A stretch of 64,000 nt of DNA from Candidatus Woesearchaeota archaeon (lineage in GTDB: Archaea; Nanobdellota; Nanobdellia; Woesearchaeales; UBA10216): contig JACPBY010000001.1 in NCBI GenBank assembly GCA_016180065.1, forward strand, positions 30,633 to 94,632, written 5' to 3'. Below the pieces are notes generated by a model. It saw only the letters and a program-made list of their open reading frames with translations, made no database searches and was not told the origin of the DNA. Shown here one piece after another: positions 1 through 64,000 of this stretch (positions are counted from its first letter, which is position 1; each line of letters starts with the position of its first letter). A program made the translations under genes and the position numbers.

Positions 1-299
1 CCCAGCAAAACTTCTGGGTCAAATACTGCGTTTTCAAGGACATAAGGGACAGGGGCTACATAATAAAGACTGCGCTGAAGTTTGGAGCGGACTTCAGGGT
101 GTATGACCGTGGGGTAAAGCCTGGAGAAGACCATGCCCGATGGATATTATACCCTGTCCATGAAGGGGACAAGCTTACATGGCAGGAGTTCTCAGCCAAA
201 AACAGGGTGGCCCACTCAACAAAAAAACGGCTGCTGATAGGCGTTGTGGATGATGAAGGAGATGTCAGCTACTGGGAGTGCCGTTGGCTTCGCCCGTAA
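1..299 (+). CDS. endA: tRNA-splicing endonuclease EndA, C-terminal catalytic domain. 5'-truncated by the window edge; reading frame starts at nt 3.
   Basis: Frame-3 translation from the window start reads ...ALKFGADFRVYDRGVKPGEDHARWILYPVHEG...HSTKKRLLIGVVDD. The KFGADFRVY / His / Lys signature is typical of the archaeal EndA catalytic domain. The ORF runs off the 5' edge. Confidence 0.75.
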   Translation, partial: QQNFWVKYCVFKDIRDRGYIIKTALKFGADFRVYDRGVKPGEDHARWILYPVHEGDKLTWQEFSAKNRVAHSTKKRLLIGVVDDEGDVSYWECRWLRP

Positions 300-355
300 A
301 TCTCTCTCTTTTTTCATAAGCTCTGGGCACTCCCACAAACTTAACCTCTGACAAA

Positions 356-365
356 TTATTTAAAA
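356..365 (+). promoter_or_regulatory. TATA-like box (TTATTTAAAA) about 23 bp upstream of the ATG at 388, implying a leaderless transcript.
   Basis: A/T box at archaeal BRE/TATA spacing to the start codon. Confidence 0.4.
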
Positions 366-387
366 CACACGGGCAATTCTTTGTTTT

Positions 388-1458
388 ATGGCAGGTCTGG
401 CAGGAACAGGGAACCTCATAACAGACAGGGTAAAGCAGCTCGTTAGAATGAGAGGGCCGCTGATTCCATCCCAAATATCAAAAGAAATAGGCACAAACAT
501 CCTTATGGCATCAGCCATTCTTTCTGAGCTGTCTTCAAAAGGCGATGTCAGAATATCAAGCCTGAAAATCGGGGGCACACCCCTATACTATGTGCCCGGG
601 CAGGAAGCAAAGCTGCTAAACTACACTTCAGGGCTTCATCCCAAAGAGAAAGAAGCCCTTGAACAGCTTAAAGCCATGGGCGTGCTTAAAGATTCAAGCC
701 TTGAGCCTGCAACCAGGGTGGCAATGCGGCAAATCAGGGATTTTGCCAAGCCTGTAGAAGCAAGCATTGACGGCAACATAACCCTCTTCTGGAAATGGCA
801 CCTTGTGCCGAACGAAGAGGCAGAAGCAGCAATCAAAAAAATGATGGGCACGGCTGAACAAAGTGCTGGCACAGGCGATGCTCCTTTACAGGCTTTTGCA
901 GCATCACCCGCTTCACCATTTGGCGCCCAAGCAATAATTGAAACCGTATCCGGAGCAGAAGCCCAACCAAGCCAGGCGGGCGCACAGGCAGGCATTGCAC
1001 CCTTGCTTTACTCAGTCCAGCAGCAACTAAGGCAACACCCAAACACAGAACAGCTTCACAACAAGCTATCGCCCGCACCAGCCACCAGCACAGCTGAAGC
1101 AACACCACAAAAACAAGGAAAACCCGCCAAGCCAAGGCAAGCCACGGCAGCAACAGAGCTTTCTGAGCTTATTAATGCTTTTTTTACAAGAAACGGCATT
1201 GAAATGGAATCAGAAGTTACATCCAAAAAATCAGAGGTTGAATGCATTATCAGCCTTCCAAGCCCCGTCGGAAAGCTGCGGCACTACTGCGTTGCAAAAA
1301 ACAAAAAAACATGCACAGACGCAGACATAAGCTCTGCGATGGTTCAAGGCCAGATCAGGAAACTGCCTGTTCTGCTCCTAACAAAAGGCGAGCTGTCAAA
1401 AAAAGCCCAGGAGCTGCTGTCAAAAGAGATAGGGGCCATTGTTGTCAAAAAGATATAA
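388..1458 (+). CDS. Hypothetical protein with a predicted N-terminal tandem winged-helix region, a central A/P/Q/T-rich low-complexity linker, and a conserved C-terminal globular domain.
   Basis: ATG start at 388. The N-terminus (ITDRVKQLV...GPLIPSQISKEIG...GTPLYYVPG) looks like a wHTH. Codon usage matches the host. No catalytic motifs recognised. Confidence 0.6.
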   Translation: MAGLAGTGNLITDRVKQLVRMRGPLIPSQISKEIGTNILMASAILSELSSKGDVRISSLKIGGTPLYYVPGQEAKLLNYTSGLHPKEKEALEQLKAMGVLKDSSLEPATRVAMRQIRDFAKPVEASIDGNITLFWKWHLVPNEEAEAAIKKMMGTAEQSAGTGDAPLQAFAASPASPFGAQAIIETVSGAEAQPSQAGAQAGIAPLLYSVQQQLRQHPNTEQLHNKLSPAPATSTAEATPQKQGKPAKPRQATAATELSELINAFFTRNGIEMESEVTSKKSEVECIISLPSPVGKLRHYCVAKNKKTCTDADISSAMVQGQIRKLPVLLLTKGELSKKAQELLSKEIGAIVVKKI

Positions 1459-1483
1459 AAAGCCGCTCATGCCCGCCAGCCAC

Positions 1484-2518
1484 ATGGGAGTCCAGATAAC
1501 AGCACTGCTGCCCGGAAAAGAGGCCAGGCTGGAGGATTTCAGCGGCAAGGTCATTGCAGTTGATGCAGCCAACCATATCTATCAGTTCCTGACCACAATC
1601 AGGGCACCGGACGGCTCATTTTTCACAGATGCGCAGGGCAATGTCACTTCTCACCTGATAGGCCTTTTCACAAGGACAACCCACCTTATGAAGCTGGGCA
1701 TAAAGCCTGCTTACGTCTTTGACGGGCAAGTGCCGCAGCTTAAAAAAACCGAACTGCTAAGAAGGGCAGGGCACAAGGCTGAAGCTGCAGAAAAACATGA
1801 GGAAGCAGAAGAAAAAGGCGATGTTGAAGGGATGAGGAAGTATGCCATCAGGACAACACACCTCACTCCGGAAATGGTCAATGATGCCAAGGAAGTGATA
1901 ACTGCCCTCGGCCTGCCAGTGGTGCAGGCGCCCGGGGAAGGAGAAGCCCAGGCATCACACATCGTTGCCAACGGAGACGCCTTTGCCGTAGCCTCCCAAG
2001 ATGCAGACAGCCTGCTTTTTGGCGCAACAAGGCTGGTGAGGAACCTTTCAATAGCTGGAAGAAGGAAAAAGGCAAATGCCCTCAGCTATGAGCAAGTTGC
2101 ACCTGAGCTTATTGAGCTTCGCGAGGTTCTCTCACAGCTAAACATAAGCCACGAACAGCTCATCTGCCTGGCAATGCTCGTAGGCACAGACTACAACACA
2201 AGGGGCATAAAAGGCATAGGCCCAAAAACAGCCCTTAAACTAGTCAGGGAGCACAAAACACCAGCCGGATTGTTCAATGCCGTAAGCTGGCAAAGGCATT
2301 TCAGCCAGCCATGGCAGGAGGTCTTTGAGCTGTTTGCAAACCCAAACACCAGCAAGGAATACGAGCTTAGGTTCTCCGAGCCTGACAAAAAAAAGCTTGC
2401 CGACCTGCTGTGCGACAAGCATAACTTCTCAAGGCAAAGAGTTGAAAACACGTTGGATGAGCTGGGAGCCGCCTGCACAGCAAGGCAGCAAAAAGGGCTT
2501 GGAGACTTTCTGAAATGA
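1484..2518 (+). CDS. fen: Flap endonuclease 1 (FEN1).
   Basis: N-terminus MGVQITALLPGKE matches the FEN1 MGVxL start. Also present are acidic active-site blocks and the helix-hairpin-helix motif (GIKGIGPKTALKLV). The ORF-track start at 1439 is a TTG; the ATG at 1484 is preferred. Confidence 0.9.
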   Translation: MGVQITALLPGKEARLEDFSGKVIAVDAANHIYQFLTTIRAPDGSFFTDAQGNVTSHLIGLFTRTTHLMKLGIKPAYVFDGQVPQLKKTELLRRAGHKAEAAEKHEEAEEKGDVEGMRKYAIRTTHLTPEMVNDAKEVITALGLPVVQAPGEGEAQASHIVANGDAFAVASQDADSLLFGATRLVRNLSIAGRRKKANALSYEQVAPELIELREVLSQLNISHEQLICLAMLVGTDYNTRGIKGIGPKTALKLVREHKTPAGLFNAVSWQRHFSQPWQEVFELFANPNTSKEYELRFSEPDKKKLADLLCDKHNFSRQRVENTLDELGAACTARQQKGLGDFLK

Positions 2519-3351
2519 AAGCAACACTCAAACAGGCGCTGGAGGGAAAGCTGCCCGTCAAATGCCTGCAACAGCCAAGAAGAGCTTTTGACATTATTGG
2601 TGACATAGCCATCATAGAAATTCCCGAAGAGTTAAGGAAAAAAGAAAAACAAATCGCTGCCGCAGTCCCGATTCTGCAAAAAACCATCAAAGCAGTTTAC
2701 AGGAAAGCAGGAGGCCACGAAGGCGAGTTTAGGCTGCAGAAGCTTAAGCACCTCTGGGGAGAGAGGAGGACAGAAACCACACATAAGGAAAACAACACCT
2801 TGCTTAGGCTTGACATAGCAAAAGCCTACTTCTCCCCGAGACAGGCAACAGAGCGGAAAAGGGTTTTTTTGCAGGTAAAAAAGCCCGAAACTGTCCTGGT
2901 CATGTTTTCCGGAGTTGGACCGTTTACTCTCGAAATAGCAAAAAACACGCCAGCAAAGGCAGTTTATGGCATAGAGCTGAACAGAATTGCCCACAAATCT
3001 GCCATTGAAAACGCCAAGCTGAACAAGGTTGAGGACAAAACCTGGCTTTTTTGCGGTGACGTAAGAAAAATAGTTCCGAAACTCAGGCAGAAGTTTGACC
3101 GCATCATAATGCCGTTGCCCAAAGGCGCAGAAAGCTTCCTGGATGTGGCATTTGCAGCAGCAAAAAAAGGCGCAACCATTCACTTTTACGACTTTGAAAA
3201 GGAAGAGGACATACCTCACAAGGCAGCAGAGAAAGTGAGAAAAGCAGCATCGGCAGCGAATAAGAAAATACGCGTACTTGATGTTGCCAAATGCGGCCAA
3301 CTGGCTGCCAGGGCTTACAGGGTGTGCGTTGATTTCAAGGTTGTTGGATGA
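2515..3351 (+). CDS. trm5: tRNA (guanine37-N1)-methyltransferase Trm5 / Taw22-like class I SAM methyltransferase.
   Basis: FDIIGDIAII N-terminus. SAM-binding motif VLVMFSGVGPFTLEIA. ATGA overlap with the fen stop suggests an operon. Confidence 0.8.
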   Translation: MKATLKQALEGKLPVKCLQQPRRAFDIIGDIAIIEIPEELRKKEKQIAAAVPILQKTIKAVYRKAGGHEGEFRLQKLKHLWGERRTETTHKENNTLLRLDIAKAYFSPRQATERKRVFLQVKKPETVLVMFSGVGPFTLEIAKNTPAKAVYGIELNRIAHKSAIENAKLNKVEDKTWLFCGDVRKIVPKLRQKFDRIIMPLPKGAESFLDVAFAAAKKGATIHFYDFEKEEDIPHKAAEKVRKAASAANKKIRVLDVAKCGQLAARAYRVCVDFKVVG

Positions 3352-3851
3352 GAAAACTGCTTAAAGATTGGATAAAGAAAATGTTCGGCAGCCTTTCCAA
3401 CTGGCAGAAATCTGTTGTCTGCTCAATATTATCCGCCCCTTTTGGCTTGGCAGTTTTTCTGGCGGCATGGTCAACACTTTATCTCGCAGACATTTCACCT
3501 TCCGCAGAATGGATTGTTTCAATGCTGATTGGAGCTCCAGTCATAGTTCTTGGCTTCTTTCTCATTGGCGGCATTACGCTTGGCTCGGCGTTGGGATTCC
3601 ATTACGCGGTAAAAGCAGTTGTGGCAAAGGAAAAATTCGCCCTTGCGGCGTTTTTTGCATTACCCGCGCCATTGATAATCTTCATTTATGCTGTCCTTGC
3701 TTTCCCATCCAACAACTTTTCTGGCTCTCCTTTAGCCAATATCAACAACGAGAGGCTTTCTTTTTTGGGCTGGCTAGCAGCACTGTTAATTGCCATGGCT
3801 GCAGCGAAGATTTATAAGCGCATCTCCCCTCCCAAGATGAGCGTGCGATGA
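3348..3851 (+). CDS. Hypothetical integral membrane protein with about 4 TM helices.
   Basis: Hydrophobic segments. ATGA overlap with the trm5 stop. Confidence 0.55.
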   Translation: MRKLLKDWIKKMFGSLSNWQKSVVCSILSAPFGLAVFLAAWSTLYLADISPSAEWIVSMLIGAPVIVLGFFLIGGITLGSALGFHYAVKAVVAKEKFALAAFFALPAPLIIFIYAVLAFPSNNFSGSPLANINNERLSFLGWLAALLIAMAAAKIYKRISPPKMSVR

Positions 3852-3873
3852 TCGCGTGAACACCCTCGGATGA

Positions 3874-3911
3874 CCTTCTTAAGAAGAAGGCCAAACGAGA
3901 ATGGCCTTTTT
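3874..3911 (+). terminator. Two overlapping GC hairpins (ccttctt-aag-aagaagg and aggcca-N8-tggcct) followed by a T5 run, at the 3' end of the fen-trm5-membrane operon.
   Basis: Inverted repeats read directly, ending in TTTTT at 3907..3911, 23 nt after the stop codon. Confidence 0.45.
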
Positions 3912-4103
3912 AAGACAAGGTTGATGATGAACGGGAGTAACTGGTGAGCACGCTAAATCTTTTTGCTCACTGCAGCTCGCAAAAAGCTTTACCAAAAAAC
4001 GGCGAAAAAAGGTGCTGGAAAATAGTGACCGCTGCTGCCGCCATCACATTAAGGAAACTGCAGTGCTAAACTGTTTTATTGTTTTGGCCGGCATTTCAAA
4101 AAG

Positions 4104-4111
4104 TTTATAAA
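4104..4111 (+). promoter_or_regulatory. TATA box TTTATAAA, about 60 bp upstream of ORF 4170.
   Basis: Matches the recurrent GTTTATAAAC promoter consensus of this window. Confidence 0.4.
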
Positions 4112-4169
4112 CTTGCCTCTCAAGAGTGCGGTCAGGAACTTTTTTTGCAGGCAAACCAAGTGAGATGAA

Positions 4170-4673
4170 ATGCTTTCTGTAAAGGACAAGAGGACTGAGG
4201 ACAGAGCTATTCTTGATGAACAAATCGTTCTAGGTGAGATCAGCCAGGCTCATGCCCTGCTGCAAGACATTCAAAATCGTAAAGGAAGTGATCTTTCGGC
4301 AATTCGGGGCGCGGCTGGGAAGCTCGGGCAAGCGATAGGGCTGCTTCGAGCAGCTGAAGGACGTGCCAAAGACATTGAAAAATGCTCTCTAAAAATTGAA
4401 AAGCACCTTAAGAACATCAGAGCTGTTACTAGCGCAGAAGGGGGGATTATTTCCTCAACCCGTGATATGGTGCGCTATCTTAAATTTACTGAAGCAAGGA
4501 TTGAGGCAGCGTATACTAATAGTTCATCTACTAACTTCTTCAATTCCCCGCTTCTTTTCGATACTCAGTTCTACTCTATCGTGGCTGATGCCGAAAAGAG
4601 GCTTGGCTTAATTATGGCAATGGTTCCGAAGCTCATTGCCCTGGAAAAGCAGGTAGACCAGTGGCTTGCGTGA
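4170..4673 (+). CDS. Hypothetical protein (167 aa, predicted all-alpha) with atypical AT-biased codon usage. Likely horizontally acquired.
   Basis: ATG at 4170. Uses cgt, tct, act, agt and tta codons that are rare in neighbouring genes. Preceded by a 318-bp non-coding stretch. Confidence 0.5.
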   Translation: MLSVKDKRTEDRAILDEQIVLGEISQAHALLQDIQNRKGSDLSAIRGAAGKLGQAIGLLRAAEGRAKDIEKCSLKIEKHLKNIRAVTSAEGGIISSTRDMVRYLKFTEARIEAAYTNSSSTNFFNSPLLFDTQFYSIVADAEKRLGLIMAMVPKLIALEKQVDQWLA

Positions 4674-4688
4674 TAGCAACAAATGCCG

Positions 4689-5822
4689 CTACCCGAACAT
4701 CGTGACGTATTCGCGGCTTTCGGCAGCCTCTTCCTTGCTTTTTACCTTCTGAATTGCGCTCAGGAAGTCTTTTGTTTCAACAGCCGTCCTTGATTCCCTT
4801 ATGGCAAAATAGCCAGCCTCTGTGCAGATTGCCCTTATCTCAGCTCCGGTGAAATTCTCGGCCAAGCCAATTATCTTCCCCATGTCAAGGCTGCCTGCAT
4901 TCATGGATTTTGTATGAATCCTGAAAATTTCCTTTCTCGCATCTTTTGCAGGCACAGGGAAATAAATATGCCTCTCCAGCCTTCCAGACCTGATTATTGC
5001 AGGGTCAAGGATGTCCTTGCGGTTCGTGCAGCCTATCACCTTGATATTGCCAAGGCTCTTAAAGCCGTCAATCTCTGCAAGGAGTTGCATGAACGTCCTC
5101 TGGACCTCCCTCTCACCTGACGTTCCTATGTCAACGCGCTTTGCCGCCAAGGCATCAATTTCATCAATGAAGATTATTGTGGGGGCCTTTTCTCTTGCGA
5201 GATGGAATATTTCCTTCACAAGCTTCGCGCCTTCCCCTATGAATTTCTGGACAAGCTCAGAGCCAACAACCTCAATAAAAGTGGCGTTCGTGGCTGTCGC
5301 AACAGCCTTGGCGAGAAGGGTTTTCCCGGTTCCAGGAGGGCCGTGGAAGAGCACGCCTTTCGGAGGGTGTATGCCTACCTGTGCAAACAGCTCAGGCTTG
5401 TTAAGCGGAAGCTCAACAATCTCCCTGACATCCCTTATCTGCTCTTCAAGGCCCCCTACCTCATGCCACTGAACATCCGGCTTTTCCAGAATGACAAACT
5501 TTTCAACAGCAAGCCTTTTTGAAACATTGGCTTTTTTAACGACACTAAGGTTCTTTTGTTCAACATAAACCATGTCCCCCGGCCTGAGCCTGCCGCAGTC
5601 TGAAAGGGCATCAACCAAAAACTGGTTGCCATTAGGCATTTTAATAATGACCTGGCCCACCCTTACTGCTGCAACCTCACAAACCATCAAAGGGGAGCGC
5701 CTGAGCTTCTCCAGGTCATCCTTCATGCCAGCCAGGGCTTCCCTTAGAACGCTGTTCTCTTCTTCCAGCCTGGCAATGGTGTAATCATAAATGACGTTCC
5801 CAAGCCTGTCGTCACTGCCCAC
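4689..5822 (-). CDS. pan: Proteasome-activating nucleotidase PAN (AAA+ ATPase).
   Basis: N-terminal coiled coil, Walker A GPPGTGKTLLAKAVA, Walker B IIFIDEIDA, and the AAA second region of homology. The start at 5822 is a GTG. Confidence 0.9.
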   Translation of the reverse strand: MGSDDRLGNVIYDYTIARLEEENSVLREALAGMKDDLEKLRRSPLMVCEVAAVRVGQVIIKMPNGNQFLVDALSDCGRLRPGDMVYVEQKNLSVVKKANVSKRLAVEKFVILEKPDVQWHEVGGLEEQIRDVREIVELPLNKPELFAQVGIHPPKGVLFHGPPGTGKTLLAKAVATATNATFIEVVGSELVQKFIGEGAKLVKEIFHLAREKAPTIIFIDEIDALAAKRVDIGTSGEREVQRTFMQLLAEIDGFKSLGNIKVIGCTNRKDILDPAIIRSGRLERHIYFPVPAKDARKEIFRIHTKSMNAGSLDMGKIIGLAENFTGAEIRAICTEAGYFAIRESRTAVETKDFLSAIQKVKSKEEAAESREYVTMFG

Positions 5823-5901
5823 AGCACCGCCAACAGCGTCAGCAACGATTTTTGCACACCTCTTAACCTTTTGCCGGCAATAGCTTAACCAAAAACGCCA
5901 T

Positions 5902-7266
5902 TCACTCTACAGACTTTGTCACTTTGACATCCCTGACAAGTATCGGAGGGGTGATGGTTGGGGTTTCAACTTCCCAGCCGAAGACGGCTTCCGAATCTTT
6001 CCCGACTGCAGCAACACCCTTTAAGATGTGCAGGAGGTTATCGCTTATTCTTAACTCCTTGACAGGGCCAACAACTTTTCCATTCTCGATGAGGAAAATG
6101 CCGTCCCTCGGTATGGTTGAAAAATCCCCCGCTTCGTAATTCTGAAACCGCGTATACCAAACATTTGTTATGATAAGCCCGCGTTTCACTTCCTTTATCA
6201 TTTCTTCCTTATTAAAGTTTCCCTTTTCAAAAACAAGGTTGAAAGGCGTCGGGGTCACAAGCCCGGCATTTGCAGTTGTTTTAGTGCCATACCGCCTGGC
6301 AGTGGAGGAGTTATGCAAGTAAGTCTTCAGGATGCCTTTTTCTATCAGGACATTGCGCTGAGTCGGAACCCCCTCCTCATCAAACTGCGCAGAATCAAAG
6401 CCATTGGGCAGAGAGCCATCATCAACCAACGTCACATTTTCGCTTCCAACGCGCTTACCAAGCTTGCCCGCAAGGCATGAAAGCTTTGATTCAACATTGA
6501 AAATTGAGGCAGCCCTCCCAACACTTTCAATAAGGTTGGAGAAAGGAAGCGGCGAAAAGATTATGTCATACGTTCCTGCCTTTGCCGGCGCAGGATTGAC
6601 TGCTTGCCTGGCAATAGCTGATGCAATCTCCGCGCTCCTTTCAGGGGTGAATTTCCTCAAAACCCTCGAATTGCAGACATGATGGCCTGAGGCATATTTG
6701 TCTACAAATGCCCTGATGGAAAAATACGCCTTTGTGCCCCTGTCCTCAGACTCAACGTTGTTTGAGGTCAACAAGTAAGAACTGGAAACGGTTGTTTCAA
6801 ACACCCCCGCAGCCCTTTTCACGCCATTCCTGCTTGCAACACCTATTGCCCCTTTCAGGAGATCCACAGCAGTTTCTCCAAGCTCAGTGATTGCCTTGTC
6901 ATAGGTTTCAGCAATTTCCCTGTAACTGAAAGGCCCTACTGCTATCCCCTCATACTCCTTATTCGGAACAGCAGCAGCCGTGAACTTCAAAATTTTAGAC
7001 ACCGCATCATCAGCTGCAGATTTTGAAATGCTTCTTATGCTCGTGCCCACCAATTTTTTGCCAATGGCAACAAACATGTTCAGCTTGCCAGAATGCCAGC
7101 TTTGGGTTGTAGAAATGATGCTATTGACAAACTTCAGCTGGGTAACTTCCTCATCAATGGCAGAAACAACAACATCATCCGCGCCTTTTTTCTTAAGCTG
7201 CTTCACAAGATAGGCGGCTACAGAATGCGCATCGCCCTGTTCTCCTCCCGCTCCCGCCTTTGGCAT
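5902..7266 (-). CDS. pmbA: TldE/PmbA family metalloprotease.
   Basis: PmbA/TldD fold signature. Adjacent to and co-oriented with tldD. Confidence 0.8.
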   Translation of the reverse strand: MPKAGAGGEQGDAHSVAAYLVKQLKKKGADDVVVSAIDEEVTQLKFVNSIISTTQSWHSGKLNMFVAIGKKLVGTSIRSISKSAADDAVSKILKFTAAAVPNKEYEGIAVGPFSYREIAETYDKAITELGETAVDLLKGAIGVASRNGVKRAAGVFETTVSSSYLLTSNNVESEDRGTKAYFSIRAFVDKYASGHHVCNSRVLRKFTPERSAEIASAIARQAVNPAPAKAGTYDIIFSPLPFSNLIESVGRAASIFNVESKLSCLAGKLGKRVGSENVTLVDDGSLPNGFDSAQFDEEGVPTQRNVLIEKGILKTYLHNSSTARRYGTKTTANAGLVTPTPFNLVFEKGNFNKEEMIKEVKRGLIITNVWYTRFQNYEAGDFSTIPRDGIFLIENGKVVGPVKELRISDNLLHILKGVAAVGKDSEAVFGWEVETPTITPPILVRDVKVTKSVE

Positions 7267-7283
7267 TTTTTTACCCGTTTACC

Positions 7284-8735
7284 TTAAAAGCTTAGCCTGA
7301 CATTCCTAATCCTGAGGCTTGGGCCTCCAAACCACACAGGAATTGCCTGCATTGGCTCTGCTTTGCCACAGGTTCCGGCATGGTACTCTGTGTTGTCTGC
7401 TGCAGCATCAACAGCGCTCCAAAGCTTAGGGGTTGAAATTTCAATCGTAGGCCTCCAAACCGGCTCTGCAAGCCTCCCATCACGTATCAGGTAAGCTTCT
7501 GCGCCAGTATACTTCGCGTTCAGCCTCTTATCATCAATGTTCCATTCCATAAAGTTCCTGAAATAAACCCCAAGCCTGACCGATTCTATGAGCTCGTCTT
7601 CCTTGTAGCTGCCAGGCTTGAAAACAGTGTTTGCCATCCTGACTATCTGTTCCCTGTCATAGCCTGTAGCCCTTGCAGCACCGTTGCTTTTTGTTTTAAG
7701 AATGGCTGATGTCTCACGGTTATGGAGCAGCCCGCCTATAATTCCTTTTCTGATAAGCCAGCGCTCACTCGCCTTTACCCCCTCATCATCATAAAGATAA
7801 TAGCCGAAGCTGCCAGGGATTGTAGGGTCATCAACGATGTTAACAGCACCAGAGCCAATCGTTGTCCCGACACTGCCCGGATGGAGGAAGGACTCGCCTG
7901 CCTGTGCCGCTTCCCTGCCAAGGACGCGGTCTGCCTCATACGGGTGGCCCACGCTTTCGTGGACCATTATCCCTGTAATTTGCGGGGCAACAACAAGGTC
8001 AACTTTTTCCTTTGGAGGACTAATAGCTTTCTTCATGTTGGACAAGGTTGCCTTAACTTCCCCGGCAAGGAGCTCAGGAAACTTGTATTCATAAATTGTT
8101 TCAAAGCCACCTGCTGCGCCGTATTGCCAATAGCGCTGGGCAGTCCTCCCGGCTTCCTCCACAGTTATGAAATACCAAAAATCAGTTCTGGGAATTTTTG
8201 AAAGAATCCTGCTGCCTTCACTGTTGGCAAAATATTTCTCTGTATAGAAGTCAGACATAGAAAAGAACCTGCCAGGCACGTTTGCCTTTACAGCCTTTAT
8301 TGCTTTCTCAGTGTCAAAAAGGACAGCAAGCTTCTCCTTCGGGCTTAAATCAACAAGCTTAACCCTTTGCTTAACTTCATAACCGGCCTTATTTGTTTCC
8401 TCATCGCTGAACTTCACCTTTTCTCCGATCCGGGAAGCAGCAGAGGTAAGCCTTGCAGCTTTTTCAACAACAGCCCGGACATTTTCCCTTGACAGGCCAT
8501 TGGTGCAGGCAAAGCCAAGCGAGCCTTTCATGACAATCCTTACCCCAATGCCTGCTACCCTGTCAAAGCCCGCAGCCTGAGGAACCCCGTTTTTCAGGAC
8601 AAAGCCGTTGACTGACGTTGCCTCAAGCCGGGCATCGGCGTAACTTGCGCCAATCTTCCCTGCGTAGTCAATGGCAAAATGCGCGAGGTCAAGGTCAAGA
8701 GCATCATCAGGCTTAACTGAAGACTTAGCAGGCAT
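7284..8735 (-). CDS. tldD: TldD family zinc metalloprotease.
   Basis: HESVGH zinc-binding motif in VHESVGHPYEADRV. Length and architecture fit TldD. Confidence 0.85.
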   Translation of the reverse strand: MPAKSSVKPDDALDLDLAHFAIDYAGKIGASYADARLEATSVNGFVLKNGVPQAAGFDRVAGIGVRIVMKGSLGFACTNGLSRENVRAVVEKAARLTSAASRIGEKVKFSDEETNKAGYEVKQRVKLVDLSPKEKLAVLFDTEKAIKAVKANVPGRFFSMSDFYTEKYFANSEGSRILSKIPRTDFWYFITVEEAGRTAQRYWQYGAAGGFETIYEYKFPELLAGEVKATLSNMKKAISPPKEKVDLVVAPQITGIMVHESVGHPYEADRVLGREAAQAGESFLHPGSVGTTIGSGAVNIVDDPTIPGSFGYYLYDDEGVKASERWLIRKGIIGGLLHNRETSAILKTKSNGAARATGYDREQIVRMANTVFKPGSYKEDELIESVRLGVYFRNFMEWNIDDKRLNAKYTGAEAYLIRDGRLAEPVWRPTIEISTPKLWSAVDAAADNTEYHAGTCGKAEPMQAIPVWFGGPSLRIRNVRLSF

Positions 8736-8803
8736 AAAAACATCCCCTTAAACAAAACAATTTCACGCAACACAGCAGATATATAAAGTTTATTGGCAAA
8801 AAA

Positions 8804-9919
8804 TTAGCGCGTGACATCAAAACTCCTGACTTGCTCCATAAGCTTTTTTGCCTTTGCATTTGTGCTAAAATGCTGCCTTACGGGCGCGAGCAGCTCGTTC
8901 AGCTTCCCGGCAACCGCGATTTTCAGGTCTGCAGGGTGAACCTTGCCTTCGGAGTACAGAGCTTCAAGCTCGCTGCAGCTGCCGACGCTCAAGTCGCCGC
9001 CGAACTTCTCAGGACGCTTGATTTCAAGCTCTTTAAACTTTTCAAAAATAATGTATTTACAATATTCCAGAACCGGATTTTCATTAACCTGCTTCAGGGG
9101 GCAGTAAGCTTTGCCTATTTTGCGCATAACATCCTCTTCCGAGTCAGTCATGAAAACGGCCGTATCGGGCTTTGACTTTGACATCTTAAGCTCAATCGCC
9201 CTTTCAGTAACGCCCTTAACGTCAGTCCTTGGCTCGCCAAGGCCCATAAGCATATGGTGGCTTACAACAACCGGCTTCCAGAAGCCAAGCTTTGGGCCAA
9301 TCTCCCTCGCAAGTATGTTCACTTTGCGCTGGTCCATTCCAAGCTGGCAAATGTCCGCCTCAAGCTGGAAAATGTCAGCCGCCTGCATGCAGGAATAAAC
9401 AACCATTGATGCCTGCTGCATCTCAGACTCCTTCCTGCCCATAATCTCCCCTGTGCGGATTATGCGCTGAATTGTTGCATTCATGGATATTTGCAAGACC
9501 TTCTTCCAGAAGTCCTGGCTCTTGACCAAATCAGTTGCCCTGACAAACTCAACTTTGCTGAGGTCCATCCCGGCAGCCTTCCAAACCTCAACAAGGTAGT
9601 CCCCACACACCTGAATCCTGTCCAAATCACCACCAAGCTTATTGTTCGCCCAGGCGTGCCAGTCTGCCGCATACATCTTGAACCTGCAGCCTGCCCGTGT
9701 CATCTTGTTGACATTAATGGCTCTCATAATGCCCTGTGCTATGTGAGCCCTTCCACTGGGCTCAAAGCCGTCATAGGCAACAGGATGCTCTTTTGTCTCA
9801 AGAAGGCGCCTCAGTTCTTCGGCCGTAACTATTTCCTCACCAACTTCACCTATTAACGACAGCCTTTCTTCAATATCCATGCAGGATGCGGCTGCTGCAG
9901 ACGATATAAATCTTTTCAT
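8804..9919 (-). CDS. tyrS: Tyrosyl-tRNA synthetase, archaeal type.
   Basis: GFEPSG...HIAQG (HIGH region) and KMSKS. Strong block similarity to M. jannaschii TyrRS (AYCP, KRPEKFGGDL). Confidence 0.9.
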   Translation of the reverse strand: MKRFISSAAAASCMDIEERLSLIGEVGEEIVTAEELRRLLETKEHPVAYDGFEPSGRAHIAQGIMRAINVNKMTRAGCRFKMYAADWHAWANNKLGGDLDRIQVCGDYLVEVWKAAGMDLSKVEFVRATDLVKSQDFWKKVLQISMNATIQRIIRTGEIMGRKESEMQQASMVVYSCMQAADIFQLEADICQLGMDQRKVNILAREIGPKLGFWKPVVVSHHMLMGLGEPRTDVKGVTERAIELKMSKSKPDTAVFMTDSEEDVMRKIGKAYCPLKQVNENPVLEYCKYIIFEKFKELEIKRPEKFGGDLSVGSCSELEALYSEGKVHPADLKIAVAGKLNELLAPVRQHFSTNAKAKKLMEQVRSFDVTR

Positions 9920-9950
9920 TGCTTGGTCACATTGAAAAGTTCATGATACT

Positions 9951-10051
9951 CAGCCAGCTTCGGTCAGCTTAACGCTGACTTCGCTAGCCTCCCTTCAGGA
10001 ACCGAGGGGAGGACTAATGAACCGTTTGCGGTAGCAACGGCGAAGCTGGCT
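9951..10051 (-). ncRNA. Candidate structured RNA or leader element: an 11-12 bp closing stem enclosing three hairpins in a cloverleaf-like arrangement, in the tyrS 5' region.
   Basis: cagccagcttcg (9951-9962) pairs with cgaagctggct (10041-10051). Internal hairpins are gtcagc-ttaac-gctgac (9963-9979), cctccc-N13-gggagg (9988-10012) and ccgtt(t)gc-ggta-gcaacgg (10022-10040). The strand is assigned by tyrS orientation and is uncertain. Confidence 0.3.
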
Positions 10052-10125
10052 TAACGATGAACTTTTCAATAACGCCCATTGCTTTGGAACTCCTCATTGG
10101 ACACTGGACATCCCTCCGGCGAACG

Positions 10126-10134
10126 TATTTAAAT
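10126..10134. promoter_or_regulatory. Palindromic TATA box TATTTAAAT in the divergent tyrS / cas4-like intergenic region. Probably serves the leaderless cas4-like start at 10166 and possibly tyrS.
   Basis: A/T box 32 bp upstream of the ATG at 10166. Confidence 0.4.
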
Positions 10135-10165
10135 CAACGTGCCTTCTGCACTGCCAAAGTCTAAC

Positions 10166-11026
10166 ATGGCAGAAGTCATTGAGGAGGACATTGAAGCAGC
10201 AAAATGCAAAGAAGAGCAGGGCATAGACTGCAAGCAGAACACTATGGTCTCAGTCACAGATATCACTTCTTACATGTACTGCCCCAGGACGCTTTATGTG
10301 CGAAAAGTGCTGGGCTATGAAGAACCACCCAACAAGGCCATGGTCCTCGGCTCAATAAGGCACAGTTTCTACGACCTTGCAAACAAGCACGAAGAAAGAA
10401 TCGTTGCCAGGATGCCTTCAGGGTTCACGAGAGAAGAAATCATCGCGGCTTACTTGGAGACATACCAAAACCTTCTCAGGGTTGCGGCCGTAAACAGAGC
10501 CAACTCTCTTGCGCAGTTTGACCTTGACCCTTTTTCTGTCATTTCCGAGCTTAAGCCCGCAGCCATTGCAGAGGCGAAAGAGAGAGCAGAAAACGTCTTC
10601 AGCTTCGCATCCCGGCAGAACATTTTTGGCGAGGAGCTATGGCAGGAGCTGAGCCCCAAGATACTTTCAGAGCTTAAAATAAAGTCGGCAGCCCTGAGGC
10701 TCAAAGGCGTTGTTGACAAGGTGGAGCTTTACAAAGATGCCCTGCTGCCCATAGAGCTCAAAACCGGCAAGATGGCAAGAGATGGAGTCTGGCCAGGCCA
10801 CAGAATCCAAGTGGCCGCCTACATGATGATGCTTCAGGAAAAGTTTGGCATGCCAGTTACAAAAGCAGTTATCAACTACCTGGACCACAACTGCACAAGG
10901 ACTGTTGTAATGAACCCCTACATGGGGCTGGAGGTCAAAAGGCTGACAGAAGACGTAATCCGGCTTCTAAACAGCAGAACAACCCCTAAGCCGTGCGGGA
11001 GGGAAAGGTGTGCGTGTGAGAGCTGA
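10166..11026 (+). CDS. Cas4-like / RecB-family PD-(D/E)XK nuclease (DUF83) with a C-terminal 4-Cys Fe-S cluster. Standalone, with no CRISPR array nearby.
   Basis: N-terminal YCPRTLY Cys, IELKTGK (ExK) and QVAAY motifs, and C-terminal CGRERCAC. The ORF-track start at 10139 is a GTG; the ATG at 10166 is preferred on TATA spacing. Confidence 0.75.
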   Translation: MAEVIEEDIEAAKCKEEQGIDCKQNTMVSVTDITSYMYCPRTLYVRKVLGYEEPPNKAMVLGSIRHSFYDLANKHEERIVARMPSGFTREEIIAAYLETYQNLLRVAAVNRANSLAQFDLDPFSVISELKPAAIAEAKERAENVFSFASRQNIFGEELWQELSPKILSELKIKSAALRLKGVVDKVELYKDALLPIELKTGKMARDGVWPGHRIQVAAYMMMLQEKFGMPVTKAVINYLDHNCTRTVVMNPYMGLEVKRLTEDVIRLLNSRTTPKPCGRERCACES

Positions 11027-11035
11027 GTGGGGAAC

Positions 11036-12136
11036 TCACCGTTTCAGGTAAACCTTTCTTGCAGGCCAGCTTATCTCAATGCCTTCCTTTTCGTAAGCCT
11101 TGGCCAGCCTTTTAATGAACTCGTGCAGAACAACATACTTCGCAACAGGCTCGCCAACCCTCAGGACTACTGAGAAATTGATGTTGGAATCCCCAAATTC
11201 GTTAAACCTGATGAATGGCTCAAAGTCCCTTGCAGCGCCATTAACAGCCTGCTGAACGTCCTTTGCAGTTTTTACAGTGACTCTTTCAACCTTTTCCAAG
11301 TCACTGCCGTAAGCAACCCCACACTTGACAAAAAAGCTTGTTTCCTGCGAAGGAAGGTAGTAGTTTGTTATCACGCTCTGCGCCAGCTTGCTGTTCGGAA
11401 TCACTATCACGTTATTGGGAAGAGTCCTGACCTTGGTAGAGCGCCAGCCAATTTCCTCAACATATCCGTCCTCGCCGTTTTCAAGCCTGATAAAGTCTCC
11501 GGTCCTGACAGGCCTGTCAGCCATAATGTAAATCCCGGCAAAGAAGTTGGCCAAGGTGTCCTGCAAGGCCAGGGCAACAGCCAGGCTGGCAACGCCAACG
11601 CTTGCAACCAAAGCGGTTACCTTGACATTCATCTGGTCAAGAAGGCCTATAACTGCTATGACATAGATAAAAACAGTGGCAGCTCTCCCTGCCAAGGGCA
11701 GGAAGTGCCTGGCAACCTCAGACTCCGCCCCGGTTCGCTTCTTAAGCTGCCAGCCTATCAGGGCAGCCGTAATCCTGGAAGCGGCATAAGCAATCAATAG
11801 TATTATAGATGCCTTGTAAAGCCTTCCCAGAAAGTCAGCATAAGCCGCCAAGGCATTAATCTGAAGCAGTGAAACATACGTGCCTGTAAAAAGAGCAAGA
11901 ACATACATCGGCTTTTTCAGGGCAGCGACAATTGCATCGTCAAGCTCAGTCCCTGTCCTCTTTGCGAAGGTAGCGAGGTAAAAATTCATGAGAAAATGGA
12001 TAAAAAAAGCCAAAACCAGAAACGCGCCAAGCGTCATGGCAGCTGTCATGAGGTCACCATACGGCAAGGCAGATATGGCTCCAAGAGAAGGCAAGCCGGC
12101 AATTGCCCTAAAAAGGTTTCCCTGCAAAATTGGCAT
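11036..12136 (-). CDS. mscS: Small-conductance mechanosensitive channel (MscS family).
   Basis: Three N-terminal TM helices followed by the MscS beta-domain (GDFIRLENGEDGYVEEIGWRSTKVRTLPNNVIVIPNSKL). The start at 12184 is a TTG; the ATG at 12136 is preferred. Confidence 0.8.
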   Translation of the reverse strand: MPILQGNLFRAIAGLPSLGAISALPYGDLMTAAMTLGAFLVLAFFIHFLMNFYLATFAKRTGTELDDAIVAALKKPMYVLALFTGTYVSLLQINALAAYADFLGRLYKASIILLIAYAASRITAALIGWQLKKRTGAESEVARHFLPLAGRAATVFIYVIAVIGLLDQMNVKVTALVASVGVASLAVALALQDTLANFFAGIYIMADRPVRTGDFIRLENGEDGYVEEIGWRSTKVRTLPNNVIVIPNSKLAQSVITNYYLPSQETSFFVKCGVAYGSDLEKVERVTVKTAKDVQQAVNGAARDFEPFIRFNEFGDSNINFSVVLRVGEPVAKYVVLHEFIKRLAKAYEKEGIEISWPARKVYLKR

Positions 12137-12291
12137 AGTGCAAGGGAAAAACAGCACTTTTTTATGCTTTTCTGTCCCAATCAAGACAATTCCACAACAT
12201 TTAAATATAAGCTATGCCCCTGAAAAAAGCAATTTCATTAGCATTATGCAATAGTAACTATCTCATTGACAAGAGGGTTGGGTGTGTCTTG

Positions 12292-12555
12292 ATGGCTGAA
12301 GAAGACAAAAAGTTTTCTAGGCAGATTATCGGAAAAATTGTTGTAAGCAAGTCCGGCAAAAGATTTGGAGAGGTCGCGGACATAGTGTTTGAGACAAAAA
12401 CAGGGGAGCTCATACACCTGGTCCTTGCCAACCCAACACCCTACATTCAGAAGCTTGAGCTGGAAAGAGATGGAGAAGGCAACATTCTCATACCATTCAG
12501 CGCAGTGATGGCGATGGGGGACTTTCTCGTTATTTCTGAAGAAGACATTGTTTAA
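12292..12555 (+). CDS. PRC-barrel domain protein.
   Basis: GKIVVSKSGKRFGEVADIVFETKTGELIHLVL is typical of the archaeal PRC barrel. The ATG at 12214 sits only 2 bp from the TATA-like box at 12199-12212, so the ATG at 12292 (87 aa) is preferred. Confidence 0.6.
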   Translation: MAEEDKKFSRQIIGKIVVSKSGKRFGEVADIVFETKTGELIHLVLANPTPYIQKLELERDGEGNILIPFSAVMAMGDFLVISEEDIV

Positions 12556-12609
12556 ATGGCTCCATTAATGCATAAACATTTCTTTTTGGGCAGCTTCAGG
12601 CTTTGCTTT

Positions 12610-13899
12610 TCACCGCAGCAGCCATTTCCAGAGAGGGATAAGCTTCACATTTTTTCCTTTGATTTTTTCTTCCCCCTCTTCGCTGTTTGTTATAATGGAC
12701 AGGTTGCTGCATTTCAGCTCTTTTGACGCCTTCAGCAAGGATGCAATCTCCCTTTCCCGCGTTCTGGTATCCTCGAGGGAAAATGCCACTTGCAGCAGCT
12801 CTTTAACCCTGCCTTTTTCCAGAACAACAAAATCAACCTCTTTCCCGTCAGCAGACTTGTAGTAATAAACTTCCTTGTCCCTTCTTAAATGCTCTATGAA
12901 AACAAGGTTTTCCATGAGAGTCCCATCGCCGCTTATGCCATTAGCAGTCAATATGCCATTGTCTACAAGGTAAATTTTTGGCAGGGACAGCTCTGCATTC
13001 CTGTATGAGTATGAGAATTTCCGCAAGGGAAAAACGAAAAACACATCATTCAGGGCGTCAACATAGTTATAGAGGGAATTCTTGCCCGCTCTCAAACCAG
13101 CCGACTTGGTAAAATTATAAAATTTATGCACAGAAAATTCTTTGGCAGCCGAGCTTATCAAGGACTTTATCAGGAGCTTGAGCAGCTTTATGTTCCTTAT
13201 CTTATATCTTTCAATCACGTCCCTGAAGATTGTAGTCTCAAAAATATCCGCCAGCAGCTTTTCCTTCTCTTTCGGGTATATGATGACTTCAGGATAGCCG
13301 CCTCCCACCATATACATATTTAGCCTGTTAATGACTTCCGCCTTTTCAGCTGAAGAAAGATACCTGCCCGTTTTTACCTTATTCGCAGAAAGGTAGTCCG
13401 CAAATGAAAAAGGCAGCATTTTGTATGGTACTGCTCTTCCCCTCATTGCTGTCGCTATTTCCCTGCTTAAGAGCTTTGAAGAGGAGCCTGAAATAAATAC
13501 CTGCACGTTTTCGGAATCGATTACAGCCCTGACGAACTTCTCCCAGTTTTCAACATTCTGTATTTCGTCAAGAAAAAGCCACACCTTCACGAGCCTGTTT
13601 TTTGGGCATATCTCGTAAAAGGTTTCCATCAGGCTATCCAAATCCCGGCTGCTGCAGCCCTCCAGGTCTGACCTTTCAAAATTTATGTACGCCACCCTTT
13701 CCATGCTTGCATGTTTCAAGATACTGCTTATCACCTGAAACATGGCATAAGTCTTGCCCGCTCTTCTTGGCCCTATTATGGAGATAGCCCTTTTCAAAGG
13801 CACTTCTTCAGGAATGGAAATTTCCCTTTCAACCAGTTCAGGCACGCCTTTCGCGTGAAAGTCCCTTATTGCCTCCGCCCACTTTTCTTTCGGTATCAT
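12610..13899 (-). CDS. AAA+ superfamily ATPase, COG1373-type (AAA_14 plus DUF4143).
   Basis: Walker A GPRRAGKT, Walker B LFLDEIQ, and a DUF4143-like C-terminal half. Confidence 0.8.
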   Translation of the reverse strand: MIPKEKWAEAIRDFHAKGVPELVEREISIPEEVPLKRAISIIGPRRAGKTYAMFQVISSILKHASMERVAYINFERSDLEGCSSRDLDSLMETFYEICPKNRLVKVWLFLDEIQNVENWEKFVRAVIDSENVQVFISGSSSKLLSREIATAMRGRAVPYKMLPFSFADYLSANKVKTGRYLSSAEKAEVINRLNMYMVGGGYPEVIIYPKEKEKLLADIFETTIFRDVIERYKIRNIKLLKLLIKSLISSAAKEFSVHKFYNFTKSAGLRAGKNSLYNYVDALNDVFFVFPLRKFSYSYRNAELSLPKIYLVDNGILTANGISGDGTLMENLVFIEHLRRDKEVYYYKSADGKEVDFVVLEKGRVKELLQVAFSLEDTRTREREIASLLKASKELKCSNLSIITNSEEGEEKIKGKNVKLIPLWKWLLR

Positions 13900-13921
13900 A
13901 AGGGATTATATAGAAAGAAAC

Positions 13922-13931
13922 TATTTATAAA
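13922..13931 (-). promoter_or_regulatory. TATA box TATTTATAAA 23 bp upstream of the ATPase ATG at 13899.
   Basis: Spacing is consistent with a leaderless transcript. Confidence 0.45.
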
Positions 13932-14016
13932 TGTTTCCCTTCGTAAAGACCTAATGCTTGAAAACCCCAGTTGCCGCCCTCTTGCCTGGCTGTGAGGCCC
14001 CGTTTTTTTGCAAAAC

Positions 14017-14024
14017 TTTATATT
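14017..14024 (+). promoter_or_regulatory. TATA box TTTATATT 24 bp upstream of rfcS.
   Basis: A/T box at leaderless spacing. Confidence 0.45.
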
Positions 14025-14047
14025 AGCCCCAGCTTCCTGCAACCAGC

Positions 14048-15007
14048 ATGGACAGCGCTTTGTGGGCGGAAAAATACAGGCCGTCAGACTTCACAGAAGT
14101 TATTGGCCAGGAAGAGATAGTGAAAAGAATAAGGGCTTTTGTGAAGCACCAGAACCTCCCCCATCTCATATTCTCAGGCCCGCCCGGCGTTGGCAAGACA
14201 TCAACAGCCATTGTAATAGCAAAGCAGCTTTACGGCGAAAACTGGCGGCAGAACATCATTGAATTAAACGCGAGTGATGAAAGGGGTATTGACGTTGTAA
14301 GAACCAAGGTCAAGGATTTTGCAAGGACAAAATCAATTGGCGAAGTGCCATTCAAAATCTGCATCCTTGACGAGTCAGACTCACTCACAAGAGAGGCACA
14401 GCAGGCTTTGCGCAGGACAATGGAGAATTACACAGCAACGTGCAGGTTCATTCTGCTCGCGAACTACTCCTCAAAGATAATAGAGCCAATACAGAGCAGG
14501 TGCGCGGTTTTCAGGTTCAAGCCCCTGTCAGAAGAGGAAGTGATGAAAATAATTGACAAAGTAGCTTCTGCAGAAAAACTTGTTGTTGACGGAAAAGCCA
14601 GAAAGGCGCTTGTTGAAGCATCTGAAGGCGACTGCAGGAAGCTGGAAAACATGCTCCAGAGCTGCGCAGTGCTGTCGCCAAACGTGACAGAAGACCTTAT
14701 CTACTCCGTGGCCAGTGCAGTAAGGCCAAAAGAGGTTAAAGAAGTAATAAGCCTGGCATTCTCAGGCAATTTCCAAAAAGCCAGGGACAAGCTGCTTGAA
14801 ACCATGCTTGCCCACGGCCTGTCAGGGCTGGACATCATAAAACAGCTTCAGAAAGAGCTTCTTGAAGCGAAAACCGAGCCAAAAAATAAGCTGCTGCTAA
14901 TAGAGAAATGCGGCGAGATAGAATTCAGGATGAGCGAAGGGGCTGACGAGTTCGTCCAGCTTGAAGCACTGTTAAGCCAGATTGCGCTTGCCGGAACAAA
15001 AGCCTGA
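14048..15007 (+). CDS. rfcS: Replication factor C small subunit.
   Basis: WAEKYRP, Walker A GPPGVGKT, DEAD-like ILDESD, and the SRC motif (QSRCAVFRF). Confidence 0.9.
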   Translation: MDSALWAEKYRPSDFTEVIGQEEIVKRIRAFVKHQNLPHLIFSGPPGVGKTSTAIVIAKQLYGENWRQNIIELNASDERGIDVVRTKVKDFARTKSIGEVPFKICILDESDSLTREAQQALRRTMENYTATCRFILLANYSSKIIEPIQSRCAVFRFKPLSEEEVMKIIDKVASAEKLVVDGKARKALVEASEGDCRKLENMLQSCAVLSPNVTEDLIYSVASAVRPKEVKEVISLAFSGNFQKARDKLLETMLAHGLSGLDIIKQLQKELLEAKTEPKNKLLLIEKCGEIEFRMSEGADEFVQLEALLSQIALAGTKA

Positions 15008-15073
15008 ACAGGCCCTTCAAAATAGCAAATATTATATACCTTTTGCTCCAGAAACGAAGCTCATTCCAGGGAA

Positions 15074-17458
15074 ATGGCCATGAAAAAAGAGGGGAACAAC
15101 AGAAGAACGGGAGAGATAGCAGGCTATCATGGGCTTAGTGCAGGCATTGAAAACCTGCCATCGCAACTTCTCAAGCTCAAGCCAGCATACGACGGGCTGA
15201 TAAACAGCCTCACAGAACAGCTTTCACGGAAAACAAAAGAGATAGAGCGGATAAGGGACTACACAACCCAACTCGAGGAAGGGGAGAAAGGCCTTGTGCA
15301 GGAACTGACACAGCAGCTTACGCTAAAAGATGAGGAGATAAGCAGGATAGCGTCGCTTTACGCGAAAAAAGAAGCCGAAAACAGAAAGCTGTCTTCAGTT
15401 CTCGAAGCCCAACTGGCATCACAGAAAGTTCATGCCGACAGAATCAAAACCCTCCTGGTGAGGAAAGAGGAAGAAACTGCAAGGCTCGTGGAAAGCCTCA
15501 GAAAAGAGCTTGAGCGGAAAGGCACGGAAATCGCATCGCTAAGGGGCATACTCATTGCCAAAGGCCAGACCGCAGCAGCCAGCATAAGCTTCCCAGACGT
15601 GAGTTCCTACTCAAGGCAAACTGAGGCAATGCAAAGGCAACTCTCAAGCAAAGACCTTGAACTCAAAAAGCTTGAACAGATGCTTCTGGAAGAGCAAAGG
15701 CTGGGCAAATCAGTGCAGGCAAGGCTCAAGGAGCAGCTAACACAATCAACAGCCATGGTTGAAGAGCTGAAATCCTTCATCATTGAAAAAGAAAAGCTGG
15801 CACAAAACCTTGAATCGGCATTTGAAAAAAGGCTTGCAGCAAAAGAAGATGAAGCCAGGAGAATAAGAAGCCTTTTCGCAGCAAAGCCAGAAACAAGGCT
15901 GCACAAAGAGCTGGATGGGCTGAAGTCAGAGCTCCAGATAAAGGAAGAAACCTCCAGGCTGGCAGCAGAGGAAATTGCAAAGCTAAAAGAGCAGCTTGGA
16001 ATGCTGAGGAAAAGGCTTGACGAAAGGCAGAAAATGTTCTTTGAAAGCGAAAGGTCATATGAAGAGCTGATAGTCAAGCTCAGGGAGCAGCACGAAACCA
16101 GAATCAAGACCCTGATTCACGAGGCTTCACAAAAGGAAGCAGTGCTAAAATCAGCAATTGAAGAAGAAAAGGTGAAGCTCCACAGGGAAACAGCCATGAT
16201 GAAGGAAAAAGAAAACCAAGTAGAAGATGCGCTTCAGGCATTCGCAAGGACATCCCAACAGCTGATACGGCTGGGTGAGGCTGCCACGCTTAGCGAGCCC
16301 GAAGCAGGCGTCATGGTTGCCAGCCTGAAGCAGAAGGAGAAAGAGCTTGAAGAAAAAGAAAACCAGATGCTGGAGGAAAAGAAGCTCGCAGAAGAACAGC
16401 TTGGGAAAGAAAAGGAGCTTGCCGAACAGCAATTGGAAGAAGAGCGAAAAAACGCAGAGGAACGGCTTGAGCAGGAAAAGAAGCACATGGAAGAAAGGTC
16501 AAAATACATCCACTCCAAAGAAGCCGAACTGAAAAAAATGCTGGCAGAAACAGAAGCCAAAATTGCAGAGCTGAAAAGCAAAGAAACAGAAATCGAAAGG
16601 AAAGAAGCAACAATGGCGAGAAAGGAACAACTTCTCCTGAAAGAACAGGAAGCGCTGAGCAAAGAGCTGGACGTGCTAACCAACGCAGGCATAGAAATCA
16701 CAAGGTCAAAAAACTACATCAAGCAAAAGATTGAGCAGTTTACAAGCCTTGAAATTCAGCCACAGCAGGCAAAGCAACAGCCAACGATAAACGCGCCAGA
16801 AACGCCACAGCCAAAAACACCTTCAACACAACAGTTAAGCTTCGGAGAGCTTGGAGGCAGCGAAGCCCAGATGGCTGAGGAAGAGGAAAACCTGGGCACA
16901 CCAAAGTTTGACGGCATAACCTCTGCGGAAACAGAAGTCAGGGCAGCCCCTGCCGAATTGGGAAATGAAGAAGAAGCAATAACACCTGCAGCTGCCAAAA
17001 CAAAGCAAAAAGAATCCGCAATTAAGCTCAAAACAGGCAAAGCCAAGGCAGCAGCAATAAGGCAGAAAAAAACAAAGACAAAAGCAGCACCCAAGAAAAC
17101 AAGCAGGCTGAAAAAATCCAGGCTCACTGTTAAAACAAATGCAATAAAAACAAAGCTGATTCAGAAGAAACCGCTAAAAACTGCTTTTAAGCAACAACCA
17201 AAGAAAATCGTTGCAGCAGCTGCCGCCGTAGCAGGAGAGCCCGGGAAAGGCCTCGCTGCAGAAGAGATGCACGGAAAGCCCGGCCAGGAGCTCTTCACAG
17301 AGCTAGGAGGCTATTCAGAGCTGGATGAGATAAAATCAGTAGTGGACGTGGGCATGCAGCACGGCGACAGCATAGAACAGATAAGGCAAAGCCTCATATC
17401 ATCAGGATACTCAAAACAAAACATTGAAAAAGCTCTGGAAAACATCAAGAAAGGATAA
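15074..17458 (+). CDS. Long coiled-coil protein (794 aa) with a K-rich basic linker and a C-terminal UBA-like helical domain.
   Basis: Roughly 500 aa of heptad-like E/K/L/Q-rich sequence. The C-terminus DSIEQIRQSLISSGYSKQNIEKALENIKKG resembles UBA/NAC-type domains. TATA ATTATATA at 15031-15038. Confidence 0.65.
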   Translation: MAMKKEGNNRRTGEIAGYHGLSAGIENLPSQLLKLKPAYDGLINSLTEQLSRKTKEIERIRDYTTQLEEGEKGLVQELTQQLTLKDEEISRIASLYAKKEAENRKLSSVLEAQLASQKVHADRIKTLLVRKEEETARLVESLRKELERKGTEIASLRGILIAKGQTAAASISFPDVSSYSRQTEAMQRQLSSKDLELKKLEQMLLEEQRLGKSVQARLKEQLTQSTAMVEELKSFIIEKEKLAQNLESAFEKRLAAKEDEARRIRSLFAAKPETRLHKELDGLKSELQIKEETSRLAAEEIAKLKEQLGMLRKRLDERQKMFFESERSYEELIVKLREQHETRIKTLIHEASQKEAVLKSAIEEEKVKLHRETAMMKEKENQVEDALQAFARTSQQLIRLGEAATLSEPEAGVMVASLKQKEKELEEKENQMLEEKKLAEEQLGKEKELAEQQLEEERKNAEERLEQEKKHMEERSKYIHSKEAELKKMLAETEAKIAELKSKETEIERKEATMARKEQLLLKEQEALSKELDVLTNAGIEITRSKNYIKQKIEQFTSLEIQPQQAKQQPTINAPETPQPKTPSTQQLSFGELGGSEAQMAEEEENLGTPKFDGITSAETEVRAAPAELGNEEEAITPAAAKTKQKESAIKLKTGKAKAAAIRQKKTKTKAAPKKTSRLKKSRLTVKTNAIKTKLIQKKPLKTAFKQQPKKIVAAAAAVAGEPGKGLAAEEMHGKPGQELFTELGGYSELDEIKSVVDVGMQHGDSIEQIRQSLISSGYSKQNIEKALENIKKG

Positions 17459-17486
17459 CCTGTTTCAGAAAAACCATTCTCAACTA

Positions 17487-18851
17487 TCAGGACCTGGCGC
17501 CGCACTTGCCTGTCCACTGACCGACACCAGCCTGGCAAACCTCCACGTTCCCACTGCCGCAATCCTTAACCTGGCCGACCAAGCATAGTGGAGGAACTGG
17601 CGGAAGAGGCGGTATCGCTGCGGTGCATCCTGCAGGGTAATAGTTCCATTTGAGAGAGCCGCAGTTGCAGGTGAGTGCAACAGAGTCCCACTGGCCACCA
17701 GAGCTTGTGCATTTGCCCATGACATCACTGTAGCGCGGGTTGGTATTAGGATTTGATGCTTGCTGCTGTTGCTGTGCCCCTCCTTGCTGACCGTCCGCCT
17801 GGCCGCCGGTGTCAGGCTCGCCAAGCAGGTGCTTCACAAGAATCTTGGTGTTTCTAGAGACAAGGTAGTTGTAATCAAGCTTCAGGTCAACCTTCTTTAC
17901 AGCATCTTCATTGGCAGTAGCCTGAATGCACGAGAACGTGCCCTCCCCCCCACTAAGCCTGAGATAGCCCGTGAATTTTCCAGTAGGATCTGCTGTCCCG
18001 CCCGTCAAGCCGCTGCATGATATGCCCGGCATGCCCGTAATGACGCCGACAAGAACCTGGTCCTGCTTTGAAAACTGGGTTTTGTCACATTCTGTTACAG
18101 GTATAGTTTTATCAACCTTAAACACGCTGCCGCTACCAACATTTTTTACATTAAAAGTGAGCAAAACCTTGTTCCTGCCGCCAACACTTTCCTTAACCGA
18201 AGTAACGTGAACAGGCGCACCGGAACTAAACACCTGCTTCTGCTCAGCTATCTGGCAAACGCCGGAAACGCGCTTTGTAGCATCAGCCCTTATGCACACA
18301 TCAGTGGCAGCCTTGGTCTGGTAAGTGTAGCAAAGGTCAGCCTGTATTGGGAACTCGTTATTGCCCTGAAGCTGCCTCTGGTACGCCAGGTTGGTAAACT
18401 GAACATCTGCAACCGAGCCAGGTATTTTATTGCCGTCAGGGTCTTTCTTAACGCCGTCAAGGGAGCTCTCAGGATTCTTGCCCTTCAGCAAAACCTCCTG
18501 CCCATCCACGTTTACCGTGACGACTTTCCCGCCAGCCGTAGTAGTTTTCAGAAAGTCACTTGCTGAAATGCCGCTTATGGTAATATGCGACCCTGCTTTT
18601 TGCACATCTGATTCCCCGATGTTTTCCATCAGCATGATAATGTCAAACGTGTTGACAGGCTTGCCGCCACTCATTTGCGCATCAGTAACCTCTGAAGGAG
18701 GAGAGTTCTCGGCAAACTTCATGGTCAGGCCTTCTGTGCCGCCAATAAAAGGAGTTGTGTCAGAAGATGCTGGCCCCTTGCCGCCGCCCTTGCAGCCGGC
18801 AACAGCCAAGGCAATTGCAATCAAAAGAACAGCTAAAACCCCTTTTCGCAT
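17487..18851 (-). CDS. Secreted lipoprotein with a Cys-rich C-terminal tail. Paralog of the protein encoded at 20495..21730.
   Basis: Signal peptide with lipobox MRKGVLAVLLIAIALAVAG|C. Shares a conserved block LCYTYQTKAATDVCIRADATK with the paralog. TATA TATTTAAAT at 18883-18891, 32 bp upstream. Confidence 0.7.
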   Translation of the reverse strand: MRKGVLAVLLIAIALAVAGCKGGGKGPASSDTTPFIGGTEGLTMKFAENSPPSEVTDAQMSGGKPVNTFDIIMLMENIGESDVQKAGSHITISGISASDFLKTTTAGGKVVTVNVDGQEVLLKGKNPESSLDGVKKDPDGNKIPGSVADVQFTNLAYQRQLQGNNEFPIQADLCYTYQTKAATDVCIRADATKRVSGVCQIAEQKQVFSSGAPVHVTSVKESVGGRNKVLLTFNVKNVGSGSVFKVDKTIPVTECDKTQFSKQDQVLVGVITGMPGISCSGLTGGTADPTGKFTGYLRLSGGEGTFSCIQATANEDAVKKVDLKLDYNYLVSRNTKILVKHLLGEPDTGGQADGQQGGAQQQQQASNPNTNPRYSDVMGKCTSSGGQWDSVALTCNCGSLKWNYYPAGCTAAIPPLPPVPPLCLVGQVKDCGSGNVEVCQAGVGQWTGKCGARS

Positions 18852-18895
18852 TTCAATCACAACTTAAAACTGGAGACAGGCGTATTTAAATGTTT

Positions 18896-20416
18896 CTAAT
18901 CAAAATCTTCAGTTTCACCTATGGCCGCCGGCGCGGGAGGGAGCAGGTCGCCAGAGGTTGCCGAGGCTTGTTTTAATCCTAATTCACAATCATCTTCGGC
19001 AAACACCAAGAAACCCTTGCCAACCGGCACAGCATCCTCGACTCTCATGCCCTTGTTAATGTGTGCCCATCTGGTGTTTTCTGCGTCATAGGAATAACCC
19101 ACAAAATCAGCCCCGCCAAACGTCTTGCAGGTGCCGAGCAGGTCTGAAAACCTTTTTCCTTCCCATTCGGGCTGGGCTGATACCATGTTCCAGCCTTTCT
19201 CTAAAGGAAACTGGTAGTCGGAAGGAAAACCCGTCACGCTACGCACACTGCAGGCATCGCCCAGGTTGTAGAGCCAGACCGCCTTGAAAAGCCTAAACGA
19301 CTGGCCTGGGCTAAGCGCATCAGTCAGAATAGCTGTATCATAATCACTAATCCGAGGATTCCATGAATGAACAGCCCTGTCAATCTTGCTTTTCTGGCAA
19401 CTGGTTGACTTAAGGTAATACAGCATGTCTGCTCCGACAATGTTCCAGCCAGGGGATATTGCGACAGGAAAGCCTTTTTCCGCTTTATCCTTCGCTTCCC
19501 CAGCTGCGCTGCATTTTGCTTCGCATGCCGCTGACTCGTACCATTCGTTGTTTATCGTGCATTGCGAAATGCAGGCTGCCCCGCCATCTTGTTCCACTTC
19601 ACATCTCTTGTCAGTGCACCTTTCCACAGCAGCATTTTGCAGGCAGAACCTGATGCCGTAAGGCAGGCTGTCAACTGCTGTCGTAAATGTCTTGAGCAAA
19701 ACAGTACCCCCTCCAATCTTTGCCGCGTCAAAATTCCCAAGCTCGTGGAAGTCAACAACCCTGACAACAGTTGCCTCAGAAGCGCCTTGGGGCAAAAGAG
19801 TTACTGTAAGCGTGCCAGCCAGGCTGCTGACTTTATCTGCCTTTATCCGGTAAGTCCTGCCGCCATGAACATAATCCTTTGTTTCCCCTTCCTTTATCAA
19901 AGCATTTTCGCCTTTCCCGCAGTCTGCCCGGCCTTCTGCAGCTTTCGCCTCGGCCGCAGCTTCCCTTGCATCCTTGCATTTTGCCTCGCATTCTGTTGGC
20001 TCGTACCATTCGTTGTTTATCGTGCATCTTGAGAGGCAGCCTATGCCGCTTGGGTCGCAATCCAGGTCAGTGCATAAGCGGGCTTGTTGAAGCTGTTTCT
20101 TCTTCTCCTCCTCTGCCTTCAGCTTTTTCTCATTAGCTGAAGCTATTTCCACCGCCTGGCATTTTCGCTCACAATCTGAAGAAGAATACCAATTGCCGTC
20201 TGTTGTGCACTGTGAAAAACAGACAGCCTCACCATTCGGGTCAGCATCACACTGCCGGTCAGTGCACCTTGCGCCGCTGACCTGCGCTCCAGTGATATGG
20301 CCTGTGCCGCTGGCCAGGCTGCCATACCAGTCAAAGACTGCCAGGGCAGCGAGCAGCACAACAGCGATTGCACCAACTTTTAACCTGCCAGAGCCGTCCA
20401 TCACTGAAACCTTCAT
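18896..20416 (-). CDS. Secreted or membrane-anchored protein with three copies of a novel 6-Cys module (CTDxxC...C.S.CT[TI][DN].[EN]WY...CExKC) separated by K/E/A-rich linkers, plus a C-terminal globular domain.
   Basis: N-terminal hydrophobic signal/anchor. Three repeats read directly from the translation. TATA TATTTAAA at 20452-20459, 36 bp upstream. Confidence 0.7.
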   Translation of the reverse strand: MKVSVMDGSGRLKVGAIAVVLLAALAVFDWYGSLASGTGHITGAQVSGARCTDRQCDADPNGEAVCFSQCTTDGNWYSSSDCERKCQAVEIASANEKKLKAEEEKKKQLQQARLCTDLDCDPSGIGCLSRCTINNEWYEPTECEAKCKDAREAAAEAKAAEGRADCGKGENALIKEGETKDYVHGGRTYRIKADKVSSLAGTLTVTLLPQGASEATVVRVVDFHELGNFDAAKIGGGTVLLKTFTTAVDSLPYGIRFCLQNAAVERCTDKRCEVEQDGGAACISQCTINNEWYESAACEAKCSAAGEAKDKAEKGFPVAISPGWNIVGADMLYYLKSTSCQKSKIDRAVHSWNPRISDYDTAILTDALSPGQSFRLFKAVWLYNLGDACSVRSVTGFPSDYQFPLEKGWNMVSAQPEWEGKRFSDLLGTCKTFGGADFVGYSYDAENTRWAHINKGMRVEDAVPVGKGFLVFAEDDCELGLKQASATSGDLLPPAPAAIGETEDFD

Positions 20417-20494
20417 TCACACCTTTTTAACGTAGATTCTGAGCGCCCTGCTATTTAAACCTTTTTACAAAACTCTGCCGCAAAAAGAGAAATT

Positions 20495-21730
20495 TTAGCC
20501 ATCTATTAACAGCCCGCGGCTGCCAGAGCTGCTGCCAATTTGCGGTGCAGTTGGCACAGAAGGCGGTGCAGCAGGGTTTGGTTCAGGCTCCTGCTGCAGC
20601 TGCACTGGCTGTGAAGTGGTTGGCGCTTGTTGATTTTGTTGCGTTTGAGAGAACCCCTTCTCAACCCTTACAGGAACAGGCTCTGAAGTCTGGGTGTAGC
20701 CGTAGCTAAGCTCAACTTTAAGAGGAGTCACAAATGTTCCTGAGCCTTCATCAAAGTCATCGGCCTCGTAGCTGCACAGTATGTAATCATTAGCAAGGTT
20801 CCCTGAAAGGACCTTTTCGGTTTCGCTGCACCTGATGCCGCTGCCAAGCACCTTGCCGTTAAGCTCAACCTTTTCCAGCCTGACAATGTTAAGCTTGGGC
20901 TTGCCCTTATCATCGCCAGGTTTAGAAGATGAGCCTGAAGCTGCAGAAGGTGCGCCTGCCGTGCAGAACAAGCTCAGCCGGGTGCTGTCAATTATCAGCC
21001 CTTTCCCGATGTTGCCGATGAAAATCTTGAATTTCGGCTTTACCTTCTTGTTTGACTTCTCAGTCAGGATTTCTATCTTTTTCACAGCCACAGGCGCGCC
21101 CTGGCTTTTCAGCGCTATGGGAGCTTTGGCGTCGCAGACCTTTCTCTGCTTCTGGAAGCTTTGGGTTTGGGATGCATCTATGCAAACATTTGCAGTGAGC
21201 TTTGTGCCGTACTTGTAGCAAACAGTCGCCAGCAAAGCAGTATCTACACTATCATTGCTGTTCACAAACTCGTTTGCCTTCAGAACCAGGGTAACGCCCT
21301 CAACAGAGCCTGCAACCGTTTCGGGGGACTCCCTGCCAGTCATCGCATTTACTTCGATCAGTGGCAGTGGCTTTTTGAACTGAACTTTTTCAGTGTCCTC
21401 TGCCTCTGCGTTTTCCAGCGTAAAAGCCCCTTTAGTGTCCACGACAGTCACTATGGCTTCAGGGACTGCAACAGCCCCTTTGTTCGCCAGGACCAGCAAA
21501 ACCTCAGAAGAGCCACCTTCGCTTACCAGGCTTGGGACGCTTTCAGGCGAGAAAGCAGCGCTAAAGCCCTCCGCGCCAACATAAACATCAGGAACATCAA
21601 TGCCTGTGCCCTTCTTCCCCCCAAACCTGCCGCCAAACTGGGTGCAGCCAGCAGCCAAAAGCGCAACTGCAAGCAGGACTGCTATAAGGAAAGGGCGCAA
21701 ACGCAAGGCAGAGGCCTGAGCCATTTTCAT
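20495..21730 (-). CDS. Secreted lipoprotein. Paralog of the protein encoded at 17487..18851.
   Basis: Lipobox LLAAG|C. Conserved block VCYKYGTKLTANVCIDASQ. P/Q/S-rich C-terminal tail. Start overlaps the upstream gene's stop (ATGA), suggesting an operon. Confidence 0.7.
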   Translation of the reverse strand: MKMAQASALRLRPFLIAVLLAVALLAAGCTQFGGRFGGKKGTGIDVPDVYVGAEGFSAAFSPESVPSLVSEGGSSEVLLVLANKGAVAVPEAIVTVVDTKGAFTLENAEAEDTEKVQFKKPLPLIEVNAMTGRESPETVAGSVEGVTLVLKANEFVNSNDSVDTALLATVCYKYGTKLTANVCIDASQTQSFQKQRKVCDAKAPIALKSQGAPVAVKKIEILTEKSNKKVKPKFKIFIGNIGKGLIIDSTRLSLFCTAGAPSAASGSSSKPGDDKGKPKLNIVRLEKVELNGKVLGSGIRCSETEKVLSGNLANDYILCSYEADDFDEGSGTFVTPLKVELSYGYTQTSEPVPVRVEKGFSQTQQNQQAPTTSQPVQLQQEPEPNPAAPPSVPTAPQIGSSSGSRGLLIDG

Positions 21731-23874
21731 TCAGCTCCTTCAGCTTTCGGGCAGCCATCGTCGGGCTTATCATCAACACAGTCAGTCCACACGCCCCCTT
21801 CCTTGCATACCTGAGTGCCTGGGCACTCCTGCCCGTTAACAGCGAAATTGCAGTCTTTCTCTTTCCCAAGGACACATCCTTTGACCTCAAAGCTGGCTGC
21901 TTTCTTGGTTGAAAAAACGTATTTGGTATGCGCCTTAAACTGGGCTCCGACCCAGTCAGCACCGCCCAACACAGCCGGTGGGAGGAACATCTTGCAGCTG
22001 AACTGAACGCCATCACCAACAGGCCTTAACTCACCTGTTTTATCATTGCGCAGAATTTTTTGGGAAACCGTGTACGTTTTAGGGCCTCCAACGTTTTCAG
22101 GGTTGAGGTCCTCAAAATAGCTCTCTCTATCATTACTGCCTGCTTTGCTTCGGCTGCAAGCAGGGTCATTTGTCTTAAGGCTGGCGCCCCTCGGCAGGGT
22201 AAGCGTGAACTCCTCAATCCCTGCAAGCTCACCATCCCAGGCACCGCTTCCAGCTACAAAAATGACAAGGTTCACCACAGAGCCTTTAACAGTGTCCAGG
22301 CTAAAAGGCGAGGTTACCAGCTCAACAGGGCCCCAGGTTATCGCAACAGGACCGTTGTCATACTCAGCTTTTGCAGGAGGAATCTTGCTGACTTCAGCAG
22401 GGTCCTCACCTGCATCAAGAAGGGCTTCAATCTTACTTGAGCTCATAAACGCAGTGCTGAGGTCAGCATCTGCCTCAAAGCCGTACCTGACATCAAACTC
22501 AACAGTATGGGTTCCTTGTTCAAGGCTGTCAAACAGGCACTTTGCTGTCCTTGGCCTCTTGTAGCCAACAACAGCAGCAGGCTTTCCTTTTGACATTGCC
22601 ATGGTGAGGTCTTCGTCACTAAAAGGCTCAACAACCAGCCCCTCCGAGGCAGTTGACTCTTCATTGCAATCAATACCTACAATCCCTATCACCCTTTTAG
22701 CAGGGTCATCAACAGGCAAAGGATTTGGGACTGTCAGGATTATGCTTGGGGCTGCAGCTTCGTAAAACCCTTCCTGCATGTTGAACACCTTCGGCATGTT
22801 CGGGTCAGGAATAAGCTGAAGGCCCATCTTGGGCTGCTCCTTTGCCGTGCCAAAGCCAAAAGCCTCCCCAAGCTTTTCCTGTGCTGAAGCGATTGGAGCC
22901 CTGAGAAACTCCCCGGAAACAATCCGTTTGAAATTGCTCTTGAAGCTGTCTATAACACCCTGCTTGAGACTTTCTTCGGCTTCAGTCAGGCCTGCATGCG
23001 ATACATAAGCTGCCTTTATCTGCGGAAGGCTGGCTACAAGATAAAAAAGAATCAACGCTCCAAGGATTTTCCTCGCCGTCCTTGATTCAGGGTAAAATGC
23101 GAATATAGAATACATCAGAGGCAGGGGGAAAAGCATCCTGTTAAGCAGAAAGCCAGCTACGAACTGAATGTAGCCAAAGTTAGCCACATAGTCCAGAGCG
23201 CGCTCCCTTATCAGAGGAAGGCCGTATGTTTCAAACAGCATAAAAACCGGCAGCCACTTTATCGCTCCCGGGATTTGGAGATTAACATAAAAAAAGCCCG
23301 ACCCTATGAGAAACGCGATAAGCAGAATATTAGAACTTAGTATGCCGATGTCAAAATTGCCGTTCCACGCGTTCAGGAAACCGAAGATTGAATAAAAGTG
23401 CACCGAAGCGATTATTGCGCGCCAGAAAGTGATGGTCCTGGTGGTAAGCGCCAAAATAAAAAAGCCCCCTATGCCAAAACCCATGCGCAGCCACGCTGTC
23501 CTGCTGACGTCAAAGCCAGTTCTCCAATCAAAAAAGTAGAGCAATGCTGTAAAAACAACAATGCCGCTGGCAAGATTCTCAGGCTTCAGGTCAGCAAACC
23601 AGCCAAAAATCCCCTTGACCGGCGTCATGGCAGCCTGGCCAGCGGCAAAACCAACTCCTGTGGCAGCGCCCTGCAGGACCGGCCCGGCAGCACCGGCAGC
23701 CTTTGCGGCCAACGCAGCTTTCGGAGAAGCAACAGAACCTACAAACTTGGCAGCCCCGCCCAGGGCTGAGAAAATGCCTGTGTTAGGCGCGGCAGCGCTT
23801 CCAGTGTTTCGCATGCCCTGCGCAAGCCTCGCAAGATAGCTTGGGTCAATCGCCCCAGCACCAGCCATAGCCAC
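21727..23874 (-). CDS. Large polytopic membrane protein (715 aa). N-terminal A/G-rich segment, about 6-7 TM helices, and a large C-terminal ectodomain ending in a Cys-rich knot.
   Basis: Hydrophobic helices between residues 100 and 320. C-terminus GCVLGKEKDCNFAVNGQECPGTQVCKEGGVWTDCVDDKPDDGCP. Confidence 0.7.
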   Translation of the reverse strand: MAMAGAGAIDPSYLARLAQGMRNTGSAAAPNTGIFSALGGAAKFVGSVASPKAALAAKAAGAAGPVLQGAATGVGFAAGQAAMTPVKGIFGWFADLKPENLASGIVVFTALLYFFDWRTGFDVSRTAWLRMGFGIGGFFILALTTRTITFWRAIIASVHFYSIFGFLNAWNGNFDIGILSSNILLIAFLIGSGFFYVNLQIPGAIKWLPVFMLFETYGLPLIRERALDYVANFGYIQFVAGFLLNRMLFPLPLMYSIFAFYPESRTARKILGALILFYLVASLPQIKAAYVSHAGLTEAEESLKQGVIDSFKSNFKRIVSGEFLRAPIASAQEKLGEAFGFGTAKEQPKMGLQLIPDPNMPKVFNMQEGFYEAAAPSIILTVPNPLPVDDPAKRVIGIVGIDCNEESTASEGLVVEPFSDEDLTMAMSKGKPAAVVGYKRPRTAKCLFDSLEQGTHTVEFDVRYGFEADADLSTAFMSSSKIEALLDAGEDPAEVSKIPPAKAEYDNGPVAITWGPVELVTSPFSLDTVKGSVVNLVIFVAGSGAWDGELAGIEEFTLTLPRGASLKTNDPACSRSKAGSNDRESYFEDLNPENVGGPKTYTVSQKILRNDKTGELRPVGDGVQFSCKMFLPPAVLGGADWVGAQFKAHTKYVFSTKKAASFEVKGCVLGKEKDCNFAVNGQECPGTQVCKEGGVWTDCVDDKPDDGCPKAEGAE

Positions 23875-23981
23875 TTAACAGCACCTCTTTCAAAATTCAG
23901 CAGCAGCTGAATTTTGGGTATAGCTCTTAAATTCAACGTTTAAAACCTTTTCCTTTAATCCAATGCTGCAGCATTGGATTA

Positions 23982-25193
23982 TCAGCTGCATTCCTCAGCC
24001 CTTCTGCAGTCAAGAAGTACATTGAGTTCCAGGATGTGCAAGGTGGTTTCGGGGACTATCCTCAGGAAGTTTGTGCCTGCCACAAGGAATGAGTCAATGT
24101 TTTTGGAGAAGTTTGCAGCCCTCGTGTCAAGCCTCGTTTTCTGGCTGTTGATTTCCAGATTAGCGGTTTTGCGTTCCTTGTCGTCAACAAACCTCAGCTG
24201 GAGACTGGAGTTTATTGTGTTGTTTTCAATCCTCCTGAACACGCTGCCGTTTACGCTGAAGAAATAAACTGGGAATATTGGCTCTTCCAGCTTTGTTCTG
24301 AGAACTATCCGGTCAAGCAGATAAGTGCCTTTTTCAGCCACAAAACTGATTTCATTCTTTCCAGCCACAATGTCTTTCGGATCAAGCTGCTGCCTCTCAG
24401 GAACGCCACAGTCAGGCACCTTTGACGCAATCAGGATGCCATTAAGGTTTACGGTAAGCTTGCCGACGTCCCTCACGTTGCAGTCAACAAAGTAGCTCAG
24501 GGATGCCTCTGACAGAAGGTTGGCTTCTTCCCCACCAATCACAAAAGTTTGCACTGCTTCCTTGTTTTCAAGGCGCTCAACTGTGGCAGTTACCTTGACA
24601 TCCCTGAGGTCGTAGAAGTTCTTTGAGAAAGGCTTATACCACGGCACAGGTTCTGTGGAGAACTCCAGAAGGTTCTCCTCCTTCAAGGCCAGGCTCAGCG
24701 GCTCTGTGAAGCTGTCAACCTCACCTGCAAAAATCTCGTTATCGTTAAGCTTTATGATGAGATTGCCTTTGTGGCTGGCAACAGAAAACGCAAGCTTTGC
24801 GTTCTCAACCTTGTCTTTTAAGGCAAGAATCAGCGATTTTCTCTTGTTTGTGCTTCGCGAAGTTTCGGCGTAAACAGAATCTGCGCTTTTCAAAACAATA
24901 TCCTCTTTCTTGGTGAAGAGGTTGAATGAAGGTATGCGGTGCTCAAACTCTTTCTCCTTAAGCCGCGTCAGGGTGCCGGGGTTTTCGCTAAGCAAGGTTG
25001 AGCCGCGCAGAGTGCCAGGCACAACAGCCCCCACAGGGGATGGTTCCTTATCGAGCATCTTGTCCCTGTCAGCCTTTGGCAGAAACAGGAGATACAACAG
25101 GATAAACCCTGCAATGGTTATGACCAGAATGGCAGCATTCGCCCCGCTAGGAGGTCCGGGAGGAGCCTGTGCCCTTTTTCCAAAACAAGCCAT
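23982..25193 (-). CDS. Membrane-anchored protein of unknown function (N-terminal TM, large extracytoplasmic domain).
   Basis: N-terminal hydrophobic anchor AAILVITIAGFILLYLLFL. TATA ATATATATTTAAAT at 25211-25224, about 20 bp upstream of the start. Confidence 0.6.
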   Translation of the reverse strand: MACFGKRAQAPPGPPSGANAAILVITIAGFILLYLLFLPKADRDKMLDKEPSPVGAVVPGTLRGSTLLSENPGTLTRLKEKEFEHRIPSFNLFTKKEDIVLKSADSVYAETSRSTNKRKSLILALKDKVENAKLAFSVASHKGNLIIKLNDNEIFAGEVDSFTEPLSLALKEENLLEFSTEPVPWYKPFSKNFYDLRDVKVTATVERLENKEAVQTFVIGGEEANLLSEASLSYFVDCNVRDVGKLTVNLNGILIASKVPDCGVPERQQLDPKDIVAGKNEISFVAEKGTYLLDRIVLRTKLEEPIFPVYFFSVNGSVFRRIENNTINSSLQLRFVDDKERKTANLEINSQKTRLDTRAANFSKNIDSFLVAGTNFLRIVPETTLHILELNVLLDCRRAEECS

Positions 25194-25349
25194 GCTTTAT
25201 TCTCCAGTAGATATATATTTAAATGTTTTCTTCTGATGCGCTCCTTGGAAATCCTTGCTTTCGAGGCTGCCTCGGTTTAGCTGACGCTAAACCAACTTAG
25301 CCTCCCCTTCAGCAAGCCGTTGAGAGTTTGCAAAAAGAAAAGGAACACC

Positions 25350-26384
25350 ATGAAACTCCTCAAAAAAGACCTGAAACACGGGAAGATGGTCGTTAAAGCG
25401 GAAAGCCTTGACGACCTGTGGCTCTTAGGGCAGACTGTGAGGCAGGGCGATGCAGTGGTTGGAAGGACAACGCGCAAGGTGAAGCTGGGAAGCTCAGAAG
25501 AGGCAGTCAAGAAAACATATGTCCTGCAGCTGGCTGTTGAAGGGGCCGAGTTCAAGGAACAAAGCGTGAGGATAAGCGGAAAAACAGCAGAACCGGCTGA
25601 AGACGTGCCAAAAGGCTCGTTCCATACCCTGGCTGTTGAACAAGGCGATGTTATCACCATTATTAAAGCCAAATGGCAGAAATACGAGCTTGACAGGCTG
25701 AACGAAGCAACACAACAACAGCTTAAAATCCTGATAGTGGTGTTTGACCGGGAAAGCTGCCTGCTTGCAAGGCTGAAAAGCCGCGGTTACGATGTTGTTT
25801 TAGAGCTGAAAGGAAAAGTAAGGAAGAAAGACTACAGCACAGCAAGCGTAACTAATTTCTACAAGGAGATAATAGCTTCAGTCAAGGACTACAGCGAGCG
25901 CAACAAGCCTGACAAAATCATCTTGGCAAGCCCGGCTTTCTGGAAAGAGGAGTTTTTAAACGAGATTAAAAACGACGCCGCAGCAGGATTGCTCAAGCAA
26001 AAGCTGGTCATGGCAACCTGCAGCAGTGTCGGTGAAAACGCAATAGAAGAAGTGCTGAAAAGGCCTGAAATGGAAACAGCCCTTGAATCAGCCGCCGCAG
26101 CGAAAGAACTCAAGCTGGTTGAAGAAGTGATGACAGAAATCGCAAAAGATGGCAATGCCGTGTATGGGGCAAAAGAAGTGGAAAATGCGGTGCTTGCAGG
26201 AGCAGCCGAAAAGCTGCTCATTACAGACACCAAAGTCTATAACAATCCCTGCAGCGAATTGCTAATGAAACAGGCAGAAGATAACGGCGGGAAAGTACTC
26301 ATAATAAACTCGGAAAACACCGCAGGCCAGAAGCTGGATGCCTTGGGAGGAATGGCAGCAATGCTGCGCTACAAACTTTATTGA
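25350..26384 (+). CDS. pelA: Pelota / Dom34 mRNA surveillance protein.
   Basis: eRF1-like three-domain architecture with a conserved central domain. The ATG at 25350 (MKLLKKDL) is preferred over the upstream alternative start. Confidence 0.85.
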   Translation: MKLLKKDLKHGKMVVKAESLDDLWLLGQTVRQGDAVVGRTTRKVKLGSSEEAVKKTYVLQLAVEGAEFKEQSVRISGKTAEPAEDVPKGSFHTLAVEQGDVITIIKAKWQKYELDRLNEATQQQLKILIVVFDRESCLLARLKSRGYDVVLELKGKVRKKDYSTASVTNFYKEIIASVKDYSERNKPDKIILASPAFWKEEFLNEIKNDAAAGLLKQKLVMATCSSVGENAIEEVLKRPEMETALESAAAAKELKLVEEVMTEIAKDGNAVYGAKEVENAVLAGAAEKLLITDTKVYNNPCSELLMKQAEDNGGKVLIINSENTAGQKLDALGGMAAMLRYKLY

Positions 26385-26416
26385 CTTTCCAGGGCGAAAC
26401 CACCAACACCATAAAC

Positions 26417-26425
26417 TTTATATAT
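26417..26425 (+). promoter_or_regulatory. TATA box TTTATATAT 25 bp upstream of vapB, giving a leaderless transcript.
   Basis: A/T box at archaeal spacing. Confidence 0.45.
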
Positions 26426-26449
26426 TGAATATCATATCTAAGATTTAAA

Positions 26450-26689
26450 ATGTCGCTGGCTCACGTAACCAAAACTGGGAATGTATCAATACCGAAAGAG
26501 TGGCGCAAAGCCCTCGGCATTGAACCGAATTCAAATGTGATAATTCACAAGCTTGAGCGCAAGATAGTCATAGAGCCATTAAAGCAAGAAAAATTCCACG
26601 ATACTCTTGCTAAAATTGATGATGAAGTTAAAAAAAAGAAAATCACCTTTTCAAGAGAGGAAGCTGTCAAAGATGACTTCTACGATTAA
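26450..26689 (+). CDS. vapB: AbrB/SpoVT-domain antitoxin (VapB-like).
   Basis: KTGNVSIPKEWRKALGI swapped-hairpin motif. Overlaps the downstream PIN gene by 17 nt. AT-rich codon usage. Confidence 0.75.
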   Translation: MSLAHVTKTGNVSIPKEWRKALGIEPNSNVIIHKLERKIVIEPLKQEKFHDTLAKIDDEVKKKKITFSREEAVKDDFYD

Positions 26690-27047
26690 ATTTATTGACG
26701 CCAACATATTCATCCTGAGGTGGAGCAATCCAAGAATCAAGGAATTCATTGATTCGCTAAGCGCCGAAGAACATTGCACTTCCGTTTTGGTCTTAGCTGA
26801 GGTTTACCATAAGTTAATGCAAAAAAATGTAGAAAACGTTTTTAATTACATAAGAGGAATAATGGGCACCATAACTATCTACGACTTTACGCAGGAAGAA
26901 TTATTCGACGCCATGAAAAATCCTTTAGACATAGGTATGAATGACAAAACACACATAGCTGTTATGAAAAACAGCAATATCAACACAATAATATCATTCG
27001 ACAAGGATTTTGACAGGGATAAAACAATCAGAAGAGAGGAACTATGA
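26673..27047 (+). CDS. vapC: PIN-domain ribonuclease toxin (VapC).
   Basis: FIDANIF N-terminal Asp, with DKTHIAV and SFDKDFD acidic residues. The ORF-track start at 26607 uses an alternative start; the ATG at 26673 is preferred. Confidence 0.8.
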   Translation: MTSTIKFIDANIFILRWSNPRIKEFIDSLSAEEHCTSVLVLAEVYHKLMQKNVENVFNYIRGIMGTITIYDFTQEELFDAMKNPLDIGMNDKTHIAVMKNSNINTIISFDKDFDRDKTIRREEL

Positions 27048-29273
27048 TTTTTCCTTTGGCCTTCGCAACCTTTTTTCCCTTTTTTGCCCAGCGCCTCCTT
27101 TTTCGGCTACTGCAGCAGGTGTGCTCTTGACAGAATCAGCCACGCCCGATTTTTGATTGCTTTGCTGCCGTGCCAAAAGCTTCCCTCGCACTATCAGCGC
27201 CTTCATCGCAACAACAGCCTTCCTTATGTCGTTGAAGTCAGGTATGTGCATGTTGTCGAGGTAGTGCATTCCTTTTCGCGAGAACCTGCCTCCCATAAAG
27301 CAGGTTATAACCGGCTTGCCAGGGAATTGCCTGTGGGCTTCAACAACGGCCTTGGCGTCAAGCACAGGATTTGTCATCGCCTGGAGGGTTTGAATGACTA
27401 TCAATCCGTGAATGTATGGCTCCTTCAACAGAGAGCTTATGGCAAGCTCATACCTGTTTGGCATGGCGTCCCCGACAATATCCAGCGGATTCCTCTTTGA
27501 ATAAGCAGGGTGCATTACACCCGCCTTGTCAAACGCTTTTAGAACTGCTTTTTGCAATGGAGGCAGGTTAACGCCCAGCTCATCACAGTAATCAGCGCAG
27601 ATAACTCCGCAGCCGCCTCCATTGGTGATAACCACTATGCCATTGCCCGCGCAAACAGGCTGTTCGGCCAGCACCTTTGCAACATCAAACAGCTCCTCAA
27701 CAGTATCAACCAAGGCAGCCCCTGCCTGTTTTGCTGCCGCCTCAAAAACCCTCACGTTGCCAGCCAACGAGGCTGTGTGCGTTGTAACAGCTTTCTCGCC
27801 GGAAGATGTCCTTCCACCCTTCAGGATTACAACCGGCTTCCTTGCAGCAAGGCTTTTCAGCCTTTCAAAAAATTCCCTGCCGTCGTTAACCCCTTCAACA
27901 TACAACGCAACAGCCTTTGTCTCTTCATCAGCAGCAAGGAATTCAAAGAAGTCGCAGCAGTCAAGCATGGCCTTGTTGCCGTAGCTTACAATTGCACTGA
28001 AACCATACCTTGCCTGGATGGCCCAGTCTATGATGCTATCTGCCAATGCGCCAGACTGGCTTACAAAAGCAATTCCGCCTTTTGGGGGAGTGCTCGGCGC
28101 GAAGCTGGCGTTCAGGTTGGTTGTGGGCCGGACAATTCCCAGGCAATTTGGGCCAAGCAAAGGAAGCCTGGCCTTCCAAAGCCTTTCGGCAATCTTTGCC
28201 TGCAGCCTTCTGCCCTCATCATCAAATTCACCAAAGCCAGCACTTATCACAAGGACGGCCTTGACTTTCTTCTTAATGCAGCCATCAACTGCCTTTAAAA
28301 CCAGCTGGCGCGGCAAGGCAATGATGGCGAGGTCAACAGGCTCAGGGATTGCGGCCAGCGAAGGATAGCATTTCACCCCCAGAATCTCCGTCGCGAAAGG
28401 ATTGACAGCAAAAATCCTGCCAAGGAAAGGCCTGCAGTACTCGCAGCGATGGGCGCAGCCAATCGCCAGGTTGCGCAGCACAGACTGGCCGACAGATTCA
28501 GGGTCACGGGAAGCGCCAACCAGCGCAACGGACGAAGGGCTGAAAAAGCCTTGCACGCCCGGTTTTGCTTTAGCCTTTGCAGGATTTTTCAATGCTCCAG
28601 CCACGGCTCTGGCGTCAACAGCAACAACGCCCTGCAAGCTGTCACTTGCAAACACAGGGTTCAGGTCAAGCTCTGAAATCTCAGGGTGCTTTGCAACCAG
28701 GCCGGAGATTTTCACAAGGAACATGCCAAGCTTCTGCAGCAGGGCATCCCCCCCTTTGAGCCGGCTTATGCGGCCGTATGCCTTTGTCTCCTTTACCATT
28801 TCCATGGCTTCAGCTTCAGAAACAGGGCAGAGGCGGATTGCGGTGTCAGACAGCTCCTCAGCAAATATCCCGCCTGAGCCAAAAATAACCGCTGGCCCGA
28901 ACAGGGCATCGCGCTTTGCACCAACTATGCACTCAACACCAGAGGCCTCCTTTTGCACAGCAATCGCAAGCTTTTTTTCAATAATGCCCTTTCTCGCAAG
29001 CAAGGCATGCGCAGAACTGAGCTTACTGAAAGCGGAGGCAAATGAAACTGAATCTCCACACCTGATTACGAGACCGCTTTTCATTTTATGAACTGCCGCA
29101 GCCCCGAGTTGGGAAGAAACAGCTTTTAGAAAAACCGGAAAACCAAGCTTGAGCGCAGCAGCCCTGGCAGAATCCTCATCAGCAGCAAAGGCTGTTTCGC
29201 AGAACGCAACCCCTTCTTTTCTCAAGAGGGAGACAACATCCTGAAAGGAAAAACACGCACGTTTTTTGCCCAT
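27042..29273 (-). CDS. acd: Acetyl-CoA synthetase (ADP-forming), a fused NDP-forming acyl-CoA synthetase (ATP-grasp plus CoA-binding/ligase domains).
   Basis: 743 aa. Succinyl-CoA-synthetase-like CoA-binding and ligase-CoA domains plus an N-terminal ATP-grasp. TATA TTATTTAAA at 29298-29306, 25 bp upstream. Confidence 0.85.
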   Translation of the reverse strand: MGKKRACFSFQDVVSLLRKEGVAFCETAFAADEDSARAAALKLGFPVFLKAVSSQLGAAAVHKMKSGLVIRCGDSVSFASAFSKLSSAHALLARKGIIEKKLAIAVQKEASGVECIVGAKRDALFGPAVIFGSGGIFAEELSDTAIRLCPVSEAEAMEMVKETKAYGRISRLKGGDALLQKLGMFLVKISGLVAKHPEISELDLNPVFASDSLQGVVAVDARAVAGALKNPAKAKAKPGVQGFFSPSSVALVGASRDPESVGQSVLRNLAIGCAHRCEYCRPFLGRIFAVNPFATEILGVKCYPSLAAIPEPVDLAIIALPRQLVLKAVDGCIKKKVKAVLVISAGFGEFDDEGRRLQAKIAERLWKARLPLLGPNCLGIVRPTTNLNASFAPSTPPKGGIAFVSQSGALADSIIDWAIQARYGFSAIVSYGNKAMLDCCDFFEFLAADEETKAVALYVEGVNDGREFFERLKSLAARKPVVILKGGRTSSGEKAVTTHTASLAGNVRVFEAAAKQAGAALVDTVEELFDVAKVLAEQPVCAGNGIVVITNGGGCGVICADYCDELGVNLPPLQKAVLKAFDKAGVMHPAYSKRNPLDIVGDAMPNRYELAISSLLKEPYIHGLIVIQTLQAMTNPVLDAKAVVEAHRQFPGKPVITCFMGGRFSRKGMHYLDNMHIPDFNDIRKAVVAMKALIVRGKLLARQQSNQKSGVADSVKSTPAAVAEKGGAGQKREKRLRRPKEKS

Positions 29274-29487
29274 TAAGCCAGAAAATGCAGCGCCAAATTA
29301 TTTAAAGCTATTCCACAAAAATGAGCCTGGTTGTTTGAGTTAGGGCAAAGCTTAAATAGTAGTTCTTGAAGAATCGGTTTTGGCTTAATTTACTGGGGGG
29401 CAGTTAAAAATCGTAACATATTAATAGTAGTGTTGCCCAGTCACCCCTCACAACCCATAACAATTCAACTTATCTGGAGGCGCCCAA

Positions 29488-30411
29488 ATGATTATCAAAG
29501 AAGAATTTCTAAGCAAGCTCCGCACATACTTCTCCCTTAACCTTTACGAAGTCAAAATCTGGACAGCCCTTCTTTCAAGAGGGGTTGCAACTGCAGGCGA
29601 ATTGTCTGACATAGCGAACGTGCCAAGAAGCAGAAGTTATGATGTTCTTGAAAGCCTTGAGAAGAAGGGCTTTGTAATCATGAAATTTGGAAAGCCAATC
29701 AAATACATCGCAGTCCAGCCAGCTGAGGTTGTTGAGCGAGTCAAAAAACACATGAAAGAAGAGTCTGAGAAAAAGATAAAGAGGCTGGACGAAGTAAGGA
29801 ACACGGAAATCATTGATGAGCTTAAAACACTGCACCAGCAAGGCATCGAGCTTGTTGAGCCATCAGACCTTTCAGGAAGCCTCAAAGGCAGGCACAACCT
29901 TTACAACCACCTTGACCTCATGATAAAAAACGCCGAAAGCACAGTAACCATCATGACCACTTCCCAGGACTTCCTGAGGAAAGTTGAGGGGCTCAGGATG
30001 ACAATGGAAAAAGCCAAGAAGCGCGGAGTCAAGATAAGAATAGCTGCCCCCATAAACAAGGAGAACAAGCACGCAGTAGAGCTGATATCTGATGTTGCAG
30101 AAGTGAGGCACACAGATGCAAAGGGAAGGTTCTGCATCATCGACGCCAAGGAGATGATGTTCATGGTAATGGATGACAAGGACGTCCATCCCACATACGA
30201 CGTGGGCATATGGGTCAACACGCCTTTCTTTGCGTCAGCCCTTGAAAGCCTATTTGAAACGGCATGGAAGAACATGAAGGCTGCTGTTGAAGTGGCGAGA
30301 AGGGCCTTCCCAGTTCCTTTCTCTCATGACTGCACAGATAGCAATCGGATTTTCTTTCTTTTTTGCTTAGACAGCGCTCTGCTTTCAAGCTCTTTTCCTT
30401 TGAAGGTCTGA
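29488..30411 (+). CDS. trmB: TrmB-family transcriptional regulator.
   Basis: N-terminal wHTH (YEVKIWTALLSRGVATAGELSDIANVPRSRSYDVLESLEKKGFV) plus a TrmB C-terminal sugar-binding-like domain. Confidence 0.8.
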   Translation: MIIKEEFLSKLRTYFSLNLYEVKIWTALLSRGVATAGELSDIANVPRSRSYDVLESLEKKGFVIMKFGKPIKYIAVQPAEVVERVKKHMKEESEKKIKRLDEVRNTEIIDELKTLHQQGIELVEPSDLSGSLKGRHNLYNHLDLMIKNAESTVTIMTTSQDFLRKVEGLRMTMEKAKKRGVKIRIAAPINKENKHAVELISDVAEVRHTDAKGRFCIIDAKEMMFMVMDDKDVHPTYDVGIWVNTPFFASALESLFETAWKNMKAAVEVARRAFPVPFSHDCTDSNRIFFLFCLDSALLSSSFPLKV

Positions 30412-30491
30412 AACACCCTTGCGGAATGCGAGCGAAGAAGCAGCTTTTTGGTTGTGCCCTTAAGAGGGAGATTGATTCAACAGGATTGAGG

Positions 30492-31055
30492 ATGATTAGA
30501 ATGAACTTGCGAGAGCTATATCAAGAAATCAGAGAAAGGCAGCCAATACCAAGTGAACAGCTAAGAGCTGGCATGAGGGTTGGAATACTTTATCCAGACA
30601 GCACACATATTATGACAATAGGTGCCATAGGACATGGGAGGATTGAGAATTACAGCCTCGGTCAACAACTTGTAGCTGTGGCTAAAATTGCCCTGGGTCA
30701 ACCTGCAGTTAAGTGGGAGCAGGATGGAACAGTACACCTAATAAATCTTCAAGATGTAACAGACTGTAGTGGCTACAGGGACTTCGTTGCTAACGGTGAT
30801 TACATTATGGTTGACTTTCCAGGATGCAGCCCCCATGAGCTTCTAGAACCAAAACTTGGCGTTCTGTGGCCATATACAAAAGCAGTTTGGGAACCTGTCG
30901 GAAAATTACCATTTGTGCAGGTTAGCAAAGAAGAAAAACGTGCCATATGGAGAGAGTCGCCGCTGGAGAAACTTGTGGATGACAACACCAGCGGCGCTGC
31001 AACTGCGCAGAACAGGTGGTTCTATGCGCAACAAAGCCGCAAAACCTTTAAATAA
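30492..31055 (+). CDS. Hypothetical protein (187 aa) with strongly atypical codon usage (low GC3). Likely horizontally acquired.
   Basis: ATG at 30492 in frame with the ORF-track entry at 30363. Codons cta, tta, ata, gta and caa are frequent here, unlike flanking genes. Confidence 0.5.
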   Translation: MIRMNLRELYQEIRERQPIPSEQLRAGMRVGILYPDSTHIMTIGAIGHGRIENYSLGQQLVAVAKIALGQPAVKWEQDGTVHLINLQDVTDCSGYRDFVANGDYIMVDFPGCSPHELLEPKLGVLWPYTKAVWEPVGKLPFVQVSKEEKRAIWRESPLEKLVDDNTSGAATAQNRWFYAQQSRKTFK

Positions 31056-31077
31056 GCGCCAGCGTGGATGATTGGAT

Positions 31078-32619
31078 ATGGAATCAGAAAAGACTGCAGA
31101 AATAGCAGCATCGCTGCACCGCCTTGAAAGGGCAGTGCTAGTGCTGCCGCACCTTGCAAAGCACAGCGCTGTCGCAGAGCTGGTTTCCGCTTCCGGAATG
31201 CAGGAAGTAGAAGTGATAAGGGCACTCAACTGGCTGCAGAACAAAGGCATGGTCGTGCTAAGCGAGGCAATTGAAGAGCTGGTGACGCTTGGCGAAAACG
31301 GAAAGGCATATGCAAAATCCCAGCTGCCTGAAACAAGGTTTCTAAACGCGATTAAGAACAAGCCGCTGCCCATTGCCGAGATAAAAAAAGCTGCAGGCCT
31401 TACTGAAGAAGAGCTTGGCGCAAGCATTGGAGCCCTGATGCGGCTCGGTGCCATAGAGCCTTCAGCAGCTGCCGAGAAAACCTTCAAAATAACCGCCACA
31501 GGAAGCGAATTTGCAAGATCAGGGACACCTGCGCAAAGATTCCTGTCCAGAAAATTCCCGGCAAAGGCAAAGGAACTACCGCCAGAGGAAAAGGCACTCG
31601 TCTCCGAATTAAAAAAAAGAAAAGACGTAATACGCGAAGGCATCATCAAGAACAGGACAGCTGTCCTCACAGACCTTGGAAAAGAGGTCGCGCGAAAAAG
31701 CCCCGCAGCAACCCAAACCACCGACCGGCTGACTCCAGAGATGCTCGTTACTGGTAAATGGAAGGAAGCTGAATTCAGGAGCTACGACCTGACAACACCT
31801 GTGCCAAGAGTTTTCTTCGGAAAGCCCCAGCCATACAGGGAGTTCCTTGAGGAAGTAAGAGAAAAGTTCACAGCACTGGGCTTCGAGGAAATGACAGGCC
31901 CGATTGTGGAAAGCGAGTTCTGGAACATGGATGCGCTGTTCATGCCGCAGTTCCACTCCGCAAGGGACATACACGACGCTTACTATATAAAAGAGCCAAG
32001 ACACGCAACAGACCTGCCCCAACAACTCGTCAAAAAAGTCAAGGCGGCGCACGAAAACGGCTTCGGGACAGGAAGCAAAGGATGGCGATATGAGTTCAGT
32101 GAGGAGAAGTCAGCGCGGCTGATAATGAGAAGCCAGACAACAGCGTGCAGCGCAAGAAAACTTGCCTCACCAGACTTGAAAATTCCGGGAAAGTATTTTG
32201 CCATAGGCAGGTGCTTCAGGTATGATGTCATAGACGCAAAGCACCTTGCAGACTTTAATCAGGTTGAAGGAATCGTTGTTGAGGAAGGCATAAACCTCAA
32301 GCACCTTATAGGCCTGCTCAAGCTTCTCGCGAGGGAGTTCTGCAACACAAGCGATGTAAAGGTAGTGCCATCTTACTTTCCATTCACAGAGCCGTCTGCA
32401 TCGCTTTACGCAAAGCACCCCAAGCTCGGCTGGATGGAGCTTGCAGGAGCAGGAATCTTCAGGTCGGAGATGGTCAAGCCGCTTGTTGGAAAACATGTTC
32501 CCGTAATAGCATGGGGGATAGGCATAGACCGGATAGCCATGTTCAGGCTTGGCCTTTCGGACATAAGGGAGCTGTTCAGCCACGACCTCGGCTTTTTAAG
32601 GGATTCAAAGGTGGTATGA
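31078..32619 (+). CDS. pheS: Phenylalanyl-tRNA synthetase alpha subunit.
   Basis: Class II aaRS motifs (FMPQFHSARD, GRCFRYD, GAGIFRSE). Archaeal length. The ORF-track start at 31072 is a TTG; the ATG at 31078 is preferred. Confidence 0.9.
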   Translation: MESEKTAEIAASLHRLERAVLVLPHLAKHSAVAELVSASGMQEVEVIRALNWLQNKGMVVLSEAIEELVTLGENGKAYAKSQLPETRFLNAIKNKPLPIAEIKKAAGLTEEELGASIGALMRLGAIEPSAAAEKTFKITATGSEFARSGTPAQRFLSRKFPAKAKELPPEEKALVSELKKRKDVIREGIIKNRTAVLTDLGKEVARKSPAATQTTDRLTPEMLVTGKWKEAEFRSYDLTTPVPRVFFGKPQPYREFLEEVREKFTALGFEEMTGPIVESEFWNMDALFMPQFHSARDIHDAYYIKEPRHATDLPQQLVKKVKAAHENGFGTGSKGWRYEFSEEKSARLIMRSQTTACSARKLASPDLKIPGKYFAIGRCFRYDVIDAKHLADFNQVEGIVVEEGINLKHLIGLLKLLAREFCNTSDVKVVPSYFPFTEPSASLYAKHPKLGWMELAGAGIFRSEMVKPLVGKHVPVIAWGIGIDRIAMFRLGLSDIRELFSHDLGFLRDSKVV

Positions 32620-32623
32620 CAAA

Positions 32624-34306
32624 ATGCCGACTATAACTTTCTCTTACACCGATTTTCTGCAGCTGCTGGGAAAGAAACTGCCGCTTGAAGAGTTCGGGAG
32701 ACTGCTGCTGCTGTTTGCAAAGGCGGAAGCAGGCAAGTTTGAGAAAGAAACCGGCGAGATCACCATAGAACTGGACGATACAAACCTGCCTTACCTTTGG
32801 TGCCCGGAAGGGCTTGCGAGATTTTTGAAAAGAATTTTGGGAAAGGAAAAAGGGATTGCAAAGCTTAACTTAATGCACAGCAGCTACAAGATTGTTGTTG
32901 ACAGCTCTGTTAAGAAAGTCAGGCCGTACATAGCGGCGTTTATTGCCAAAGGAAAAAAGCTTGACGACTATCTCCTGAAGCAGCTTGTACAGATGCAGGA
33001 GAAGCTTTGCGAAAACTACGGAAGAAAAAGGCAGAAAGTTTCAATAGGGCTTTACTCCTACAAGCGCATTGCTTTCCCCGTGCATTACAAAGCAGTCCCT
33101 CCAGACTCTGTGAAGTTCGTTCCGCTTGAATTTGACAGGCCGCTAAGCCTTAAAGAAATCCTCCGGCAGCACCCGAAGGGCCAACAGTACGGCTGGATTT
33201 TGCAGGATGCTGAAAAATACCCGCTGCTGGCTGATGACAAAGGAGAAGTACTGAGCTTCCCGCCAATCATTAACTCAAACTTCACAGGCAGGCTGGAGAT
33301 CGGTGACAGCGAGATTCTTTTTGAGGCAACAGGCACAGATGAAGAATCCATAAACCTGGCTGCAAACATCTTTGCGCAGAACATGGCTGAGCGAGGGTTT
33401 GAAATCCATTCAGTGATTGTAAGCTGCGAAGGCAGAACAATAGTTTCACCAGCGGCCAAGAAGGAAAAAATGAAAATAACTGCTGAAGCTGTCAAGGAGC
33501 TAATTGGCCTGAAGCTAAAAGAGCCGGAACTAAGGCAGCTGCTGCTGAAGGCAGGCTATGATGCCGAAGGCAGCTACGCTGTCGTGCCGCCTTACAGGGC
33601 AGACATAATACACCCTGTGGACATTATCGAGGATGTGGCAATAGCTTATGGCTTCGACAAAATAAAAGACGAGCCTCTGGCCAGCTACACCGCCGGAGAA
33701 AAGGACAAGGCAGCAGAAATAATAAATCCCCTGCGAAAAATAGCCGTTGGCATGGGCTTTCAGGAGATATTCAGCCACATACTTGCTGACAGGAATTCAA
33801 TGCTTTCAGGCTCGGGGATCCCTTCTGCAGCTGCGGCAGAGAACGAAAAAAACATAGTCCAGCTTGAGAATTTCATGTCTGAAACATATTCTGCAGTCAG
33901 GAATTCGCTGCTGCCCGGGCTTCTTGACGTCCTTGCCAGGAACAAGCACGAGGACTACCCGCAAAGAATTTTTGAGGAAGGAATCGTTGCATCCAGGGCC
34001 GGCAAAAGCATTTTCGAATGCCGCTCCATAGCTTTGGTGTCGGCACATCCAAAAGCAGACTTTACAGAGCAAAAGCAGCACCTTACAGCATTTATGCGCA
34101 CCTTAGGAATAGAGTTTACGATACAAAAGGCAGCACACCCCACATTCACCAAAGGAAGGGTGGGCAGCATAATTGCAATAGGAAAACCTGTGGGAGTCAT
34201 TGGCGAAATCAGCCCAGCAGTTCTCAGCTGGTGGGGCATTGAAATGCCTGCCGCTGCTTTAGAAATAGACCTGAGCGCCCTGCTCAACAGGGTCAGTGGT
34301 CAGTAA
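32624..34306 (+). CDS. pheT: Phenylalanyl-tRNA synthetase beta subunit.
   Basis: B3/B4 and B5 domains. Typical archaeal 560-aa PheT immediately downstream of pheS. Confidence 0.9.
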   Translation: MPTITFSYTDFLQLLGKKLPLEEFGRLLLLFAKAEAGKFEKETGEITIELDDTNLPYLWCPEGLARFLKRILGKEKGIAKLNLMHSSYKIVVDSSVKKVRPYIAAFIAKGKKLDDYLLKQLVQMQEKLCENYGRKRQKVSIGLYSYKRIAFPVHYKAVPPDSVKFVPLEFDRPLSLKEILRQHPKGQQYGWILQDAEKYPLLADDKGEVLSFPPIINSNFTGRLEIGDSEILFEATGTDEESINLAANIFAQNMAERGFEIHSVIVSCEGRTIVSPAAKKEKMKITAEAVKELIGLKLKEPELRQLLLKAGYDAEGSYAVVPPYRADIIHPVDIIEDVAIAYGFDKIKDEPLASYTAGEKDKAAEIINPLRKIAVGMGFQEIFSHILADRNSMLSGSGIPSAAAAENEKNIVQLENFMSETYSAVRNSLLPGLLDVLARNKHEDYPQRIFEEGIVASRAGKSIFECRSIALVSAHPKADFTEQKQHLTAFMRTLGIEFTIQKAAHPTFTKGRVGSIIAIGKPVGVIGEISPAVLSWWGIEMPAAALEIDLSALLNRVSGQ

Positions 34307-35085
34307 ACCTTAAGCCACTTTCTCACCAGAAGGGAAAAAACCATGGAAAAAACTATGTAAGTAGCAAGCCAGCCAGGCTTCCAGCCAATGATTGACAGGC
34401 CTCCGAGAGGCTGTAACGGCTGCATGCCAACGCTTATTCTTTCAATCACGCTATCCTTTTTTATGGAGCCATTTGGCGAGCCTAAAAAGCCGCTTGCCTT
34501 TGAAAGAATAGGCTTTTCATACCTGAAGCCGTCTGTCAAAAGGGCGTTTAGCGAGTACAACTCGTTGCCATAGCCGTATTTCAGCTGGTGGCTGCCTTTC
34601 TCCACTCCTTTCACGCGCCAGCTCACGACATTTTCACTTATGCCCTGCGTTGGCTGCGAAAGCAGCTCAAGCCCATCAGACACGTTCAAGGTTATGTTGC
34701 CCCCAGCCCCCTTTGCAAATTGGACTGTGGTCGTGAACTCATCCCCTGGGCTCAAGGGAGCGTAGGCAAGGTGCGCCTGCATCCAGCCAAAGACAAGGAA
34801 AAGAGGAACAAGCGTTATAAGCATTGACTTGGTTGAAGAGCTGAACTGCTGCATGCTCCGCTTCATCATTTCTTTTTGCAGCTGGGCTGCCTGGGAAGGA
34901 TCCTTAATTGTTTTAATCTCAGACTGTATGCGCTTGACATCATCCTTTATCTCCTTGAGAAGCTTCTGATTTGTCGTGTACTTATAAACCACCGTAGTCA
35001 TGAGGGAAACGGCAGCAGAAATAACCAGGATGGCAAGAGCAGGAGGAAGGCTTAACAAAACATTCATAAAATCAAGTGCGCCCAT
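34300..35085 (-). CDS. DUF106-family membrane protein (archaeal Oxa1/YidC-like insertase homolog).
   Basis: N-terminal TM, an amphipathic coiled-coil segment (KLLKEIKDDVKRIQSEIK), then further TM helices. Located immediately downstream of secY. Confidence 0.65.
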   Translation of the reverse strand: MGALDFMNVLLSLPPALAILVISAAVSLMTTVVYKYTTNQKLLKEIKDDVKRIQSEIKTIKDPSQAAQLQKEMMKRSMQQFSSSTKSMLITLVPLFLVFGWMQAHLAYAPLSPGDEFTTTVQFAKGAGGNITLNVSDGLELLSQPTQGISENVVSWRVKGVEKGSHQLKYGYGNELYSLNALLTDGFRYEKPILSKASGFLGSPNGSIKKDSVIERISVGMQPLQPLGGLSIIGWKPGWLATYIVFSMVFSLLVRKWLKVY

Positions 35086-35099
35086 TTTGTACCCGCCTT

Positions 35100-36482
35100 T
35101 TACTGTTGTATGAATCTTCTGAGCATCGGATTCATGTCATAAGCGTGCTGGTGAGCGATTTCCTCATAAAGCCTGTATACAATCATGACTGTCAGCAGCA
35201 AGCCTGTCCCAGAAGTAAGCGCGCCCATAATGTCAGCGAAGGCGGCAAGAAAGCCCACTGTAATTGCCCCCATGACTGTCAATGCAGGAATGTACCTTTC
35301 AAGCAGGCTTTCAACGACCCGCTCATCCCTCCTGAAGCCAGGAATCTGCAATCCGGACGACATAATCTGCTTTGCCTGGCTTCTTGCATCCATCCCGGCC
35401 GTCTTGACCCAAAACACCGAGAACAGTATTGAGCCGCCTATCATGAAAAGCGTGAATACAACAACCCTTGGCACAATATTAAGCAGCACAAGGTTGCCAC
35501 TTGCCAGATTATTCACAATGTTAACCGGCTGTATAAGCGAAACAAAGCCCGAAGACACCCCAGTAGGGTCATAAGAGCCCAGAAAAGTAAACCCCTTGCT
35601 TTGCAAGAGCCTTACCCAAAGCTGGACATTGGCAATCAATGCGGCAGTGAGTATGACCGGGATGTTGCTGGTGTATATGAAAGCCAAAGGCCACCTGACA
35701 CCATGGCCTCTTATTCTGCCAAAAGACAAAGGCAGCTCAACTTTCATGGATTGGGCGTATACGGCTATTATAAAAACAAGAACCGTGGTGCCTATGACCA
35801 GCAGGTTTGCAAATACCTCGCGAAAATCTCCCTGGACAAAAAAATAGAATATCGCCAGAAGGGCACCAACCGGCGCCTCACCTGAACTGAAAGCAAGGTT
35901 CCCCGAGGAGCTGAGCGGGCTGAGAAGCCGTATGATTATTTCCTTCGAAACGCCAGCAGCTATAAACAGGCTAACACCCTGGCCAAAGCCCCACTTGCTG
36001 ACAACCTCATCCATCAGAAGTATCAGAAACCCGCCCAGCATGAGCTGCAACACGAGGAACAAGCGGCTCCCCCCCTGCTCCGGCGCAAGCCCGCCAGTGT
36101 ATACATAAACCGCAGCTTCAAACAGGATGAAAACCAGCACAAGCCCTTTCTGGACACCCTGAAACATCTTTTTGCCTTCCGGAGTTGAAAGGTCAAACTT
36201 CAAAACGCCCGAGCCGTTAAGGAGCTGAAGCAGTATGGACGCGGTAACTATAGGCCCGATTCCCAGAGAGATGATAGAGCCAAACTCTGCGCCAAGTATT
36301 ATGGAAAGGAACTGAAACTGGGCAAGTGAGTTGGCACCCAAGCCGTAAAGCGGAATCAAGCCAAGTGTGAAGAAGAGCAGCAGCACTATGCCAGTCCACT
36401 TAAGCTTCTCCCTAAAAGGCAGCCTGCGCTCGGCAGGGCTTGCCACTTCAGGAAGATTGAGTAAAATGTCCTTCAGTCCCAT
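35100..36482 (-). CDS. secY: Preprotein translocase subunit SecY.
   Basis: 10-TM SecY/Sec61alpha. The N-terminus MGLKDILLNLPEV...FREKLKWTGIVLLLFF aligns to archaeal SecY. The start is placed at the ATG at 36482 rather than the ORF-track 36551. Confidence 0.9.
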   Translation of the reverse strand: MGLKDILLNLPEVASPAERRLPFREKLKWTGIVLLLFFTLGLIPLYGLGANSLAQFQFLSIILGAEFGSIISLGIGPIVTASILLQLLNGSGVLKFDLSTPEGKKMFQGVQKGLVLVFILFEAAVYVYTGGLAPEQGGSRLFLVLQLMLGGFLILLMDEVVSKWGFGQGVSLFIAAGVSKEIIIRLLSPLSSSGNLAFSSGEAPVGALLAIFYFFVQGDFREVFANLLVIGTTVLVFIIAVYAQSMKVELPLSFGRIRGHGVRWPLAFIYTSNIPVILTAALIANVQLWVRLLQSKGFTFLGSYDPTGVSSGFVSLIQPVNIVNNLASGNLVLLNIVPRVVVFTLFMIGGSILFSVFWVKTAGMDARSQAKQIMSSGLQIPGFRRDERVVESLLERYIPALTVMGAITVGFLAAFADIMGALTSGTGLLLTVMIVYRLYEEIAHQHAYDMNPMLRRFIQQ

Positions 36483-36561
36483 TTGACCCTTTTCGCGAAA
36501 AAAGTTCAACATCGGCAGCGGCCGATGAGTGTTTCCTCTCCGGAAACGCAATCCAAAACCT

Positions 36562-37014
36562 TTATGCCTCCTTCTTATTTGCAGGGACTACAACTTCCCC
36601 GCCGGCAGCCTTGATGCTTTCGACAGCCCTCGGGGATGCAGAGGAAGCAGTTATGACCATCCTTTTTGCAACCTTTCCCTTGCCAAGGAGCTTGTCAAAT
36701 CCCAAGTCAGCAATGTTGACTATATAACCGTTTCCTTCACGCTTTGCGAGGTTCAGCACCGCCAGCTTCTCAACATTCTGGTCAAGATATTCCACATTAA
36801 CCGTGTTGTGCACTATCCTCCTGTGGACAAATCCGTGCTTGCCAAAATAATCAGTCTTCCAGATTGAAGGCTTGCGCTGGTCAGCCCTCTTGCCCGTTCC
36901 GGCCATGCCTTTGCCTCCACGATTGCCAGAGCCGCGATGCTTTTTCTTGCTTCCCCAGCCATGGGTGTGGCTGCCTCTTTGCTTTACATCTTTCTTTCTT
37001 CTATTCACCGGCAT
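36562..37014 (-). CDS. rpl15: Ribosomal protein uL15.
   Basis: G/K/R-rich N-terminus with the HGWGSKKKHRGSGNRGGKG block. Confidence 0.9.
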   Translation of the reverse strand: MPVNRRKKDVKQRGSHTHGWGSKKKHRGSGNRGGKGMAGTGKRADQRKPSIWKTDYFGKHGFVHRRIVHNTVNVEYLDQNVEKLAVLNLAKREGNGYIVNIADLGFDKLLGKGKVAKRMVITASSASPRAVESIKAAGGEVVVPANKKEA

Positions 37015-37028
37015 GCTTAACCACCAAC

Positions 37029-37448
37029 CTAAACCATTCGCGATATCAAATCGCTTATCTTTTCTCCCCTGTTGCCAAGGGCACCAGACCTTGTAAACGA
37101 AGCCTTAATGCCTCTCTTTCCAAGCCCGCCCCTTGCAGGGCAAAGCCTGAAACAGGCAAGGCAGCTTTTTCCGTCAACCTTTATCAGCCTTCCTTTTCCA
37201 CCAGAGCCTGCCGCAGGCGTGCCGCGTTTCTCAACGAGCATCTTAAGCGCATCATTGCTGATTGCGCCCCAGGTTACATAATCCTTAACTTTCCTCAGCA
37301 TTCCAAGCGCCACAGGCCCTTCCTCAATTATGATGCAGTGGTTTATTTGCTTAAGGTTGAGCAGGTCAAGCGTTAATGCCACATCCTTCCTGATGCCAGT
37401 AGTTCCGCGAAGCCGTATGACTGCCAGATTTTTTCCCATGCTTATCAC
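37029..37448 (-). CDS. rpl30: Ribosomal protein uL30.
   Basis: LAVIRLRGTTGIRKDVALTLDLLNL is the uL30 signature. Archaeal length. Confidence 0.85.
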   Translation of the reverse strand: MISMGKNLAVIRLRGTTGIRKDVALTLDLLNLKQINHCIIIEEGPVALGMLRKVKDYVTWGAISNDALKMLVEKRGTPAAGSGGKGRLIKVDGKSCLACFRLCPARGGLGKRGIKASFTRSGALGNRGEKISDLISRMV

Positions 37449-38239
37449 TGCTCCAAAACAGATCCTTCGACAACACCAAGATTCTCAGCCTGGTCATGCA
37501 TAACTTTTGTTTCGCCCAATTTCTTCAGGGCATCAAAGCATGCAGCTACAAGGTTGATGGTTGTCCGGGTTTGCCCAGTCGTCATGCTCCACACGTCTTT
37601 TATCCCTGCGAGGGCAAGCAGCTTTCTGCATTCTTCAGCCACCCTCAGGCCAGCGCCCTTTGGAGCAGGCATAAGCTCTATGACTGCAGAGCCGCACTTG
37701 CCAACGACTTTGAACGGAATCGTATGCGGGGTTTTGCAGCCACACTGCCAGCTGCCACATCCCCTCCTGACCTTGATTATGCTAAGCTTGGCATTCCTGA
37801 GAGCCTTCTCCCTGGAAAGGAGGGTTTCTTTTGATTTTCCATACCCCAAGCCAACATAGCCATTCCTGTTGCCGACAGCAGTCATCGTCCCAAAGCTGGG
37901 CTTGTTGCCTTCAGCAGTCTTTTTCTGAGTCTGCCTGAACGCCCTCCTCTGGCCGCCGCCGAATTTGCCTTTTGACTGCCCAATCATAAGCATCTCACTG
38001 CTTAACTCTGGAAGCAGCATGTCAACTATTTCAGGCTCAAGCAGCCTCTGGCCCGAGTCAAGCACTTGGTCAATGCCAGCTAATTCACCGTTCTTTGCCT
38101 TCCTGCCCAACTCAGTTCTGGGCTTCCAGGAATCCAAACGCTGCCTGCCTGCATCAGCAGAAAGGACAGCTTTCTTTTCTTTTGCAACCACAGCCAAGGC
38201 ATCCACTACAGGAGCCTCTGGCACATCAGCTATTACCAT
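37445..38239 (-). CDS. rps5: Ribosomal protein uS5. The start is uncertain; the ORF extends to 38296.
   Basis: SWKPRTELGRK N-terminal block, dsRBD-like and S5 C-terminal domains. Confidence 0.85.
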   Translation of the reverse strand: MVIADVPEAPVVDALAVVAKEKKAVLSADAGRQRLDSWKPRTELGRKAKNGELAGIDQVLDSGQRLLEPEIVDMLLPELSSEMLMIGQSKGKFGGGQRRAFRQTQKKTAEGNKPSFGTMTAVGNRNGYVGLGYGKSKETLLSREKALRNAKLSIIKVRRGCGSWQCGCKTPHTIPFKVVGKCGSAVIELMPAPKGAGLRVAEECRKLLALAGIKDVWSMTTGQTRTTINLVAACFDALKKLGETKVMHDQAENLGVVEGSVLEQ

Positions 38240-38852
38240 GCAAACCGCCCTCTCCCAACCTGACTTCCTTTGGTGTTTTCCATTTTCCTGCAACAATCGC
38301 GGATTTCACCTTTTCAAACTCTCCCGGAATCCTGAGCGCAACATCCAGGCCTACCCTGGCAAACTGCGCATGATTGGCAACTGCAGCCTGTTTCGCAACT
38401 TTCGCAAAATTGGCTATGTGCGCTCCACTAATTGCATCTTTCGCAGGAACAACGTCATCAGACAATGGCACATCAACGCCTGCATCTTTAACACCCTTAA
38501 TCGCTGCAAAAATCTTCCCTCCTTTGCTTATCGTTTGAATGCCTACGTCAGCCACAGCATGATTGATGTTCGCTGCCAGGGCAAGCTTTCCAAACAGCAA
38601 GCCTGAAAGGTAAGCAGCAGGGATATTTTTGCAGCCATTAGTCCAGCCAATCCTTCGCAACACTTTAGACGTCAAAGTGAGCTTTACAATATCTCCTGCA
38701 AGGGCAAACTCAACCACCTGAAAGATTATGCTGGTAAGGGTTTTCCTTACAACCAGCCTTGGGATTCCTGATTTAAGCAGGGCAAGCCTTTTCCTGTAAC
38801 TGGTCCTGCCTGAAAGTTTCCTTGCGAACTGGACTGCAATAGTGCTTTTCAT
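38226..38852 (-). CDS. rpl18: Ribosomal protein uL18.
   Basis: 5S rRNA-binding uL18 fold at the conserved operon position. Confidence 0.85.
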   Translation of the reverse strand: MKSTIAVQFARKLSGRTSYRKRLALLKSGIPRLVVRKTLTSIIFQVVEFALAGDIVKLTLTSKVLRRIGWTNGCKNIPAAYLSGLLFGKLALAANINHAVADVGIQTISKGGKIFAAIKGVKDAGVDVPLSDDVVPAKDAISGAHIANFAKVAKQAAVANHAQFARVGLDVALRIPGEFEKVKSAIVAGKWKTPKEVRLGEGGLHGNS

Positions 38853-39295
38853 TTGAGCATGCCCCTCTCAGTTATGTACAACTCCAAATGCCTTTTGCTT
38901 CTGAAAAAGCCTCCCTTGGCTTTTCTGTAAAGCTCAGCAAAATCGTGAGCCGCAAGCTTGTCCTGCGCTTTCAGGCCCTTAAGGTATAGCCTCTGCAGCC
39001 TAACCTTGCTGACCCACACACTTTTCCTATCTGTCCTGGAGCCAGCCTTTCCCTTCTTGCTTCCAGCTCCCTTCCTCCTGTTTTTCCTCTTTTGGGAAGC
39101 ATTGATGTGAGCTCTGGACCTTGACACACCCCTCGTTGGGAGCATGATTATAAGCCCCTGGCTTATCAGAGCCCTCAGGTCTGCTTTCGTAATAGCTTCC
39201 TTAATCTCCCCAAGGTGCTCAACATCAAACACCACCCTTTTGGGTGAGCATCCCAGCACTTTAGCAGCAAGCTTTTTTTGAACGCCAAGCATCAT
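38849..39295 (-). CDS. rpl19e: Ribosomal protein eL19.
   Basis: LQKKLAAKVLGCSPKRVVFD block, conserved among eL19 proteins. Confidence 0.85.
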   Translation of the reverse strand: MMLGVQKKLAAKVLGCSPKRVVFDVEHLGEIKEAITKADLRALISQGLIIMLPTRGVSRSRAHINASQKRKNRRKGAGSKKGKAGSRTDRKSVWVSKVRLQRLYLKGLKAQDKLAAHDFAELYRKAKGGFFRSKRHLELYITERGMLK

Positions 39296-39300
39296 TTCAT

Positions 39301-39924
39301 TTACCTCGGTTTGGTAAGTACCCTGTCCATTTCAGCCTTTTCCGCCTTTTTCCGGGTATCATCCAGCTTTTCTTCAATATCTGCAGCGGCCGGTGCGGGC
39401 TGCTGAGGCTTCAGGGCAGTGGGCTTGCTTTCCTTCACTTCCTTCTTTGACTCACCCCTGACCTTCCTCTTCTGCAAAATTCCCTGCCTTCGCTTCCTTC
39501 TCGTGATGACAAGCTCATCAAAGTTTTTGTTAAACAGGCCTGCGTCAAGGTTCAACAGCCTTAAGCCCCTGCCAGCCGCAGCCTTGACAAGCTCAGATTT
39601 CTTCCTGATGCCCAATGCAGCTGAAACAACAACCCCCTGTCCTTCCCTGACATTGCCAAGGCCAGCAATATTTTTTATGACAACCGGAAACAAGCCATCG
39701 GCAGTTGCCCCCCTGACCATTACCGGTGAGCCGTAACCTGGCTCAACACCTGCAGGGTTGCCTCGCTTTCCCAGCTTCATCTTTGCGTGGATGCCTTTAG
39801 GCCTTTTCCACCTTCCAGCAAACCTCTTTACAGGGTCGTTTGACTTCTGGACCTTGAAGCTGGGCTTTTTATCCTTAACAGCCTTCCTCACCTTCAGCAG
39901 TTCAGACAATTTTCCAGCATTCAT
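39301..39924 (-). CDS. rpl32e: Ribosomal protein eL32, with a roughly 70-aa basic/low-complexity C-terminal extension.
   Basis: The eL32 core (GYGSPVMVRG...) is followed by a K/R/E-rich tail. Confidence 0.85.
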   Translation of the reverse strand: MNAGKLSELLKVRKAVKDKKPSFKVQKSNDPVKRFAGRWKRPKGIHAKMKLGKRGNPAGVEPGYGSPVMVRGATADGLFPVVIKNIAGLGNVREGQGVVVSAALGIRKKSELVKAAAGRGLRLLNLDAGLFNKNFDELVITRRKRRQGILQKRKVRGESKKEVKESKPTALKPQQPAPAAADIEEKLDDTRKKAEKAEMDRVLTKPR

Positions 39925-40511
39925 GCTTTTGCCACTTCCTTGCCGTTCCTTATTGTTATGTAAATTCCATCACCAAAAACCCTTGTATCATAACAGGTTC
40001 TTCTTGTCATCTGCTCCATCAAAGCTGCGGTTTTGCCAGCAGCTTCCTTATCTGCAGACTCAACAACAAGATCGCTCCCCTCAACCTTCACGTTCACGCC
40101 AGCCGGAACTGTAAGCTTCCTCGGGACTTTTTCACCAAGGAAGTTCTTAACAACCAGCTGGTCTCCAGTGACTGTCACGGTTATCGGAAAGTGCGTAAAA
40201 CAGGCCTTAAGCCTGTAAAGGTGGCCTTCGGTAACGCCTTTTACCATGTTGAGCGTGTGAGCCATAAGGCTCCCCAATACCTTTTTCTCCTTCTTCGTTC
40301 TTCTGCCTGAAAAGATGCTGACAGCATTGCCTTCCAGGCCAACTGAAACGTTTGGCTGTTCAAGCTTCTTTGAGACCGTGCCTTTTGGCCCTTTCAACGT
40401 TAAAACCCCGCCTGTGAGCGAAGCTACTATGCTTTCAGGAAGTGATACGACTTCTCTCATGCCGTTTTCCCCATTCCTCTTCCGTGCAGATTTTGTTGCC
40501 ATTTCAACCAC
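39921..40511 (-). CDS. rpl6: Ribosomal protein uL6.
   Basis: Two uL6 alpha/beta repeats at the conserved position. Confidence 0.9.
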   Translation of the reverse strand: MVEMATKSARKRNGENGMREVVSLPESIVASLTGGVLTLKGPKGTVSKKLEQPNVSVGLEGNAVSIFSGRRTKKEKKVLGSLMAHTLNMVKGVTEGHLYRLKACFTHFPITVTVTGDQLVVKNFLGEKVPRKLTVPAGVNVKVEGSDLVVESADKEAAGKTAALMEQMTRRTCYDTRVFGDGIYITIRNGKEVAKA

Positions 40512-40514
40512 GAT

Positions 40515-40904
40515 TTAATAGCAGTAAGCCAGCAGCTTCCCGCCAATGCCGAGTGCCTTGGCATCAGTATGTGTCATGACGCCCTTTGGCGTGCTGATGA
40601 TCAGTATGCCAAAATCCTTTGCAGGAAGGTAGCGCCTTTCAAATTTTTCATATGTCCCCATCTTTACCGAGAATCTGGGCTTTATGGCTCCGCACTTGTT
40701 AATTGCGCCTATGAGGCTGATTTCAACCACACCTCCCCTGCCATCCTCCACTACCTTGCAGCTGCCTATGTACAGCTTAGAGTTCATTATCTCAAGGACG
40801 CCTGCCAGCAGCTTTGATGAAGGCTTCACTGAGCACTGCCTTCTGCCCTTCTGCTCGGCATTATTCATGACTGACATCACGTTGGATAACGGGTCGTTAA
40901 GCAT
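40515..40904 (-). CDS. rps8: Ribosomal protein uS8.
   Basis: MLNDPLSNVMSVMNNAEQKGRRQCSVKPSSKLL is the uS8 N-terminal block. Confidence 0.9.
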   Translation of the reverse strand: MLNDPLSNVMSVMNNAEQKGRRQCSVKPSSKLLAGVLEIMNSKLYIGSCKVVEDGRGGVVEISLIGAINKCGAIKPRFSVKMGTYEKFERRYLPAKDFGILIISTPKGVMTHTDAKALGIGGKLLAYCY

Positions 40905-40938
40905 TTTTCATCACACATCCATCCACAAGTTACATTTG

Positions 40939-41169
40939 TCAACTGTATTTTTTAAAGCCAATGCTTGGCGCAATCTCCCTGAAACATTTCCTGCAAAGCT
41001 TGAGGCCGTACTTCTCTATGAAACCGCGGGTATTGCCGCAGCGAAGGCACTGCTTTATGCCTTTCCCGAACTTCCTGTCCTTCGGCTTATTGAACTTAAG
41101 GTACCTCTGCAAAATAGCCGGCTTAGCCCTAAGCTGGGTGAACATCTTCTTGTAGCTGCCTACAGTCAT
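40939..41169 (-). CDS. rps14: Ribosomal protein uS14, zinc-binding type Z.
   Basis: [25 protein letters not shown] (CxxC...CxxC). Confidence 0.8.
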
Positions 41170-41723
41170 TCCGCAATCACCTCAGCACCGAACTTTTCCT
41201 TCACAAAACTGACGGCATCTTCCTTTGTTATGCGGTGCCTTGCCGGCACTTTTCTTTTCATAATTTTTCTCTTCTTAATCCTGAAGCCCGGCCTTTCCAA
41301 AGTGACGCAGACTTCAAGCCCCATTATGCCTATTTCAGGGCTGTAATTGACACCCGGAATGTCTATGTATTCCGGAATGCCGAATGATACGTTGCCTTCA
41401 TTGTCAAACTGGCCCATGCTTAGCTTGTTGCCCCTGGCCTGGAGGAGCCTTTTCAACAGCTCAATCGCATTTTCCTTTCTCAGCGTGACCTTACAGCCAA
41501 TTGGCAGGCCTGGCCTCAAGCCCCAGGACGGTATGCGCTTGTTCGTGAAGGTTTTAACCGGAACCTTCTTGGTTATTGAGCCAAGAAGCTTCAGCCCTTT
41601 CTCAAGTTTCTCCGTACTTTTTCCTGCCCCTATGTTCAGGGTCAGCTTCGCAACCTTCATCTGGCGCATAGCAATGCCGGAATGATTCTTTCCCGTGCCG
41701 TTAGCGGCAGATACCGAAGTCAT
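41166..41723 (-). CDS. rpl5: Ribosomal protein uL5.
   Basis: uL5 core at the conserved position. Confidence 0.9.
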
Positions 41724-41743
41724 CTTGTCCCACCATTTGATTC

Positions 41744-42436
41744 TTATTGTGCTGTGCTTACGCTTATCACCGGCTTATCAGTTCCTACCACAAAGACAAA
41801 CCTTTTGGCAGCCTCAACAGTTCTTTCGCCAATCTTAACAACAGCCTTGTCGCCACTTATGTGTTCAACCACGCCAGACAAGCCAACATTGCTCCCGCCC
41901 GTAAGGTAGGCGAAGCAGCCGCTTTCCAGCTTCAAGTGAGATGCAATTTTGCTTCCAGGAAGCTCGAGCACGACAGTATCCCCTGTTTTATGCGCATTTG
42001 TGCCCAAACAAGCCCTTCCGTCATACAAGGAGAGCTGCACTATGCCTTTTTTAACCAGCCTTTTGCCAACGACCTTGCATGGCTTCAGAAGCGCTTCCCG
42101 GCCAGTTACGGGCACAGGCCTCAGCATGCTGTTGCTGTCAAGCAGCAGCCTGTAAGCCTTTCCAATGCTTTTTATCGACACAACATCCATCAGGCCTACC
42201 ATAAGCTTTTCATCCTTGCGCCTTTCGCTGTTCACGAGCACTTCATTGGTGGAAAGCACGCGCTTGCCTTCTTTTCTCGTCTCAACAAGCCGAAGCACAT
42301 CCTTCAAAAGAGTTATGAGTGACATTCCCATTCCCTTCCTGAATGAGCCTTTCGGCTTTGCCACGAACCTGCCTGCTTTCCTTTCAAGAGGCCATGTTGC
42401 AGGAGATGCCAAACGCTTCAAGTGTTTCTTAGCCAT
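41744..42436 (-). CDS. rps4e: Ribosomal protein eS4.
   Basis: MAKKHLKRLASPATWPLERK N-terminus with S4 and KOW domains. Confidence 0.9.
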   Translation of the reverse strand: MAKKHLKRLASPATWPLERKAGRFVAKPKGSFRKGMGMSLITLLKDVLRLVETRKEGKRVLSTNEVLVNSERRKDEKLMVGLMDVVSIKSIGKAYRLLLDSNSMLRPVPVTGREALLKPCKVVGKRLVKKGIVQLSLYDGRACLGTNAHKTGDTVVLELPGSKIASHLKLESGCFAYLTGGSNVGLSGVVEHISGDKAVVKIGERTVEAAKRFVFVVGTDKPVISVSTAQ

Positions 42437-42449
42437 GTAACCATCCCTT

Positions 42450-42890
42450 TCAAGCTTTTGATTTCTTCTCCGGGTTCTTACCCTGCACCACGGGCTGCTG
42501 TGGTTGGGTTGTTGATTTCCTCATCAAAGCGGAAGCCCTCCGCTTGTCTTCGACATTCAGCTCAGTGACCAAAAGGTTTGAGGGGCTAAGCGGGAAAAAC
42601 GATTTTGTCCCATCCTTCCTTACCCTTTCAGCTCCATCAACATACGCTGTGCATAGCTTCAGATTGATGTTGTTGACTTTCCCAACTACGCTTCTAAACT
42701 CACCTTTCATAACCCTGACCGTATCCCCTGCCCTCAAAGGAAGCCTTTTAGCGCTGTATTTCCTCGCGAGCTCACCTGAGAGCTGCGCGGTAAGGAACGC
42801 CCTTCGCAAGTGCAATGGCGCGTTTAGCCTGTACTTCCTCTGCTTTGAAGGCTTTTTGCTCGATTTCCACACCAATGAAAACAGTTTCAT
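42450..42890 (-). CDS. rpl24: Ribosomal protein uL24 (KOW).
   Basis: KOW motif GDTVRVMKGEFRSVVGKV. Confidence 0.85.
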   Translation of the reverse strand: MKLFSLVWKSSKKPSKQRKYRLNAPLHLRRAFLTAQLSGELARKYSAKRLPLRAGDTVRVMKGEFRSVVGKVNNINLKLCTAYVDGAERVRKDGTKSFFPLSPSNLLVTELNVEDKRRASALMRKSTTQPQQPVVQGKNPEKKSKA

Positions 42891-42908
42891 GAAGCACCAC
42901 TTATCCCG

Positions 42909-43310
42909 TTAAACTATGATTGTTGCAAGCTTAGCCACCATTGGCCACCGCTCAGCAATCTCTCTCGGAACAGCGCCTTTGATCATCGTACCCTTCGGGC
43001 TGCCCTTGTCATCCTTCAGCACCACAGCAGCATTGTCCTCAAACTTGATTCTCTCACCTGACGGCCTTCTGAACTCCTTGCGCTGCCTGACAAGCACGGC
43101 AAAGACCACCTGCTTCCTCATTTCAGGAGCGCCCTTGCGCACAGAAGCCATCAGCAAGTCGCCAATGCCGCAGGATGGAGTTCGGCCGGCAACAGTCTTC
43201 TTGCCCATGACAGTCATCACCCTAAGCAGCTTGGCGCCGGAGTTATCGCAGGTTTCCACATAACTGCCATGGTTCAGCGCCTTTGTTATCTTTGACTTTA
43301 CCGGTTGCAT
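42909..43310 (-). CDS. rpl14: Ribosomal protein uL14.
   Basis: Highly conserved uL14 blocks (ETCDNSGAK, VLKDDKG). Confidence 0.9.
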   Translation of the reverse strand: MQPVKSKITKALNHGSYVETCDNSGAKLLRVMTVMGKKTVAGRTPSCGIGDLLMASVRKGAPEMRKQVVFAVLVRQRKEFRRPSGERIKFEDNAAVVLKDDKGSPKGTMIKGAVPREIAERWPMVAKLATIIV

Positions 43311-43332
43311 GATTTAACACCCATGAATTTGA

Positions 43333-43641
43333 CTAAAGCTTCCTGACAATAACGAAGTGCTTGGTCTTGCTTAACGGCCTGCACTCAACAATTTCCACAC
43401 CGTCCCCTTCCTTTGCAGAAATGCATTCAGGATTGTGGGCTTTGATTCCGGATTTCCTCCTCTCATGCCGCTCGTATTTCGCTATAAACACCCTTCGCTC
43501 AATTTCTATGCTGGCAGTCCTTCTCATCCTTGCAGAGGAAACCCTGCCAACCATGTGCCTGCCGTGAAGCCTGAGCTTTCCGTGATGCGGGCAGTTGCCG
43601 TCATTGCACTTTCCAGATTCCTTTTTTGTTTCCATTTTCAA
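43333..43641 (-). CDS. rps17: Ribosomal protein uS17.
   Basis: GRVSSARMRRTASIEIERRVFIAKYERHE and OB fold at the conserved position. Confidence 0.85.
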   Translation of the reverse strand: MKMETKKESGKCNDGNCPHHGKLRLHGRHMVGRVSSARMRRTASIEIERRVFIAKYERHERRKSGIKAHNPECISAKEGDGVEIVECRPLSKTKHFVIVRKL

Positions 43642-43946
43642 TGAACCTCTATGGTTTCAGGAGCAAAACCCAGCCTCACAAGCAAAGCCTTGGCTTTATG
43701 CCTGTGGTCGCCCTGCAGCTCTATCCTGCCGGCTTTGACCGTGCCTCCACACGCGAACTCTGACTTAAGCTCCTTTGCAATTTCCTTGATGTCAATTGTC
43801 TTTTCCTCCAACCCCTCAACTATCGTGCTGATTTTGTCAAACTTTTTCTTAACAGAGTAAACCTTTATGCGCTGGCTTTCTTTTGCGATAGTCTCGCAAA
43901 CGCATATCGGCTTTGGCAGTCCGCACTTCGGGCAGGTCTCACTCAT
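43638..43946 (-). CDS. sui1: Translation initiation factor aSUI1 (eIF1 homolog) with an N-terminal 4-Cys zinc ribbon.
   Basis: KISTIVEGL...ACGGTVKAGRIELQGDHR is the SUI1 signature. N-terminal CPKCG...CVC. Confidence 0.8.
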   Translation of the reverse strand: MSETCPKCGLPKPICVCETIAKESQRIKVYSVKKKFDKISTIVEGLEEKTIDIKEIAKELKSEFACGGTVKAGRIELQGDHRHKAKALLVRLGFAPETIEVH

Positions 43947-44182
43947 GCTTTTACCTTCATCCTCCTCTCGTTTAACAGCGTAAGTATCCTTGCTATTGAC
44001 CTTTTAACCTTGCGGATAATTCCCGGGCTCTTGGGTACAGTGCCCATGGCAACCTGGGCCTGGTATTTCATCAGCTCTTTCTTGAGCTCAGAAGCCCTTG
44101 ACCTTAATGCATTGTCGTCCAATGCCCTCAGTTCCTTAACTGCTTTCATCCCGCTCACCATTGACTTCCTTGCTTTTCCCAT
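43943..44182 (-). CDS. rpl29: Ribosomal protein uL29. The start is uncertain because the ORF overlaps the rps3 3' end.
   Basis: LRSRASELKKELMKYQAQVAMG is the uL29 helical signature. Confidence 0.8.
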   Translation of the reverse strand: MGKARKSMVSGMKAVKELRALDDNALRSRASELKKELMKYQAQVAMGTVPKSPGIIRKVKRSIARILTLLNERRMKVKA

Positions 44183-45077
44183 CTCCTTCTGAAACAGTTG
44201 GACCTGCCAAGCTTACAGCTGCTGCCGCGGGCTTCTTCTCTTCATCTTTGGCTGCGGTTTTTTTCCTTGCTGTTTTTTTCTTCTTAACCACAGCTTTGGC
44301 TGCGTTATCACCAGCTTCCTCATGAACTGAAGGCGCAACTTCCTGCACAATGTTTTCAGCAATAGCTTCGGCAGCTGGAGCCTGCCCTTCCCGGGCAAGC
44401 TCATCGGCCGCTGCCGATGTTGCCTGTGCTTCCTGAGCCGGGATGTCAGCAACTACAGCCGTGGCTGCTGCCGCGGGCGTTGAGTCCGCAAACTTTACCT
44501 CATCAGGCATGGCGATGCCCGGAGGCATTACCCTGACCTGAATGCCAATAACGCCAGCCTTAAGCTTGGCGGCAGCTATTGTCTTGTCTACGTAAGTCAT
44601 GGCAGCATCGCCGCACTTTCTAAGGTAACCGCCGGCTACCCTCCATCTCTTGGCTCTGGAACTTGGAAGCTTGCCTGAAAGCCTTATTTCAACGCCAACT
44701 GCCCCCGCTGCCAGCACATCTTCCGCAGCCTTATGCATTATTGCCTTAAAGCGGTTCACTCCAAACCTCTCAAAATCAGAAGCTATCCTGTCTGCAACAA
44801 TCCTGGAATCAAGCCTCGGATTCGGGACTTCAGCAATTTCCACCTGCGGATTCTCAAGGCTGAACCTCTTCTTCAAAGCCTCTGTAAGCTTGGCAATTGT
44901 CTGGCCTTTCCTTCCAACAATAAGGCCGGGCCTCGAAGAGTAGATAACGACCTTGTCGCCGAGAGGCGTTCTCTGCAGCTTTGTCCGGCTAAGGCCTGCG
45001 TTTTTCAGTGTTTCAGCCACAAATTCCTCTATCTGAAACTCCTTCTTCCTCTGCTCAACGAACTCACGCTCAATCAT
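44136..45077 (-). CDS. rps3: Ribosomal protein uS3, with a roughly 110-aa Ala/Lys/Glu-rich C-terminal extension.
   Basis: KH domain (GLIVGRKGQTIAKLTE) and the S3 C-terminal domain, followed by a low-complexity tail. Confidence 0.9.
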   Translation of the reverse strand: MIEREFVEQRKKEFQIEEFVAETLKNAGLSRTKLQRTPLGDKVVIYSSRPGLIVGRKGQTIAKLTEALKKRFSLENPQVEIAEVPNPRLDSRIVADRIASDFERFGVNRFKAIMHKAAEDVLAAGAVGVEIRLSGKLPSSRAKRWRVAGGYLRKCGDAAMTYVDKTIAAAKLKAGVIGIQVRVMPPGIAMPDEVKFADSTPAAAATAVVADIPAQEAQATSAAADELAREGQAPAAEAIAENIVQEVAPSVHEEAGDNAAKAVVKKKKTARKKTAAKDEEKKPAAAAVSLAGPTVSEGDGKSKEVNGERDESS

Positions 45078-45619
45078 TTTTGCCCTGCCTTGTTTTCAGA
45101 TTTGGTTGCTGCAGCCTTGCCAGCGCCTGCCTCTAATTCCGAGACAACAACTTCAACATGGGCAAGCTTCCTTCTCCTTCCAAGATGCCTGCCAAAATGC
45201 CAGGAAGCCGGCCCCTGCTTCGCAACTATGCTGTGCAAGACCAGCTTTTGGGCATCAAGGCCCTTGTTTCTCGCATTTGCCGCGGCCTGCTTCAGCAGCT
45301 TAACAACCTCAAAACACACATTCATTGGATACTTGCCAGGCCCTACTTTTCCCGGCTTATGGCCTGTGCCGCCTTTCCCATACCTTCTGAAGGGAACTGC
45401 AATTTTGCCGTTCTGGACGCTCTCAAGGAGCTTTATGGCCTTGGAAAGCTCCCTTCCCCGGATGAAGCTGCATACTTCTACAGCTTTCTTCATCGAAACA
45501 GGGAGGGCAATGCCAACTGCCCTGGCCATGCTTTTTCCATCATAAGCTGTCGCGTATTTCATCTTGCCAACATCAGGTTTACTTAACTGACAAAGCAGCG
45601 CTTGACTTTGTCGCCCCAA
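45074..45619 (-). CDS. rpl22: Ribosomal protein uL22. The start is probably at the internal Met, near 45562.
   Basis: SPRKARLVADLIRG-like block ([14 protein letters not shown]). Confidence 0.85.
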
Positions 45620-45959
45620 TGCCCGGAGCGCTGTGGGCTACTTTCTTTCTCGTGAGCACAAACTCGCCAAGGTAGTGCCCCAGCATCTCCGTGATTATTG
45701 TTACAGGCACAAACGAGTTGCCGCTGTAAACCTTCACAGTCCTGCCGACCATTTCGGGAATTATTATCATGTCTCTCCTATGGGTCTCAGGATTTTTGTC
45801 TGTCTTTATGTCTTCAAGCAGCTTCTTGTTTTGCTCGCTGAAGCCCCTGAGCAGCGCCCTCCTCTGCCTTGCAGGCAGGAGCTGTGCAAACTCTTTCAGG
45901 CTCAAGCGCTTAAGTTCCTCAATGCTTTTTCCGCGGTAAATGAATTCCTTCCTTGCCAT
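45579..45959 (-). CDS. rps19: Ribosomal protein uS19.
   Basis: Conserved [13 protein letters not shown]-terminal block. Confidence 0.9.
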
Positions 45960-45977
45960 TTCACGCCACCAAAAACT

Positions 45978-46706
45978 TTACAGTTTTGTCCTTCCAGTTC
46001 TCCTTGGCCTCAGGTGACCAACCTTTGCCCCTGCAGAAGCAAACCTTTTTGCAATTGTAGGCTTGTTCTTCTTCGAACTCCTTGAGCCCCCATGGGGATG
46101 AGCGACAGCGTTCATAGCCTGACCGGTAACATGAGGCCAGAACTTGTTCCTCGCCCTCTTCTTGAACCTGTTATTGCCTGCCTTCAGAAGCGGCTTCTCA
46201 GTCCTTCCGGCCCCGGCAACCATGCCGATAGTTGCCCTGCACCACGGGCTGAATGCCCGCTGCTTCTTTGAAGGCAGCTGAACAACAATTTCAGCATTAG
46301 TTTTTGATATTACCTTCGCAGCAACGCCGGATGTCCTTACAAACTTGCCGCCATCACCCGGAGCGCTTTCTATGTTGCAAACAAGCGTGCCTTCAGGCAC
46401 CTGCAGCAAAGGCAGCACGTTGCCGCTGGCGACATCGGCAGCAAAACCCGCCTCAAGTTCATCACCGACCTTAACGCCTTCAGTAGCAATAAGCAAAGCT
46501 TCGGTGTTGTCGTAGTAGCGGACCCTGACAATAGGGGAATAATGGCCTGAGCTGTGCTCTATTGCCACAACCATGCAGCCAACCTTCGCATTTCTTTCAA
46601 CATCAGTATAATTTTGGTAACCCACTTCCCCAATGTACCTGAAGCTCGGGGCCGTGAATGCAAGCGTGCCCTTCCCCCTTCTCTGCTGAATCAGGTTTTT
46701 TCCCAT
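45978..46706 (-). CDS. rpl2: Ribosomal protein uL2.
   Basis: GKNLIQQRRGKG N-terminus. Conserved uL2 blocks, including the His-rich C-terminus. Confidence 0.9.
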   Translation of the reverse strand: MGKNLIQQRRGKGTLAFTAPSFRYIGEVGYQNYTDVERNAKVGCMVVAIEHSSGHYSPIVRVRYYDNTEALLIATEGVKVGDELEAGFAADVASGNVLPLLQVPEGTLVCNIESAPGDGGKFVRTSGVAAKVISKTNAEIVVQLPSKKQRAFSPWCRATIGMVAGAGRTEKPLLKAGNNRFKKRARNKFWPHVTGQAMNAVAHPHGGSRSSKKNKPTIAKRFASAGAKVGHLRPRRTGRTKL

Positions 46707-46707
46707 C

Positions 46708-46965
46708 TCACATCATTCCTAATTGAGTTGCAACATCTATGGCCGGGTTGTCTTTGCCGAGCTTTACAAAAGCCCTTTTTTTGCCGCCAAATATCAACGT
46801 GTTGACAGCAACGACCTTAACCTTAAACAAGGACTCAACAGCCTTCTTAACATCAGCCTTGCTTGCTTTCTTGTCAACCACAAAGAGCAGCCGGTTCTCC
46901 GCCTCCATAAGCCTCAATGTCTTTTCTGTGCTTACAGGGTACTTGAGCACTGTCTGAGCGTCCAT
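46708..46965 (-). CDS. rpl23: Ribosomal protein uL23.
   Basis: 85-aa uL23 at the conserved position. Confidence 0.9.
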   Translation of the reverse strand: MDAQTVLKYPVSTEKTLRLMEAENRLLFVVDKKASKADVKKAVESLFKVKVVAVNTLIFGGKKRAFVKLGKDNPAIDVATQLGMM

Positions 46966-46974
46966 TTTCAGCCT

Positions 46975-47790
46975 CTAGGTAAACAGCTTTTCCTTGCCCA
47001 GCCTTTCGATGGCTGCGGCAGTGAAGAGTGTCAGCCTTCCCGGAGAAGTTCCCGGAGCCAACAGATTCGCATTAAGCCTGTTAACAACAGCAATATCAAC
47101 TCCCATGATGTTCCTTGCAGACCTGAGAAGGCTGCAGTTTTCCTTTGAAACAACAATCAACGGCCCTTTCTTCATCCGGTATTTCCTGCCTCTGGACTTT
47201 CCCTTCCCGGCGCGGACAGAGCGCCTTGCAACCCTGGCCAGATCATTCCCAAAGCCAAGCTTTTCAAGAGCATTAACTGCCTCTTTGGTTTTTGCAAGAT
47301 CTTCCAGACCTGAAGCAGCAACAAACGGATAATCCTTTGGCATGATGTGGCCCCGCTGCCGCACAACCTCAACAGCCATGGTAGCAGCCAAAGCAGACCT
47401 TATGGCTTTCCTGTTCTCTTTCTTATTGACTTTTTTAGCCCACACTTTCACAGCCTTTGGAGGATGAGCCTGCCTGCCACCAACGGTATTTGGTGACAAG
47501 GCGCCAACCCATGTAAACTGGGTGCCCCGCCTTCGCATAGTCTTCCTGGGCACTCTCGAGATTCCCTTTCCGTAAGCACCCTTGAAATTACGCCTCCTCC
47601 TGGATAGCTTGGCAGAATATCCCTTGCCAGCTTCAGGGTCGGTGCCGTATGGCTGCCTGCTGTTGCTCTGCACAGCCAAAACCGCCCTTGCTATGAGGTC
47701 TGGATGGAACGCCTCTGAAAACTGAACAGGCAATTCAACGTGGCCAACCACGCCTTTTCCCACATCAATGACCGCAACCTTGCCTTGCAT
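46975..47790 (-). CDS. rpl4: Ribosomal protein uL4.
   Basis: uL4 fold at the conserved position. Confidence 0.9.
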   Translation of the reverse strand: MQGKVAVIDVGKGVVGHVELPVQFSEAFHPDLIARAVLAVQSNSRQPYGTDPEAGKGYSAKLSRRRRNFKGAYGKGISRVPRKTMRRRGTQFTWVGALSPNTVGGRQAHPPKAVKVWAKKVNKKENRKAIRSALAATMAVEVVRQRGHIMPKDYPFVAASGLEDLAKTKEAVNALEKLGFGNDLARVARRSVRAGKGKSRGRKYRMKKGPLIVVSKENCSLLRSARNIMGVDIAVVNRLNANLLAPGTSPGRLTLFTAAAIERLGKEKLFT

Positions 47791-47805
47791 CTTGCACCAC
47801 CCAAA

Positions 47806-48789
47806 TCAAACTGCCCTGTAAATCTGTTCTATTATGGGAGCCTGAAGCGGCAGCCCGGTAATCGGCTTTCTTGCAGGCATCAGCCTGAGCAGCCTTTTTG
47901 GAGGACCCTGAACAGAGCCCTTGACAATGATGAAATGCGACTTAAGCTTTCCATAATGCGCAATCCCGCCAGCCAGCCTGAGCTCGTCCGGCTTGTCAGA
48001 AACCTTGAGAACCCACTTATTGCGCTCATGCCTCGTGTGAAACCCCATCTGGCCTGCATGGGCTACAGTCCACATCCTCGGGCTGCTCCACCCACCCAAA
48101 GAGCCAGGACCTCTCTTGGTTTTCTCAGACTTGTGCTGCCTCAGGCTCAGGCCAAACCTCTTAACAGGACCCTGATAACCCTTGCCGACAGTAACCCCAA
48201 AAACATCAACCTGCTGCCCATCCTTCAAAATATCCTTGACATTCACATCTTTCCCAAGCAACTGCCGGGCAAAAGCAAACCGGTCAGCAATATTCCTGCC
48301 GCCAACAAAAAGCTCAAACATCTCAGGCTTCTTCTTGCCAACGCCGGAAAGCCACGGCTGGGTGTAAACATTCACCCTGACATCCACAACATTGCTCAGG
48401 TCAGGATTGGCGGATTCAGCAGGCGCAGCCTTTTCTTTTTTCTTTGGCAGGACAATCTTCCTGCCGAGGTTCTTGTCAACATCGCCAGAAATCTCATTCA
48501 AAAGCCTTAAGCCATTGGCAGAAGCAGAATAAAGACGGACAGAAGCGACCTTAACAGGCGGGCACTCAATGATTGTTGCCGGAACAGCTATGACCTCTCC
48601 CTTGGTCATTGAGTTTGGCCTGTTGTCAACAGACATCAGATGCGTCATGCCTGCCTTATACCCTGAAAAGCCCACAAGCACAGCATCCAGAGGCACAGCG
48701 CCAAGCCTAACCCGGGGGTAAATTCTTGCAGCCCTCTTCCTGGGCCAGTACTGCATGCTTCCATGCCTTGGGCGTCTTGTCTTTGGCAT
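47806..48789 (-). CDS. rpl3: Ribosomal protein uL3.
   Basis: GYKAGMTH and FxxGxxVDVxGxTKGKG blocks. Confidence 0.9.
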   Translation of the reverse strand: MPKTRRPRHGSMQYWPRKRAARIYPRVRLGAVPLDAVLVGFSGYKAGMTHLMSVDNRPNSMTKGEVIAVPATIIECPPVKVASVRLYSASANGLRLLNEISGDVDKNLGRKIVLPKKKEKAAPAESANPDLSNVVDVRVNVYTQPWLSGVGKKKPEMFELFVGGRNIADRFAFARQLLGKDVNVKDILKDGQQVDVFGVTVGKGYQGPVKRFGLSLRQHKSEKTKRGPGSLGGWSSPRMWTVAHAGQMGFHTRHERNKWVLKVSDKPDELRLAGGIAHYGKLKSHFIIVKGSVQGPPKRLLRLMPARKPITGLPLQAPIIEQIYRAV

Positions 48790-48938
48790 TTTTGTAAGCC
48801 TCTTAGTGCGCCAGAAAAAGAACCCTAACCAGATCTGAGCCAGATTTCACAGTCCGCAACCCGCAACTACCGAACCAGCGCCCAGATTGCTGTGCTGAAA
48901 AAGTTCTTTTCCAGGCAAGGGCGAGAATCAGCAGGTTG

Positions 48939-48946
48939 TTTATAAA
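48939..48946 (-). promoter_or_regulatory. TATA box within GTTTATAAAC, about 150 bp upstream of rpl3. Candidate promoter of the r-protein operon with a long leader.
   Basis: Exact copy of the GTTTATAAACATT motif also found at 59643-59655. Confidence 0.4.
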
Positions 48947-48960
48947 CATTACTGTTTTGG

Positions 48961-49551
48961 CTACGAAAACTCAAGCGGCGTTGGCTTCTTAGCATTATCT
49001 TCTTCCCCGCCTTGGCTTGTCGGGCGCATGAACCTGAGAGTTGCAGCAACCGAAGCAATTACGAAAGATGCAGTGTAGCCGATGCTGACCAGCCAGGGAT
49101 TATGCTGGCTGCCAAGCCCCACGAAAGAAGACAGCCTGTTGGTCGCCATGCTGATAACGAGAAGGTTAAGCATTGCTGCGGCAGGCACAAGCACATGTGC
49201 AAAAAAATGATGCCTTGCCTCAAGGTTTTCAACAAGCGTTACAAGCCTGCTGGTAATGTAGCCAAAGAAAAGCCCCAGGATGGCAACGATAATGAGCAGC
49301 TGCTCGCTGCCAATGGCAAGCTGCAGAACCGCAACCACGCCTGCAACAAGCATGTTCATGACAACCAGCACCAGCAGAGAAATCCAGTAGATGAGAATAG
49401 AAGAACTCGGCCGCATGGCATGCTCTTCAGGCACAGAAGCAGCGAGCACAAGGCTCTTCTTTATTACCATTCTCTGCTTCGAAGCACGGCTTTGTCCAAG
49501 GTTGTAATTGCCCTTTCTTTTGCCAGCTTTACCCTGCCTCTTTTTTGCCAC
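48961..49551 (-). CDS. Hypothetical membrane protein (basic N-terminus, about 4 TM helices).
   Basis: Hydrophobicity pattern. Third gene of a minus-strand trio with the two paralogous ORFs upstream. Confidence 0.55.
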   Translation of the reverse strand: MAKKRQGKAGKRKGNYNLGQSRASKQRMVIKKSLVLAASVPEEHAMRPSSSILIYWISLLVLVVMNMLVAGVVAVLQLAIGSEQLLIIVAILGLFFGYITSRLVTLVENLEARHHFFAHVLVPAAAMLNLLVISMATNRLSSFVGLGSQHNPWLVSIGYTASFVIASVAATLRFMRPTSQGGEEDNAKKPTPLEFS

Positions 49552-49581
49552 CGGTTTTCTGCCTCCTTAAGATAGTTATTC

Positions 49582-50067
49582 CTAGCTTTCTTCCTCTTCC
49601 TCCCCGCCCATGAACTTTTCAGCATCTTCAATAAACTGCCTGACCTTGAAATAGTGTTCCTTGACCCGGTCTATATCGACTGCAAAAATCCCCTCATCTG
49701 TTGTGGCGGTCATGGTAACATGCCTCCTGTACTCGCTGCTTCTCTTGTACTCCGCCCTGCTTATTTTCCTCAGGAGAGTGTAGAAAGACACCATCTCAGC
49801 AAATGCATCACCGTAAGCTTTTTTGATGGCATTGCTCTTAAGACCGATGTTGCCGGGCTTCTCAGGGATGATTCTTTTTTCCACAGCATGGTCAAGCAGC
49901 CTGTCCACCACAAAATCAAGGCAGCTTATCAGCCGTTCAACTACGCTCTTTATGACATCCACAGTCCGGGTGTACTTCAGGCTGACGTAAATCAGATGGT
50001 CAGCGCGCTTTAGCTCCTCTCGAGCTTCTTCCAAAAACACCTTCATAGCTGGCAACAACTCCCTCAA
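49582..50067 (-). CDS. Hypothetical alpha-helical protein, paralog of the adjacent upstream ORF. Contains an Rx6H motif (RSSEYRRH).
   Basis: Aligns block-wise with the 50000..50512 product (EEAREELKRADHLIYVSL vs EELSEAGRCLRTADHVVSIT). Confidence 0.5.
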   Translation of the reverse strand: MRELLPAMKVFLEEAREELKRADHLIYVSLKYTRTVDVIKSVVERLISCLDFVVDRLLDHAVEKRIIPEKPGNIGLKSNAIKKAYGDAFAEMVSFYTLLRKISRAEYKRSSEYRRHVTMTATTDEGIFAVDIDRVKEHYFKVRQFIEDAEKFMGGEEEEES

Positions 50068-50512
50068 CTTCAGACAGCATCAGCTTCACAACACTGATGT
50101 AAGACTTAAGCATGGCGGCAGTCACCCTTCTGAAGCTGTAACGGTCTGAACAAACCACGATGCAGTCCTTCCTCGAAAACTCCACGGCGCTTGCCTCGTG
50201 GTCGTCATGCAGCGATTTCAGCTCGTCCATTACAGCACAGCAGCCACTGCCCAGGCTGTACCTTGGCACGCACTCCATCCTGAACAAACGAATCCTTGAG
50301 CTGTAATCTTCCCCAATCTTCGGAAGCCTCTTAAACATTTCCTCATAGTGAAGCAGCGAAGCCATCGCACAACTCCCAGCCCGGAAAAGGTTTTCCAAGA
50401 CACTGAGCAAAAGCCGGTTATCCTTCACAAGGGGATAAGTGATTGAAACCACGTGGTCCGCTGTCCTCAAGCACCGCCCTGCCTCCGAAAGTTCCTCCTG
50501 GAACCTCTCCAT
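50000..50512 (-). CDS. Hypothetical alpha-helical protein, paralog of the 49582..50067 product. Its 3' end overlaps the downstream paralog by 68 nt.
   Basis: Same helical block pattern. Overlapping reading frames. Confidence 0.5.
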   Translation of the reverse strand: MERFQEELSEAGRCLRTADHVVSITYPLVKDNRLLLSVLENLFRAGSCAMASLLHYEEMFKRLPKIGEDYSSRIRLFRMECVPRYSLGSGCCAVMDELKSLHDDHEASAVEFSRKDCIVVCSDRYSFRRVTAAMLKSYISVVKLMLSEVEGVVASYEGVFGRSSRGAKAR

Positions 50513-50581
50513 AAGGCTGGTATGGGGAGTTAATTATATAAACCTTATCCAAATGTGGCAACAGCCGCACTGCCTCTTTTT

Positions 50582-50938
50582 TTACCTTTTCTCATTAAGG
50601 AACAATATTGCCGCGGCCAGGTCACCGTCAACCCTGGCAAGGGCGGCCTTTGCCTCTGCCTCTGAAACCCCGGCCTGTCCGGAAACCGTCTTCACGTCTT
50701 CCTCACTAAACAACTGCTGCTGTTTCTGCCGGGCTGCTCGTTCACTGTAATCGCCCGTTACTTGGAATGACTCCTGCCCCATCATTGAAACCTTCGCAAT
50801 GGAAGGATTGGCTATGACAATTTCCTTATCGCCGCCCTTCAGCTTAATGACAACTTCCTCAGCATCTATCTGCTGCTGCTGCACGCCAAGCTTGCGCATA
50901 GCAGCTTCCATAGCCCTCTTGTCCATTCCCGGAAACAT
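50582..50938 (-). CDS. nac: Nascent polypeptide-associated complex protein (archaeal NAC alpha).
   Basis: MFPGMDKRAMEAAMRKLGVQ N-terminus, a NAC domain, and a C-terminal UBA (VSEAEAKAALARVDGDLAAAILFL). The start is chosen at MFPGM. Confidence 0.8.
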   Translation of the reverse strand: MFPGMDKRAMEAAMRKLGVQQQQIDAEEVVIKLKGGDKEIVIANPSIAKVSMMGQESFQVTGDYSERAARQKQQQLFSEEDVKTVSGQAGVSEAEAKAALARVDGDLAAAILFLNEKR

Positions 50939-51061
50939 AAGATGCAGATGATAGAACAAGATATTCTTAAATGTTATGAACGCCGACTTTGTTGGAGAGT
51001 TGCCTGAATTCAGCCGGTTCAGCAAAACAAACTTTTCAGCGCCACCGAACCGTTAGAAGCC

Positions 51062-51214
51062 TTACAAAATCCTGAGCATAAGCTCGAAAACCACGATACC
51101 AATTGCCAAAGCCACAACATGGATTGGCTTTATCTGGATCTTGCTCTTGTACTCGCTGTAATACCTTACAAGCCCGCCCTGTGAGGACGGCATGCTGATT
51201 TTCTCGTCTGCCAT
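51062..51214 (-). CDS. secG: Preprotein translocase subunit Sec61beta (SecG, archaeal).
   Basis: MADEKISMPSSQGGLVRYYSE...IKPIHVVALAIGIVVFELMLRIL, with a single C-terminal TM. TATA TTTATAAA at 51267-51274. Confidence 0.75.
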   Translation of the reverse strand: MADEKISMPSSQGGLVRYYSEYKSKIQIKPIHVVALAIGIVVFELMLRIL

Positions 51215-51450
51215 GCAAGCAGTAAAGGTAAGCAGATATAAAAAGTTAATTGCTTTCCGGTGCAAAATTTATAAATGAACCATGGTTACATATATTGATA
51301 ACTTTGGTTGATTTACATGATTCCGTTAATGCTGAGGCTCGGCAAAGATGTTATCGCCGCCTTTAAAGAAAGGATTGATGTGAAAAAGCTCAGGCAGTAC
51401 CTTGAAAAGCATTCGGCAACTGTAAGAAAACGGGCAATTTCACACCTTGC

Positions 51451-52077
51451 CTAAGCCTTAACAGCCTTTATCCTCTTAAGCCTTGAGAAGTTCTCCCTTT
51501 CCATCTCCTCAAGCCTAAGCCGGATGTACTTTGCTGTGCTCTCAAGCCTCGGGATTGTTATGAGCTCAAGGGCATTAACCTTTCTTTTGGTCCGCTCAAT
51601 CTCCCTGAGGAGCTTTTTCAGCGTAAGCTCTATCTCTGCAGCGGCAACAAGCTTTTCAACCAAAGCCTCGTAAGCCATGGCAGCCTCATCTATCTTTGAA
51701 GTTGAGGATGTTATGCCATATCCCCTCTCAAAAATGCTCTTCCTGAACTCAGGGAAGCTTATCTTCGGCACCTTGACGCCCATGATGTTTTTTGCCGCGA
51801 CTTCGACAATAGGCAGGCTTTTGAGGGCCATGGAAATGGACCGTATTGCCAGGTCACCATCAATCGCCCTTGCAAAATTTACTTTGCCAAGCGCAACAGA
51901 GTAATGAGAAACAACATCCTTTCTGATGTTCTTCGCCTGCTTGAAGACGTTAAAGAACTCAAGAATAAGCCCATCCCTCTTTTTCTTCAGGAGGTTGTGC
52001 CCTGTCCTGGCAAACCTCACCTTTTTCTTCAGCTGCAGAAGCTCAGACCTTGTGGCCTTGACGCTAGCGCTTGCCAT
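51451..52077 (-). CDS. atpD: A-type ATP synthase subunit D.
   Basis: N-terminus [36 protein letters not shown], conserved in V/A-ATPase subunit D. Confidence 0.9.
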
Positions 52078-53431
52078 AGTACTTCTTCCTCATCTCAGGG
52101 CTCACCCTCGTCAGCTCTGATTCAGGAATTTCAGAAAGAAGGCTCCAGCCTATATCAAGCGTTTTTTCTATCTCCCTGTCCTCTCCCTTGCCCTGCTTAA
52201 CAAACTTAGCTTCAAAGTCAGCTGCGAACTTCAAAATGCGCCGTTCCCTTTCGGACAGGCTTTCTTCTCCAACGATTGCAACAAGGCCCCTTAAGTCCTT
52301 TCCCTCAGCATAAAATGCGTAGAGCTGGTCCGAAGCCTGCTTATGGTCATCCCTTGTTTTGCGAGGCCCGATGCCCAGGTTCATCAGCCTGCTGAGAGAA
52401 GGCAAAACATCAATTGGAGGGTAGATATTGCGGCTGTGCAGCTCCTTGCTAAGCACTATCTGGCCTTCAGTAATGTAGCCTGTGAGGTCGGGAATCGGGT
52501 GGGTTATGTCGTCTGCAGGCATGGTAAGGATTGGCAGCTGGGTTATGCTGCCTTTCTTGCCCTTTATCATGCCAGCCCTTTCATAAATCATGGCCAGGTC
52601 AGTGTACATGTAACCGGGATAGCCCCTCCTGCCAGGAATCTCAGACCTTGCCGCGCCAATCTCACGAAGGCTCTCACAATAATTGGTAAGGTCTGTGAGG
52701 ATGACAAGGACATGCATGCCTTTCTCAAAAGCGAAATACTCCGCAGCAGTCAAAGCCATTCTGGGAGTTATCAAGCGCTCAACAGCAGGGTCGTCAGCAA
52801 GATTTAGGAAGACCACAGTCCTTTTCAACGCCCCGGTTTCCTCAAACTCAGAAATAAACTTTTGCGCTTCCTCGCTTGTTATGCCCATTGCGGCAAAGAC
52901 GATTGCAAAGCCCTCTTCACTTCCCCTAACCTTTGCCTGCCTTGCAATCTGCATGGCAATCTCATTGTGAGGCAGGCCAGAGCCAGAAAATATCGGAAGT
53001 TTTTGCCCGCGGACAAGCGTATTCATGCCATCAATTGTGGAAATGCCCGTCTGGATAAAGTCTGACGGGCTGGACCGGGCGTATGGGTTGATGGCCGCTC
53101 CTGTGATGTCCATCAGCTTTTCAGGCACGACTTCAGGGCCGTCATCAATTGGCTTGCCTGAGCCGCTAAGAATCCTTCCAAGCAGCTCATCGGAAACAGG
53201 AAGCTTTATTGTTTCGCCCAGAAACTTCACCCTTGCACCGAGGCCCATGCCTGACGTGCCCTCAAAAACCTGGGCGACCACAATATCGCTGCTGGTGTCC
53301 AGAACCTGGCCGCTTTTTACCTCGCCGGAAGGCAGAGCAATGTTGACGAGCTCACTGTAGCCAACCGGCTCTGTCTTCTCAACAAAGATAAGCGGGCCAG
53401 CAATTCTCGTTATTGTTTTGTATTCCTTCAT
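52064..53431 (-). CDS. atpB: A-type ATP synthase subunit B.
   Basis: Non-catalytic B subunit blocks. 455 aa. Confidence 0.9.
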
Positions 53432-53446
53432 TTTAAACCACCATTG

Positions 53447-55174
53447 TCATTTCAATGCTGCAAATTCCTTCTCTATATCACTGTTAACGCCAGCCAGGAA
53501 AGCTTCGTAGTCCTTTTCAAACTTCACGTCCGCAACCCTGTCTTTCGACTTGACCTGTGTAATGCGCTGAGCCCTTACGCCAGAGTCCAGCGCAGCTTTC
53601 GCAAGGTCTGCAAAGCGGAGAATGGTTTTCATTATCCTGTATGTTTTCTTCAGCTCGCTGTACGTATCAACCGGGTGAAAGGCATTCTGCTGCAGAAGGA
53701 ACTCCCTGAACATCCTTGCAACCTGCAATGTAACCTGCTCCCTCTCAGGCAGGGCATCCGAGCCAACCAGCTGCACGATTTCCATCAGCTTCTCTTCCTC
53801 CTGCAGGACAGCCATGGCTCTTTTTATGCATTCCATCCAGTCAGGAGCCACATTTTCCTCATACCATTGCGAAAGCGAGTCAAGGTAAAGCGAGTAAGAC
53901 ATGAGCCAGTTTATTGCAGGGAAATGCTTTCGCTGGGCGAGCTTTGCGTCCAAAGCCCAGAACGTCTTGATGACCCTCAGCGTGCCCTGCGTCACAGGCT
54001 CTGAGAAATCTCCTCCTGGAGGTGAAACAGCGCCTATGACGCTTACAGAAGCCTCATTGCCTGCAAGGGTGGTGACCCTTCCAGAACGCTCATAAAACTC
54101 AGAAAGCTTTGTGGAAAGGTAAGCAGGGTAGCCCTCCTCTCCAGGCATCTCTTCAAGCCTTGATGAGATTTCCCTCATTGCCTCCGCCCACCTTGAGGTC
54201 GAGTCTGCCATCAGGGCAACGCTGTAGCCCATGTCGCGGTAGTATTCTGCCAAAGTCACACCAGTATAAACAGAAGCCTCTCTTGCCGCGACAGGCATGT
54301 TTGAGGTGTTGGCGATTAAAATAGTTCTCTGCATCAATGGTTTGCCAGTCCTGGGGTCTGTGATTTCAGGAAACTCAGTAAGGACCTCAGTCATCTCATT
54401 CCCGCGTTCGCCACACCCAACATAAACAACAATATCCGCGTCGCTCCACTTCGCGAGGGCCTGCTGGGTCACAGTCTTTCCGCTCCCAAACGGCCCGGGT
54501 ATCGCAGCCACGCCACCTTTTGCCAGTGGGAAGAGCGAGTCAAATATCCTCTGGCCCGTTATTAAAGGAATTTTTGGCAGCAGCTTTTCCTTCACAGGCC
54601 TGGGCTTCCTGACAGGCCAATTGTGCATGAGCTTAAGCTCTGTCCCGCTGTCAAGCCTTGCTACAGTGTCTGTTACAGTGAAGCTGCCGTCTGAAATGCT
54701 GGCAATCCTGCCACTTACCAATGGGGGGACAAGAATCTTGTGCAGTATAGTTTCGCTTTCCCTGACAGAGCCAATGGCATCACCACCTTTCACAACTACC
54801 CCAGCCTTTACAGAAGCTTTGAAATCCCATCTCCTTTTGCGGTCAAGGGCAGGAGCAGAAGCCCCCCTTTTTACAAAGTCGCCTGTAAGGTCCCTAAGCG
54901 CGCTAAGCGGCCTCTGTATGCCATCGTAGATTGATGACAAAAGGCCGGGCCCAAGCTCAACAACCAGCGGCTGCCCAGTATTTTCAACATCCTCTCCCGG
55001 CTTTATGCCTGTCGTGTCCTCATAGACCTGTATGATGCAGCGGCTGCCGTTAATCTGGATTACCTCACCAAGGAGCCTTTCATCCCCCACCCTGCATACG
55101 TCATACATGTCAGCTTCAAGCTCAGCGACAACAACAGGGCCTGCTATCCGGTAAATCGTGCCAGTCTTAGCCAT
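53447..55174 (-). CDS. atpA: A-type ATP synthase catalytic subunit A.
   Basis: Walker [10 protein letters not shown]. 575 aa. Confidence 0.9.
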
Positions 55175-55201
55175 TCTTAATCACCTTGCCATAATTTAAC
55201 C

Positions 55202-55492
55202 CTACCACAACTCAACGCCTATTGACTTCTTGATCATTTTCCTTAAGGCATCGCTCTCCTCATTCAGCGAGAGCATCACAAAGACGGGCCTGACGCTGTT
55301 CTCAATTTTAGCCCGCTCAAGCTCATCCAGCTTGCCAAGCAAAGACTCGTCAAATACAACAACGCCTGTTTCAGGACTGTCAAAAACCCTCTTAACAGCG
55401 TCAGCGGGGCTGTCTGTTTCAAACACATTCTTTACCCCGGCCAGGCTGAAGCCCAGGCAAAAGTCCTCTTTTCCTATCACTGCAAGTTCCAT
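55202..55492 (-). CDS. atpF: A-type ATP synthase subunit F.
   Basis: MELAVIGKEDFCLGFSLAGV signature. Confidence 0.8.
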   Translation of the reverse strand: MELAVIGKEDFCLGFSLAGVKNVFETDSPADAVKRVFDSPETGVVVFDESLLGKLDELERAKIENSVRPVFVMLSLNEESDALRKMIKKSIGVELW

Positions 55493-55498
55493 CCAGCA

Positions 55499-56605
55499 TC
55501 ACATCGTTATTATCTGCTGCTCAATGAAGCCCTCGCCCAGTCCAAGCTGTTTCGCCTTGAGCAGCAGCTTCAGGTTTCGCACTTCAATCTCCTTTGCAAA
55601 CATGTAGCCAAGTATAACATCCACAGTCAGCGGGTGCTGATGCATAAGCAAAATCAGCTTCCTGAGCAGCTGCCTTGAAAGGTCTGTTTCAAGCCTTATC
55701 AAGCTGCCGTTTTCGTGGAACTCCCTCAAGCCGCCCTCAACAGAAGCTTTAAAGCGGCCCTGCTCGAGCAGCCGCGCAGCATCCCCTGCGGTTTGCGCAG
55801 CAATCATCTTTTTTACCAGCGCACTGCTTGATTCAGGCGCAACAACGAGGCGCCCAATGTCCTTTGCAGCCATATTTGCCCTTTTGAGCCTAAGTATATT
55901 GATGATTGTTGTAATCTCAAGCTCTGACTCAAGGAACTCCCTGAAAAGCCTGCCCTCATCAGGAAGCCTTTTTGAAAATTCCCGCATAGCAGAGCAATAA
56001 AACCTGTCCAGGGCGTTTTCAATCTCGGATATAGAGCTTGTTGCCTTAAAGCTTTCAAGAGCATTTGTGAAATACCTGAAATCAACAAAATTTGCTGCAC
56101 TGAGAATGTCCTCCACAGATTCTTTCCTGGCAAGATCCGAGAGATTCTTCTCTGACATGAAGCCTGAGGGAAGGAGCATCGGAGGAAGCTGCTCGGGGCT
56201 GAGCTTCGTGTACTTCGCCCTTACAATTGTTTTCAGGTTCCAGACGTCCACCCTGAGAAGATACATGGCAATCAGAACCCTCAGGCTGGGTGGTGAGATG
56301 CGCTTAAGCTTAAGCCAGGTGTTGGCAAGGTTGCGGTTAAGGGCCAGTTCCATCAGCCTGACACCCTTAAACTGAACAGCAAACTCGTCAATCTCCTTCC
56401 TGTACTGTGAGCTTTCAAGATAGCCTATCATTTCATTAACATCCATCTTCATAAGCTTGTTATAATCATCCTTTCCCAGCAGGAACGAGCGCATAAAGCT
56501 GGTCCTGGCATAAGTGTAGGGATATTTGCCAAGCCTCAGCCTCCTGCCTTTCCCAAGCAGGGCATAGCCTTCCTTACCTGCCGAATAGCGCCCTTGCAAC
56601 ATCAC
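55499..56605 (-). CDS. atpC: A-type ATP synthase subunit C (V0 d-like).
   Basis: 368-aa all-alpha protein at the conserved operon position. Confidence 0.85.
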   Translation of the reverse strand: MMLQGRYSAGKEGYALLGKGRRLRLGKYPYTYARTSFMRSFLLGKDDYNKLMKMDVNEMIGYLESSQYRKEIDEFAVQFKGVRLMELALNRNLANTWLKLKRISPPSLRVLIAMYLLRVDVWNLKTIVRAKYTKLSPEQLPPMLLPSGFMSEKNLSDLARKESVEDILSAANFVDFRYFTNALESFKATSSISEIENALDRFYCSAMREFSKRLPDEGRLFREFLESELEITTIINILRLKRANMAAKDIGRLVVAPESSSALVKKMIAAQTAGDAARLLEQGRFKASVEGGLREFHENGSLIRLETDLSRQLLRKLILLMHQHPLTVDVILGYMFAKEIEVRNLKLLLKAKQLGLGEGFIEQQIITM

Positions 56606-57146
56606 TCAGCACCTTCCTCCTCACCTGTCCTAGAATGGCATCATAGCTATAATCCACCCTGAACCTTCCGTCAGGGCTTTCGGCAACTATGCCACCAGAT
56701 ACGGAATCGTCAGCAATGAGCCTTAATTTTCCAAAGCTGCCCGCATCAGCGCCCAAGAGCTTAACATCCCTGCTGCTGCACCTGATGACCGCAACATCCA
56801 TTTCTTTCATGGCCTCGCCAAAAAGGCGCTTCACATGGGCTTCCCTCTTTTTTTCAGAAAGGGCTTTCAGCTTCCTGCCAGCTTCTGAAAACACAGCCTC
56901 AATAAGCTCCCTTTTCTTAGCCAGCACTTTTTTTTGCATTTCAAGCTCTGCAGAGGCAAGCTCCCTCCGTTTCATGCCTGCAAGAGAGCTTTCCAGGCCT
57001 TCACCCATGATGCGCTCCTGCTCTTGAGCCTGCTTTTCAGCAAGCTTCAGGGCAGACTTGGCCTCAGCCCTGGCATCGCCAATAATCTTTTCAGCGTCCT
57101 GCCTGGCATTTTCAAGTATTTCTTCCTTGACTTTGTCGAGACCCAT
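56574..57146 (-). CDS. atpE: A-type ATP synthase subunit E.
   Basis: N-terminal helical KVKEEILENARQDAEKII block. 190 aa. Confidence 0.8.
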   Translation of the reverse strand: MGLDKVKEEILENARQDAEKIIGDARAEAKSALKLAEKQAQEQERIMGEGLESSLAGMKRRELASAELEMQKKVLAKKRELIEAVFSEAGRKLKALSEKKREAHVKRLFGEAMKEMDVAVIRCSSRDVKLLGADAGSFGKLRLIADDSVSGGIVAESPDGRFRVDYSYDAILGQVRRKVLSDVARALFGR

Positions 57147-57161
57147 TTCGCTTCGCTGTTT

Positions 57162-57386
57162 CTATCCTTTTGCCAGGTTCAATATAAGTATTGCAACCAC
57201 AAGGCCGAATATTACAAGGGTTTCCGGTATTACTGTAAGTATCAGCCCCTTGCCGAAAGTTTCCTCCTTCTCAGCCATTGCGCCAACTGCTGCCGAGCCT
57301 ATCTCCTTTTCAGCAATTGCCGCAGCCATTGCACTGATGCCGATAGCCAATGCAGCGCCAATCGCCACTATGCCTGCTTCTGCCAT
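57162..57386 (-). CDS. atpK: A-type ATP synthase proteolipid subunit K (c).
   Basis: Two TM helices with a conserved Glu (VIPETLVIFGLV). The start is placed at the ATG at 57386 (MAEAGIVAIG). Confidence 0.85.
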   Translation of the reverse strand: MAEAGIVAIGAALAIGISAMAAAIAEKEIGSAAVGAMAEKEETFGKGLILTVIPETLVIFGLVVAILILNLAKG

Positions 57387-57408
57387 TTTTTTCCCTCCAA
57401 ACCAATTT

Positions 57409-59274
57409 TTAACCTGTTTTCGTTCCGAACGGCCTGAACGGAATAGCCCCTCCTTCAAAAAACTTTGTGAAAAACTCAACATAATGGAGCCTCAGGCTGT
57501 GCAGGAAGCTCCCGAGAAGCCCCAAGGCGAGGTTTATGGTGTGGCCTACGAACAACACAATAACCGCAGCTACAGAGCCAATAACGCCGCCATGAAACAT
57601 CTCAGCTGCCATGTCATTGATAACAACTGCAAGTATCACTGAAGACAGCCCAACAGCGCCAAGCCTCGCGTACGACATGAGGTTGCTCAGCAGCCCGGGT
57701 ATTTCTATCGGCCCCCTGAAGCCTTCTGCCATTGTTATCAGCATGACCGCCAATACGGCAGCGCCTCCTCCAACATAAGCAGGCAGGCCAATCCTGCCCA
57801 TAATTGACAATACTGCAAGAGCCACGCCAAGCTCCAAAAAAACCCAGCTCAGCTTCCCAGCAAATGCCTTAAACAGGCCCTTGTGCCTAAGTTCATTAAA
57901 GAATCCAAGGATAAACCCGAGATTTATGTGAAACAGGCCAATAACGACTGATATCACAAGCAGCTCATTAATTGCATGAGCCCTGCTCAGCAGCCTTGGA
58001 AGCTCAGTGCCAAACACGCTTTCAAAGCCAAAGGCTTCCCCGAAGAGGAAACCAAAAATTATTGAGGAGACCGACGCGGGGATTACAACATTGACAAGCG
58101 GCGCACTTTTAGGTATTCTGCCCTTAAGCCAGAGCAGGAGAAAAAATGTCACAAGGCCGTAGCCGATATCACCCAGGATGAAGCCGAAGAACAATGGAAA
58201 TGTTATGAACATGAAACTGGTGGGGTCGATTTCATCGTACCTCGGCAAGGCGTAGAGCCTCATGAAAAACTCAAACGGCTTTGCATGTCCGGGGTTGCTG
58301 AGCTTGACAGGAACCTTGTCTCCGTGATGAGGAAGGGCCGCGTCAACAAAAATCCGCTCGCCGGTTGCCATGTTAAGCCTTTCTTCAAGGGCTCCAAGCT
58401 CTTTTGAAGGAACCCAGCCCGTTACAACAAAAGTGCCCTTGCTGACTGCAAACCTGAGAGGAGCCTGGGCTTTCTCAAGCTCAATGCTGATGAGCTGCTC
58501 GGCCAGCAGCAAAAAGTCATTCCACTTCCTGCCCAGCCTTAAAAGGGATTTCTCACCTGATTCCTTTTGCCTTTGCAGCTTTTCCTTTTTCCTGGCAACC
58601 GCTTCCATTGCGGCCGGAACAGAACCGCTCAAGTCTTTGACCTCTGTCAGCTGAACCTCTGAAAAGCCATTTCTGGCAAGAGCCTCAGCGGCTTCACCCT
58701 TTTTTTCAAGGCTAACAAAAAGGGCAATGCCAAACCCTGATTTTTCCTCTGACGTAAACAGCTCAAACCTGTCTGTAATGGCAAGCAGGGATTGCCTTAG
58801 CTTCTTCGCGTCCTTCACTGTTCCTGCAAAGCAAGCAAGTGAGCGGTAGCCTGAAAATGCAGCAAGCCCAAGGCCGAGATTTTTAAGAAATGACAGCTGT
58901 GCATCCTTAATACCAAGCCTTTTCAGCTCCTCATCAGCAGATTTTAAACCGGACATAATGGTATTCACGCCAGCATTAAGCGTTCTTGCAGCCCTTTCAA
59001 GCTCTACAAGGTTCCTCACGCCAACAGCCCGGAAGCCGTTACTCAATTCCTTCTTCCCCGAAATGCCAAGCACAGAAGAAACAGACCTTATCGCAACCAG
59101 AAGCTCAGAAAGCCTGCCTGCCTTTTCAAAAGGGCTTCCTATGTCAAGCTCAAGTTCGCCCCTCTGGTGGTCAATAACATGGACCGCTTTAAGCTTGTGA
59201 AGCTCCTTAACTGTTTTCTCCATAACTGCCTTTGGGCCTATTACGGTTACTTTTTTCATCCTTTCTGGCAGCAT
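57409..59274 (-). CDS. atpI: A-type ATP synthase subunit I (a).
   Basis: 621 aa. N-terminal soluble domain plus C-terminal multi-TM domain. Confidence 0.85.
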   Translation of the reverse strand: MLPERMKKVTVIGPKAVMEKTVKELHKLKAVHVIDHQRGELELDIGSPFEKAGRLSELLVAIRSVSSVLGISGKKELSNGFRAVGVRNLVELERAARTLNAGVNTIMSGLKSADEELKRLGIKDAQLSFLKNLGLGLAAFSGYRSLACFAGTVKDAKKLRQSLLAITDRFELFTSEEKSGFGIALFVSLEKKGEAAEALARNGFSEVQLTEVKDLSGSVPAAMEAVARKKEKLQRQKESGEKSLLRLGRKWNDFLLLAEQLISIELEKAQAPLRFAVSKGTFVVTGWVPSKELGALEERLNMATGERIFVDAALPHHGDKVPVKLSNPGHAKPFEFFMRLYALPRYDEIDPTSFMFITFPLFFGFILGDIGYGLVTFFLLLWLKGRIPKSAPLVNVVIPASVSSIIFGFLFGEAFGFESVFGTELPRLLSRAHAINELLVISVVIGLFHINLGFILGFFNELRHKGLFKAFAGKLSWVFLELGVALAVLSIMGRIGLPAYVGGGAAVLAVMLITMAEGFRGPIEIPGLLSNLMSYARLGAVGLSSVILAVVINDMAAEMFHGGVIGSVAAVIVLFVGHTINLALGLLGSFLHSLRLHYVEFFTKFFEGGAIPFRPFGTKTG

Positions 59275-59277
59275 GGC

Positions 59278-59598
59278 TTAAACCCCAATTTCCCTTTCGA
59301 AGGCTTCCATGACAAGCGCTACAGCATCGGCTGCATTCCTTCCAGCGCTTTTTTCCAATGACTCGAGCTTTTCCGAGCCCTCTGCCAGAAGCTTCTGCCT
59401 TGCGGCAAGCACCCTTTCCTTCTGCTTTTCAAGGCTATGGGCTTTCCTGATTGAAAGCTCGTCCTCCTTTTCCTTTAGAAGCCTGGCAGAATTGCTTCTC
59501 GCTTCGGAAATTATGCCCTGAGACTGCTGCCTCGCCTGCTCAACAATCTTATCCGCTTCGCCCTCCGCGGCCTTAACCTCTTCCAAGACAGTGTTCAT
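59278..59598 (-). CDS. atpH: A-type ATP synthase subunit H. The start is corrected to the ATG at 59598, because the longer ORF would contain the TATA box.
   Basis: Helical E/K/A-rich 106-aa protein that heads the atp operon. Confidence 0.7.
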   Translation of the reverse strand: MNTVLEEVKAAEGEADKIVEQARQQSQGIISEARSNSARLLKEKEDELSIRKAHSLEKQKERVLAARQKLLAEGSEKLESLEKSAGRNAADAVALVMEAFEREIGV

Positions 59599-59644
59599 CC
59601 GAAACAGCCCCAAATAAAGAACAGGCTGAAGGGTTAAAAAACGG

Positions 59645-59652
59645 TTTATAAA
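59645..59652 (-). promoter_or_regulatory. TATA box within GTTTATAAAC, 47 bp upstream of atpH. Candidate promoter of the A-ATPase operon.
   Basis: The same motif recurs at other operon heads in this window. Confidence 0.45.
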
Positions 59653-59719
59653 CATTTTGTAAGTATGTTATAAGGGCAGCTCTACGCCGCCCATGCCAAC
59701 CCTGCATTTCAGGTAAAAT

Positions 59720-59729
59720 CTTTAAATAC
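59720..59729 (+). promoter_or_regulatory. TATA-like box TCTTTAAATA 20 bp upstream of the radB ATG (leaderless).
   Basis: A/T box at archaeal spacing. Confidence 0.4.
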
Positions 59730-59748
59730 CCGGTGCCAGCCTGCTGCC

Positions 59749-60441
59749 ATGGGAAAAGTTTCAACAGGCTCTGCGGCGCTTGACCGGCTGCTGGAGAAAG
59801 GGTATGAGACAGATGTCATAACAACGCTCTACGGCCCTGCCGGCTCAGGAAAGACAACAACCTGCCTGCTCGCGGCACTCAGCGCCGCAACAGCAAAAGA
59901 GAACAAAGACAAGAAAGTGGTTTTCATCGACACAGAAGGGGGATTCTCAACAGAACGGCTTCAGCAGCTAACAGGGGATGAAAAAGAGGCAAGGAAAGCC
60001 CTTGAGAGAATAATGCTGCTCAAAATAACAACATTTGCAGAGCAAAAAAAATGCATAGAGACATTAGCCCAGCAGATTCAGGGCAACTCAGGGCTTTGCA
60101 TGATTATCTGCGACACAATATCCTCTCTCTACAGGATAGAAAGGGGGGAAGACAACATAAACCTCAACCGCGAACTGGGAAAGCAGCTCTCAACACTCCT
60201 CGCAATCGCGAGAACAAAAGACATGCCCGTGATTGTAACAACACCCGTCTATGCAGACTTCGCGGACAAGACGAAGGTGAAAATGGTTGGGGGAGACATC
60301 CTGAAATACAGCAGCAAATGCCTCATTGAGCTAAAAATAAACCACAACGGAACGAGAACAGCTGTCCTGGCAAAGCACAGGAGCGTGCCTGAAAGAGAAG
60401 TTACTTTCAAAATAAAAGAAAAAGGGCTTGAGGAGACTTAG
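59749..60441 (+). CDS. radB: DNA repair and recombination protein RadB (short RecA/RadA paralog).
   Basis: LSTGSAALDRLLEKGYETDVITTLYGPAGSGKTT (Walker A). About 230 aa with no N-terminal HhH domain. Confidence 0.8.
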   Translation: MGKVSTGSAALDRLLEKGYETDVITTLYGPAGSGKTTTCLLAALSAATAKENKDKKVVFIDTEGGFSTERLQQLTGDEKEARKALERIMLLKITTFAEQKKCIETLAQQIQGNSGLCMIICDTISSLYRIERGEDNINLNRELGKQLSTLLAIARTKDMPVIVTTPVYADFADKTKVKMVGGDILKYSSKCLIELKINHNGTRTAVLAKHRSVPEREVTFKIKEKGLEET

Positions 60442-60451
60442 CTTGCTCCCT

Positions 60452-61396
60452 TTATTGTTCCTCCTGCTCCATGCTGTTCCTCAAGACACCATTGACTGAG
60501 ATTATCATGTACTTGAAATATTCAATGAGCCTTGCAGCAACCACTGAGCTGTGCTTCTCGAGCAGACTGTCGCACTCCTTCAGCAAGGCCTTTGAGTTGG
60601 TCTCTGTCCTGAAAGCCTGTGTCTTGTCCCTGTTGTAGTGCACTTTCATCACAGCCTCGTAATGCTTGGCAATCGCGGCATAAATCTCCCTGAACTCCCT
60701 GAACTTGTTCACGTCAAGCTTTTTCTCCTTAGCGAACCTCAGGATGCGCTTAAGCTGGTCGCCAAACCTCTCCAAGTGCGACAACACCTGCTTCGAGACC
60801 ATGATGTTCCAGTAGGTTGTTTCAAACAGCCGCAGCAGCCTCGGGTTGTCAGCAGCTGCCCGTGCTGTCCTCAAGCCGAGCAGGGTAAGCCTGTTCACCT
60901 CATTATCCCTTTCATAAACGCTCTCAGCTTCAGAGCCGGAAAAGTTTTTTGCATCCTCAAGCATTGACCGTATTATGATGTCAACCCTCCTGACAACATT
61001 GCCCATGGAAACTTCCTGGACGTCAAGCAGGTCCTTGGCAACAACCTTTGAAGTCGTTTCCTCAACAATTTCCATCCCTACAAGGCCGTGAAAGATTTCC
61101 TTGACATCCTTTGCCATTAAACCGGCGTCTGTGACTGTAACCACGTCATAATTGTTTATGTAAAGGGATGTTATCTCTGTCTTCAGCTCCTGCACGCCCT
61201 TGCCAGCAGCGCTTATTGCGGCTTCCCTGATTTTGCGGCGCTCGCTGGAATCCTTTGAGGCGAACACGAGCTCATTGGGCCGTTCATCCACCACGAGGAC
61301 ATCGCCCTTCTTAAGCCTGTTTTTCTCAACCCATGCCTTCGGGACAGAAACAACAAAGCTTGAGTTGCCAAACGCCATAAGCTTCCTGAATTCCAT
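60452..61396 (-). CDS. phoU: PhoU-like phosphate uptake regulator with an N-terminal AbrB/SpoVT DNA-binding domain.
   Basis: N-terminal FGNSSFVVSVPKAWVEKNRLKKGDVLVV (AbrB swapped hairpin) followed by two PhoU-like helical repeats. TATA ATTATATAAA at 61417-61426, 21 bp upstream of the ATG at 61396. Confidence 0.65.
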   Translation of the reverse strand: MEFRKLMAFGNSSFVVSVPKAWVEKNRLKKGDVLVVDERPNELVFASKDSSERRKIREAAISAAGKGVQELKTEITSLYINNYDVVTVTDAGLMAKDVKEIFHGLVGMEIVEETTSKVVAKDLLDVQEVSMGNVVRRVDIIIRSMLEDAKNFSGSEAESVYERDNEVNRLTLLGLRTARAAADNPRLLRLFETTYWNIMVSKQVLSHLERFGDQLKRILRFAKEKKLDVNKFREFREIYAAIAKHYEAVMKVHYNRDKTQAFRTETNSKALLKECDSLLEKHSSVVAARLIEYFKYMIISVNGVLRNSMEQEEQ

Positions 61397-61658
61397 CACA
61401 GCCCCCCCACAACACCATTATATAAATTTTAAAATATTAATAACTAATATTTTCTCCCAAAATATAACATATATTAAGTATAGGCATAAGCATATATATT
61501 AAGCTTTTGTTCCGGGCTTCGTGAACCAAAATGGATGAAGAAAGCATAGACGTATACGACGAGCTTGGAGTTGAAGGGCTGCTTGATGACGATGAGCTCT
61601 CCGCAAGGGAAGAAGGATTCATGCTGGGATATGAATCTGAACCGGAAGAGTAAGGCAG

Positions 61659-62261
61659 TCACTCTTCTGTAAAGTCCTCAATGGGAGCCTTGAAATCGTC
61701 ATTGCCCTTAATCTCGCCCCTCAGCTTCATGTACTCCCTGGTCAGGACCCAAAAAAGCAGGCCCAGGCTTTTCTTCCCTTTGTTGTTGCAGGGCACAACA
61801 AGGTCTATGTTGTTTGCCTGGTTGTTGGTGTCGCACAAGGCAATCACAGGTATGCCTATGCGCATGGCGTCGTCAATCACATTCCTGTCCGGCCAAGGGT
61901 CAGTAACCATTACAAGCTTGGCTTCACGGTAGCTGTCAAGTGCCGGGTTTGTGAGGATTCCCGGCATGTATTTGCCAGCAAAAACATTTATGCCTGAGTG
62001 CTTGTTAACAGCCCTGAGGGCTTTCCAGCTGTTCTCCCTTTTCCCGACAATAATGATGTCTCCTGGCTTGTACCTTGAGAGCATATTGGCAGCGTTTTTG
62101 ATTCTTTCATCAATCTTCTGAAGGTTAAGGACAGAGAGCCCATCCGGCCTGGTTTTGTAAATGAACTGCTCCATGTATTTTGTCCTGAACTTAGTGCCTA
62201 TGTGTATTCCTGCCTTTAGATACGAGTCCTGCGGCACCAAAAACTGCCCAGCTTCAGCCAT
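61659..62261 (-). CDS. rps2: Ribosomal protein uS2.
   Basis: Conserved uS2 blocks (LKAGIHIGTK, VIALCDTN). Confidence 0.9.
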   Translation of the reverse strand: MAEAGQFLVPQDSYLKAGIHIGTKFRTKYMEQFIYKTRPDGLSVLNLQKIDERIKNAANMLSRYKPGDIIIVGKRENSWKALRAVNKHSGINVFAGKYMPGILTNPALDSYREAKLVMVTDPWPDRNVIDDAMRIGIPVIALCDTNNQANNIDLVVPCNNKGKKSLGLLFWVLTREYMKLRGEIKGNDDFKAPIEDFTEE

Positions 62262-62438
62262 TCAAACCATCCTCCACAATTAACAGCCCAAGAACATGCT
62301 TGAACTGCAACACAACACCGGCAGGCGCCGATGTGCAGAGACAGCGAACTGTCCCTGTATTATCGCCCGTTGCAGACAACACTCACAATAGGGTGTCTGG
62401 GCAATAAGAAAGTGGATAAGCGGCATGCTTATAAAACT

Positions 62439-63275
62439 TTACTTTTTGCTGCGCTTCGGCTTCGCTGGCCGGGTTTCTGCAGATGCAGCCAGCGGCTTTG
62501 CGGAGATTACATCCCTGTAAGCCTGGCCGTAAAGGCTGGATACGGTTGGCGTTAAAATGACAGCATAAACTGCACTTATGATGGATGCGAGGAGGTTTGC
62601 GGGGGGGTAAAATTGTGCAATGAGCACCAGAGGCAGGATGAGAACCAGCAGCGGAATCGCCAGCCCTATCGAGTAGCCAACGGCGACAATCCAGGGGACA
62701 AAATACGCCAAAGAGAAGGAATACTTCAGAATTTTACGAAGTTCAAAGAAGGCTGCAAAGCGGTTCTCATAAGCAAAATGCGCCATGAGCATGGGGCCTG
62801 AGTAAAACATGAAAAAACTCCATACGAGAGCAAAGACAACGGAAAAAGCGAGCAAAACCAGCCCCACTATCCTCAGCGAACCAGGGCCCTTAAGCAGGAG
62901 TATTAGCAGAATGAGCAGAAAAATAAGAGGCAAGGCGTATATAAGCAACGCAATCGCATACTTAAGCCCTGCCGCGAGAAGAGCGAATGGCTTCTCGAAC
63001 GGCGGCATGATGTTCTTGCCATGAGAAGCGTAGCTCGTAAGCCTTACAGTATAACCTGATATTACGATGTAAAGAATAACTGTGATGATGACAAAAACAA
63101 TAGAAAGGGCAATGAAGTTTGCCAAGCCGGAAGCCATGGCAAGCGATAATACCCCCTTTGGAAACACCTGTGCAAGGTCTGCCGGCAGTCCTGCAACAAC
63201 CACCAGCAGGAACAGGATGCAAGACCTGTGCCAGTTTGTGAAAGGAAGCTTGAAAGCTTCGCCGTAATCTGCCAT
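62439..63275 (-). CDS. Hypothetical polytopic membrane protein (about 6-7 TM) with a basic C-terminal tail.
   Basis: Hydrophobic helices. TATA TTTATAAA at 63299-63306, 24 bp upstream. Confidence 0.55.
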   Translation of the reverse strand: MADYGEAFKLPFTNWHRSCILFLLVVVAGLPADLAQVFPKGVLSLAMASGLANFIALSIVFVIITVILYIVISGYTVRLTSYASHGKNIMPPFEKPFALLAAGLKYAIALLIYALPLIFLLILLILLLKGPGSLRIVGLVLLAFSVVFALVWSFFMFYSGPMLMAHFAYENRFAAFFELRKILKYSFSLAYFVPWIVAVGYSIGLAIPLLVLILPLVLIAQFYPPANLLASIISAVYAVILTPTVSSLYGQAYRDVISAKPLAASAETRPAKPKRSKK

Positions 63276-63394
63276 TGCATTCCTGTCTGCTGGGCGCGTT
63301 TATAAACCTTTTTGCAGCCAGCCACAACACACTCAATTGTTTCACTACTGAAAAGAGATAAATTTATATAGTAGTTAGTGTAGTGCTCAATTCA

Positions 63395-64000
63395 ATGGCT
63401 GGCTTGCTGGAAGGCGTAGTCTGTGGAAATATTGGCGTGGGAGCTATTGGCTCTTACTGGACAAGGCTTCAGAGGAGAGAAGGCGCTCAGGTTCTGGTAT
63501 ATGATGCAAACCATGGAAGAGCACAACAGGTTGCAGAGGATTACGGTGCAGAAGCAGTTTCTCTGGACGAGCTCATTGGGAGTTCAGATTGGATAAGCAC
63601 TGCCGTTTTGCCATTAAAAGAAGTCTTCAGTGTTATGAAGCAGATAGGCGAAAGAAAACAGCTGCTTAAGCCCGGCAGCCTCCTGCTTGACCATAGTGGT
63701 GTTAAAACAGGAACTGCAAGCTTTCTTGATGAACTTTTAAGAAATTCAGGTGTGAGGGAAACGGACACGTTCGCAAGTGCAATGCTTAAAGCTATTGACG
63801 GCAGGGAAGCAGTTGAGGCAATAGCCCTCCACCTTGCGTTCAGGCCTGATGTTGAGTTGGAAGGGCAAAACGTATACATCAGCCCGGTAAAACCAGCAGA
63901 CGGCGGTGTGTGGCTGCCAAGGGTAAAGGGATTGCTCTCTTATTATGGCGCAAACATTCACCAGATGACCCCTGAGCAGCAGGACCTCGTTACCATGCGC
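63395..64000 (+). CDS. tyrA: Prephenate dehydrogenase (TyrA-like). 3'-truncated by the window edge.
   Basis: N-terminal Rossmann-like VVCGNIGVGAIGSY. TyrA blocks LKPGSLLLDHSGVK and GANIHQMTPEQQDLVT. TATA TTTATATA at 63362-63369, 26 bp upstream. Confidence 0.6.
   Translation, partial: MAGLLEGVVCGNIGVGAIGSYWTRLQRREGAQVLVYDANHGRAQQVAEDYGAEAVSLDELIGSSDWISTAVLPLKEVFSVMKQIGERKQLLKPGSLLLDHSGVKTGTASFLDELLRNSGVRETDTFASAMLKAIDGREAVEAIALHLAFRPDVELEGQNVYISPVKPADGGVWLPRVKGLLSYYGANIHQMTPEQQDLVTMR

Follow-up and report, generated by a model that had tools for sequence, protein, structure and literature searches.

EGF-like repeats carry a C-x-C between Cys4 and Cys5, and TNFR repeats are built on a C-x0-2-C-x2-C core. 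The six cysteines of the Notch LNR repeat (PF00066) are spaced about 4-8-3-4-6, with calcium-coordinating Asp/Asn residues and a D-G-x-D-C ending, while those of Kunitz domains follow an 8-15-7-12-3 spacing over about 51 residues. In alpha-hairpinins the two CX3C motifs sit on antiparallel helices held by two disulfides, and in the beta-beta-alpha zinc finger the metal is bound by two ligands flanking the hairpin turn and two in the following helix. A six-cysteine module found three times in one protein of a Candidatus Woesearchaeota archaeon is compared here with these systems.

Organisation of the gene and of its protein family

Within the window analysed, which is the whole 64,000-nt stretch of DNA, the ORF at 18896..20416 of the minus strand encodes a 506-aa hypothetical protein (MBI2143564.1, HYU17_00240). 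The identical protein is encoded in five independent Logan assemblies (SRR12113419, 22, 31, 32 and 33), and the gene is therefore not an assembly artefact. Judging from homologue N-termini, the true start may be Met6, with its ATG at 20401; a GGTG Shine-Dalgarno-like motif can be read immediately ahead of the ATG. The features outside the repeats are as follows.

18896..20416, minus strand: gene for the 506-aa predicted surface protein (ORF call and homologue comparison)
20452..20459, minus strand: archaeal TATA-box-like octamer TTTAAATA, some 40 nt ahead of the ATG (sequence reading)
20309..20389, minus strand: N-terminal hydrophobic signal-anchor helix, aa 10-36, GRLKVGAIAVVLLAALAVFDWYGSLAS (hydropathy, model and phmmer)
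19643..19921, minus strand: Cys-flanked beta domain, aa 166-258, 'CGKGENALIKEGETKDYVHGGRTYRIKADKV...IRFC' (model and phmmer)
18977..19474, minus strand: conserved C-terminal 'GWN' beta domain, aa 315-480 (phmmer, invariant columns and model)
18899..18976, minus strand: disordered C-terminal tail, aa 481-506, with 'LLPPAPA' (model and sequences)

Exhaustive searching with phmmer, over 1.84 billion representative proteins, returned 43 matches, none of them obtained through the modules except the protein's own fragment (P0001), and nearly all falling in the GWN region. The 42 other proteins (P0002-P0043) aligned over aa ~315-480 with E values of 4e-32 to 8e-4. The family pattern spans about 165 aa and comprises GWN[LIMF][VI] twice, W.Y..G..C, P.W.GK..SD, VG.GF and four conserved cysteines; in MBI2143564.1 the corresponding motifs read PGWNIVG, AVWLYN.G..C, KGWNMVSAQPEW.GK..SDL.G.C and VGKGF....DC, and the domain is modelled with a pLDDT of ~95. 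P0002-P0012 share the anchor as well as the GWN domain with MBI2143564.1. MBI2143564.1 is no orphan, sharing its N-terminal anchor and GWN domain with uncharacterised relatives, and it is the GWN domain that defines the family.

S_layer_C, CARDB or dockerin domains, hallmarks of surface proteins, occur in relatives. The S-layer like family outer domain (PF05124) was matched by a single relative, P0029 (E 1.6e-9), and MBI2143564.1 gave no match to it. A segment resembling PF05124 by eye is present in P0002, P0022 and P0043, P0002 having no Pfam match at E<=0.01. A GWN-profile scan of the JGI metagenomes gave 78 pattern matches, 0 of which were confirmed by tblastn, and a word-indexed homologue search with the C-terminal domain recovered the protein's own fragment alone.

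The anchor is the sole hydrophobic segment of the protein (best 19-residue window, mean Kyte-Doolittle hydropathy 2.08), is preceded by Arg/Lys and is modelled as a helix over residues 10-36. It is aligned by phmmer with P0002, P0006, P0007, P0010 and P0027, and its pattern, K-[GA]-G-x-IVVLLLAALAVFD-x-Y ... ITGA, is kept in the closest homologues. Archaeal class III (type IV pilin-like) signal peptides have a [KR]-[GA] cleavage site followed at once by about 20 hydrophobic residues. The N-terminus of MBI2143564.1, reading R-L-K-V-G-A-IAVVLLAALAV (K-G-G-V-IVV or K-A-G-V-IV in relatives), comes close to this rule without conforming to it. Neither a pilus ATPase nor a peptidase gene was found among the window ORFs scanned with Pfam. 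The Cys-flanked beta domain is modelled as all-beta, with a pLDDT of 80-90 over residues 170-210, and phmmer alignments to P0006 and P0009 show that it recurs in the family ('GEGKTKTY.VGGK.Y.V..DFVGS' in P0006, P0009, P0011, P0012 and others). The 'LLPPAPA' of the tail is the counterpart of a 'PPx[LI]P' ending seen in many family members.

The six-cysteine modules and known cysteine-rich domains

Three six-cysteine modules, each followed by a Lys/Glu/Ala-rich helical linker, had been proposed in the initial annotation. All three were found, and so were the linkers, which are modelled as helical.

20159..20266, minus strand: module 1, aa 51-86, CTDRQCDADPNGEAVCFSQCTTDGNWYSSSDCERKC, C-x4-C-x9-C-x3-C-x11-C-x3-C
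20075..20158, minus strand: linker 1, aa 87-114, Lys/Glu-rich, within one continuous modelled helix (79-116)
19976..20074, minus strand: module 2, aa 115-147, CTDLDCDPSGIGCLSRCTINNEWYEPTECEAKC, with a shorter C2-C3 loop (x6)
19922..19975, minus strand: linker 2, aa 148-165, Ala/Glu/Lys-rich, part of modelled helix 140-161
19511..19618, minus strand: module 3, aa 267-302, CTDKRCEVEQDGGAACISQCTINNEWYESAACEAKC, C2-C3 loop x9
19475..19510, minus strand: linker 3, aa 303-314, part of modelled helix 295-310

The common spacing is C-x4-C-x9/6-C-x3-C-x11-C-x3-C, and the modules are pairwise 43-56% identical (41-56 bits). A degenerate DNA pattern for C-T-x4-W-Y-x4-C-E-x-K-C gave 3 matches in the window, all in this gene, and 0 in 100 shuffles. 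The invariant framework consists of the cysteines, T-D, S, T, W-Y and E-x-K, the differences between modules lying mostly in loops. The regular expression first proposed holds in its general pattern; its 'x3-5-G-x2-C' segment does not fit modules 1 and 2, the C2-C3 loops being 9, 6 and 9 residues long, and the W-Y-x3-4-C spacing is x4 in every module.

No Pfam family was matched by the whole protein at E<=1 or by isolated modules at E<=10. EGF-like (PF00008) and TNFR (PF00020) membership was consequently rejected for a spacing of 4-9(6)-3-11-3, as had been anticipated from the cysteine spacing. The module shows some likeness to human Notch1 LNR-A in its first four cysteines (C-x4-C-x8/9-C-x3-C), in an acidic Gly-containing loop, and in a Trp ~6-7 residues and a Cys 12 residues past Cys4. 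It differs from the Notch LNR in having no Cys at the LNR Cys5 position, no calcium-binding D-G-x-D-C ending and an extra C-x3-C in a helix. With only the first four cysteines alike, no Pfam match at E<=10 and no Notch chains drawn from PDB by the module profile, assignment to PF00066 was rejected as well. Kunitz/BPTI (PF00014), ShK (PF01549) and Dictyostelium CTDC (PF00526) gave no Pfam match either, and their spacings differ from 4-9-3-11-3. The ending C-x11/12-C-x3-C resembles that of Kunitz domains, and the CX3C-x11-CX3C pattern resembles alpha-hairpinins and kappa-hefutoxin. Kunitz/BPTI, cystine-stabilised alpha/beta and alpha-hairpinin domains are, like the predicted module, small disulfide-rich units in which a C-terminal C-x3-C helix is pinned to a preceding hairpin; the Kunitz/BPTI domain differs from the module in Cys spacing and length, and no sequence or fold match to these units was found.

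Searches for relatives of the module outside Pfam were likewise negative: there was no relevant match in NCBIfam, none in PDB by single sequence or by module profile, and no candidate in a word-indexed homologue search with the module profile. The full-length query returned nothing in that search, where at least 8000 candidates were reached, probably from the Lys/Glu/Ala linkers. A strict module DNA signature gave 0 matches in GTDB representative genomes and JGI metagenomes. For the looser signature C-x3-C-T-x4-W-Y-x4-C-x3-C, with at least 119 matches in GTDB, none of those inspected among the matches listed was module-like; once translated, the matches listed proved to be out of frame, to be interrupted by stop codons, to lie in short ORFs or to be low-complexity strings of Cys and Trp. 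Nothing was found in the literature on this protein family or these assemblies. The proposal that the module lies outside established families is thereby sustained in Pfam, NCBIfam, PDB and Foldseek, and the module is an undescribed sequence family with one host protein so far.

Modelled structure of the modules and linkers

In AlphaFold models of low confidence, each module is a beta-hairpin and a helix running on into the Lys/Glu/Ala linker. The module comprises 2 or 3 short beta strands, including a hairpin made of C-T-[IT], a [ND][NG] turn and E-W-Y, which is modelled in every copy and recurs when the module is modelled alone. The helix begins just ahead of C-E-x-K-C, three residues before Cys5 in module 1, and continues unbroken into the linker, so that helices 79-116, 140-161 and 295-310 (38, 22 and 16 residues) each begin within a module. 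The pLDDT of the modules is 50-70 in the full-length model and 65 in the module-only model, and this low confidence counts against the structural reading proposed below. Foldseek comparison of the full-length model with PDB and BFVD, and of the module model with PDB, gave nothing meaningful (query-normalised TM <=0.39, PDB E >0.05), an elongated multi-domain model being a poor query.

In both models C3-x3-C4 lies in the beta strand before the hairpin turn and only C5-x3-C6 is helical. The CX3C-x11-CX3C motif is present in the module, and an alpha-hairpinin with both CX3C motifs in helices is unsupported by these low-confidence models. The same placement bears on metal binding, which we regard as very unlikely: the last four cysteines (C-x3-C-x11-C-x3-C) would, for instance, form a zinc-finger-like beta-beta-alpha site, with C1 and C2 closing a small disulfide loop or providing a further site, and the module would be stabilised with no need for oxidative folding in an anoxic habitat. 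The spacing is compatible with such a site and resembles that of the classical C-x2-4-C-x12-H-x3-5-H finger, and the predicted topology is also a hairpin followed by a helix. The habitat is probably anoxic: the organism, which comes from samples of groundwater type, is likely to be anaerobic, and extracellular disulfide formation is not guaranteed there, a point that counts against the structural reading proposed below. However, C3 and C4 both precede the turn in the models instead of flanking it, the sequence contains neither a CxxC motif nor a CPxC knuckle, and no zinc-finger or other metal-binding family was matched even at E<=10. The predicted location is extracellular, and cysteine numbers are even in every unit of the protein (six in each of the three modules, two around the beta domain, and four in the head that are conserved), as is typical of disulfide pairs.

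The 28-nt repeat shared by modules 2 and 3

An identical 28-nt stretch of modules 2 and 3 had also been noted, and it is present as described.

19535..19562, plus strand: 28-nt exact repeat, module 3 copy, encoding CTINNEWYE on the minus strand
20000..20027, plus strand: 28-nt exact repeat, module 2 copy, encoding CTINNEWYE on the minus strand

The string, made up of the last base of the preceding codon and the nine codons for CTINNEWYE, was found exactly twice (0 expected by chance), and it is embedded in a 91-nt direct repeat of 78% identity. Modules 2 and 3 have 19 identical codons at 24 identical residues, where 12.5 are expected under synonymous saturation, and the run of nine identical codons has a probability of ~0.003 under saturation. 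Beyond the 28-nt core, DNA identity between these modules falls to 65%, with many amino-acid changes, and module 1 is fully saturated at synonymous sites against both. On this evidence, the repeat is read as a short tract in old paralogues and not as a recent whole-module duplication. Of the recent intragenic duplication or gene conversion initially put forward, only the part concerning a short tract of modules 2 and 3 thus stands. At the level of the nucleotide sequence, either a short conversion tract or a local nucleotide constraint in old paralogous repeats would fit.

The repeat would matter at the DNA level if the 28-nt cores were substrates of programmed or frequent recombination, permitting phase or size variation through a 465-nt in-frame deletion or duplication, or if a retroelement drove diversification. 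Since exactly 465 nt separate the copies and the frame is preserved, recombination would leave an intact 351-aa protein, and the synonymous sites of the core are unexpectedly identical. The predicted 351-aa product was nevertheless not found in a collection of 15 billion proteins, the full-length gene is present in all five independent assemblies, and 28 nt is short for homologous recombination. Targets of diversity-generating retroelements consist of two ~100-nt repeats (VR/TR) differing at template adenines, with a reverse transcriptase nearby. The 20 mismatches of the 91-nt repeat are of 10 base-change types, G>A being the commonest (6/20), with no concentration at adenine, and both copies are coding paralogues of one gene; a VR/TR pair was rejected, and no reverse transcriptase was found among the window ORFs scanned with Pfam. 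Recombination or retroelement-driven variation is accordingly held to be extremely improbable.

Gene neighbourhood and replacement of the middle region

The order ACS - pelota - 403 - 715 - 411 - X - 457 - coiled-coil - RFC, with X the gene studied here, is kept in GCA_016184345.1, and in GCA_053532715.1 as far as its contig reaches. In the sister Woesearchaeota genomes X is P0002 or P0011, with P0009 a near-positional relative. The block of uncharacterised membrane and secreted proteins diverges far faster than the flanking housekeeping genes, with 27-69% identity between genomes as against 70-84%, and alignment of X is confined to aa 273-427, where identity is 37%. The same-position genes retain just the anchor and GWN domain, the middle being made of different modules. 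Conservation of the repeats in orthologues had been named beforehand as one point on which the module would stand or fall, and the modules are missing from P0002, P0011 and P0009. This makes the module private to its lineage, as opposed to a conserved family; it is real, and part of a fast-evolving mosaic surface protein.

Another undescribed six-cysteine module, 'C-x-D-G ... C-x13-C-x3-C ... K-C-G-V ... C', is present in P0002, P0009, P0011, P0025/HYU17_03360 and P0027. In same-position genes it occupies the same architectural slot, after the anchor and before the beta domain or GWN head, and it has in common with the module studied here its six cysteines and a ...Y-E-S-A-A-x-C-x-x-K-C-S segment. 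Its N-terminal half differs in having one Cys in place of C-T-D-x2-C...C, and it ends in a KCGV...C extension where the module studied here ends in a Lys/Glu/Ala helix. The hhalign match between the two (20 columns over C-x11-13-C-x3-C, P 0.0045, probability 7.8%) is too weak to establish common descent.

The exchange of the middle region could also mirror changes in host or ligand specificity, if the modules were repeated mini-domains for adhesion or receptor recognition, contacting a host-cell or matrix ligand through their variable loops (C2-C3 and post-W-Y). Consistent with such binding, the differences between modules are concentrated in loops around an invariant framework, the central region is wholly different in same-position genes with neighbours 70-84% identical, and DPANN archaea are generally considered episymbionts dependent on cell contact. 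On the other hand, Foldseek on the models detected no ligand, lectin-like or adhesin fold, the element conserved family-wide, and the more obvious candidate for a working head, is the GWN domain, and the modules are fused directly to long charged helices, as expected of stalk elements. Recognition by the modules is therefore rated as rather unlikely. A purely structural role is the default inference, and ligand binding by the variable loops is compatible with the data.

A proposed modular stalk carrying the GWN head

The reading that we slightly favour is that of a cell-surface protein made of an anchor, a modular stalk and a GWN head, in which the modules serve mainly as structural caps or joints of helical spacers. 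The N-terminal signal-anchor helix would keep the protein in the membrane, exposing an extracellular stalk of exchangeable modules with the GWN domain as its distal head and presumably its working part. The three modules are paralogous copies of a small lineage-private mini-domain, in each of which three disulfides would fasten the hairpin to the beginning of the helix, forming a rigid cap or joint for the helical spacer with a role that is most likely structural. The modules, linkers and Cys-flanked beta domain together would hold the head some distance off the membrane, and the stalk would be the fast-evolving, cassette-like part, its middle being filled with other modules in sister genomes. 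Each module would thus probably cap a helical spacer of the mosaic stalk by means of its disulfide bonds. The repeats, their uniqueness, the kinship with the family through anchor and head, and the synteny with an exchanged middle are established directly; extracellular orientation, disulfide bonding, the spacer function and any part in cell-cell contact are inferred.

Mosaic stalk-and-head proteins with ER/K single alpha-helix spacers likewise combine an anchor, long Lys/Glu-rich helices, joints made of small folded units, and a distal domain that is conserved. This likeness is an analogy of design, without homology, and the helices of MBI2143564.1 could instead oligomerise.

A broader proposal, which we consider quite unlikely, is that the cluster 403/715/411/X/457 is a cell-contact apparatus with X as its specificity determinant, the anchor and GWN head being fixed and the middle rebuilt repeatedly from a pool of private Cys-rich cassettes; the six-cysteine module would then be a newly arisen fold in that pool and the 28-nt core a footprint of ongoing conversion between cassettes.

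Small Cys-rich repeats are commonplace in surface proteins, making the module itself a modest novelty and its context the more useful result. The way of life of DPANN archaea is considered to hinge on cell contact, and their surface proteins lack annotation almost entirely. For these archaea, the analysis provides a concrete candidate locus and, in the GWN domain, a conserved and confidently modelled domain for testing.

Gene, modules and DNA-level behaviour of the repeats

The minus-strand ORF 18896-20416 encodes 506 residues and corresponds to the deposited record MBI2143564.1 (hypothetical protein HYU17_00240, Candidatus Woesearchaeota), an identical protein being encoded in five independent Logan assemblies (runs SRR12113419-33). 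Its neighbours in the Pfam scan are archaeal (RFC small subunit, eRF1/pelota-type protein, TrmB, class I and II tRNA synthetases), and Pelota_N is present in the syntenic counterparts of the eRF1/pelota-type protein in sister genomes. Homologue N-termini read 'MDSGRIK...' or 'MIDSGKLK...' and therefore Met6 (ATG at 20401; 20401-20416, minus strand) may be the true start instead of Met1, giving 501 aa.

The three six-cysteine modules reported in the initial annotation were recovered with the same framework:

aa 51-86: module 1, CTDRQCDADPNGEAVCFSQCTTDGNWYSSSDCERKC
aa 115-147: module 2, CTDLDCDPSGIGCLSRCTINNEWYEPTECEAKC
aa 267-302: module 3, CTDKRCEVEQDGGAACISQCTINNEWYESAACEAKC

The Cys spacing is C-x4-C-x9-C-x3-C-x11-C-x3-C, the second loop having six residues in module 2, so that the regular expression first proposed holds overall and is slightly wrong solely at the C2-C3 loop. 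Besides the cysteines, T-D following Cys1, the loop Gly, Ser preceding and Thr following Cys4, W-Y, and E-x-K within Cys5-Cys6 are invariant, and pairwise identity among the modules is 43-56%. The degenerate DNA pattern for C-T-x4-W-Y-x4-C-E-x-K-C has three matches in the 64-kb window, all within this gene, and none in shuffles.

The exact 28-nt repeat described for modules 2 and 3 occurs twice (plus strand, 19535-19562 and 20000-20027; zero expected) and sits within a direct repeat of 91 nt whose two copies are 78% identical. Repeat age was judged by codon-by-codon alignment of the modules. Modules 2 and 3 use identical codons at 19 of 24 identical residues, with ~12.5 expected at saturated synonymous sites; nearly all of this excess comes from the nine-codon run CTINNEWYE (probability ~0.003 under saturation and local codon usage), and many replacement sites differ beyond the core. 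Module 1 compared with the other two gives 9/21 and 10/17 identical codons (expected 10.8 and 9.5), indicating saturation. By this codon evidence the repeats appear to be an old family with a short conversion tract, or nucleotide-level constraint, between two copies. The suggested recent duplication or gene conversion consequently stands for the short tract of modules 2 and 3, as conversion or constraint, but not as recent duplication of a whole module. The two 28-mers lie 465 nt apart, in frame, and the 351-aa product expected from their recombination was not found in a 15-billion-sequence collection. A diversity-generating retroelement is not indicated, because the 20 mismatches of the 91-nt repeat (10 base-change types; G>A commonest, 6/20) are not concentrated at adenines and no reverse transcriptase was detected among window ORFs scanned with Pfam.

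Searches for related modules

No Pfam match was obtained with the whole protein at E<=1 or with isolated modules at E<=10, NCBIfam gave nothing relevant, and the PDB had no match by single sequence or module profile. Exhaustive phmmer against 1.84 billion cluster representatives returned 43 matches (P0001-P0043), none of them module-based except P0001, the protein's own fragment; the others matched via the N-terminal anchor, beta domain or C-terminal domain, at a threshold that would miss a single diverged module, so that distant single copies are compatible with this result. The strict module DNA signature had zero occurrences in the GTDB representative genomes (596 Gb) or in the JGI metagenome contigs, and a looser one gave, among the matches listed, out-of-frame noise only. 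The first four cysteines are arranged much as in a Notch LNR repeat, and the last three much as at the close of a Kunitz domain; both families were rejected, as their defining features are absent from the module and the family profiles gave no match. The initial impression that the module matches no known repeat class was thus borne out by all these searches. The module is real, fits no described family and, within the data searched, is confined to one protein in one lineage; small Cys-rich repeats of mosaic surface proteins in microbes are nevertheless a familiar kind.

Protein architecture and predicted structure

The C-terminal domain of ~165 residues (aa 315-480) is common to the 42 other phmmer matches. 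This domain, termed GWN, carries the motifs GWN[LIMF][VI] (twice), W.Y..G..C, P.W.GK..SD and VG.GF...DC with four conserved Cys, and is without a Pfam entry. MBI2143564.1 and its closest relatives (P0002, P0005-P0012, P0022, P0027) also have K-[GA]-G-x-IVVLLLAALAVFD-x-Y...ITGA in common at the N-terminus; since this is the sole hydrophobic stretch of MBI2143564.1, with Arg/Lys ahead, it fits a signal anchor that would leave the remainder extracellular.

In the relatives, the stretch from anchor to head holds a variety of surface-protein modules:

S-layer-like domain (Pfam S_layer_C match in P0029 only)
CARDB repeats and dockerin
Ig-like segment
Recurrent beta domain 'GEGKTKTY.VGGK.Y.V..DFVGS' (aa 166-258 in MBI2143564.1, with Cys at both ends)
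Another six-Cys module, W-x-C-x-D-G...C-x13-C-x3-C...K-C-G-V...C (five relatives)

One carrier of the latter type is HYU17_03360, a paralogue in the same MAG. Its profile-profile match with the present module spans C-x11-13-C-x3-C only (P 0.0045, probability 7.8%), which hints at a common origin.

In most GWN proteins (P0013, P0015, P0018-P0020, P0023, P0024, P0026, P0028, P0030-P0038, P0040-P0042) the last conserved Cys is directly followed by x-L-G, a Ser/Thr-rich stretch and P-P-x-[LI]-P, which stand at the C-terminus or close to it. This ending, a possible signal for sorting or attachment, has as its counterpart here 'CELG...LLPPAPA' (18899-18976).

The AlphaFold2 model, built with the 43-sequence alignment, has a mean pLDDT of 74.5 (GWN domain ~95; first half of the beta domain 80-90; modules only 50-70). 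Even at this low pLDDT, all three modules are modelled with a hairpin (C-T-[IT], [ND][NG] turn, E-W-Y), and a helix begins about three residues ahead of Cys5, with C-E-x-K-C within its first two turns. The modelled helices 79-116, 140-161 and 295-310 continue from the module through the Lys/Glu/Ala linker.

Synteny and divergence of the surface-protein cluster

The gene lies in a co-oriented cluster (17487-25193, minus strand) of five membrane or secreted proteins, 0/5 with a Pfam or NCBIfam match, listed here with an upstream octamer and the neighbouring plus-strand gene:

23982-25193, minus: 403-aa protein
21727-23874, minus: 715-aa protein, Cys-rich end with C-x-G-x-W-x-C type tail
20495-21730, minus: 411-aa protein, lipobox-like N-terminus 'LLAAGCTQFG'
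18896-20416, minus: MBI2143564.1
17487-18860, minus: 457-aa protein, lipobox-like N-terminus 'LAVAGCKGG'
25216-25223, 20452-20459 and 18883-18890, minus: identical TATA-box-like octamer TTTAAATA
15074-17458, plus: 794-aa coiled-coil-type protein

In three of the cluster genes the octamer precedes the start codon by 23-40 nt, which suggests that each gene has a promoter of its own. A distant paralogous relationship (E about 1e-8) links the 457-aa protein with the 411-aa protein. Because the Cys-rich C-terminal tail of the former (CTSSGGQWDSVALTCNCGSLKWNYYPAGC) resembles that of P0014, a GWN-family protein, there are hints that small Cys modules are shuffled among these surface proteins. The coiled-coil protein, extremely Glu/Lys/Gln-rich and without a Pfam match, adjoins RFC and has relatives of 828 aa (L006) and 810 aa (L126) at 41% identity.

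Another Woesearchaeota MAG, GCA_016184345.1, has the gene order of the window: ADP-forming acetyl-CoA synthetase (ACS), pelota, 400-aa, 716-aa and 354-aa proteins, P0002, a 362-aa protein, the long coiled-coil protein, RFC, PRC, MscS, Cas4-like nuclease and TyrRS, with a CARDB protein, transposase and toxin-antitoxin genes inserted. GCA_053532715.1 keeps the order to the contig end (ACS, pelota, 399, 738, 366, CARDB protein, P0011 at the query position, one more gene), and P0009 and P0005 have the same neighbourhood on two short contigs. The five-gene order is kept in the sister MAG loci L126 and L128 and partly in L129.

Identity to L126 counterparts
RFC: 84%
ACS: 79%
Pelota: 71%
MscS: 70%
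403-aa protein: 69%
457-aa protein: 51%
411-aa protein: 45%
Coiled-coil protein: 41%
715-aa protein: 27%

Cluster identities of 27-69%, against 70-84% for flanking housekeeping genes, indicate far faster divergence. Because sister genomes gained a CARDB protein, DDE transposase and MazE/PIN toxin-antitoxin genes (L126 3914-4575, 7863-9701, 11542-12378; L128 577-2015, 7892-9706), the locus appears to be an insertion and rearrangement hotspot.

MBI2143564.1 and P0002 are alignable at aa 273-427 only (37%). The same-position counterparts retain anchor and head while their middle differs, and the six-Cys module is absent from all of them; the repeats as a conserved family did not survive this comparison, which shows the putative stalk to be a fast-evolving, cassette-like region.

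Taken together, the best-supported reading is a membrane-anchored stalk-and-head surface protein, in which each module would cap the start of a charged helix as a small unit, probably locked by disulfides. The modules and the Cys-flanked beta domain would build a modular stalk of extended shape, with the conserved GWN domain as its distal functional unit. Zinc-finger-like coordination by the last four Cys is possible, and likelier if the habitat is anoxic; the even Cys count per unit (6, 6, 6, 2, 4), the absence of CxxC motifs and the predicted extracellular location argue indirectly for disulfides rather than metal sites. The variable loops could conceivably serve in binding. More promising as leads are the uncharacterised GWN domain and the surrounding surface-protein cluster, which is conserved yet diverges rapidly.
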